Below are positions 1 to 32,000 of a stretch of 32,000 nt of DNA, piece after piece. The position numbers were made by a program, and so were the translations under genes. Where the stretch lies: positions 2,010,001-2,042,000 of the forward strand of contig NC_003450.3 of NCBI RefSeq assembly GCF_000011325.1, given 5' to 3'. A model generated the notes under the pieces. That model was not told the DNA's origin and did not search any database. It was given only the letters and a program-made list of their open reading frames with translations. The stretch comes from Corynebacterium glutamicum ATCC 13032. GTDB taxonomy: Bacteria > Actinomycetota > Actinomycetes > Mycobacteriales > Mycobacteriaceae. Numbering within the stretch: position 1 is the stretch's first letter; every line of letters begins with the position of its first letter.

Positions 1-563
1 AAGATTTTTGTTAATAAATCGGCTTGGAGGGAACGTCGTAAAGCGGAATAGCTGAACCCCGTAGCAACCAGCGACTCACTGACCACGGTGGCTGCTGAGG
101 CCTTGAGCGGCACGATTTCATCGCGCTCGGGCAGATATTTGGTGGCACCTTCGTGGCGCGCGGCGGTGTACAGCACCCCGGTGACCACATTGATCACAGC
201 ACCTGCCACGACCTCGCCGTCGATCGCCGCAGCGATCGAGACGGCGTATTGGGGCAGGTCATAAAGGAAGTTGACGGTGCCGTCAATGGGGTCGACGATC
301 CAGGTAACTCCGCTTATCGACGCCGTCCCCGTCCCTTCCTCGCCTATCAGCCCGTCTTTAGGCCGAAGTTCCTGCAACCTATTGGCGATAAAATCTTCAG
401 CCAAAGTATCTACTATCGTCACCGGATCGACTGTCGAACTTTTGGTGTTGGTGTAGTCCCACAAATTGGTGAGTTCAGCACGCTTATCCCTGATACGTAC
501 AGCGGTAAGCGTGGCAGTTTCCGCGGCGATGGCACGCAACTCATTAAACGATTGTTGTTCCAT
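1..563 (-). CDS. suhB: Inositol monophosphatase family protein, N-terminal 187 codons (C-terminus lies left of the window)
   Basis: Hand translation of the minus strand from ATG (complement of 561-563) gives [31 protein letters not shown]...[55 protein letters not shown]. It carries the IMPase signature W-x-VDPIDGT-x-NF. It is absent from the ORF track only because it runs off the edge. It is divergent from ppgK, as in the mycobacterial suhB-ppgK-sigA arrangement. Confidence 0.85.
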
Positions 564-619
564 AAGACCATCATCGTTGTTTTTTTAGAAAATTGCCTGC
601 CAAAAGCCGAAGTAATTTG

Positions 620-625
620 TACACT
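620..625 (+). promoter_or_regulatory. Candidate -10 hexamer TACACT, 7 nt before the ppgK ATG (leaderless-type context)
   Basis: TACACT (TAnnnT pattern) at 620-625, then tgggcgc, then ATG at 633. No Shine-Dalgarno-like purine run lies in between. Confidence 0.3.
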
Positions 626-632
626 TGGGCGC

Positions 633-1385
633 ATGACTGAGACTGGATTTGGAATTGATATCGGTGGCTCCGGCATCAAAGGCGCCCGCGTTAACCTTAA
701 GACCGGTGAGTTTATTGATGAACGCATAAAAATCGCCACCCCTAAGCCAGCAACCCCAGAGGCTGTCGCCGAAGTAGTCGCAGAGATTATTTCTCAAGCC
801 GAATGGGAGGGTCCGGTCGGAATTACCCTGCCGTCGGTCGTTCGCGGGCAGATCGCGCTATCCGCAGCCAACATTGACAAGTCCTGGATCGGCACCGATG
901 TGCACGAACTTTTTGACCGCCACCTAAATGGCCGAGAGATCACCGTTCTCAATGACGCAGACGCCGCCGGCATCGCCGAAGCAACCTTTGGCAACCCTGC
1001 CGCACGCGAAGGCGCAGTCATCCTGCTGACCCTTGGTACAGGTATTGGATCCGCATTCCTTGTGGATGGCCAACTGTTCCCCAACACAGAACTCGGTCAC
1101 ATGATCGTTGACGGCGAGGAAGCAGAACACCTTGCAGCAGCATCCGTCAAAGAAAACGAAGATCTGTCATGGAAGAAATGGGCGAAGCACCTGAACAAGG
1201 TGCTGAGCGAATACGAGAAACTTTTCTCCCCATCCGTCTTCATCATCGGTGGCGGAATTTCCAGAAAGCACGAAAAGTGGCTTCCATTGATGGAGCTAGA
1301 CACTGACATTGTCCCAGCTGAGCTGCGCAATCGAGCCGGAATCGTAGGAGCTGCCATGGCAGTAAACCAACACCTCACCCCATAA
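633..1385 (+). CDS. ppgK: Polyphosphate/ATP-dependent glucokinase (ROK family), 250 aa
   Basis: Track ORF 153..1385 trimmed to the first in-frame ATG at 633; the upstream part is antisense shadow of suhB with no in-frame ATG/GTG/TTG. N-terminus [27 protein letters not shown] carries the ROK/PPGK ATP-binding DxGGS motif. The downstream [10 protein letters not shown] motif is also present. Confidence 0.9.
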
Positions 1386-1458
1386 GTTATCGAAAGGTGA
1401 TTTTTGCCCAGGGCCTTGATTCACAACGCACCTTGCTGTAGGAAAAACAGGCCCCTTT

Positions 1459-1488
1459 GTGACATCGGCGTAGTTGTTCAACTATAAT
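1459..1488 (+). promoter_or_regulatory. Candidate housekeeping-type promoter GTGACA-N18-TATAAT(gg) in the 477-bp ppgK-sigA spacer
   Basis: Perfect TATAAT at 1483-1488 followed by GG. GTGACA at 1459-1464 gives an 18-nt spacer. It would yield a ~380-nt sigA leader or a separate short transcript. Confidence 0.3.
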
Positions 1489-1702
1489 GGAACGCTGATC
1501 GTGGACAAGAGTTAACCATGAGATTGATTCACCCCTTTAAGCCTCCAAAGAAGTAGTTGACTCAACGCATTTCGGCATTTAAAAAAGCCGAGAGCAAATG
1601 AGACTTTCCAGGAGAAGGCACCAGGGACATGAACAATTGATCGGCTGACCAACTCTATAAGAGATGCACCTCAAGTTTGGGGATACTTATTCGGCGTTTC
1701 TG

Positions 1703-1731
1703 GGGAACAAATACGTTTCCCTATTGTTGTA
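1703..1731 (+). promoter_or_regulatory. Candidate ECF (SigH/SigE-type) promoter GGGAAC-N17-TGTTGTA upstream of sigA
   Basis: GGAA at 1704-1707 and GTT at 1726-1728 are separated by 18 nt. This is the GGAA-N18-19-GTT pattern of actinobacterial SigH/SigE-type promoters. It lies ~145 nt upstream of the sigA start. Confidence 0.4.
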
Positions 1732-1874
1732 TATAGGTATTCGCACTTAAGAAACATCTCTCATGGAAAGAAGCTAGGCGGAAAGGGCGTTAAGTACTTG
1801 CCATTTAATCCTCAGCATCACTCGGATCAGTCGGAGATGTCGATGAAAATGCACCAGGAGCCGTGGAGAGCAGC

Positions 1875-3359
1875 ATGGTAGAAAACAACGTAGCAAAAAA
1901 GACGGTCGCTAAAAAGACCGCACGCAAGACCGCACGCAAAGCAGCCCCGCGCGTGGCAACCCCATTGGGAGTCGCATCTGAGTCTCCCATTTCGGCCACC
2001 CCTGCGCGCAGCATCGATGGAACCTCAACCCCTGTTGAAGCTGCTGACACCATAGAGACCACCGCCCCTGCAGCGAAGGCTCCTGCGGCCAAGGCTCCCG
2101 CTAAAAAGGTTGCCAAGAAGACAGCTCGCAAGGCACCTGCGAAAAAGACTGTCGCCAAGAAAGCCACAACCGCCAAGGCTGCACCTGCAACTGCCAAGGA
2201 CGAAAACGCACCTGTTGATGACGACGAGGAGAACCTCGCTCAGGATGAACAGGACTTCGACGGCGATGACTTCGTAGACGGCATCGAAGACGAAGAAGAT
2301 GAAGACGGCGTCGAAGCCCTCGGTGAAGAAAGCGAAGACGACGAAGAGGACGGCTCATCCGTTTGGGATGAAGACGAATCCGCAACCCTGCGTCAGGCAC
2401 GTAAAGATGCCGAGCTCACCGCTTCCGCCGACTCTGTTCGCGCTTACCTGAAGCAAATCGGTAAAGTTGCCCTGCTGAACGCTGAACAGGAAGTCTCCCT
2501 GGCAAAGCGCATCGAAGCAGGCCTTTACGCCACCCACCGCATGGAGGAAATGGAAGAAGCTTTCGCAGCCGGTGACAAGGACGCGAAACTCACCCCAGCC
2601 GTCAAGCGTGACCTCCGCGCCATCGCTCGTGACGGCCGCAAGGCGAAAAACCACCTCCTGGAAGCCAACCTTCGTCTGGTTGTCTCCCTGGCAAAGCGCT
2701 ACACCGGCCGTGGCATGGCATTCCTGGACCTCATCCAGGAAGGCAACCTCGGTCTGATTCGTGCCGTAGAGAAGTTCGACTACTCCAAGGGCTACAAGTT
2801 CTCCACCTACGCAACCTGGTGGATCCGTCAGGCAATCACCCGCGCCATGGCCGACCAAGCACGAACCATCCGTATCCCAGTCCACATGGTTGAAGTGATC
2901 AACAAACTTGGTCGCATCCAACGTGAACTCCTTCAGGAACTCGGCCGCGAACCAACCCCACAGGAACTGTCCAAAGAAATGGACATCTCCGAGGAAAAGG
3001 TACTGGAAATCCAGCAGTACGCCCGCGAACCAATCTCCCTGGACCAAACCATCGGCGACGAAGGCGACAGCCAGCTCGGCGACTTCATCGAAGACTCCGA
3101 AGCCGTCGTCGCAGTCGACGCCGTCTCATTCACCCTGCTGCAAGACCAGCTACAGGACGTCCTAGAGACCCTCTCCGAACGTGAAGCCGGCGTGGTTAAA
3201 CTCCGCTTCGGACTCACCGACGGAATGCCACGCACTTTAGACGAAATCGGCCAAGTTTACGGTGTCACCCGTGAGCGCATCCGCCAGATTGAGTCCAAGA
3301 CCATGTCTAAGCTGCGCCACCCATCACGCTCCCAGGTCCTTCGCGACTACCTGGACTAA
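1875..3359 (+). CDS. sigA: Primary (group 1) RNA polymerase sigma factor
   Basis: All conserved sigma-70 regions are readable:
- region 1.2: [21 protein letters not shown]
- region 2: [58 protein letters not shown]
- region 3: [15 protein letters not shown]
- region 4.2: [29 protein letters not shown]
ATG 1875 is preferred because GGAGAG at 1865-1870 can act as SD. The track start GTG 1863 is the alternative (+4 codons). Confidence 0.95.
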
Positions 3360-3379
3360 AACCCCAGTCGGGCTCAAGA

Positions 3380-3430
3380 CCGGGCCGCCACTGTTTTCCT
3401 CTGCGGGGAACGGTGGTGGCCCGGTTTTTC
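3380..3430 (+). terminator. Rho-independent terminator of sigA
   Basis: 14-bp GC-rich stem ccgggccgccactg / cggtggtggcccgg (two G-U pairs) at 3380-3393 and 3411-3424, followed by TTTTT at 3425-3429. It starts 21 nt after the sigA stop. Confidence 0.85.
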
Positions 3431-3440
3431 TGTTGCTTTG

Positions 3441-3465
3441 GTTCGGCTGGTCACAGTTCGGCTGG
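3441..3465. repeat. Direct repeat gttcggctgg x2, 15-bp period
   Basis: gttcggctgg occurs at 3441-3450 and 3456-3465. This is the first periodic element after the sigA terminator. Confidence 0.6.
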
Positions 3466-3479
3466 GGTGTTTTAAGTTT

Positions 3480-3605
3480 GATTTCACATTGCCGATTTCT
3501 AAACGCCGAGTTCTCGGATTCGAGACCTTACCTGCAATTTCACGGTTACAATTTCTCGTTAGCACTTTCGCGTACTCAATTTCTTATGTTCAATTTCGGT
3601 CGGAA
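3480..3605. repeat. Array A: nine consecutive 14-bp phased units, core (G/A)A(T/G/C)TTC (CAATTTC in units 5, 6, 8, 9)
   Basis: Units start at 3480 gatttcacattgcc, 3494 gatttctaaacgcc, 3508 gagttctcggattc, 3522 gagaccttacctgc, 3536 aatttcacggttac, 3550 aatttctcgttagc, 3564 actttcgcgtactc, 3578 aatttcttatgttc and 3592 aatttcggtcggaa. Spacing is exactly 14 bp throughout. Confidence 0.8.
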
Positions 3606-3622
3606 AAGTGCCATTTTCCGAC
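3599..3622. other. Hairpin at the array A / array A' junction (9-bp stem, 6-nt loop)
   Basis: gtcggaaaa (3599-3607) and ttttccgac (3614-3622) are perfectly complementary. The loop is gtgcca. Confidence 0.7.
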
Positions 3623-3625
3623 ATC

Positions 3626-3681
3626 GCCTTGAGAAATTGAATACAAGAAATTGAGCGCAAGGTATCGAACTTGAGAAATTG
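3626..3681. repeat. Array A': inverted copies of the array A unit (GAAATTG) in the same 14-bp phase
   Basis: GAAATTG occurs at 3633, 3647 and 3675; slot 3661 is degenerate (ggtatcg). cttgagaaattga is repeated at 3628 and 3670. GAAATTG is the exact reverse complement of CAATTTC. Confidence 0.7.
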
Positions 3682-3731
3682 AGCTTTAGCACTCACTCCC
3701 CTGTTTGATGAAGTCAGCAAAGCCAAAAGAC

Positions 3732-3787
3732 GACTTCACATCTCCGACTTCTTAACAGCGACTTCTCGTGGCTGACTTCGCTACCTA
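3732..3787. repeat. Array B: four 14-bp phased units with core GACTTC
   Basis: Units are 3732 gacttcacatctcc, 3746 gacttcttaacagc, 3760 gacttctcgtggct and 3774 gacttcgctaccta. The first three match array A units 1-3 at 11/14, 10/14 and 8/14 positions by my hand alignment. Confidence 0.8.
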
Positions 3788-3805
3788 AACCTGAGTTTCC
3801 TTAGC

Positions 3806-3870
3806 GAAGTCGTGTGATGAGAAGTCGTGTGATGAGAAGTTGGGTATGAGAAGTCAGCACACGTGAAGTC
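3806..3870. repeat. Array B': five 14-15-bp phased units with core GAAGTC (reverse complement of GACTTC), including a perfect 15-bp tandem duplication
   Basis: gaagtcgtgtgatga occurs at 3806 and again at 3821 (identical), then gaagttgggtatga at 3836, gaagtcagcacacgt at 3850 and gaagtc at 3865. An isolated GAAGTCAGCA at 3710-3719 repeats the one at 3850-3859. Confidence 0.8.
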
Positions 3871-3995
3871 GCCTTTTCTCCCCGGCACGCTCGGAGTAGC
3901 GTGAAAGGTGGAATGGAGCGAGGTGGAACGGCGCATCCCTTGGACTTTTCCCTCACTCATCTGGAGGCGCCGATGTGGAAAGGAGAAGGCTAGCC

Positions 3996-4100
3996 ATGTT
4001 TATCAACGTCATGCCGGAACCAGGCCTTGGTGGACTTATCCAGCGATTCATGCAGTGGATTAGTTGCATGAGTTTCGGCGAGTGCATGGTCATCCAGTAG
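3996..4100 (+). CDS. Speculative small ORF, 34 aa (MFINVMPEPGLGGLIQRFMQWISCMSFGECMVIQ)
   Basis: ATG at 3996 is preceded by aaAGGAGAAGG (3979-3989). TAG at 4098-4100 is followed within 5 nt by a strong terminator. It is too short for the ORF track and I recognise no homology. Confidence 0.3.
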   Translation: MFINVMPEPGLGGLIQRFMQWISCMSFGECMVIQ

Positions 4101-4104
4101 TTAG

Positions 4105-4150
4105 AAAAGGCGCTCACCTCCAAAGCTTTGGAGGTGAGCGCTTTCTTGTT
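4105..4150. terminator. Bidirectional rho-independent terminator (near-perfect palindrome) between the small ORF and the convergent membrane-protein gene
   Basis: gcgctcacctccaaagctttggaggtgagcgc (4110-4141) is a perfect 32-nt palindrome. It is flanked by AAAA on the left and TTTCTTGTT on the right. Confidence 0.85.
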
Positions 4151-4158
4151 CGACTCGG

Positions 4159-5496
4159 CTAGTTGCCTTGAGTGTATTTGTCGGAGGCTTTGTCTAGTGG
4201 AGTTGTGCCAGGAATCTGTGGATATGCAGCTGGGGTTGGGAGTTGTTTAGGTACGTAGGGATCTTGGAGTCCTTTTTTGCCGTAGGCGATGTAGCGGTGC
4301 ATCGATTCGAATGGGCCTCGTTTGCCAGCTAGTTCGAGACCGTATGCTCCGATGAGGGTGAGAAGCCATACGCAGGTGGCTACGCCGGCTTCGGCAAGTA
4401 TTCCTCCACCTTGGCCGAGTCCTAAGGTGTAGGTTTGCGTGAGGATCAGGAACAGGATGGATTGTCCGACGTAACCGCTCATGGATCGGGCACCGAGGGC
4501 TGCGATCATTTTGATGGGAAGTGGGAGGTGCCCATTTCCTTTATTGATTTTTCTTTGTAGTGGCTGGACGAGCAGTGCCACTGCTGCAACGATGCCTGGT
4601 CCTGTCAAAGAGCCAACAGCTTGATTGAGACCGCTAAAGACCGTGGCTGTCTGTGCAGAAAATACTCCAATTTCGGCTAGTCCCCAGGGGACGCCAACCA
4701 GGACTGCGATTGCGATAAAGATCCACGTTGCAATCCATAGGGGTTTTCTAAATTCATCGACCCGAGAGAGGACTCGGTGGCGTGCTGCGATGTAGCCAAC
4801 AATCATCACTGGCATGAGCATGAGGATTTCCACAGGAACTGATCCGATTTGAATTGGAACAGAGAGCAGACCCATGCCTAGGTATTCCAGGTAGGAATCA
4901 AAGGTCAGGTCAAGGCTAGCCATGGTATCAGTGGACACACCGAAGTACAGAGGTAGAACAACTCCGAGTGTGATGCCAACGATGACATAGATTGCTGACA
5001 TGGAACCTGCGATCCACCACAGTGTTTTGTCTTTGAGGGTCATGAGCATGGCAAAAATCATGCCTGCGACACCGTAGAAGAACATGATGTCACCCCAGAA
5101 GAGAAACACCATGTGGATAACGCCGAAGAGTGCGAGAAATCCGTATCGCCGAAGCAGCACTCCCCTGGCTGCTGTGTCGGGGTATTGACGTCGCCAGAGG
5201 CTGTACACGATCATTCCGACGCCATATCCTAGAAGCGTGGAGAACATCGGTAGGCCTCGGACATGGATGAACATGGCGGAAAAGACAGCGTAGATCTTTT
5301 CAAAGATGGAGTCATGAACAATGCCACCAAGTGAGGCCGCTGTGGATCCCGCAGGAGCAGCAATCCATGCTGTGGAAACGTTGGCCAGCGCAATGCCGAG
5401 CAGTGCGATACCTCGGGCAATATCTGGTGAGAGGATTCTGGTTTTCTGTGCAGTGCGCACGGCTTTGGTGTGTGTCGTTGGCGCTGAGTCAGACAT
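4159..5496 (-). CDS. Polytopic membrane protein, YeiB/DUF418-like, 445 aa
   Basis: Track ORF 4159..5670 trimmed to the ATG at 5496 (MSDSAPTTH...), which is preceded by AAGGAA; the longer form would overlap the upstream gene. Family-like motifs are read by eye: SPDIARGIALLGIALANV, RGLPMFSTLLGYGVG and LLRRYGFLALFGVIHMVFLFWGDIMFFYG. It has many TM segments. Confidence 0.75.
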   Translation of the reverse strand: MSDSAPTTHTKAVRTAQKTRILSPDIARGIALLGIALANVSTAWIAAPAGSTAASLGGIVHDSIFEKIYAVFSAMFIHVRGLPMFSTLLGYGVGMIVYSLWRRQYPDTAARGVLLRRYGFLALFGVIHMVFLFWGDIMFFYGVAGMIFAMLMTLKDKTLWWIAGSMSAIYVIVGITLGVVLPLYFGVSTDTMASLDLTFDSYLEYLGMGLLSVPIQIGSVPVEILMLMPVMIVGYIAARHRVLSRVDEFRKPLWIATWIFIAIAVLVGVPWGLAEIGVFSAQTATVFSGLNQAVGSLTGPGIVAAVALLVQPLQRKINKGNGHLPLPIKMIAALGARSMSGYVGQSILFLILTQTYTLGLGQGGGILAEAGVATCVWLLTLIGAYGLELAGKRGPFESMHRYIAYGKKGLQDPYVPKQLPTPAAYPQIPGTTPLDKASDKYTQGN

Positions 5497-5581
5497 ACTT
5501 TCCTTAATACAAACGCTGGTTATCTCAAATGGAGAAAAGAAAACCCTATGACTTTTAGCTGTCACAGGGTTTCCAATCAAA

Positions 5582-6121
5582 TTAAGCGAAGAGCTCTTGA
5601 ATGCATTGTTCTTGAGCCGCGGGATCCGTGAGCGTTGCACACTCAGAAAGTCCAGAACTGCTGAAAACAACGAGTATCAATATGACGCCAATCGCAAGGA
5701 GGATCAAGGTCAGAATCGACAGGATCAGACCGGTAATGGCAAAGCCCTTGCGCCTGTTTGCTGGCACGAAGTTCTTTGCTTTCACCAGCGCGATAATGGC
5801 CACGATGACGCCTGCGAGAGCGAGGAATGGAGAGAGGAAAGCACCAAATACAGTCACCAGAGTTACGATGGAGGCAATACCTAAGCCGAGTGCCCACGCT
5901 GCTGCGGTGTTCTTTGGTGCATTCAGAGGTGAGTTTTCAAAGCCTCCGGTATAGCCCGATCCGTAAGGATCTTGATATCCAGACTGCTGTGCTCCAGAAG
6001 AAGGCCCAAACGATTCCCCGTAAGGCGCTCCGTAGGGTTCCCCCTGGTTGGCGTTGAACGGATCATTCGAGTTTCCGCCATTGTTGTTGGGTTCACCATA
6101 GGGGTAATTCGGAGTGGTCAT
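5582..6121 (-). CDS. DUF4190-like membrane protein with a Pro/Gly/Tyr/Asn-rich disordered N-terminus, 179 aa
   Basis: The N-terminal ~70 aa are low-complexity (PNYPYGEPNNNGGNSNDPFNANQGEPYGAPYGESFGP...). Two long hydrophobic segments follow (AAWALGLGIASIVTLVTVFGAFLSPFLALAGVIVAIIALV; GFAITGLILSILTLILLAIGVILILVVF). GGAAAGG lies before the ATG at 6121. Confidence 0.8.
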   Translation of the reverse strand: MTTPNYPYGEPNNNGGNSNDPFNANQGEPYGAPYGESFGPSSGAQQSGYQDPYGSGYTGGFENSPLNAPKNTAAAWALGLGIASIVTLVTVFGAFLSPFLALAGVIVAIIALVKAKNFVPANRRKGFAITGLILSILTLILLAIGVILILVVFSSSGLSECATLTDPAAQEQCIQELFA

Positions 6122-6192
6122 CAGCTGGCCTTTCCATCGACGTGGTTCAATAAATGCTGCACAAAGCTATGTATTTTTATGCCCAGACAAGG

Positions 6193-6227
6193 ATACCCTC
6201 AACACCTTGAGCAGATGTTGAGGGTAT
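6193..6227 (-). terminator. Possible hairpin terminator downstream of the helicase gene (no clear U-tract)
   Basis: ataccctcaaca (6193-6204) pairs with tgttgagggtat (6216-6227): a 12-bp stem with an 11-nt loop. It begins 27 nt past the helicase stop. Confidence 0.4.
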
Positions 6228-6253
6228 GGATATTGCAACAAAAATGTTATGTG

Positions 6254-7966
6254 TTACCACTTTCGCAGGTAGTCAATGCGTGCCCGGAGTTGTTCGGCGC
6301 TACAAAGTGCCGTTGGTGGGCCACCGCAGTGTTTACGTGCTTCGGTGTGGATTGCGCCGTGTGGGCGGCCGGTGCGTCCAGAGGTGATAGACACGATGGT
6401 GTTGAGTTCTTTGCGCAGACGCGGGATCTCATCACTGGCTACTTCTTCCACGGGTTTTTCGTGGATTTCGGCTTCGCGTTGCTGTTGTTTTTCCAATTCC
6501 TTGCGGCGTTTTTCGGCAGCGTCGCGGGCGTCGAGTTGTTCTTCTTGGCGTTTGCGGAGAAGCTCACGCATTTGTTCTGCGTCCAACAGTCCTGGGAGTC
6601 CCAGGTAGTCGGCTTCTTCGGCGGAGCCAGAGAAAGTGCCGGTGCCGTAGGTGGAACCGTCATAGATGAGGGAATCTAGTTCGGCTTCGGCGCCCAAGGA
6701 TTCGTACTTCGGCATGTCATCCGGTTCGGATTCCTTGCGGTTGGCTTCTTGGAGGAGTTCATCGTCCCATCCTTCTTTGGGGCGGTGTGGTTTTCCAAGG
6801 ACGTGGTCGCGGGAGACTTCCAGCTTTTCTGCGAGTTCCAGGAGTACTGGTACCGAAGGCAGGAACACGGATGCAGTTTCACCGGGCATGCGTGATCGCA
6901 CGAAGCGGCCAATTGCCTGAGCGAAGAACAGTGGTGTGGAGGCGGATGTGGCGTACACACCAACTGCGAGACGCGGGACGTCCACGCCTTCTGACACCAT
7001 GCGCACGGCGACCATCCACTCGTCGGTGGAGGCAGAGAATTCATCGATGCGCTCGGAAGCTCCGGCTTCATCGGACAAAATCACGGCCACGGGAGTAGAT
7101 GATAAGGTGCCCAAGATTTTGGCGTAGGCACGCGCTGTCTTGGTGTCTGAGGCGATCACCAGACCACCTGCATCGGGAATGTTTTGGCGCAGCTGCATCA
7201 ACCGGGTGTGGGCAGCTGACAACACGGCTGGGATCCAGTCACCTTTGGGGTCTAGTGCGGTACGCCAAGCTTTGGCTGTTTGTTCCGCATTGAGCGGTTC
7301 GCCCAACCGGGCTGCGTACTCTTCACCTGCACTGTCTCTCCAGCGTGCTTCACCCGAGTAGGCCAGGAAGACAACTGGGCGGACGACGCCGTCGGCAAGC
7401 GCTTCCGAATAACCGTAAGTGTGGTCGGACTTGGAAACCAGATGGCCTTCGTCGTCTTCCTGATAGCGCACAAATGGAATTTGTGAATCATCAGAACGAA
7501 ACGGTGTACCGGTCAGCGCGAGGCGGTGCTCTGCATCGCGGTAAGCCTGGCTGATGCCGTCGCCCCAGCTCTTGGCGTCGCCGCCGTGGTGGATCTCATC
7601 CAAGATCACTAAACTGCGGCGTGCCATGGTCAACTGATAGTGCTTGAACGGGTGCATGGACACCTGCGCATAGGTCACACAGATGCCGTCGTATGCGGGA
7701 TTAATGCTGCCGGAGTTTTTAAACTCTGGGTCCAGCGCCAACCCCACTCGGGCGGCCGCCTGCGACCACTGCACTTTCAGGTGCTCGGTGGGGACCACAA
7801 CGATGATGCGGTCAACAGTGCGGGATGCTTTTAGTTCCGTGGCTACGCGCAACGCAAACGTAGTTTTACCTGCGCCGGGGGTTGCCACGGCGAGGAAGTC
7901 ACGGGGTTTGTTTGCTAGAAAATTATCCAGAGCTGCGCGCTGCCACGCTCTTAGATTAGAACTCAC
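6254..7966 (-). CDS. Superfamily-2 helicase (DEAD/DEAH, type III restriction Res-like / UvsW-XPB-like core), 570 aa
   Basis: Helicase motifs readable: motif I ATPGAGKT, motif II ILDEIHH, motif III ALTGTPFRSD, motif VI QAIGRFVR. There is a C-terminal charged coiled-coil-like stretch (RELLRKRQEEQLDARDAAEKRRKELEKQQQREAE). The GTG start at 7966 overlaps the stop of the upstream gene (GTGA). Confidence 0.9.
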   Translation of the reverse strand: MSSNLRAWQRAALDNFLANKPRDFLAVATPGAGKTTFALRVATELKASRTVDRIIVVVPTEHLKVQWSQAAARVGLALDPEFKNSGSINPAYDGICVTYAQVSMHPFKHYQLTMARRSLVILDEIHHGGDAKSWGDGISQAYRDAEHRLALTGTPFRSDDSQIPFVRYQEDDEGHLVSKSDHTYGYSEALADGVVRPVVFLAYSGEARWRDSAGEEYAARLGEPLNAEQTAKAWRTALDPKGDWIPAVLSAAHTRLMQLRQNIPDAGGLVIASDTKTARAYAKILGTLSSTPVAVILSDEAGASERIDEFSASTDEWMVAVRMVSEGVDVPRLAVGVYATSASTPLFFAQAIGRFVRSRMPGETASVFLPSVPVLLELAEKLEVSRDHVLGKPHRPKEGWDDELLQEANRKESEPDDMPKYESLGAEAELDSLIYDGSTYGTGTFSGSAEEADYLGLPGLLDAEQMRELLRKRQEEQLDARDAAEKRRKELEKQQQREAEIHEKPVEEVASDEIPRLRKELNTIVSITSGRTGRPHGAIHTEARKHCGGPPTALCSAEQLRARIDYLRKW

Positions 7967-8202
7967 TTCTTACGCATGCCCTTAAAGATTCGCTCACAGT
8001 CCGGGCACACTGGGGAGCCTGGCTTTGCTTGTTTGGTAACTGGGAAGGTTTCACCGCATAGGGCAACAACCATGCGACCACTAACGGCGGACTCCACGAT
8101 TTGGTCCTTCTTCACGTAGTGGAAGAACTTCGGGGTGTCGTCGCTTGTCGCGTTATCTTCCCTGACATCGGGACGTTCAATGGTCTTTGTTGTTGTTCTC
8201 AC
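7963..8202 (-). CDS. DUF3039-like small Cys-containing protein, 79 aa
   Basis: FFHYVKKDQIVESAVSGRMVVALCGETFPVTKQAKPGSPVCPDCERIF matches the actinobacterial DUF3039 pattern as I remember it. The start is GTG at 8202. The stop overlaps the helicase start by 4 nt. Confidence 0.8.
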   Translation of the reverse strand: MRTTTKTIERPDVREDNATSDDTPKFFHYVKKDQIVESAVSGRMVVALCGETFPVTKQAKPGSPVCPDCERIFKGMRKK

Positions 8203-8259
8203 TTAACCCATCATGCCCCAGATTCCTCCGTTGTCACTAAACGGACTACCCTGTTCGGT

Positions 8260-8757
8260 ATGAACCAGCGAAAAGACCGACCCGACGGAACGTCCGACGA
8301 GTCGGAGCATTCGCCAAAGAAGCGACTACGGAAGTTGTTTCACCGCAACGAAGTGCTTCTGATTACCGACAAGAAGCGCACGCCCATGCAAGATATGCGC
8401 CATCGGCGGCGTATTTACAACGTGATTCAGGCGTTGCGTATCCCCTTGCTTATTTTGGCGGGTGTGTCGTGGGTTATGTGGCATGCGTGGGTTTTGTCGA
8501 TCATCATATTTATTATCTCAATACCCCTTCCGTGGGTGGCTGTGGTGATCGCCAATGGGCATGGGTCTCCGCGTGATCCGCGTGAGAAAAATGTTTATAA
8601 GCCGGGGCTGGTGCGTGAGATGAATGAACGCGCGCAACTGGAGGCTCAACAGGCGCAGCAGCTAGAAAATCGCTCGACCGAGGTAGATATCAGGCGCACT
8701 TTTGATGGAATCATCATCGATGCTCAGGAAGAAAAAGACACCAATGACAATGACTAG
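8260..8757 (+). CDS. DUF3099-like small membrane protein, 165 aa
   Basis: Track ORF 8101..8757 trimmed to ATG 8260 (MNQRKDRPDG...); the earlier part overlaps the divergent DUF3039 gene. It has two adjacent TM helices (IPLLILAGVSWVMWHAWVLSIIIFIISIPLPWVAVVIANG) after a basic N-terminus. TACCCT lies 7 nt upstream of the ATG. Confidence 0.75.
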   Translation: MNQRKDRPDGTSDESEHSPKKRLRKLFHRNEVLLITDKKRTPMQDMRHRRRIYNVIQALRIPLLILAGVSWVMWHAWVLSIIIFIISIPLPWVAVVIANGHGSPRDPREKNVYKPGLVREMNERAQLEAQQAQQLENRSTEVDIRRTFDGIIIDAQEEKDTNDND

Positions 8758-10279
8758 AACTCCGCTCACTCAGGCTGCAGCGACGCTGAAGGCACGGTTC
8801 CGTGAGATCGGCTACACCACTTCGGGCATCAATAATGTGCTGGGCCCGGATTTCGTGGCTGCCATGCACGCCGGTCAGCCGGCCGCAGTGCGCTTTCACC
8901 TCGATTCCTTGCCGGAATCAGACCTCAACCTCGCCCTACGGGCGTTCGTGTTGAGGGACCAGGTGCGCGTCGAAAAGCTTGCTGCTTTGCTCGGGGAAGC
9001 ACTCAAGACGCTTGTCGACGCCTCTCTCGTTGAAATTTCCGGTGAGTACGCCCAATTCTTAATTGATATTCGTCCGCATTTGATTGCTGGGCGTCAGCAG
9101 TGGGTATTTTCTGATGCTGATGCGTCCATGACTCAACATGTTCCAGGCCCTGATCATGTGTTGGGTGTCGGTGCGGCCAGCCTGTCGTTGTTGCAAGCAA
9201 CGCCGACCTCCCCCACTGGTTCCGTGTTGGATTTGGGTACTGGTTCGGGTATTCAGGTGCTTGGTCAGGCAGGTGCCGCGCAGGAAATCATCGCCACCGA
9301 TGTGCATCCGCGCGCTCTCGATTTCGCTGAAGCCACGCTTGTTGATTCCGGCATTCCCACGCAGTTGGTGGAGGGCAGCTGGTTTGAACCGGTTCGCGGG
9401 CGCACCTTTGACCGCATCATCGCCAACCCGCCGTTCGTGGTGGGACCACCGGAAATTGGGCATGTGTACCGCGATTCCGGCATGGATCTAGACGGCGCGA
9501 CCGCGTTGGTGGTCAAAGAAGCCTGCGCGCATCTCAACCCTGGTGGCACCGCTCACCTGCTCGGCGCATGGGTGCATTCCGCGGATCAATCGTGGCAGCA
9601 GCGCGTTGCAGAATGGTTGCCGGATAACGGTTATGTTGCTTGGGTTATTGAGCGCGACGCCGTGAGCCCCGCGCAGTATGTGGGCACGTGGCTTAGTGAT
9701 GAGTCCCTCGATCTGCGTAGCCCCGAGGCAGCAGCACGCACCACCGCGTGGCTTAACCACTTTGAAAAAGCCAAGGTTCAAGGCGTTGGTTTTGGTTTCA
9801 TCGCCATCCAACGTCTGGAGGAAGACGAGGCGGATGAGAAATCCGATATCTTGGCTGAATCCATGACCCAGTACTTCGAGGATCCTCTCGGCCCTGAAAT
9901 TGAGGAGTACTTCACCCGCACCGCATGGCTTCGTGAACAAACTCGCGATTCCATTCTGAGCTCCCGCTTCAAAGTTCGCCCTGGCGTGGCCCGGGAACAA
10001 ATCAGCCTGGCCGATGCGGAAGAAGGCATGGGCTTTAGTCCTGTCACGTTGAGGCTCACCCGCACCGATGGTCCTCGTTGGTCCCATGATGTTGATGAGC
10101 ATGTGGCTTCCATCGTCGCAGGACTTAACCCACATGGACTCCCCTTTGAAGAAATCCTGGAAATGTACGCGATGGCTCAAGGTATCGAGGGAGAATCCCT
10201 GCACAACGGCGCCATTGCGGCGTTGGTGGATCTCATCCGCCACGGATTGGTGTTGCCCGCTGATCTTCTCGATTCTTAA
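8744..10279 (+). CDS. Class I SAM-dependent methyltransferase with NPPF motif (N6-adenine / N5-glutamine / m2G type), ~511 aa
   Basis: SAM-binding motif I is VLDLGTGSGIQVLGQA and catalytic motif IV is IIANPPFV. Start ATG 8744 (MTMTRTPL) is chosen; it overlaps the end of the DUF3099 gene by 14 nt. 8702 and 8750 are alternatives. Confidence 0.85.
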   Translation: MTMTRTPLTQAAATLKARFREIGYTTSGINNVLGPDFVAAMHAGQPAAVRFHLDSLPESDLNLALRAFVLRDQVRVEKLAALLGEALKTLVDASLVEISGEYAQFLIDIRPHLIAGRQQWVFSDADASMTQHVPGPDHVLGVGAASLSLLQATPTSPTGSVLDLGTGSGIQVLGQAGAAQEIIATDVHPRALDFAEATLVDSGIPTQLVEGSWFEPVRGRTFDRIIANPPFVVGPPEIGHVYRDSGMDLDGATALVVKEACAHLNPGGTAHLLGAWVHSADQSWQQRVAEWLPDNGYVAWVIERDAVSPAQYVGTWLSDESLDLRSPEAAARTTAWLNHFEKAKVQGVGFGFIAIQRLEEDEADEKSDILAESMTQYFEDPLGPEIEEYFTRTAWLREQTRDSILSSRFKVRPGVAREQISLADAEEGMGFSPVTLRLTRTDGPRWSHDVDEHVASIVAGLNPHGLPFEEILEMYAMAQGIEGESLHNGAIAALVDLIRHGLVLPADLLDS

Positions 10280-10292
10280 ATAAGGACTGATT

Positions 10293-10727
10293 GTGAAAGC
10301 CGTTTTAACCCGTGTGAGTTCCGCCAGCGTCAGCGTGGATGATGAAATTGTTGGAGCCATCGATTGCCCCGACACCGGAGGCATTTTGGCGCTGGTTGGA
10401 GTCGGCGCTGCTGATAGCGACGACGCCTGGGAAACCATGGTGCGAAAAATTGCTGAGCTGCGCATCTTGGATGGCGAACAATCCGTCAGTGATGTCAATG
10501 CTCCCGTACTGCTTGTTAGCCAATTCACCCTGCATGGTCGCACCGCAAAAGGCCGGCGCCCATCGTGGTCTGATGCAGCACCTGGTGAGGTGGCTGAGCC
10601 GGTGATTGAAAAGATTGCACAAGGTTTACGTGAGCGCGGAATCACCGTGGAACAAGGACGATTCGGCGCAATGATGAAGGTCACATCGGTTAACGAAGGC
10701 CCCTTCACCGTTTTGGTCGAGTGCTAG
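10293..10727 (+). CDS. dtd: D-aminoacyl-tRNA deacylase
   Basis: At 144 aa it has typical Dtd length and carries the SQFTL motif ([20 protein letters not shown]) and the C-terminal NEGPFT motif. GTG start at 10293 is preceded by AAGGA. Confidence 0.9.
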
Positions 10728-10792
10728 CCAGTCAATCCTAAGAGCTTGAAACGCCCCAATGTGGGGGTGTTAAGAACTCCATAAAAGCGCTT

Positions 10793-10822
10793 GGGAACTT
10801 TTTGTGGAAGCAGTCCGTTGAA
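10793..10822 (+). promoter_or_regulatory. ECF (SigH/SigE-type) promoter motif GGGAAC-N17-CGTTGAA upstream of sigB
   Basis: GGAA at 10794-10797 and GTT at 10817-10819 are separated by 19 nt. The -10 element reads CGTTGAA. It lies ~32 nt upstream of the sigB ATG with AGGAGG in between. Stress-ECF control of sigB is established in Mycobacterium and Corynebacterium. Confidence 0.55.
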
Positions 10823-10853
10823 CCTCTTGAACCGCGAATTTAGGAGGCCAGTT

Positions 10854-11849
10854 ATGACAGCACCGTCCACGCAGGATCTCGCAACGACTGAACGTGAGGT
10901 AGATCCCGGCAGCAGAAGGGGCCAAACCAACGACAATCCCTCGCAGGACCTTGTTCGCGTTTACCTCAACGGCATCGGCAAAACTGCCTTGCTTACCGCG
11001 GAGGATGAAGTTGAGCTCGCACAGACCATTGAGGTTGGCCTTTATGCAGAGCACCTTCTGAAAAACTCTGAAGAGCCACTCACCCGCGCCATGAAGCGCG
11101 ATCTAAAGGTTCTTGCCAAGGACGGCAAGAAGGCTCGTTCCCACCTCCTCGAGGCAAACCTGCGCCTGGTGGTGTCCCTTGCTAAGCGCTACACCGGCCG
11201 CGGCATGCCACTGCTGGATCTTATCCAGGAGGGCAACCTCGGACTGATCCGCGCGATGGAAAAGTTTGATTACTCCAAGGGCTTTAAGTTCTCCACCTAC
11301 GCAACCTGGTGGATCCGCCAGGCAATCACCCGCGGCATGGCAGATCAGTCCCGCACCATCCGCCTCCCAGTCCACCTTGTGGAGCAGGTGAACAAGCTTT
11401 CCCGCATCAAGCGCGAGTTGTACCAGCACTTGGGCCGTGAAGCCACCAATGAGGAACTCGCAGAAGAGTCCGGCATTGAAGAGTCCAAGATTGAAATGCT
11501 GCTTCGTCAGTCTCGCGATCCAGTGAGCTTGGACATGCCAGTCGGCGCCGATGAAGAAGCTCCTTTGGGTGACTTCATTGAGGATTCTGAGGCCACCGAT
11601 GCAGAATCCGCAGTGGTTGCTTCCATGCGCCACTCCGATATCCGCGCGGTCCTTAACACTCTCGAGCCACGCGAGCAGGATGTCATCCGTTTGCGCTACG
11701 GCCTCGATGACGGTGTGCCACGCACCCTTGATCAGATTGGTCGCCGCTTCGGACTGTCCCGTGAGCGCGTCCGCCAGATAGAGCGTGAAGTCATGAGTAA
11801 GCTCCGCGATGGAGAGCGCGCATCACGTCTTCGTGAGTACGCCCAGTAA
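10854..11849 (+). CDS. sigB: Group 2 (principal-like, stress/transition phase) sigma factor, 331 aa
   Basis: Track ORF 10791..11849 trimmed to ATG 10854, directly after AGGAGG (10842-10847). Regions 2-4 are nearly identical to SigA: [58 protein letters not shown]; [11 protein letters not shown]; [28 protein letters not shown]. It lacks the long N-terminal extension. Confidence 0.95.
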
Positions 11850-11871
11850 AAGCGTGAACTAACAATCGAAG

Positions 11872-11906
11872 CGTCGGGGCCCACCTACCGTGGCCTCGGC
11901 GTTTTA
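11872..11906 (+). terminator. Rho-independent terminator of sigB
   Basis: cgtcggggcc (11872-11881) pairs with ggcctcggcg (11892-11901): 10 bp including 2 G-U pairs, with a 10-nt loop, followed by TTTTA. Confidence 0.6.
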
Positions 11907-12265
11907 GTGGTTCCTGGACCATATTTTACCGGCGAGTCCCAAGGCGTGAGATGACAGATCAGGTAACTTTAGTTATTATTCGCTAGACTTTAATACGTTC
12001 AACTGAAGTAAAACCACGGATACGGGGAAGTTTTCTTTCCTATTAACAACATGCGCCAGCATCACTACTGTCGATGGAGATCCCTCATCAGTCGATCGAT
12101 AGAAAAATCAGTAGACTATGTGGAAGTGTGTTCTCTGTCGAGCTCATTCTCCTTGAACATTTCACGTGTTTTAAGAAGTGTTTTTAAGAGAATACGCATT
12201 GAAGTAGTTTTCCCTGCTGGCAGCGGCATAAATTGAGTTTGGAAAAACAAGGAAGGCAGCCTCCT

Positions 12266-12952
12266 GTGAAGGATCTGGTCGATACCACCGAAATGTATCT
12301 GCGCACTATTTACGAGCTGGAAGAAGAGGGCATTGTTCCTCTGCGTGCTCGTATCGCAGAACGCCTTGAGCAGTCCGGCCCAACTGTCAGCCAGACTGTC
12401 GCCCGTATGGAACGCGACGGTCTTGTGCACGTCAGCCCCGACCGCAGCCTCGAAATGACTCCAGAGGGACGTTCCCTCGCCATCGCCGTGATGCGTAAGC
12501 ACCGCCTAGCAGAACGCCTCCTTACCGACATCATCGGCTTGGACATCCACAAAGTCCACGACGAAGCATGCCGCTGGGAGCACGTGATGAGTGATGAGGT
12601 TGAACGTCGCCTCGTTGAAGTTCTTGACGATGTGCATCGCTCCCCTTTCGGTAACCCAATTCCTGGCCTCGGCGAAATCGGTTTGGATCAAGCAGATGAG
12701 CCTGATTCCGGCGTTCGTGCCATCGATCTGCCTCTCGGTGAGAACCTGAAGGCTCGCATCGTACAGCTCAACGAGATCCTGCAGGTAGATCTTGAGCAGT
12801 TCCAGGCACTCACCGACGCGGGTGTTGAAATCGGTACCGAAGTAGACATCATCAATGAGCAGGGCCGGGTCGTGATCACCCACAACGGCTCCAGCGTAGA
12901 ACTGATTGACGATCTTGCACATGCAGTCCGCGTAGAAAAGGTTGAGGGCTAA
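12266..12952 (+). CDS. dtxR: Iron-dependent transcriptional repressor (DtxR/IdeR family), 228 aa
   Basis: Begins (V)[52 protein letters not shown] with metal-site residues in [11 protein letters not shown]...[12 protein letters not shown], and has a C-terminal SH3-like domain. Track ORF trimmed to GTG 12266, preceded by AAGGAAGG (12249-12256). Confidence 0.95.
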
Positions 12953-12958
12953 CACACG

Positions 12959-13948
12959 ATGAAGCTTCTGGTTACCGGTGGCGCTGGCTATGTTGGCAGC
13001 GTTGCTGCCGCTGTTCTTCTAGAACATGGGCACGATGTCACAATCATTGACAATTTCAGTACCGGCAACCGTGAAGCAGTCCCTGCTGACGCTCGCCTGA
13101 TAGAAGGTGACGTCAACGATGTCGTTGAGGAAGTCCTTTCTGAAGGCGGATTCGAGGGTGTCGTCCACTTCGCTGCTCGCTCATTGGTAGGCGAATCAGT
13201 GGAAAAGCCCAATGAATACTGGCACGACAATGTGGTCACGGCGCTCACCTTGCTCGATGCAATGCGTGCCCATGGGGTGAACAACCTTGTGTTCTCCTCC
13301 ACTGCTGCTACCTACGGTGAACCAGACGTTGTTCCCATCACCGAGGACATGCCCACCCAGCCCACCAATGCTTATGGCGCAACGAAGCTGTCCATCGACT
13401 ACGCAATTACGTCCTACGCTGCTGCCTTTGGTCTGGCTGCAACCAGCTTGCGCTACTTCAACGTTGCTGGCGCATACGGAAACATCGGTGAAAATCGTGA
13501 AGTTGAAACTCACCTCATTCCACTAGTGCTGCAGGTAGCAACCGGTCACCGCGAGAAAACCTTCATGTTCGGCGATGACTGGCCAACTCCCGATGGAACC
13601 GCGGTCCGCGATTACATCCACATTCTTGATCTTGCCAAAGCACACGTGTTGGCTTTGGAATCCAACGAAGCCGGTAAGCACCGCATTTTCAACCTTGGTT
13701 CCGGAGATGGCTACAGCGTGAAACAGGTTGTGGAGATGTGCCGTGAAGTAACCGGACATCCCATCCCGGCAGAGGTCGCACCCAGGCGTGCAGGAGATCC
13801 AGCAACACTAATTGCATCTTCTGAGAAGGCAAAGCAAGAACTGGGTTGGACCCCTGAGCACACTGATCTGCGCACCATCGTTGAGGACGCTTGGGCGTTT
13901 ACATCCGCACTGGGCGATCGTTCCCATGCTGCAAAGAAGAAAGCTTAA
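12959..13948 (+). CDS. galE: UDP-glucose 4-epimerase
   Basis: [14 protein letters not shown] is the Rossmann motif and YGATKL contains the YxxxK catalytic motif of the SDR family. It is 329 aa and starts 6 nt after the dtxR stop, which suggests an operon. Confidence 0.92.
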
Positions 13949-15078
13949 GCTTTCGGATCGGGGACGTGAAAGTCCCGCAATTGCTGGTTGCCGCGGAGGC
14001 AGGCGTCGATAAGCTTTGTTGTTTCGCCGTTGAACAACCCTTCGCGCAGCAGATTGCTCAAGTTGTGCCGCGGCGTGGCTTCGATGGCTGCTTCCAGCGC
14101 CGGTGAGGCCTTCATGCTCAGCCCCATGGCGATGACCGACAATGCGTAAAGGCACAGAGCATTAGATCGGAACTCGCCTGTGAAGGTACATGCCGCAGCG
14201 CGCAGGAGCAGCGTGGCTTCCCGAGGGAAGTCGACGCACAGGTGAAGGACGGCGTCGCGGAGAAAACTCCCTGCCATATAGGTGGCTACCGTCTGTAAAA
14301 TATCCACCTCCCCCAAAAGGCCATCAAAATTTTCGGCGCCAGATGATGAATCAATGTAGTTGGCTTTGACGAATTCGAGCGCACGGGTAAGTACATCAAG
14401 CGAAGTGAGGTAGTAATAGCCCGAATCATCGGCATTAATCTGGTGCTGAATGTCCTCGGCCAGCGTGCGGGCGTCTTTTTCAAGCTTTTTGCGTTTCGAC
14501 GCCGACACATGCGGATTATTTTGCTCAAACAGGGCGTACGCTTCATGTCGATTAAGCTCCGGCAATTGCCCTTCCTGAAGCATCCTCTTTGTTGCAGCGG
14601 CAGAACTAATCGGTGCAATCCGCCCAAATTCCCATTCAGAGATTCCGTGATCATCTGCTGCTAGTGCCTCTGGCTCCGGACCGAAGCACAGCATGTATGG
14701 CTCACTGCTGATCACTTCCTTGGTGTACCAGCAACCAGTGATGTTGACGATCCCCTGCTCAGCGGTGGCTAAAAGCTGCTCGAGGGTGTCATCGAGTGCA
14801 TTGGGCGGAAGCTCTTTGGTAATAAGGAAAGCGAAAATCCGAGTTGGATTGAAAGAATCTACTGCTTGACCCACATCGGGCAACAATCTGGTGTCTCCCA
14901 CATCAAGTCGGATCACAGGACCCAGCGTTAAAGTTGTGGCATCATCTTCCTGCATCATGCAGGCCAACACGATGGATTCAGAAGGGTAGAAACCGAGGAT
15001 TCCAGGAATATTGGCCAGCAATTGGCCGGGGGTTTGAAGGACGGTTGTTGGTTCGTTTCGGTGTGCTTTAGCGGTCAT
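13945..15078 (-). CDS. DUF4192-like protein of unknown function, 378 aa
   Basis: N-terminus [41 protein letters not shown] resembles the DUF4192 N-terminal signature. Start 15078 is chosen: cATACT lies 7 nt upstream and there is no SD. The track start 15270 and the internal ATG at 15219 remain possible. Confidence 0.7.
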
Positions 15079-15422
15079 GCTGCACAGTATGTCCGGACTT
15101 TGTGGAGATGTCTCCCCTGCTTCCTGCGGCGAGCGCGAAAACTGTGGATAACTGAAGTTATCCACAGGCACCTTTTCGATTTCCACCAAACCCGCACGTA
15201 GATCGAGTTCCCGTTTCATGAAATTGGTGGACGAAAACCAGGTTTGGAGTTTAGACTTGGCGAAATTCACGAAAACTATTTATTGCCGGGCTACCTGGAT
15301 GAACATCGGTGTAATTTTAGGGATTATTTTCGAGGGTCCCCACGTTGTACTGAGCAGTTGCCAATACGGTTGCCAGTCCGAAATTTAAAAAATGGTGGCT
15401 TAGAGCTATAAAAGGAGGAAAA

Positions 15423-16382
15423 ATGTCGGATAACAATGATCGTATGTACGAGCTTGAGTACCCGTCACCGGAGGTGAGTGGACAAACGGCCGGTGGCCCG
15501 ACGCTCATCGTTGCCCTCCAAGGCTATGCCGATGCCGGACACGCCGTGGAGTCCAGCTCATCACACTTAATGGACGCTCTAGACCACCGCTTGATCGCAT
15601 CGTTTAACAATGATGAACTTATTGATTACCGTTCCCGCCGCCCCGTGGTTGTCATTGAACACAATGAAGTGACCAGCATGGATGAGCTCAACCTGGGTTT
15701 GCATGTGGTGCGCGACAATGACAATAAGCCGTTCCTCATGCTTTCTGGCCCTGAACCAGACTTAAGATGGGGTGACTTTAGCAATGCTGTTGTCGATCTG
15801 GTGGAGAAATTCGGTGTGGAAAACACCATTTGTCTCTACGCAGCTCCCATGACGGTTCCTCACACTCGCCCCACCGTGGTGACCGCACACGGTAATTCAA
15901 CTGACCGCTTGAAAGACCAGGTGTCGTTGGATACGCGGATGACTGTGCCTGGTTCAGCCTCGCTGATGTTAGAGAAGCTGCTAAAGGATAAGGGTAAGAA
16001 TGTCTCCGGTTACACGGTGCATGTCCCCCATTATGTTTCTGCTTCTCCTTATCCTGCGGCTACCTTGAAGTTGCTGCAGTCCATTGCGGATTCAGCCGAC
16101 CTCAACCTTCCTCTGTTGGCTTTGGAACGCGACGCAGAAAAGGTGCACCGCCAGTTGATGGAGCAAACCGAGGAGTCTTCAGAGATTCAGCGTGTGGTTG
16201 GCGCATTAGAACAGCAATATGACAGTGAACTGGAGCGTTACCGCAACAGGCACCCTCAGGCAGTGATGCCTGGTGAATCTGAGCTTCCAAGCGGTGATGA
16301 GATTGGTGCGGAGTTTGAAAAATTCCTCGCTGATCTAGATGATCAAGGCGGATCGGATCACAAAGAAACTCCGGAAGCTTAA
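15423..16382 (+). CDS. PAC2 (proteasome assembly chaperone 2-like) family protein, 319 aa
   Basis: TLIVALQGYADAGHAVESSSSHLMDAL and PFLMLSGPEPDLRWGDF resemble the actinobacterial PAC2-family pattern. There is a strong SD, AAAGGAGGAAAA, directly before the ATG. Confidence 0.75.
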   Translation: MSDNNDRMYELEYPSPEVSGQTAGGPTLIVALQGYADAGHAVESSSSHLMDALDHRLIASFNNDELIDYRSRRPVVVIEHNEVTSMDELNLGLHVVRDNDNKPFLMLSGPEPDLRWGDFSNAVVDLVEKFGVENTICLYAAPMTVPHTRPTVVTAHGNSTDRLKDQVSLDTRMTVPGSASLMLEKLLKDKGKNVSGYTVHVPHYVSASPYPAATLKLLQSIADSADLNLPLLALERDAEKVHRQLMEQTEESSEIQRVVGALEQQYDSELERYRNRHPQAVMPGESELPSGDEIGAEFEKFLADLDDQGGSDHKETPEA

Positions 16383-16402
16383 CTTAGAACCGGCCTCCTT
16401 AT

Positions 16403-16460
16403 AAACCTCAGCGCGTCTCGTGTTTTCCACAGATGTGCTGAGGTTTTACCGTTTTTTAAT
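16403..16460 (+). terminator. Possible terminator after the PAC2-family gene
   Basis: aaacctcagc (16403-16412) pairs with gctgaggttt (16437-16446) across a long 24-nt loop, followed by taccgTTTTTT. Confidence 0.4.
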
Positions 16461-16493
16461 GCTGGTTACCCCCGGTGTCCCAGGCGTTAGCTA

Positions 16494-19046
16494 GTGTGGT
16501 TGATTGTGAACCTTTCTGAGATGCTTCCTGATCTTTCCGATGTCCCCGAGAGCTTGATGGATGAGTCCATTTTTGACAGCTTTTTAAGTTGGACCCGTGA
16601 GCGGGGAATTTCGCTGTACCCGGCTCAGGAAGAAGCAGCTTTAGGAATCTTGGCCGGGGACAATGTCATCCTGGCAACGCCTACTGGCTCGGGTAAGTCC
16701 ATGGTGGCTATCGCCGCCCACTTTATTGCCATGGCCAGAGGCCAGCGCAGTTTTTACACCGCCCCCATCAAGGCGTTGGTGAGCGAGAAGTTCTTTGCGC
16801 TGTGTGAGATCTTTGGTGCGGAAAACGTCGGCATGATGACTGGTGATGCAACAGTCAACGGCAAGGCGCCGATTATTTGTGCAACGGCGGAGATTGTCGC
16901 CAATATTGCCTTGCGTGATGGCTCTGGCGCTGCGATTGATCAAGTAGTGATGGATGAATTCCACTACTACTCAGAGCCAGACCGCGGTTGGGCATGGCAG
17001 GTACCACTGCTGGAACTATCACGCGCGCAATTCCTGCTGATGTCAGCCACCTTGGGTGATACCGAATGGTTGGAAAAGGACCTGCAGCAACGCACTGGCC
17101 GCACAGCAAACTTTGTTGGAGGCACCGAGCGTCCTGTTCCCTTGGAGTTTTCCTATGTGTACACCCCAGTGCACGAAACCATCGAGGAGCTGCTGAAAGA
17201 TTCCAAGGCACCCATCTATGTTGTGCACTTCACCCAGCGTGATGCGATTGAACGAGCCCAAGCATTAACGTCCCTCACGGTGGTGAACAAGGAAGAAAAA
17301 GAGCGCATCGCTGAAGAGATCGGCGATTTCCGCTTCAGCACCACCTTTGGAAAAACGCTATCCAAGCTCCTGCGCCGAGGCATCGGAGTCCACCACGCTG
17401 GCATGCTTCCCAAGTACCGTCGTTTGGTGGAAAAGCTCTCCCAAACGGGTCTGCTGAAGGTTATTTGCGGTACTGACACCTTGGGTGTGGGCATCAACGT
17501 GCCTATTCGCACCGTGCTCATGACCGGCTTGGTCAAGTTTGATGGGTCGCGGGAACGTGTATTGAAGTCCCGTGAATTCCACCAGATCGCTGGCCGTGCG
17601 GGACGCGCTGGCTATGACACGATCGGCACCGTAGTTATCCAAGCCCCGGAGCATGAGATTGAGAACCACCGCCTGCGTGAAAAGGCTGGACAAGACCCCA
17701 AGAAGCTCAAGAAGCTACGTCTTAAAGCCACTCGCCCCGGTGAGGTGACGTGGACCAAGAAGACCTATGAACGCCTCACCACTGCAGAACCAGAGCAACT
17801 GACCAGCTACTTCAAGGTCAGTAACTCCATGCTGCTCAATGTTATTGCCCGACCTGGCGATGGCTACCAGCACATGAAGCACTTGTTGCGGACCAACCAT
17901 GACACCCGCACCAAGCAGAACAAGGACATCCTCACTGCTGTTGAGCTATTCAAGGGCTTGATCAATGCGGGCATCGTGGAAAAAGTCCCAGATGGACCCG
18001 ACGCTACGGGTCGCATCTATGCCCTCACGGAAGAACTTCAGCGAGATTTCGCGCTCAACCAGCCCCTTGCGCCTTTCGCTTTGGCTGCACTGACTCTGCT
18101 GGACAAAGAATCTGAAACCTACACCCTCGACGTGATCAGTGTGTTTGAAGCAATCCTGGAAGATCCCCGACAGATCCTCCTTGCGCAGCAAAAAGCACAG
18201 CGCGGTGAAGAGATTGAAGCTCTTAAAGCCGAAGGCGTTGATTACAACGAACGCATGGCCATCATTGAGGATGTCACCTGGCCAAAGCCACTGGAAGAGG
18301 AACTGGAAAGCGCCTTCGAGACCTTCCGTGAAGGACACCCGTGGGCAAAGGAATTTGAGCTCAAACCCAAATCCGTTGTGCGCGACATGATCGAACACGG
18401 CATGACCTTCTCTGATTTGGTGGCTACCTACGGTGTGGCCAGGTCAGAGGGTGTTGCGCTGCGCTACCTCACCGATGCCTGGCGTACTCTCCAACACTCA
18501 CTGCCTACGGAAGCTCGCACCGAGGAACTTGATGATGTTGTGGTGTGGTTGGGCGAACTGATCAAACAGGTCGACTCCTCCCTGGTGGATGAGTGGGCTC
18601 AGATGGCGGATCCAGAAGCACCGATCAGCAAGGAAGCGCTGGAACGAGAGCTCGCCTTCGGCGTGGAAGACCCAACAGCACTTACCGCCAACCGCAGGGC
18701 ATTTACCATCATGGTGCGCAACGCCATGTTCCGCCTTGTGGAGCTATTTGCTTATGAAAAGGAAGATCAGCTTAGTCAGATGACTGAATACCTGGATGAG
18801 GCTCCTGATTTCGGTGCTGCGATGGATGCGTACTTTGATGAATATGCGGATCTTGATACCGGCCCGGCAGCTCGTGGACCAGAGTTCTTCAAGGTAGAGC
18901 ACACGGGAAGAATGTGGGAGGTGCGTCAGGTGGTGAAGGATCCAGAAGGTGATAATTCCTTCGCGTTTGTTGCCACCATTGATCTTGATGCCTCTGATGA
19001 TGCAGGTGAGGTGCGTTTTGGATCGCTGTCGATTGACCACAACTAG
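16494..19046 (+). CDS. Ski2-like DEAD/DEAH-box helicase with a long C-terminal domain (DUF3516-like), ~850 aa
   Basis: Helicase motifs readable: motif I LATPTGSGKS, motif II VMDEFHYY, motif III SATL, motif VI HQIAGRAGRAGYD. The start is uncertain: GTG 16494 (track), GTG 16506 (TAGTGT hexamer 8 nt upstream) or ATG 16521. Confidence 0.88.
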   Translation: MWLIVNLSEMLPDLSDVPESLMDESIFDSFLSWTRERGISLYPAQEEAALGILAGDNVILATPTGSGKSMVAIAAHFIAMARGQRSFYTAPIKALVSEKFFALCEIFGAENVGMMTGDATVNGKAPIICATAEIVANIALRDGSGAAIDQVVMDEFHYYSEPDRGWAWQVPLLELSRAQFLLMSATLGDTEWLEKDLQQRTGRTANFVGGTERPVPLEFSYVYTPVHETIEELLKDSKAPIYVVHFTQRDAIERAQALTSLTVVNKEEKERIAEEIGDFRFSTTFGKTLSKLLRRGIGVHHAGMLPKYRRLVEKLSQTGLLKVICGTDTLGVGINVPIRTVLMTGLVKFDGSRERVLKSREFHQIAGRAGRAGYDTIGTVVIQAPEHEIENHRLREKAGQDPKKLKKLRLKATRPGEVTWTKKTYERLTTAEPEQLTSYFKVSNSMLLNVIARPGDGYQHMKHLLRTNHDTRTKQNKDILTAVELFKGLINAGIVEKVPDGPDATGRIYALTEELQRDFALNQPLAPFALAALTLLDKESETYTLDVISVFEAILEDPRQILLAQQKAQRGEEIEALKAEGVDYNERMAIIEDVTWPKPLEEELESAFETFREGHPWAKEFELKPKSVVRDMIEHGMTFSDLVATYGVARSEGVALRYLTDAWRTLQHSLPTEARTEELDDVVVWLGELIKQVDSSLVDEWAQMADPEAPISKEALERELAFGVEDPTALTANRRAFTIMVRNAMFRLVELFAYEKEDQLSQMTEYLDEAPDFGAAMDAYFDEYADLDTGPAARGPEFFKVEHTGRMWEVRQVVKDPEGDNSFAFVATIDLDASDDAGEVRFGSLSIDHN

Positions 19047-19163
19047 GGGTTTGCGTCGAAAAGCAAGCACGCCTGGTGCCTGATTTGAGCGGTTTTACCT
19101 ATGGCGCTTTGGCGCCGTCAAACTGTCCCAGCGATTTCATTATTATTTTCGTGCATTCACCGT

Positions 19164-19169
19164 TATAGT
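19164..19169 (+). promoter_or_regulatory. Candidate -10 hexamer TATAGT, 7 nt before the oxyR ATG (leaderless-type context)
   Basis: cgtTATAGTtataggcATG: no SD is present, and the spacing fits transcription initiating at the A of the ATG. Confidence 0.45.
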
Positions 19170-19176
19170 TATAGGC

Positions 19177-20160
19177 ATGAGCAATAAAGAGTACCGGCCC
19201 ACACTCGCCCAGCTTCGCACCTTTGTCACCATCGCAGAATGCAAGCACTTTGGTACTGCTGCCACCAAGCTGTCCATTTCGCAGCCATCCCTCTCCCAGG
19301 CACTTGTCGCATTAGAAACAGGCCTGGGAGTTCAGCTGATTGAACGCTCCACCCGCAAGGTCATTGTCACCCCAGCGGGCGAGAAGTTGCTGCCATTCGC
19401 CAAATCCACCCTTGACGCGGCGGAGTCTTTCCTCTCCCACGCCAAGGGCGCCAACGGTTCGCTCACTGGACCGTTGACCGTAGGCATCATCCCCACGGCG
19501 GCTCCTTACATTTTGCCGTCAATGCTGTCCATCGTGGATGAAGAATATCCAGATCTGGAACCTCACATCGTCGAGGACCAAACCAAGCATCTTCTCGCGT
19601 TGCTGCGCGACGGCGCCATCGACGTCGCCATGATGGCCCTGCCTTCTGAGGCACCAGGCATGAAGGAAATCCCCCTCTACGACGAAGACTTTATCGTCGT
19701 TACAGCTAGCGATCACCCCTTCGCCGGCCGCCAAGACTTAGAACTATCCGCCTTAGAAGACCTCGATCTGCTGCTTCTCGACGACGGACACTGCCTCCAC
19801 GACCAAATTGTGGACCTGTGCCGCCGCGGAGACATCAACCCCATTAGCTCCACTACTGCTGTCACCCGCGCATCCAGCCTTACCACCGTCATGCAGCTCG
19901 TCGTCGCCGGCCTTGGATCCACCTTGGTCCCAATCAGCGCAATCCCATGGGAATGCACCCGACCAGGACTGGCAACAGCCAACTTCAACTCTGATGTCAC
20001 CGCAAACCGCCGCATTGGATTGGTGTACCGTTCCTCTTCTTCTCGCGCCGAAGAGTTCGAACAGTTTGCACTCATTTTGCAGCGCGCTTTCCAAGAAGCC
20101 GTCGCGCTTGCTGCCTCAACTGGCATCACCTTGAAGCAAAATGTCGCGGTAGCGCAGTAA
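19177..20160 (+). CDS. oxyR: LysR-family hydrogen-peroxide-sensing regulator
   Basis: N-terminal HTH is LAQLRTFVTIAECKHFGTAATKLSISQPSLSQALVALE. The redox-cysteine context LLDDGHCLHDQIVDLCRRG corresponds to the OxyR GHCLRDQ...C pair. It is 327 aa. Confidence 0.88.
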   Translation: MSNKEYRPTLAQLRTFVTIAECKHFGTAATKLSISQPSLSQALVALETGLGVQLIERSTRKVIVTPAGEKLLPFAKSTLDAAESFLSHAKGANGSLTGPLTVGIIPTAAPYILPSMLSIVDEEYPDLEPHIVEDQTKHLLALLRDGAIDVAMMALPSEAPGMKEIPLYDEDFIVVTASDHPFAGRQDLELSALEDLDLLLLDDGHCLHDQIVDLCRRGDINPISSTTAVTRASSLTTVMQLVVAGLGSTLVPISAIPWECTRPGLATANFNSDVTANRRIGLVYRSSSSRAEEFEQFALILQRAFQEAVALAASTGITLKQNVAVAQ

Positions 20161-20195
20161 GTTTTTCTAGAGGTTTTCCAGAGTCAGCTACAAGC

Positions 20196-20254
20196 AAAAA
20201 GCCCTTTCCATTGATGCACACCAACGTGAGATTCAAGGGAAAGGGCTTTATTGA
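20196..20254. terminator. Possible shared hairpin terminator between convergent oxyR and the membrane-protein gene
   Basis: aaagccctttcc (20198-20209) pairs with ggaaagggcttt (20238-20249). The 28-nt loop has an internal ttga/tcaa pairing. The A/T runs are part of the stem, so the U-tracts are weak. Confidence 0.45.
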
Positions 20255-20273
20255 TTGCAGAATGCCTACTGCA

Positions 20274-21365
20274 TTAGCGGCGCTCCACCGGAATATTTCC
20301 ACCACTGATCTGGCGGTAAATATGAACGGTAGACAGCATCATTACTGGCAGCACGATGATCAGGCCGAAACCGATCGTGAAAATACCGATGATGAGTGTG
20401 GCAAACCCGCCAACCAGGGAGAACAGCAACAACATTGGGTAGTTGCGCAGCGAGTCCTTGAAACCAGTTTGAACAGCGCTTCCTGCAGTGTGGTGACCAT
20501 CAGCTGTGTAGTACACCCAGTAGGAGTACAGAGGATTGATGAAGAACAACACCAGGTAGACGATGAAGAACATGCCTAAACCGCTGTTATTGACCTCAAC
20601 GGTACCGGCAGCGTCATTAAACGACACCAGATTTTGAGTGAGAAAAGTGGTGAAGGTGCCCAGGATGATGCCGAAGATACCCAGCCCCACCATCAGAATC
20701 ACTGTTTGACCAACATTGATGGGTTTAAAGAAATCACCGAAGCGAACTTTGTGTCCATCAACAGAAAGCAGTGCACCGCGCATGACGCAAATGGTTATTG
20801 CGAAGGTGATGATTCCGATAGCTACGTTCAACAGGGTCTCGGAAACCGAAAAACCAGAAGTCGTCGTGCCCGCATTAGGGTCGATCAAAAATGATAAGTA
20901 GCCAAGCAACCCACTCACAATCATGAACGCAAGGCCAAGACCGACGGTGCCCAAAATCCACACTGCTGGATTGGCAAACGTGGCTTTGAATCCGAAGCGA
21001 ATCGCCCGCATGATGTCGACTTTGCCGTTGCTCGCTTCCAGCGCCACGTCGTTCTGCGGTGAAGTAGCGCCATAACCTTGGTAGGAATTCTGGTACGGAG
21101 TCTGCGGGTATGGCTGACCGTAGCCTCCATATCCCGAAGCATTACCCGGGCCAAAGCCCTGACCATTGCCCTGACCATTGCCCTGAGCGTTGCCCCGGCT
21201 GTTACCCTGGCCGTTTCCCTGGAATCCTCCCGGCGCGTCCTCCGGATGCGAGGTCGGACCGTACTGGGAATCCTTATTTAGGTTCTGCCAGGATTGATCC
21301 CAGGACTGCTCGCGCGATGTGTCGTCGCCCTCACCGTTGTTGTTCGTCTGGTCGTCGCGGCTCAT
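20274..21365 (-). CDS. Polytopic membrane protein with a Gly/Gln/Asn/Tyr-rich disordered N-terminus, 363 aa
   Basis: The N-terminal ~110 aa are low-complexity (GGFQGNGQGNSRGNAQGNGQGNGQGFGPGNASGYGGYGQPYPQTPYQNSYQGYG). About six hydrophobic segments follow. AGGGAGGG lies upstream of the ATG at 21365. Confidence 0.8.
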   Translation of the reverse strand: MSRDDQTNNNGEGDDTSREQSWDQSWQNLNKDSQYGPTSHPEDAPGGFQGNGQGNSRGNAQGNGQGNGQGFGPGNASGYGGYGQPYPQTPYQNSYQGYGATSPQNDVALEASNGKVDIMRAIRFGFKATFANPAVWILGTVGLGLAFMIVSGLLGYLSFLIDPNAGTTTSGFSVSETLLNVAIGIITFAITICVMRGALLSVDGHKVRFGDFFKPINVGQTVILMVGLGIFGIILGTFTTFLTQNLVSFNDAAGTVEVNNSGLGMFFIVYLVLFFINPLYSYWVYYTADGHHTAGSAVQTGFKDSLRNYPMLLLFSLVGGFATLIIGIFTIGFGLIIVLPVMMLSTVHIYRQISGGNIPVERR

Positions 21366-21437
21366 TGTTTTTCGTCGCCCTCCCTATAGTGATTAGTTCA
21401 CCTCCAGACTACCTGGCACCGCGTGGGCTGCTTTCAC

Positions 21438-21465
21438 TTGGACTTTCGGCAAAGACAAGTAGAAT
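21438..21465 (+). promoter_or_regulatory. Candidate promoter TTGGAC-N16-TAGAAT for hrpA
   Basis: The -35-like TTGGAC is at 21438-21443 and the -10 TAGAAT is at 21460-21465. The ATG lies 12 nt downstream, implying a very short leader. Confidence 0.35.
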
Positions 21466-21477
21466 TAGCCCCTAGTC

Positions 21478-24400
21478 ATGACTACTTCTGAAACTGCCCC
21501 ATCAAAGGCTTCCCTGTATGAACTTTTAGAGGGCGTATCCCTCTCCGACGAGCGCACGTTTAGGCGCCGACTGTCCAAAGCCCGCGCGCCCAAGGCGCTT
21601 GGTGCGATTAAGGCTGATATCGATAAGGCACGCTTGCTTATCGACGAAAAGAGCCAGTTAATTCCGTCTATCACCTACCCAGAAAACCTTCCGGTGAGTT
21701 CCCGGCGCGATGATATCGCCGAGGCTATCCGTGATAATCAGGTGGTTATTATCGCCGGTGAGACTGGTTCGGGTAAGACGACTCAGATTCCTAAGATTTG
21801 TTTGGACCTAGGCCGTGGCCGGCGTGGGCTCATTGGCCACACACAGCCACGTCGATTAGCAGCTAGGACCGTCGCCGAGCGCATCGCCGATGAATTGGGG
21901 CAAGACATCGGCGAATCGGTGGGTTATGCGATTCGTTTTGATGATCGAGTTTCCTCGCATACATCCGTGAAGTTGATGACGGATGGTATTTTGCTTGCTG
22001 AAATGCAGCGGGATCGTTTCCTCAATGCGTATGACACCATCATCATCGATGAGGCGCATGAACGTTCCCTCAACATTGACTTCATTCTGGGTTATTTGCG
22101 CCAGTTGTTGCCTAAGCGCCCTGATCTTAAAGTCATTATTACCTCCGCAACGATTGACCCTGAGCGTTTCGCGGAGCACTTTGCTGATGCTTCTGGAAAA
22201 CCAGCACCAATTATCGAGGTCTCCGGCCGCACCTTCCCGGTAGAGATCCGTTATCGCCCACTTGAGGTATTAGACGGCGATAAAATTATCGATACCGATC
22301 CCCTTGACGGCTTGTGTTCTGCTTTGGAAGAGCTCATGGCTGAAGGCGACGGCGATATCCTCTGCTTCTTTGCCGGTGAGCGTGATATCCGCGATGCCAT
22401 GGAGGCAATCGAGGCCCGACGCTGGAAAGGTGTGGAAGTCACTCCCCTGTTTGGCCGCCTGTCCAACCAGGAGCAGCACCGTGTATTTAGCCCGCACTCT
22501 GGTCGACGCATTGTGCTTTCCACCAATATCGCAGAGACATCCCTGACGGTTCCGGGCATTCACTACGTGGTTGATACCGGTACGGCGCGTATCTCTCGTT
22601 ATTCAGTGCGCACCAAGGTGCAGCGCCTTCCGATTGAGAACATTTCCCAGGCCAGCGCAAACCAGCGTTCTGGTCGTTGTGGTCGTGTCGCAGACGGTAT
22701 TGCGATTCGTTTGTATTCCGAAGATGATTTCAACTCTCGCCCAGAGTTCACCGATCCGGAAATTCTGCGCACCAACTTGGCGAGCGTTATTTTGCGCATG
22801 GCGTCGCTGCGTCTTGGCGATATTAATGATTTCCCCTTCGTCCAAGCCCCAGAGCAACGCTCCATCAGGGATGGTATTTTGCTGCTCCACGAGTTGGGCG
22901 CACTCACCGACGACACCCAAGCCGATGGTTCACCGCAGCTCACCCAGATCGGTAAAGACTTAGCCAACATCCCAGTCGATCCCCGCATGGCCCGCATGCT
23001 CGTAGAAGCCAACACTCTAGGCTGCCTGCATTCTGTCATGGTCATTGTGTCCGCTCTGACGATTCAAGATGTTCGCGAACGCCCCCTGGAATTCCAAGCC
23101 CAAGCTGATCAAGCCCACGCTAGGTTCAAGGACACCACCTCAGATTTCTTAGGCTTTTTGAAACTGTGGGAGTACATCGCCGATCAGCGCAATCAAAGCA
23201 GCGGCAATTCCTTCCGCAAGCAGATGAAAAAAGAATTCCTCCACTACATGCGTATCCGCGAGTGGTGGGATTTGGTGCGCCAATTAGAGCAGATTGGCCA
23301 GCAACTTGGTTGGGCAAAGAAGGAGCAGGTTGCAGGCACCGCCAGCCCTGACATCATTCACCAATCCTTGCTCACCGGTCTGCTCTCGCAAATCGGTTCC
23401 CGTGATGGTGAGAGCAAAGAATTCACTGGAGCCAGAGGTACCAAATTCTTGGTCTTTCCTGGTTCTGCGCTAACCAAGAAGCCGCCACAGTTCATCATGG
23501 CTGGCCAATTGGTAGAAACCTCACGTTTGTGGGCTCGCGATGTAGCCAAGATTGAACCAGAGTGGGTGGAAAAAGCAGCCGGCCCATTGCTCAAGCACCA
23601 ATACTCTGAACCGTATTGGTCCTCAAAGCGTGGCGCTGCCATGGTGCACCGCAAATCAACGCTCTACGGTGTGACAATTGTTGCCGACAAGGTAGTTCCC
23701 TACCACACGGTTGATCCCGTGGCTGCGCGCGATATGTTCATCCGCCATGCCCTCATCGAAGGCGATTGGTCCACTCACCACCGCTTCTACCACGACAACG
23801 TGGCCAAATTGGAGGCAATCGGAGAACTTGAAGCCAAGGCGCGTCGCCGCGACATCGTCGTAGATGAAGACACCCTGTTTGATTTCTACGATGCCAAGCT
23901 TCCAAGCAACGCCACCACCACCCGCAATTTCGATTCCTGGTGGAAGAAAACATCACGCGTCACACCAGATCTTCTCGATTTCGACCCAGATAGTCTGATC
24001 AACGAAGACGCTGACGGCGTTAACGAAGAAGCCTTCCCCGACAAGTGGATTAAAGGCAGCCTGATCTTCGATCTCAGCTACCACTTCGAACCCGGCCACC
24101 GCGATGACGGCGTCACAGTCCTCATCCCCATTCCAGTGCTGGGTGGACTTGATACCGAAGGCTTCGATTGGCTAGTTCCAGGCTTAAGGCTTGATTTGGT
24201 GACCGAGTTAATCCGCACCATGCCTAAGGCTTTACGACGCACCGTTGTCCCTGCCCCGGATTTCGCCGAGCGGGTCTTGCCGTTACTGCGTCCCTACATG
24301 ACACCACTGACCACCCAACTTGCCGATGCACTCCATACCCTGGGCGGCCAAGGAATCAACGCCTCTGATTTCGATCCTGCCAAACTCCCCGATCACCTGC

Positions 24401-25386
24401 GCATTTCCTATGCAGCAGTAGATCGTCGTGGCAAGATCATCGACCGCGACCGTGACCTCGAAGCACTAAAGAAACGCCGCGCGAACCAAATCAGGGCATC
24501 TGTTTCTAGCGTTGCTAAGGCATCCGAACAAGATGAAACTACGCAGTGGACCACAGATACCTTGGGCACCATCGATGAAGAAATCGAGACCACTGTCGAT
24601 GGACAGTCCGTCACCGCGTACCCCGCCTTGGTTGTCACCCCGACTGGCGTATCCGTCAAGGTCATGCCCACCAAGGCTGCTGCTGATGCCTCGATGATCA
24701 CCGCAACATTGACACTGTTGATGCGTGAGATTGAAGTATCCACAAAGCAAATGGTCAAGGGACTACCCTTGCAACAACGAGTCGCAGTGGACAACTATCC
24801 CCACGGCGGTGCCGAAGGACTGGTTTCTGATGCCCGTATCGCCGCAATTCGCGATTTGATGTTTGAACACGGCGGAGCTGTGCGTTCACCGGAAGAGTTC
24901 GACGTTCTTCTAGCCAAGGTGAAGCCGGAAACACCAGGAGTTGTTCGTCGAACTGTCGTTGAGCTAGCCCCAGCATTGGTTCACTATGCATCCGTTGTGT
25001 CAGAGCTGGAGTCCTGGTCTGGACCTGCCATTGACGATATGACCGCCCAGTTGGATTTCCTCTTGCCAAAGCAGGCCATCAGCATTCACGGCATCAGTAG
25101 GTTGAGGCACCTTCCGAGGTATCTGCAGGCGTTGACGATTCGCCTAGAAGAGATGAACCAAAATCCGGATCGTGACGCCGACCGTCAAGATGAAGTGAAC
25201 TTCGTTGAAGAGCAGCTGGAGAAACAGCTCAGTAAGCTACCCGCTGCGCGAGCCAACACCAAGGAAGCCAAGGATATTGCCTGGCAGATTCAGGAACTAA
25301 GGATCAGCCTCTTTGCACAGCGGTTAGGCACTCCCCGACCTGTATCGGCGCAGAGAATCCAGAAGGCTATTGCCAAGCTTCGATAA
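21478..25386 (+). CDS. hrpA: ATP-dependent RNA helicase HrpA (DEAH-box), 1302 aa
   Basis: Helicase motifs readable: IIAGETGSGKTTQIPK, IIIDEAHERSLNIDF, TSATID, QRSGRCGR. The long C-terminal HrpA-type extension is present. Confidence 0.95.
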   Translation: MTTSETAPSKASLYELLEGVSLSDERTFRRRLSKARAPKALGAIKADIDKARLLIDEKSQLIPSITYPENLPVSSRRDDIAEAIRDNQVVIIAGETGSGKTTQIPKICLDLGRGRRGLIGHTQPRRLAARTVAERIADELGQDIGESVGYAIRFDDRVSSHTSVKLMTDGILLAEMQRDRFLNAYDTIIIDEAHERSLNIDFILGYLRQLLPKRPDLKVIITSATIDPERFAEHFADASGKPAPIIEVSGRTFPVEIRYRPLEVLDGDKIIDTDPLDGLCSALEELMAEGDGDILCFFAGERDIRDAMEAIEARRWKGVEVTPLFGRLSNQEQHRVFSPHSGRRIVLSTNIAETSLTVPGIHYVVDTGTARISRYSVRTKVQRLPIENISQASANQRSGRCGRVADGIAIRLYSEDDFNSRPEFTDPEILRTNLASVILRMASLRLGDINDFPFVQAPEQRSIRDGILLLHELGALTDDTQADGSPQLTQIGKDLANIPVDPRMARMLVEANTLGCLHSVMVIVSALTIQDVRERPLEFQAQADQAHARFKDTTSDFLGFLKLWEYIADQRNQSSGNSFRKQMKKEFLHYMRIREWWDLVRQLEQIGQQLGWAKKEQVAGTASPDIIHQSLLTGLLSQIGSRDGESKEFTGARGTKFLVFPGSALTKKPPQFIMAGQLVETSRLWARDVAKIEPEWVEKAAGPLLKHQYSEPYWSSKRGAAMVHRKSTLYGVTIVADKVVPYHTVDPVAARDMFIRHALIEGDWSTHHRFYHDNVAKLEAIGELEAKARRRDIVVDEDTLFDFYDAKLPSNATTTRNFDSWWKKTSRVTPDLLDFDPDSLINEDADGVNEEAFPDKWIKGSLIFDLSYHFEPGHRDDGVTVLIPIPVLGGLDTEGFDWLVPGLRLDLVTELIRTMPKALRRTVVPAPDFAERVLPLLRPYMTPLTTQLADALHTLGGQGINASDFDPAKLPDHLRISYAAVDRRGKIIDRDRDLEALKKRRANQIRASVSSVAKASEQDETTQWTTDTLGTIDEEIETTVDGQSVTAYPALVVTPTGVSVKVMPTKAAADASMITATLTLLMREIEVSTKQMVKGLPLQQRVAVDNYPHGGAEGLVSDARIAAIRDLMFEHGGAVRSPEEFDVLLAKVKPETPGVVRRTVVELAPALVHYASVVSELESWSGPAIDDMTAQLDFLLPKQAISIHGISRLRHLPRYLQALTIRLEEMNQNPDRDADRQDEVNFVEEQLEKQLSKLPAARANTKEAKDIAWQIQELRISLFAQRLGTPRPVSAQRIQKAIAKLR

Positions 25387-25401
25387 GCACTGCTTGAGAT
25401 G

Positions 25402-25436
25402 AGGGACTAGTTAAGACTTTGTGTCTGCTAGTCCCT
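25402..25436. terminator. Hairpin between convergent hrpA and nrdR
   Basis: agggactag (25402-25410) pairs with ctagtccct (25428-25436) across a 17-nt loop. The right arm contains the nrdR stop codon. There is no clear U-tract. Confidence 0.4.
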
Positions 25437-25880
25437 TCCGCGTCTGCGCATGAGGCGGATTTCTTTTTCAAAGTCGTCAGCACTGTCAAAAGACTTATAC
25501 ACAGAGGCAAAGCGTAGGTACGCTACCTCGTCGAGTTCTCTCAGTGGATCGAGAATGGCTAAACCAATATCGTTAGCGCGTACTTGAGAGCTTCCGTTGC
25601 TGCGGACTGTTTCTTCCACTTGCTGAGCTAGGCGTTTCAACGCGTCATCTGATACGTCGCGGCCTTGGCATGCACGACGGACACCGGTGACTACTTTTTC
25701 TCGACTGAACGGTTCAGTGACGCCGTTTCTTTTAACAACGAGGAGAACAGCTTTTTCGATGGTGGTGAAACGGCCTTCGCATTTGCTGCACTCGCGGCGC
25801 CTGCGAATGGCGCTTCCGGCGTCAATGACGCGGGAGTCAATGACTTTTGAATGATCATGTTGGCAAAATGGGCAGTACAC
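25428..25880 (-). CDS. nrdR: Transcriptional repressor of ribonucleotide reductase genes
   Basis: [17 protein letters not shown]...[13 protein letters not shown] is the zinc ribbon, followed by an ATP-cone. It is 150 aa. GTG start at 25880 is preceded by GGAGAGGA. Confidence 0.95.
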
Positions 25881-25986
25881 TAACGGATCCTCTCCCCCTC
25901 ACTTACTTCGACTTCAAGCATTCGCCTAAAAATAAGTGAATCGGCTGTTGTGCCTTTAGTTTATGCCAGCATTGATCTATTCCCGA

Positions 25987-26409
25987 TTAGCGCCCGAGAC
26001 TGACACCCACCATCTGGGTTTCGTAGTAGTTCTGGCTCACTTCTTCTTCCCCTGATTGGGAGAGCAAAATTCCGGCGAAAATAACCAGCCCAAACAGTCC
26101 TCCGCCCGCCCATTGTTTGAGGGATTCTTTAATCGAACGCGCGTCACTATTGCCACCTGTGGTGTTTTCTGGGTCTTGTTCACGCACCTGTTGCTGTGAT
26201 GTTCGATAATTTCTTTCACCGTGTGGAAGAATGCGAAGACTTGATGGCTGATGAAAACGATCTCCATTCGAACAGTCAATCGTTCGAACATGCCTCTTAT
26301 TAGCTGATTTAAGACCGGCGCCTTCCCCCATCCAGACAGCAGCGGAAGGTACGACCACACCTTGACGCAGCTTACGTGAATCTAGCTCTTTACCCGCATA
26401 AACAGTCAT
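25987..26409 (-). CDS. divS: SOS-inducible cell-division suppressor-like protein with a C-terminal TM segment, 140 aa
   Basis: Its position, divergent from lexA and upstream of nrdR, matches my recollection of C. glutamicum divS. In M. tuberculosis the corresponding slot holds the SOS-induced chiZ. There is a single TM segment, GGGLFGLVIFAGILL, near the C-terminus. SD GGCGGGAG lies before the ATG at 26409. Confidence 0.65.
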   Translation of the reverse strand: MTVYAGKELDSRKLRQGVVVPSAAVWMGEGAGLKSANKRHVRTIDCSNGDRFHQPSSLRILPHGERNYRTSQQQVREQDPENTTGGNSDARSIKESLKQWAGGGLFGLVIFAGILLSQSGEEEVSQNYYETQMVGVSLGR

Positions 26410-26478
26410 TTCAAAACTCCCGCCTCAATTGTTTGCCCACATCTTAACTTTTAGCCACGACACGTTCGAACACCAATA

Positions 26479-26494
26479 CCGTTCACATGTTCGA
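26479..26494 (-). promoter_or_regulatory. Candidate LexA (SOS) box, TCGAACATGTGAACGG on the divS strand
   Basis: 11 of 14 defined positions match the corynebacterial/mycobacterial SOS consensus TCGAA(A/C)ANNTGTTCGA. One half-site is perfect. It lies 70-85 nt upstream of divS. Confidence 0.4.
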
Positions 26495-26558
26495 CTAAGT
26501 TTCTATGTTCGATTTATAGCACCCCGTTCGAACGTTGTCTAGAGAAGATTTAAAAATC

Positions 26559-26574
26559 TCGAACACTCGTACCA
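26559..26574 (+). promoter_or_regulatory. Candidate LexA (SOS) box, TCGAACACTCGTACCA
   Basis: 11 of 14 defined consensus positions match. It is the only site in the region with GAAC-N4-GTaC spacing. Confidence 0.4.
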
Positions 26575-26612
26575 TTTCCGCAGGAAAACCTGTATGGTTG
26601 GAAACTAGAAAT

Positions 26613-26628
26613 ACTGACAGAGGTTCGA
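26613..26628 (+). promoter_or_regulatory. Candidate LexA (SOS) box, ACTGACAGAGGTTCGA
   Basis: The right half GTTCGA is perfect and the left half is degenerate (10 of 14). It lies ~120 nt upstream of the lexA start. Confidence 0.3.
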
Positions 26629-26748
26629 ATAGCTCAGCATTCAGCTTCAGAAGTTCACACTGGATGAACCCTCATCAAGAGTGAACATGGAAGCGAACAG
26701 AGTTTTTAGTGCTTTAACGGGCAAACAATGAGAGGAAGGGAACGGAAG

Positions 26749-27510
26749 ATGGCAATCGAAAAGAAGCCAGCAGGTGCACGAGGCAGTCGCGGTAGCCGCA
26801 CAGTTAAGACCTTGCCCAACGGAAAACCAGATCCAGCAAGTTTGTCAGATAGGCAGCGCAGGATTTTAGAGGTTATCCGAGATGCTGTGGTTTTGAGGGG
26901 TTATCCACCAAGCATTAGGGAAATTGGTGATGCTGCAGGACTTCAATCCACTTCTTCCGTTGCTTACCAGCTTAAAGAGCTAGAGAAGAAGGGCTTCCTG
27001 CGCAGGGACCCTAATAAGCCTCGCGCGGTGGATGTTCGCCACCTTCCAGAAACTGAAAGCCGTTCCTCCAAGGCTGCTACACAGGCAAAGAGCAAGGCCC
27101 CTCAGGCCGGGGTCCATGATCCTGAGTTAGCTGGCCAGACCTCATTTGTCCCAGTGGTGGGCAAAATTGCCGCTGGTAGCCCGATCACCGCTGAGCAGAA
27201 CATCGAAGAGTACTACCCACTCCCCGCAGAAATCGTCGGAGACGGTGACTTGTTCATGCTCCAGGTTGTTGGCGAGTCCATGAGGGATGCTGGCATCCTC
27301 ACCGGCGACTGGGTTGTTGTTCGTTCCCAGCCGGTCGCTGAGCAGGGCGAGTTCGTCGCGGCAATGATTGACGGTGAAGCCACCGTGAAGGAATTCCACA
27401 AGGATTCATCTGGCATCTGGCTCCTGCCACACAACGATACGTTTGCCCCAATTCCTGCTGAGAATGCAGAAATCATGGGCAAGGTTGTTTCCGTGATGCG
27501 CAAGCTTTAA
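26749..27510 (+). CDS. lexA: SOS-response repressor LexA
   Basis: The winged HTH is [34 protein letters not shown]. The cleavage-site context is GKIAAGSP. The catalytic Ser is in [11 protein letters not shown] and the catalytic Lys in ATVKEF. ATG 26749 is preferred (GAGGAAGGG at 26732-26740); ATG 26728 (track) is the alternative. Confidence 0.93.
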
Positions 27511-27525
27511 GTCGCTTTTCAGGTT

Positions 27526-27570
27526 CCCGCCACAGTATGTGTTCTCACATATCGTGGCGGGTTTTGCTTT
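27526..27570 (+). terminator. Rho-independent terminator of lexA
   Basis: cccgccacagtatgtg (27526-27541) pairs with cacatatcgtggcggg (27546-27561): a 16-bp stem with two internal mismatches and a 4-nt loop, followed by TTTTGCTTT. Confidence 0.85.
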
Positions 27571-27814
27571 ATATAGCCACATTCGGGGGTAATCGGGCAA
27601 ATAAGTTTTTGCTGATCTAGAAAGTGAGTTTACCTGTGGGTTTTCGAAAATTCTGGGCCGGACAATAGAAAAACGCTGCCCGGTTTTTTTGATTGACTCC
27701 CGATTTCACCCCTCCGCCGGCAACCAAATGAGGCTTTTGGGCGTTGGACAGTGAGACAATGGGTAAGAAATTCGGACATATTTAGTAAATTGGCTTTTTG
27801 CTTTAAGGAGTGAC

Positions 27815-28594
27815 ATGTACGCAGAGGAGCGCCGTCGACAGATTGCCTCATTAACGGCAGTTGAGGGACGTGTAAATGTCACAGAATTAGCGGGCCGATT
27901 CGATGTCACTGCAGAGACGATTCGACGAGACCTTGCGGTGCTAGACCGCGAGGGAATTGTTCACCGCGTTCACGGTGGCGCAGTAGCCACCCAATCTTTC
28001 CAAACCACAGAGTTGAGCTTGGATACTCGTTTCAGGTCTGCATCGTCAGCAAAGTACTCCATTGCCAAGGCAGCGATGCAGTTCCTGCCCGCTGAGCATG
28101 GCGGACTGTTCCTCGATGCGGGAACTACTGTTACTGCTTTGGCCGATCTCATTTCTGAGCATCCTAGCTCCAAGCAGTGGTCGATCGTGACCAACTGCCT
28201 CCCCATCGCACTTAATCTGGCCAACGCCGGGCTTGATGATGTCCAGCTGCTTGGAGGAAGCGTTCGCGCGATCACCCAGGCTGTTGTGGGTGACACTGCG
28301 CTTCGTACTCTCGCGCTGATGCGTGCGGATGTAGTGTTCATCGGCACCAACGCGTTGACGTTGGATCACGGATTGTCTACGGCCGATTCCCAAGAGGCTG
28401 CCATGAAATCTGCGATGATCACCAACGCCCACAAGGTGGTGGTGTTGTGTGACTCCACCAAGATGGGCACCGACTACCTCGTGAGCTTTGGCGCAATCAG
28501 CGATATCGATGTGGTGGTCACCGATGCGGGTGCACCAGCAAGTTTCGTTGAGCAGTTGCGAGAACGCGATGTAGAAGTTGTGATTGCAGAATGA
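27815..28594 (+). CDS. sugR: DeoR-family transcriptional repressor of PTS/sugar-metabolism genes
   Basis: MYAEERRRQIASLTAVEGRVNVTELAGRFDVTAETIRRDLAVLDREGIVHRVHGGAV is a DeoR HTH, followed by a DeoR C-terminal sugar-phosphate sensor domain. It is 259 aa. SD AAGGAG lies before the ATG. Its position next to ptsI matches C. glutamicum sugR as I recall it. Confidence 0.85.
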   Translation: MYAEERRRQIASLTAVEGRVNVTELAGRFDVTAETIRRDLAVLDREGIVHRVHGGAVATQSFQTTELSLDTRFRSASSAKYSIAKAAMQFLPAEHGGLFLDAGTTVTALADLISEHPSSKQWSIVTNCLPIALNLANAGLDDVQLLGGSVRAITQAVVGDTALRTLALMRADVVFIGTNALTLDHGLSTADSQEAAMKSAMITNAHKVVVLCDSTKMGTDYLVSFGAISDIDVVVTDAGAPASFVEQLRERDVEVVIAE

Positions 28595-29553
28595 TTCTTA
28601 CAGTCACTGCAAGTCCGTATCTGTTGAGCACCAATGAGCTTGACGGCACCATCGAAATTGGCGAAGCAAACAAAATCCGGCAGGTTTCCACTGTTGCCGG
28701 TGGTTTTGGCACCGGTGTGGCTGCCACCTTGTTTTATGGCGGCAATGAAACTTTTGCAGTTTTTCCCGCTCCAGAAATCTCTCATTACATGCGCCTGGTG
28801 ACGTTTGCTGGGTTGCCTCATGAAATTATTCCGGTGGCAGGTCCCATCCCCATGCATTTGACCATGCGTGATGCAGAGGGCAATGAGACTAAGTTCAAAG
28901 ACTCCCCCATGCCTTTGGATGTGTCCCAGTTGGCAATTCTTCGTGATCTAGTGGTGCGTCGAGCCGAAGATGCCGCGTGGGTGTTGTTGGGTGGCAATTT
29001 GCCGTCTATCGCGCCTGCTGCGTGGTTTGTGGATGTGGTGAGATCACTTCGCTTGTACCACCCTCATGTGAAGGTAGCTATCGCAGCAACTGGTGCTGCG
29101 TTGCGTGCGGTTATTCGACAGCTTGCAGCTACGTCCCCGGATGCGCTGATTGTGGCTGCGGAAGAAATCGAAATTGCCACTGGATTAGAACCCAAAACCT
29201 TGAGAGGTCCATGGGTAGAGGGAGATCTCTCCCCGACTGTGGCGGCAGCGCGCGCTTTAATTGATAGCGGTGTCACCGAGGTGTTGGTTACCAACAAGCG
29301 GACGGAATCTTTGTATGTTTCCGAGTCTGAATCACTGTTAGCCAGCTACGACAGCACCCCTGGTAAGCAGGGCGTGAATTGGCGGGAATCTTTTACTGCA
29401 GGATTCTTGGCAGCATCCAATGATGGAAAATCCACTGAGGACAGCGTGATCAACGCGGTTGCTTACGCCAACGCTGAAGGCAGTGAGTGGGACAACTACA
29501 TTCCCACACCCGATAAGCTTCGGGCGGAGCACGTGGTCATCAAATCGCTTTAG
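28591..29553 (+). CDS. PfkB-family (1-phosphofructokinase-like) protein with degenerate kinase motifs, 320 aa
   Basis: The overall layout is alignable by eye to FruK: ILTVTASPYLL..., LLGGNLPS, TAGFLAA. The start ATG overlaps the sugR stop (ATGA at 28591-28594). Signature 1 reads AGGFGTGVA instead of GKGxNVA. Signature 2 reads GVNWRESFTAGF instead of TVGAGDSMVGG. Confidence 0.8.
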   Translation: MILTVTASPYLLSTNELDGTIEIGEANKIRQVSTVAGGFGTGVAATLFYGGNETFAVFPAPEISHYMRLVTFAGLPHEIIPVAGPIPMHLTMRDAEGNETKFKDSPMPLDVSQLAILRDLVVRRAEDAAWVLLGGNLPSIAPAAWFVDVVRSLRLYHPHVKVAIAATGAALRAVIRQLAATSPDALIVAAEEIEIATGLEPKTLRGPWVEGDLSPTVAAARALIDSGVTEVLVTNKRTESLYVSESESLLASYDSTPGKQGVNWRESFTAGFLAASNDGKSTEDSVINAVAYANAEGSEWDNYIPTPDKLRAEHVVIKSL

Positions 29554-29560
29554 ACCACGC

Positions 29561-29600
29561 AAAAAGCCTCAAATTCCCACACAGGAATTTGAGGCTTTTT
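29561..29600. terminator. Bidirectional rho-independent terminator between the pfkB-like gene and convergent ptsI
   Basis: aaaaagcctcaaattcc (29561-29577) pairs perfectly with ggaatttgaggcttttt (29584-29600). The A-run and T-run give U-tracts in both directions. Confidence 0.9.
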
Positions 29601-29614
29601 AGCTCAACAGTGGT

Positions 29615-31321
29615 TTAGACTGCTGCGTCGATCACTGCGCGTACAGCATCGCGTGCTTCAGTTGCACCTTCAGCGTCAAGTGCTGCTTCTGCTGCCTTCT
29701 TACAGGTTTCCAGGGTGACCTCTGACAGCTTTGCACCGACTGCTGCGAGAGCAGTGGATGCTGCGGACAGGGAGTTCACGCCAAGACCGGTGAGGACAGT
29801 TGCCAACAGTGGGTCTGCTGCTGCTTCACCACAAACACCGACCGGGGTGTTAAAGCGAGCACCTTCGTCACAGGTGTGCTTGATCAGGCGCAGGACTGCT
29901 GGCTGCCAAGGATCGGTCAGGTAGGCAAGCTCAGGAGACATGCGGTCCGCTGCCATGGTGTACTGGGTCAGGTCGTTGGTACCGATGGAAACAAAGTCCA
30001 GGTGAGGCATGATCTTGTCTGCCATCAGGGATGCTGCTGGAACTTCGATCATGGCGCCGGCGATTAGGCCACGCTCACGGCACATGTCAGCAAACCACTT
30101 TGCTTCATAAGCGGTAGCCACCATTGGAGCCATAACCCAGGTTGGGGCGTCGTCGCCACGGCCGAGTTCTTCGCTGGCCTTCGCAATTGCGTCGAGCTGG
30201 CGAGTCAGCAGATCAACCTGTCCACGTGCGATACGCAGGCCACGAACACCCAGTGCTGGGTTCATCTCATCAGCCATCGATGCGAATGGAACTGGCTTGT
30301 CAGAACCTGCGTCGAGGGAGCGGACAACGACCTTGGACTCTGGGAATGCTTCAAGCACCTTTGAGTAGACCGCAGCCTGCTCATCAACGCTTGGCTCTTC
30401 GGTGGCGGAAAGGAAGCACAGTTCGGTGCGGAACAGGCCGATGCCTTCTGCTTCGGTCTGTGCAGCCTGCTGTGCAGAGTTGCCGTCTTGGACGTTGGCC
30501 AACAGCTGAACGCGGTAGCCGTCCTTGGTTTGTGCAGGACCCTTCCACTCGGCGATGCGAGCAGCGCGCTCGAGGGACTCGGAGACGAGCTTGGTTGCTT
30601 CAGCTTCGTCCGCGTTGCGGTCAATGGTGCCGAGGCTGCCGTCGATAAGCACCTTTTCGCCGGACTTGATGTCCTTGATGCCGGCGCCGGATGCGACGAT
30701 GCAAGGCACGTTGAGCTGGCGTGCGATGATCGCGGTGTGGCTCGTTGGGCCACCCAGCTCAGTGACAAGTCCCACAAAGAGATCTGTGTCTAGTGCCGCG
30801 GTGTCTGCTGGGGAGAGGTCATCTGCAAAGAGAATGACCTGTCCGGAAACAGCTGGCAGACCTGGCTCTTCATCGCCACGAAGTTCTGCGATGACGCGGT
30901 CGCGGATGTCGCGCAAGTCTGTGGTGCGCTCCGCGATCAGGCCGCCTGCGGCTTCGAACATGGAGATGAACTTGGTTGTTGCTGCAACCACGGCGTATTC
31001 CGCAGGGTGACCACCCTTGACACCCTTGATGACAGCCTTACGCCAGCCACGGTCATTGACCATGCCAGCAGTAGCTTTAAGCACCTCAGCTGCTGGTCCT
31101 TCAGCAGCTTCGGAGCGCTCAAGCAAACGAGAAGAGACTGTGGCTGCAGCGGCGTCGAAACGCTCCTGCTCTGCTTCACGGTTTTCTTCGGCGACGACTT
31201 CGCCTGCTTGGGGTAGTTCGGGGCGTGGGGTAATCCACACCGCGCTTGCATAACGGACTCCACCGACAACGCCGGTGCCCTTCAGTACAGTGTCTTGATT
31301 CACATCAGCCACAGTAGCCAC
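29615..31321 (-). CDS. ptsI: Phosphoenolpyruvate-protein phosphotransferase (PTS enzyme I)
   Basis: The active-site His context is GGPTSHTAIIARQLNVP. The PEP-utilising C-terminal motifs are GTNDLTQY and GVCGEAAADP. It is 568 aa. GTG start at 31321 is preceded by GAGGATGG. Confidence 0.95.
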   Translation of the reverse strand: MATVADVNQDTVLKGTGVVGGVRYASAVWITPRPELPQAGEVVAEENREAEQERFDAAAATVSSRLLERSEAAEGPAAEVLKATAGMVNDRGWRKAVIKGVKGGHPAEYAVVAATTKFISMFEAAGGLIAERTTDLRDIRDRVIAELRGDEEPGLPAVSGQVILFADDLSPADTAALDTDLFVGLVTELGGPTSHTAIIARQLNVPCIVASGAGIKDIKSGEKVLIDGSLGTIDRNADEAEATKLVSESLERAARIAEWKGPAQTKDGYRVQLLANVQDGNSAQQAAQTEAEGIGLFRTELCFLSATEEPSVDEQAAVYSKVLEAFPESKVVVRSLDAGSDKPVPFASMADEMNPALGVRGLRIARGQVDLLTRQLDAIAKASEELGRGDDAPTWVMAPMVATAYEAKWFADMCRERGLIAGAMIEVPAASLMADKIMPHLDFVSIGTNDLTQYTMAADRMSPELAYLTDPWQPAVLRLIKHTCDEGARFNTPVGVCGEAAADPLLATVLTGLGVNSLSAASTALAAVGAKLSEVTLETCKKAAEAALDAEGATEARDAVRAVIDAAV

Positions 31322-31387
31322 CCATCCTCACAATCATTGAGTTAATTTCCTCAAGATCACCACAAAACCAACAGTTGTGCAACTATT

Positions 31388-31437
31388 CAAACATTTGGAT
31401 ATTGACAAACAAACACATATCAACATAGCGTGTTGTT
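31388..31437. promoter_or_regulatory. Cluster of C(A)nCA / TGTTG motifs in the ptsI-fruR divergent promoter region (candidate SugR/FruR operator)
   Basis: tCAAACAtttggatattgaCAAACAAACACAtatCAACAtagcgTGTTGTTaag. It includes the inverted repeat CAACA-N5-TGTTG (31421-31435). It resembles the TG(T)2-5G-type SugR motif as I recall it from the literature. Confidence 0.3.
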
Positions 31438-31727
31438 AAGCGATCACCATATTTCATACGTTGAGACCATCGTCACAAGTTGATATTCCACCAGCTTATC
31501 AATGCATTTGAAGGAGATTTAACACCTTCTCCATCATAGTGACTGAGGCCACATCATGTGTTTTCCGCTCGATTTATTTTAGATTTTCCGCTTTAACCAG
31601 CACTTTTAATAACTTCATACGGTTCTTCCACAATCGGAACCAAAACAACACTGGTCAAAAACCAGTTTCCCGCTTGAACAAAATTTCTTCCACGTCAACA
31701 CCAACTCCAACATCAGCGAGGTTAAGC

Positions 31728-32000
31728 ATGGTCAGCCAAACGGAAAGACAGCATGCAATTGCTTCTTTACTGGCACCAACTGGTGCGGTGTCTGTAGGAG
31801 ATTTAGCCGAGCATTTCCATGTGACAACCGAAACAGTGCGACGTGATCTTCGGATCATGGAGTCACTGGGTTTGTTGCAACGAGTTCACGGTGGCGCCAT
31901 TAGCCCAGAGCCCATGGGTACGTCTCCCCCTCGGCTGAAACCTGCCTTGGGTAAAGGAATGCCACCGGAACCCCGTGTTTTAGAACTTGCAGAAACTGCA
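31728..32000 (+). CDS. fruR: DeoR-family regulator, N-terminal 91 codons (continues past the window end)
   Basis: Hand translation from ATG 31728 gives MVSQTERQHAIASLLAPTGAVSVGDLAEHFHVTTETVRRDLRIMESLGLLQRVHGGAISPEP, a DeoR HTH. GCGAGG lies 6 nt upstream. It is not in the ORF track because no stop falls in the window. Being divergent from ptsI, it fits fruR of the fructose-PTS cluster. Confidence 0.78.
   Translation, partial: MVSQTERQHAIASLLAPTGAVSVGDLAEHFHVTTETVRRDLRIMESLGLLQRVHGGAISPEPMGTSPPRLKPALGKGMPPEPRVLELAETA

Follow-up and report, generated by a model that had tools for sequence, protein, structure and literature searches.

Several kinds of repetitive DNA resemble in part the array that lies behind sigA in Corynebacterium glutamicum. 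BIME/REP sequences are dispersed through extragenic DNA, consist of a 20–40-bp imperfect palindrome that carries a GTAG/CGTC tag and have a cognate RAYT transposase, and BIMEs are bound by gyrase, IHF or Pol I. The arrays of omega (pSM19035), ParR/parC and TubR/tubC lie on plasmids or phages beside the genes for the binding protein and an NTPase, iterons are 17–22-bp direct repeats in one orientation that adjoin a rep gene and an AT-rich unwinding region, and CRISPR loci have repeats of 23–55 bp, spacers of similar length, a leader and, as a rule, cas genes. We found no repeat family of the kind described here in the open literature that was searched. By the sequence comparisons below, positions 3472–3877 of the window (the whole 32,000-nucleotide stretch of DNA that was analysed) form one copy, here copy A, of a dispersed, non-coding, composite foldback family, and we consider it somewhat more probable than not that this family has a MITE-like and BIME-like nature, with short cores that would be bound by a protein.

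The window covers the ppgK-sigA ... sigB-galE region of C. glutamicum, and the element lies in the 800-bp spacer between sigA (1863–3359, forward strand) and the convergent gene for a DUF418 membrane protein (4159–5670, reverse strand). The upstream boundary, outside the element, is the intrinsic terminator of sigA (3380–3424, forward strand; a 20-bp stem followed by a T run), which corresponds to BX927147 1983428–1983472 and is scored as 'stem 1', with significant termination, in supplement file 10 of PMC3890552. Beyond the element lies a small neighbouring gene, cg2094 (34 aa; 3996–4100, forward strand), with its own terminator at 4110–4141. The full element has two modules over about 400 bp, and each module runs through a series of tandem 14/15-bp units and then through the same series in reverse orientation. 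A sequence-only reading of this DNA had let the array end at 3681, which does not hold, as the second module follows at 3725–3877. The same reading took the region as non-coding and not a coding repeat, and we agree: the only open reading frames in it are short ones that overlap one another on both strands and pass through the 14-bp repeats. There is no tRNA in the element region, BLAST of 3440–3900 against plasmids and phages gave no match, and the literature found under the locus tags cg2094, cg2095 and NCgl1837 deals with CpG probe identifiers from human work and genes of Drosophila, and with nothing else.

Module 1 (3472–3690) begins with a terminus at 3472–3487 (forward strand), TTAAG TTTGATTTCAC, that recurs in other copies, as TCTTAAGTTCGATTTCAC in the copy behind rplL (copy B), TCTTAAGTACGATTTCAC in C. 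suranareeae and CTTAGGTTCGATTTCAC in the copy behind tuf (copy D). Its left arm (3479–3598, forward strand) has nine 14-bp slots, each with a 7-nt core, CRAYTTC, and a 7-nt spacer; RAnTTC hexamers start at 3480, 3494, 3508, 3536, 3550, 3578 and 3592, and units 5, 6, 8 and 9 read CAATTTC. A perfect 9-bp stem (GTCGGAAAA / TTTTCCGAC) with a 6-nt loop forms the central hairpin at 3599–3622, after which the right arm (3626–3690, reverse strand) holds the inverted units, with GAAATTG cores at 3633, 3647 and 3675, and contains GGTATCGAACTTGAG, the counterpart of the right terminus of module 1 in copy B, ATCGAACTTAAG. The positions given for hexamers, hairpin and GAAATTG in the sequence-only reading were all confirmed. 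It had flagged one slot of the left arm as degenerate, 3522 (GAGACC), which does deviate, and had passed over another, 3564 (ACTTTC), that deviates as well. It had also called slots 3522 and 3661 degenerate; both do depart from the core, but they make up a complementary pair of their own, with TTCGAGACCTT (3518–3528) matching the reverse complement of AAGGTATCGAA (3658–3668) at 10 of 11 positions. A linker at 3691–3724, with a solitary GAAGTC at 3710, then separates the modules, and both its length and its sequence vary between copies.

Module 2 (3725–3877) is a paralogue of module 1 with the same build and GACTTC/GAAGTC as its core, and the starts of the two modules (3480–3516 and 3732–3768) are 78% identical. 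Its left arm (3725–3779, forward strand) has AAAAGA followed by four units with the core (C/T)GACTTC at 3731, 3745, 3759 and 3773, the GACTTC hexamers thus starting at 3732, 3746, 3760 and 3774. The centre or loop (3780–3805) is an inverted repeat and, in another copy, the site of an IS30-family insertion. The right arm (3806–3877, reverse strand) has five inverted units, GAAGTC or GAAGTT at 3806, 3821, 3836, 3850 and 3865, spaced by 14–15 bp and varying in number between strains. Copy A module 2 is bounded by terminal inverted repeats, AAAAGACGACTTCAC ... GTGAAGTCGCCTTTT, the latter being the end of the right arm. Module 2 may be inverted in copy A relative to C. suranareeae and copy B, but we do not claim this, as the module is palindromic and the orientation scores are therefore close.

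The periodicity is strong. Lag autocorrelation, proposed as a check by the sequence-only reading, gave z = 7.3 to 8.4 at lag 14 and z = 6.7 to 7.5 at lag 28 against 500 shuffles, and there was no comparable lag-14 signal elsewhere in the 32-kb window. When 77 units from seven copies of the family are set together, 54 of the 69 core-to-core distances on the same strand are either 14 bp (39) or 15 bp (15). The units have in common the core C-R-A-Y-T-T-C and then a weak W-C-R, with almost no information at the other positions across units. The division into conserved core and variable spacer in two opposed blocks, already noticed from the letters alone, also shows in the information content, which is 1.42 bits per core position as against 0.37 per spacer position. 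The spacers are unit-specific yet common to several copies (for instance ACGTGGT, TCATCAC and AGTAGGA), from which we infer that the ancestral element already had several distinct units. A Chi-like recombination hot spot was considered for the module 2 core and rejected: outside the element the window has 9 GACTTC and 8 GAAGTC, with about 7.8 expected, and no strand skew.

The element is not a one-off device tied to sigA. Homologous copies lie after rplL, tuf and pheT and before cg0505, and the family has at least six loci in C. glutamicum, four of them directly after the terminators of sigA, rplL, tuf and pheT; the copies usually lie just behind highly expressed genes. We scanned metagenome contigs with a phased four-unit pattern, and the matches listed were mostly perfect 14-bp minisatellites; among them, contig L194 had variable spacers and an inverted block. 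It comes from C. glutamicum, since it encodes a PorA-family protein 98% identical to a C. glutamicum protein, and with contigs L269–L276 it provides copy B, in the order rplJ, rplL, terminator, module 1, module 2, PorA-family gene (cg0575) and rpoB. A simpler pattern, CRAYTTC-N7 three times over, was run against a genome collection, and the matches listed (at least 120) were heptanucleotide microsatellites, since the N7 may itself equal the core. Sequences printed in the supplements of PMC3890552 place further copies in strain ATCC 13032: a full element after tuf (cg0587), copy D, flanked by tuf and cg0588; copy E after cg1575, a gene whose product ends in the FDX-ACB domain of PheT; a module 2 that stands alone before cg0505; and a fragment near cg3214. 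The copies align colinearly. Over the whole element, identity to the rplL copy is 68% for the sigA copy of C. suranareeae and 57% for that of the window, and module 2 of the rplL copy is 87% identical to that of the tuf copy.

The sequence-only reading had also called for a test of conservation in relatives, with a mixed result: the element is common to C. suranareeae and absent or reduced in more distant relatives, and in the genomes compared the family is confined to C. glutamicum and its closest relatives. C. suranareeae has both modules between sigA and the DUF418 gene (contig L001, 6016–6350), with fewer units and different spacers. The corresponding spacer in C. efficiens and in the relative L141 is 65–67 bp long and has little beyond a terminator, that of C. 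crudilactis is 517 bp long with no detectable similarity to the element, and that of the relative L130 retains the left terminus and two units only (CTTTAGTTCGAGTTCACAGCAACGACTGCAC), together with cg2094. C. callunae does not have the rplL copy, and there are only 80 bp at that place. The small gene is conserved in L130, with four synonymous and three conservative changes, and is absent from C. suranareeae; gene and element are thus independent, as each occurs without the other, and a functional link between them was rejected for that reason.

Within C. glutamicum the sigA copy is nearly invariant, bar two exceptions. Whole units have been gained or lost in the right arm of module 2 between strains. 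In strain L133, the arms around the module 1 hairpin are perfectly complementary over 31 bp, a palindrome that is the signature of arm-to-arm template switching. The arrays evolve through the addition or removal of entire units and through conversion from arm to arm.

What is kept shows in the distribution of changes between core and spacer. The sigA copy was compared in 13 C. glutamicum sequences, and 1 in 154 core sites segregates as against 12 in 136 spacer sites (binomial test, p = 0.0008; 13 sites in all, with 3 of the 12 in spacers reflecting a single conversion event), and the rplL copy has few core changes, mainly at the degenerate R and Y positions. Between copies, cores differ at 4–11% of positions and the remaining positions at 20–34% (Fisher p 0.01 to 1e-7), a contrast that is inflated somewhat by the selection of intact cores, which were defined in one of the two sequences only. 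CRAYTTC cores thus diverge 3–5 times more slowly than the rest. By these differences the core pattern is not the product of uniform neutral decay, and it is not explained by slippage either, since the units of the rplL and tuf copies still correspond one to one; with the cores kept in place and neither process accounting for it, a factor active today would appear to recognise the core. At spacer positions 4–7, identity from arm to arm is 47% within a copy, equal to the 47% of the between-copy control, so complementarity beyond the cores is not specially maintained. Slow core divergence together with spacer pairing no better within than between copies favours a recognised sequence motif rather than a hairpin, and selection seems to maintain this short core motif. 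The idea of a protein-binding array, put forward from the letters alone, gains from these data in the sense that the cores behave like recognition sites would.

The ends of the modules bear on how the family may have spread. In copy B, a 12-bp inverted repeat, CTTAAGTTCGAT ... ATCGAACTTAAG, marks the two ends of module 1. The right terminus of module 2 in copy A has the form GAAGTCGCC(C)TT(T)AAG in common with copies B, E and G, the version of B in L272 and L275, and C. suranareeae, and one end of module 2 reads so at five loci. TTAA adjoins the inverted-repeat termini at several loci, and in copy E (pheT) the two modules abut on a single shared TTAA. The presence of TTAA at module ends and the single TTAA common to both modules of copy E suggest that TTAA is a target duplication; alternatively the terminus itself could include it. 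The candidate empty loci of C. callunae, C. efficiens and L141 yielded no clean empty site, as their flanks are too diverged to place a junction. An autonomous parent with matching ends was sought among plasmids, phages and viral contigs and none was found; the pattern scans of viral contigs gave only coding repeats and one unrelated phage array.

The element is itself a target for insertion. Several metagenome and read-archive assemblies have the 3′ part of an IS30-family transposase gene (domains HTH_38 and rve) before the rplL copy, and in L272 the IS end joins the loop of module 2 (...CCACCCAA|TGACAGCGCC...), a junction seen by comparison with L275 and L269, the loop being intact in L275 (...GGAAATCC TGACATTGCC...). 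The IS in L272 encodes a 598-aa transposase whose closest named relative is a transposase of C. suranareeae (84%). We considered and rejected its identification as ISCg2, as the best named match is the C. suranareeae protein and none is named ISCg2, and we assign it to the IS30 family only. ISCg2 is said to be a C. glutamicum IS30-family element preferring conserved intergenic sequences adjoining genes, and its 'conserved target sequences' were reportedly treated by Quast et al. in 1999 (Mol Gen Genet 262:568; cited in PMC13577085). To judge by title and description, those targets and the element have in common that each ties an IS30-family element to C. glutamicum intergenic sequence, and the 'conserved target sequences' may overlap with this repeat family. 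More generally, IS30 favours hot spots that are nearly palindromic, as well as its own inverted repeats (PMC9333248), and REP elements are known as IS targets (PMC1525189).

Though the sequence-only reading had dismissed REP elements, this was premature, as a distribution that is extragenic, after terminators, palindromic and targeted by an IS resembles that of BIME/REP or MITE families. Like BIME/REP, the element is dispersed, extragenic and non-coding, with short palindromic units in alternating orientation, it follows gene or operon 3′ ends, it varies in unit number and it is the target of a specific IS; in distribution, with dispersed extragenic copies after gene 3′ ends at six loci or more, it falls with that class. 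In its unit it does not: what repeats is a direct subrepeat of 14/15 bp built on a core of 7 bp rather than a 35–40-bp REP hairpin or any 20–40-bp palindrome, the GTAG/CGTC tag is absent, and the host phylum differs. The likeness to MITEs lies in the length of about 150 bp per module, the terminal inverted repeats, the lack of coding capacity, the dispersed copies and the differing presence between related species, and to foldback MITEs in particular in the arms of tandem subrepeats in opposite orientation and the TTAA at the ends; unlike in inert MITE copies, the cores stay conserved after insertion. The omega, ParR and TubR arrays similarly have a core of about 7 bp repeated directly and then inverted, with a phase that would wind protein round the DNA, but their periods are 7, 11 or 12 bp, as against 14–15 bp at several chromosomal sites here. 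CRISPR had been set aside from the letters alone, rightly, given cores of 7 bp, spacers of 7–8 bp and an array inverted halfway. Among the ten large open reading frames up to 13948 we found no CRISPR-associated family at the curated cut-off; one of them has a weak partial match to a Cas3 helicase (24 bits, with a cut-off of 102).

Published RNA-seq data (PMC3890552) give a differentiated picture of transcription. The supplementary tables of that study score the terminators before the sigA, rplL and tuf copies as significant termination sites and, among the entries compared, list no transcription start site (TSS), novel transcript or small RNA between cg2092 and cg2095, and no TSS or novel transcript inside the sigA or rplL copies. 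The same tables give cg0575 and cg0588 leaderless transcripts that start about 70–125 bp beyond the element. The antisense-transcript table (file 8) does have RNAs of 336 nt over the tuf copy D and 351 nt over the pheT copy E, each on the strand opposite the upstream gene and with no start site detected by that study. The overlay on mapped starts that the sequence-only reading had proposed thus came out blank for copies A and B and gave antisense transcripts over D and E. At the solo module 2 before cg0505 the supplements of PMC3890552 map one TSS, and its −10 box, TAGACT, is formed by a degenerate core. No entry of the small-RNA catalogue falls in the spacers that hold the copies. The element is therefore not silent everywhere, with no sign of a dedicated RNA gene, and an RNA-level role at copies D and E is possible. 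A CoRP or 6S-like RNA was considered and rejected: the RNA polymerase-binding CoRP lies at another place in the genome, between tRNA genes.

These data allow the alternatives to the protein-bound foldback family to be weighed. The idea that the element is transcribed into long imperfect hairpins, as a structured non-coding RNA, had been raised from the letters alone; each module does fold much more stably than its shuffled controls (z = -4.2 to -7.0), and the transcripts over copies D and E would fit it. However, the folding is equal on the two strands (module 1, -66/-70 kcal/mol; module 2, -74.5/-74.1 kcal/mol), the spacers pair no better within a copy than between copies, strong terminators lie upstream (of A, B and D), the supplements list neither start nor small RNA inside A or B, and Rfam gave no family at the gathering threshold, with relaxed thresholds producing generic miRNA-type hairpins only, on both strands, so that we regard an RNA gene as improbable. 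Even more so is an operator, iteron or centromere-like array specific to this locus that serves the sigA 3′ end or cg2094, which is what a conserved core, variable spacers, a fixed phase and two opposed blocks would first suggest, and for which the distance of only about 20 bp from the end of module 2 to a candidate −10 box of cg2094 (TAGCGT, 3897–3902) might also be cited. The paralogous copies after rplL, tuf and pheT largely refute it, cg2094 and the element occur separately in L130 and C. suranareeae, transcription of sigA already ends at its own terminator, and no rep, par or ribbon-helix-helix gene lies near the sigA copy, whose neighbours are sigA, the 34-aa reading frame and the DUF418 membrane protein. 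The iteron form of this idea fails in addition on the 14–15-bp units in both orientations, the missing initiator gene alongside and the blank search of plasmids and phages, and the parC/tubC form on the absence of such genes near the element in the window and beside copies B, D and E; none of the copies seen adjoins a gene for replication or partition.

Two other explanations accept the family and deny it a present role, and both seem to us unlikely, the second a little more so. One is a neutral, decaying minisatellite-plus-palindrome that arose by slippage and inverted duplication, in few copies and with neither binder nor function. The gain and loss of whole units between strains would be expected of it, the 'correction' of the L133 palindrome is typical of template switching, the repeat is found in one lineage only and is absent from near relatives, and the site is hypervariable intergenic DNA; yet decay should hit all 14 positions equally, and instead the cores are 3–5 times better conserved, even between orthologous and paralogous copies whose units correspond one to one, and SNPs within the species avoid them. 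The other is a purely selfish MITE with no host role, the cores being subterminal sites of a transposase encoded elsewhere. In its favour are the terminal inverted repeats of copy B (CTTAAGTTCGAT...ATCGAACTTAAG), the TTAA flanks at several loci with the single one common to the modules of copy E, and the dispersed copies whose presence differs between species. Against this, a non-functional copy should decay uniformly once inserted, yet the cores are kept in place; no matching transposase or autonomous element was seen among plasmids, phages and viral contigs, and the candidate empty loci are too diverged to define a target duplication.

We therefore return to a dispersed foldback family bound by protein. 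Since the cores are preserved at each locus while the spacers drift, and since arm complementarity is no better within a copy, we infer that the cores would be recognition sites of a DNA-binding protein, sequence-specific and active to this day. The most likely history of the family is spread in the manner of a MITE, as a non-autonomous element with TTAA flanks, and by analogy its present behaviour would resemble that of enterobacterial BIMEs, as a putative protein-binding extragenic palindrome after heavily transcribed genes. A more specific version can be offered tentatively, as a less likely possibility: an actinobacterial BIME-like system, in which a dedicated host DNA-binding protein (such as a topoisomerase or a nucleoid-associated protein) on CRAYTTC arrays after the terminators of the most transcribed genes would absorb supercoiling or insulate the next promoter, the arrays having been seeded by a hitherto unrecognised kind of bacterial foldback transposon that had subterminal repeats of 14 bp and targeted TTAA.

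Among actinobacteria, C. glutamicum is of major importance both in industry and as a model, and the sites adjoining sigA, rplL, tuf and pheT are hot spots of rearrangement and IS insertion that may be relevant to those who engineer its strains. If the element is a mobile foldback element, it would represent a new architecture among bacterial MITEs and would help to explain local instability, including the variation in unit number, the IS insertion and breaks in assemblies. Should a host protein bind the cores, the arrays would act as a device that organises the chromosome or provides insulation behind the most strongly transcribed units of the cell, and as an independently evolved analogue of the still poorly understood BIMEs of E. 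coli.

In the C. glutamicum strain L133 (GCA_013014865.1), the equivalent of window positions 3577-3655, around the module-1 hairpin of the copy of the element that follows sigA, forms a perfect palindrome with a 31-bp stem (CAATTTCTTATGTTCAATTTCGGTCGGAAAA gtgcca TTTTCCGACCGAAATTGAACATAAGAAATTG), from which the window strain differs by a 10-nt insertion and three mismatches. Judged from these sequences, the L133 palindrome looks like the product of arm-to-arm template-switch conversion. Many contigs of short-read C. glutamicum assemblies (database loci L128, L129, L134-L139 and L145-L148) end inside or just before the same copy, at 14-597 nt past the sigA stop codon, and at least a dozen of them, all from one project, stop at +488, which corresponds to the right arm of module 2. 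This pattern is consistent with breaks in the assembly, for which the repeats inside the element, the dispersed copies of the family or both could be responsible.

Beside the sigA copy lies the small gene cg2094, a 34-residue ORF (MFINVMPEPGLGGLIQRFMQWISCMSFGECMVIQ) on the plus strand at 3996-4100, with a strong Shine-Dalgarno sequence, a leader at 3903-3995 and a terminator at 4110-4141. The gene is kept in the relative L130, the SigA of which is 85% identical, with four synonymous and three conservative changes, and the roughly 90 nt upstream are likewise conserved there. This upstream region holds a 14-nt direct repeat, AGGTGGAAYGGMGC, at 3906-3934, and neither the gene nor its leader has a match in Pfam or Rfam. 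In C. suranareeae (L001, 5570-6015) the sigA terminator is separated from the element by about 450 bp of extra sequence, which is missing from C. glutamicum and has no convincing ORF. In some C. glutamicum-like assemblies (L272, 1622-2482; L275, L277 and L278) a segment of about 1.1 kb stands between the rplL copy of the element and the PorA-family gene. This segment codes for a 286-residue protein with no Pfam match and has a further CTTAAGGG motif in its 5′ flank; the site may be an insertion hot spot.

A 400-bp AT-rich non-coding array on a phage contig (L151; IMG/VR, IMGVR_UViG_3300032093_008297; 53% GC; positions 4650-5050) is long and phased, with a 14-bp unit (NNNAACTTCTCAAA) repeated about 28 times, and is flanked by a glycosyltransferase-like gene on one side and an exonuclease gene on the other. 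It is probably unrelated to the Corynebacterium family, since it was found through its fit to the search pattern. Among the genome-collection matches listed (L004-L123), heptanucleotide microsatellites of the core type CRAYTTC are common, in the forms (CGACTTC)n, (CAACTTC)n, (CAATTTC)n and (CGATTTC)n. Most are from metagenome-assembled genomes that carry the labels Bacteroidota, Verrucomicrobiota or Acidobacteriota, and arrays of 5-30 copies are frequent. Within the window, a 12-bp tandem repeat, GCCCTGACCGTT (21156-21221; 5.5 copies, 81% matches), falls within a minus-strand ORF of 363 residues (20274-21365) that has no Pfam match, and is presumably a four-residue coding repeat.

Copy G (BX927147, 447669-447800; sequence from the supplements of PMC3890552) consists of module 2 alone and lies upstream of cg0505. 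Two transcription start sites are mapped on this copy, and the -10 box of one of them, TAGACT, comes from a unit core, which means that a copy of the repeat has been co-opted as a promoter.

Follow-up and report, generated by a model that had tools for sequence, protein, structure and literature searches.

Two modules of convergent 14-15-bp repeats downstream of sigA in Corynebacterium glutamicum as possible arrays of oriented protein-binding sites

What reads the two blocks of opposed short repeats that lie immediately downstream of sigA in Corynebacterium glutamicum? The regulatory network of C. glutamicum, an actinobacterium of major importance in industry and as a model, has been intensively curated. 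Nevertheless, the 400-bp region beside the essential sigA gene contains approximately 20 copies of a clearly constrained motif that is not explained by any regulator, RNA family, or mobile element catalogued to date. If the motifs are read by a protein, that protein and its function are absent from current models; if nothing binds them, the locus would represent an unusual sequence-specific constraint without a known reader. The question was addressed in a 32-kb window, which refers here to the whole stretch of DNA analyzed (32,000 nucleotides of strain ATCC 13032), and in the corresponding regions of other strains and species.

The ORF at 1863-3359, which follows ppgK, encodes a protein with 100% identity to SigA of C. 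glutamicum. The repeats are located in the 800-bp spacer (3360-4158) that separates sigA from a DUF418 gene in convergent orientation. In this spacer, the sigA terminator is followed by module A, module B, a conserved stretch of approximately 115 bp, a 34-codon ORF, and a bidirectional terminator (Table 1). The distance between the two terminators corresponds exactly to that between the published ATCC 13032 coordinates (1983428 and 1984158), and the window was therefore assigned the type-strain allele or an equal one, and the small ORF was identified as cg2094. According to published RNA-seq data, the sigA transcript ends at the upstream terminator (PMC3890552); thus, the arrays lie outside the sigA mRNA. 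The neighboring genes encode PpgK (ROK kinase), SigA, DUF418, DUF4190, a DEAD/ResIII helicase, and DUF3039/3099, all of which were also found in relatives without the arrays. No gene for ParA/ParM, an RHH/HTH adaptor, a transposase, an integrase, or Rep was identified among the annotated neighbors.

Table 1. Coordinates of the repeat modules and accompanying features downstream of sigA (positions in the 32-kb window)
Feature	Position	Strand	Details
sigA intrinsic terminator	3380-3424	+	Terminator scan; cg2092 terminator, 1983428-1983472, "stem 1" (PMC3890552)
Module A forward array, nine 14-bp units	3479-3604	+	T/CGATTTC, CGAGTTC, degenerate CGAGACC, then CAATTTC/CACTTTC
Module A reverse array	3633-3681	minus	GAAATTG at 3633, 3647, and 3675; degenerate unit at 3661
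Lone reverse-type unit GAAGTCAGCA	3710-3719	minus	Upstream of module B; second copy at 3850
Outer inverted repeat of module B, left arm AAAAGACGACTTCAC	3725-3739	.	Partner 3863-3877
Module B forward array, four units	3731-3786	+	Cores CGACTTC at 3731, 3745, and 3759; TGACTTC at 3773; 14-bp phase
Module B centre, 26 bp between innermost cores	3780-3805	.	33 bp between the starts of the innermost cores
Module B reverse array, five units	3806-3871	minus	Spacing 15/15/14/15
Perfect tandem duplication of 15-bp unit GAAGTCGTGTGATGA	3806-3835	.	Repeat listing and TRF
Outer inverted repeat of module B, right arm GTGAAGTCGCCTTTT	3863-3877	.	Inverted-repeat listing
Small ORF cg2094, 34 aa	3996-4100	+	120 bp 3' of module B
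Bidirectional terminator, common to cg2094 and the convergent DUF418 gene	4107-4144		Inverted repeat and terminator scan
DUF418 gene	4159-5670	minus	Convergent to sigA

Both modules are composed of a forward array, a short centre, and a reverse array, and all motifs aim at the centre. Module B (3710-3877) contains 8-9 units at 14-15 bp, and its sister block, module A (3479-3690), contains 12-13 units. The reverse cores of module B are GAAGTCG at 3806, 3821, and 3865, GAAGTTG at 3836, and GAAGTCA at 3850. The preliminary description of module B had placed GACTTC at 3732, 3746, 3760, and 3774 in an exact 14-bp phase, GAAGTC at 3806, 3821, 3850, and 3865, and GAAGTT at 3836, and all of these coordinates were verified; GAAGTC is present at 3710 as well. 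Its other repeats were recovered as well, namely the perfect 15-bp tandem duplication, the two copies of GAAGTCAGCA with their inverse GCTGACTTC at 3771, and the inverted repeat formed by gcgacttc at 3758 and gaagtcgc at 3865. In addition, a 15-nt inverted repeat closes both ends of module B.

The core types are mainly CAATTTC and CGATTTC in module A, and CGACTTC, CAACTTC, and TGACTTC in module B. When 21 units were read core-first, positions 1-7 carried an average of 1.43 bits, positions 8-11 showed a weaker W-C-R-W preference, and positions 12-14 carried only 0.04-0.12 bits. This information profile indicates that the unit is an asymmetric motif of approximately 11 bp followed by a free 3-bp linker, that is, CRAYTTC plus WCRW plus three free bases every 14-15 bp. 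The repeat pattern exceeds chance by far. The pattern CRAYTTC-N7-CRAYTTC, with at most one mismatch, matched 11 times, always within 3479-3856, compared to 0.24 matches expected from shuffles, and CRAYTTCWCRW matched nine times in the window (eight of them inside the arrays) compared to 0.67 expected. Of the 26 GACTTC/GAAGTC copies across the 32-kb window, nine are clustered in 160 bp.

Two simple explanations for such a periodic sequence were rejected. A coding repeat does not agree with a period that is not a multiple of 3, with unit differences of 14/15 bp, or with the presence of only short ORFs across the arrays. A CRISPR array is excluded by the 14-bp unit, which compares with CRISPR repeats of 23-50 bp, by the opposed orientations, and by the lack of cas genes in the annotated neighborhood.

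To compare the locus between species, the sigA-downstream regions of relatives were retrieved through their SigA proteins. Both modules were present and nearly invariant in all C. glutamicum assemblies spanning the spacer, and both were found at the same locus in C. suranareeae (L001). The modules are absent from C. efficiens (65-bp spacer) and from the relative L006 (68-bp spacer), the arrays are absent from C. crudilactis (517-bp spacer), and the relative L005, with a SigA 85% identical, has at most a degenerate two-unit vestige. The gene cg2094 is distributed differently, as it is conserved with synonymous changes in L005, which lacks the arrays, and is missing from C. suranareeae, which bears them.

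The comparison with C. suranareeae separated cores from spacers. Four-fold degenerate sites in four flanking genes were 38-65% identical between the two species (52% pooled), which makes C. suranareeae a well-diverged comparison. The core columns were set from the C. glutamicum sequence alone on an unsupervised MAFFT alignment of the two species. In module B, with C. suranareeae as the one diverged carrier species on which the test is based, core columns were identical at 52 of 56 positions (93%) and the other columns at 28 of 70 (40%; Fisher p = 2e-10). Spacer conservation was no better than that of neutral sites. The geometry is also kept: the spacings of module B are 14/14/15 (forward), 33 bp, and 15/14/15 (reverse) in C. 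suranareeae, and 14/14/14, 33, and 15/14/15 in the four-plus-four form of C. glutamicum. The 26-bp centre has retained its length in C. suranareeae, but mostly not its sequence. The contrast of 93% with 40% identity and the kept spacings indicate that the cores and their spacing are under purifying selection, as judged from the alignment, and that the spacers drift free of selection. Absence of the block from otherwise syntenic relatives had been named beforehand as a sign against functional relevance; the block is indeed missing from such relatives, yet constraint is clear in both carrier species.

Module A is much less conserved, and most of its reverse units have been lost in C. suranareeae. 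The division of cores between AATTTC in module A and GACTTC in module B is maintained in both species, which suggests either two related specificities or one tolerant reader.

Variation within C. glutamicum bears on the possibility that the arrays are a functionless by-product of replication slippage, which duplicates units, and template switching, which forms palindromes, in a permissive intergenic spacer where two genes converge. Besides the window, only ATCC 13032-type assemblies (L160, L161, and L164) carry the 15-bp duplication. Ten other assemblies have a single copy of this unit, the reverse array has four units in other strains and in C. suranareeae, and L163 carries an independent duplication of the adjoining 14-bp unit GAAGTTGAGTATGA. 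Copy-number polymorphism of the 15-bp unit, suspected previously, is therefore real, and unit number has been altered among strains by two independent duplications of single units. These changes involve whole units, and the register is thereby kept. Such duplications, together with small indels at the apex of module A, a palindrome "correction" in one strain, and the dispensability of the element in several close relatives, would be expected of slippage. However, slippage copies cores and spacers alike, and drift erodes both, which cannot yield the difference of 93% versus 40% with kept spacings. Homogenisation between units would have homogenised the spacers too, and they are not homogenised. 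The contrast between cores and spacers strongly disfavors an origin as a by-product, and we regard it as very unlikely.

As a practical matter, at least 10 short-read contigs end within or just before the arrays; the arrays thus break short-read assemblies, and unit number differs among production strains.

Contig breaks of this kind would also be expected of fold-back DNA, that is, a non-autonomous mobile element or its relic (MITE- or foldback-like, with long terminal inverted repeats made up of subrepeats), or else the remnant of a single-strand origin or cruciform site from a plasmid or phage since lost, with the cores as sites for a transposase or Rep protein no longer nearby. The terminal inverted repeats and fold-back architecture that characterize MITE, REP, and foldback elements are present. 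Each module is a long quasi-palindrome: an extended hairpin is predicted for each strand of module B (-76 and -74 kcal/mol; z = -6.3 and -6.2), and either strand of module A also folds in this way (z = -4.7). In L010, a 10-bp deletion and two substitutions have made the apex of module A a perfect 33+33-nt palindrome, which is typical of palindrome dynamics. The GC content of the arrays (40-47%) is low compared to that of the 32-kb window (54%), and the element is lineage-restricted, being absent from the syntenic C. efficiens, C. crudilactis, and L006. Like REP/BIME, MITE, and foldback repeats, the element lies between convergent genes after a terminator, forms long imperfect palindromes from subrepeats, and causes assembly breaks. 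Unlike those families, which have many dispersed copies, it was found at one orthologous locus and nowhere else in the data covered. In a genome collection, three successive units of CRAYTTC N7 matched at least 120 times; among the matches listed, these were unrelated 7/14/35-bp tandem repeats from other phyla.

Several observations stand against a fold-back element. It occupies the same locus in both species, and its cores have remained under selection after neutral sites came near saturation, whereas a dead relic should decay. No target-site duplication is visible at the element, no further array copy was found in the 32-kb window, and the neighborhood contains no transposase, integrase, or Rep gene. 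BLASTN in "distant" mode with 3470-3885 found no match in 72,556 PLSDB plasmids or 50,697 INPHARED phage records. Exact three-unit patterns of both core types detected only perfect simple tandem repeats in viral contigs, and a metagenome scan with the module B apex (GACTTCGCTAC N21 GAAGTCGT) gave 13 matches, all to one unrelated gut-bacterial coding gene. Overall, a fold-back origin appears unlikely.

The hairpins raise a further possibility, namely that the block acts as RNA, either as a structured non-coding species or as a long cg2094 5' leader, and forms a hairpin of approximately 150 nt with cores recognized by an RNA-binding protein or RNase III. The predicted stability is strong on either strand (z about -6), and the four-plus-four allele folds into four core-core helices with the spacers as internal loops. 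Module B of C. suranareeae retains the hairpin (z = -5.4). In addition, cg2094 is reported to be transcribed, although no transcription start site (TSS) was located for it. The two species can both form the helix that closes module B, and the paired sequences differ between them (AAAAG/CTTTT versus ACAGG/CCTGT). This observation, a single case that requires shifting the register by one base, gives a hint of some selection on fold-back pairing.

On the other hand, the two strands do not differ in folding energy, are similar in G-U counts, and thus give no sign of a preferred transcribed strand. Rfam gave no match at the gathering score and only generic hairpin or miRNA-precursor noise at E <= 10, and a promoter scan of 3300-4300 detected 0 promoter-like sites. 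No TSS, sRNA, antisense RNA, or novel transcript is listed over 1983500-1983999 in the accessible parts of two dedicated catalogues (PMC4046766; PMC3890552). The preliminary description had offered compensatory substitution as the mark of an RNA, and the spacers of the two carrier species gave this no support. Complementarity between mirror-partner spacers did not exceed that between non-partners: partner identity was equaled or beaten by 5 of 24 alternative assignments in C. glutamicum module B, 12 of 24 in C. suranareeae module B, and 5 of 24 in module A, and partner spacers showed no complementarity at the three free positions. A helix needs neither the same 7-mer in every segment nor a 7-mer frozen between species, and the fold-back potential of module A is gone in C. 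suranareeae (z = -0.4). The separate distributions of the arrays and cg2094 among relatives also argue against the RNA reading. The hairpin potential looks like a by-product of the shared motif, and an RNA is a distinctly unlikely explanation. The outcome previously set for protein sites, in which cores are kept and spacers vary across species, is the one observed. The choice between protein sites and a structured RNA would accordingly be resolved in favor of binding-site arrays.

The reading we prefer, at somewhat less than an even chance, is that modules B and A are arrays of oriented duplex-DNA sites for a putative sequence-specific protein. Approximately 20 cores are frozen while the intervening bases drift, spacing is kept, and indels comprise whole units, which argues for sequence-specific recognition of each unit; from this we infer that a protein binding duplex DNA would be the most economical reader. 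Each site would comprise approximately 11 bp (CRAYTTC WCRW) and three unconstrained bp and would recur every 14-15 bp. This step corresponds to a rotation of approximately 120 degrees, with every third site predicted to fall on the same helix face, and protein bound along the array would wind around the helix. In module B, four rightward and four (five in this strain) leftward sites would converge on the fixed-length centre of 26 bp. The protein may load cooperatively along each arm, and the mirror-matched spacing could let the two arms join in one higher-order complex, comparable to those of plasmid centromeres and iterons. Such a complex might act in local regulation of cg2094, as a titration sink, or as a structural or segregation site. 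Because the element is confined to two of the species sampled, a core function is excluded. The arrays persist without cg2094 in C. suranareeae and the gene persists without the arrays in L005, which makes regulation of this gene alone an unlikely role. No protein is known to bind the repeats, and none that would do so is encoded nearby.

Among known systems, plasmid centromeres offer the closest architecture to be compared. In the parC site of plasmid R1, bound by ParR, a set of five 11-bp iterons lies on each side of a central region. ParB of pCXC100 recognizes nine 9-bp repeats (PMC3074162). Like R1 parC and RHH-type sites such as the omega heptads, the ParG boxes, and the pCXC100 site, the present locus contains many short, regularly spaced repeats, direct and inverted, in one compact site. 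Also shared are two sets flanking a centre, a variable number of repeats, and specificity carried by cores and not by flanks, and cooperative coating would be expected from the analogy. Unlike plasmid centromeres, it has a 14-15-bp period with a 3-bp linker in place of contiguous 7-11-bp units, its orientation is strictly convergent, and it is chromosomal and occurs in two species. A par locus in the proper sense was rejected, as no NTPase or adaptor operon and no partner genes are adjacent. The C. glutamicum ParB/SMC ChIP-seq and Hi-C paper reported no feature at this locus.

The oriented, opposed groups and the importance of orientation and spacing resemble replication/copy-control iterons and other multi-site arrays, such as P1 incA/incC, the Vibrio RctB 12-mers, and the ends of Tn7 and Mu. 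Iterons and transposase sites are 17-22 bp long, in contrast to the 14-bp units with an 11-bp motif described here, and the present locus has no Rep or transposase gene, AT-rich unwinding element, or DnaA boxes. The 14-bp period is also unlike the common 10-11-bp face-of-helix phasing of response regulators and the contiguous 7-9-bp packing of RHH centromere proteins, which weighs against the protein-array reading.

BldC, a small actinobacterial wHTH protein, forms head-to-tail filaments on variable numbers of direct repeats (PMC5859096). Its half-site is AATTXXXX(C), for example GATTTCCCC and GAATTTCGC, in contiguous 9-bp units, and AATT is required (PMC5859096). This half-site resembles the CAATTTC cores of module A, including AATTTCGGTC at 3592-3601, and the resemblance is one of sequence only. 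A BldC-type operator was rejected, because the period is 14-15 bp compared to contiguous 9-bp units and the GACTTC cores of module B lack AATT.

Taken as a whole, the element appears to be an undescribed, lineage-restricted array of oriented sites that selection has maintained. These repeats are not mentioned in papers on the sigA/sigB region, no paper combining cg2095 and Corynebacterium was found, and the literature matches listed for cg2094 were unrelated, mostly papers on human methylation probes. A more specific version of the protein-array reading would make the locus an orphan chromosomal docking platform of a centromere-like or handcuffing type, on which a putative pair of related small DNA-binding proteins from the C. 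glutamicum lineage, one reading AATTTC and the other GACTTC, would assemble along two convergent arms in a three-start spiral (120 degrees per 14-bp step). We consider this version rather unlikely; if true, it would add a new architecture to the protein-DNA arrays of bacteria, one without a linked partner gene. For any protein reader, CRAYTTCWCRW could be used directly in pull-downs and to predict sites genome-wide.

How the two modules are related was also examined. The preliminary description had regarded module B as a diverged copy of module A, displaced by 252 bp (18 x 14). The hand alignment on which this was based (11/14, 10/14, and 8/14 positions for the first three units) is correct, and the same region is detected as a direct repeat of 37 nt with 78% identity. 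The offset holds in the window but not among other strains, in which the distance between modules differs from the window by +1 (L009), -10 (L010), or +5 bp (L162); the multiple of 14 is therefore coincidental. The modules are clearly built from one unit family, to judge from the same kind of unit in both. Descent of the block as a whole is weakly supported (p about 0.02-0.03): in units 1-3, 12 of 21 spacer positions are identical between modules, with p = 0.005 at fixed register, 0.017 when seven registers are allowed for, and 0.03 under a null in which the WCRW bias common to both modules is retained. The case for B units 1-3 as colinear descendants of A units 1-3 is thus suggestive.

Two minor features border module B. 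The lone unit at 3710 reads GAAATC in three further strain assemblies, nothing in C. suranareeae corresponds to it, and it probably lies outside the conserved architecture. On the other side, a conserved TAGCGT/TAACGT hexamer (3897-3902) adjoins the right end of module B and, in our own reading of the sequence, could be the -10 element of cg2094.

Comparison of sigA-downstream regions between strains demonstrated that the module B reverse array, one of the convergent arrays of 14–15-bp repeats in the spacer between sigA and cg2094, differs in unit number. In one C. glutamicum strain (L163:3486-4283, GCA_000742735.1), a tandem duplication of the 14-bp unit GAAGTTGAGTATGA was aligned to window 3821-3850. 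This duplication is an independent event, since the unit adjoins, and differs from, the 15-bp unit that occurs twice in the window allele. The module B reverse array is thus a recurrent slippage hotspot changing by whole units. A different type of change was observed at the apex of module A, the companion array pair, in C. glutamicum strain L010 (GCA_013014865.1), which carries a 10-bp deletion and two substitutions (aligned to window 3575-3655). The L010 apex forms a perfect 33+33-nt palindrome with a 6-nt loop, and the window allele is imperfect. The L010 change looks like quasi-palindrome correction through template switching.

In C. suranareeae, approximately 500 bp of unrelated sequence containing short ORFs only (L001:6600-7020) separates the sigA terminator from module A, and both cg2094 and its leader are absent. 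Remodelling of the spacer has taken place around the arrays, with module B retained.

Many sigA-bearing metagenome or short-read contigs stop within or just before the modules (L011-L013, L134, L137, L138, L165, L166, and L169-L171), which shows that de Bruijn-graph assembly systematically fails at the arrays. These breaks fit palindromic or repeated k-mers and are, alone, no proof of multiple genomic copies of the arrays.

Module A AATTTCGGTC (window 3592-3601) and the CAATTTC/GATTTC cores resemble the published half-sites of the actinobacterial regulator BldC, AATTCGGTC, GATTTCCCC, and GAATTTCGC, and Corynebacterium is reported to have BldC-like proteins (PMC5859096). The repeat period of the arrays does not match that of BldC sites, so the resemblance is only a lead to candidate readers.

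Downstream of the modules, the cg2094 ORF is preceded by an AGGAG site of good quality and is kept in a relative with 85% identical SigA. Because the changes there are mostly synonymous, cg2094 probably encodes a real small protein. A Pfam search gave no match for its 34-codon product, and gene calling differs between assemblies, with the ORF annotated in some and not in others. The leader is likewise conserved.

Features of the spacer and its downstream flank
Feature	Window position	Strand	Remark
10-mer GTTCGGCTGG	3441-3465 (copies at 3441 and 3456)		exact copies 15 bp apart, between sigA terminator and module A; scores as weak terminator-like hairpin
cg2094 leader	3880-3995		~115 nt 5' of the ORF
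Direct repeats AGGTGGAATGGAGC and AGGTGGAACGGCGC	3906, 3921		within the conserved leader
34-codon ORF MFINVMPEPGLGGLIQRFMQWISCMSFGECMVIQ	3996-4100	+	cg2094 by position
DUF418 gene	4159-5670	-	mechanical ORF, 503 aa, TTG start

The DUF418 product is 445 aa long in public annotations (468 in one record), shorter than the mechanical ORF, whose upstream TTG start is probably spurious.
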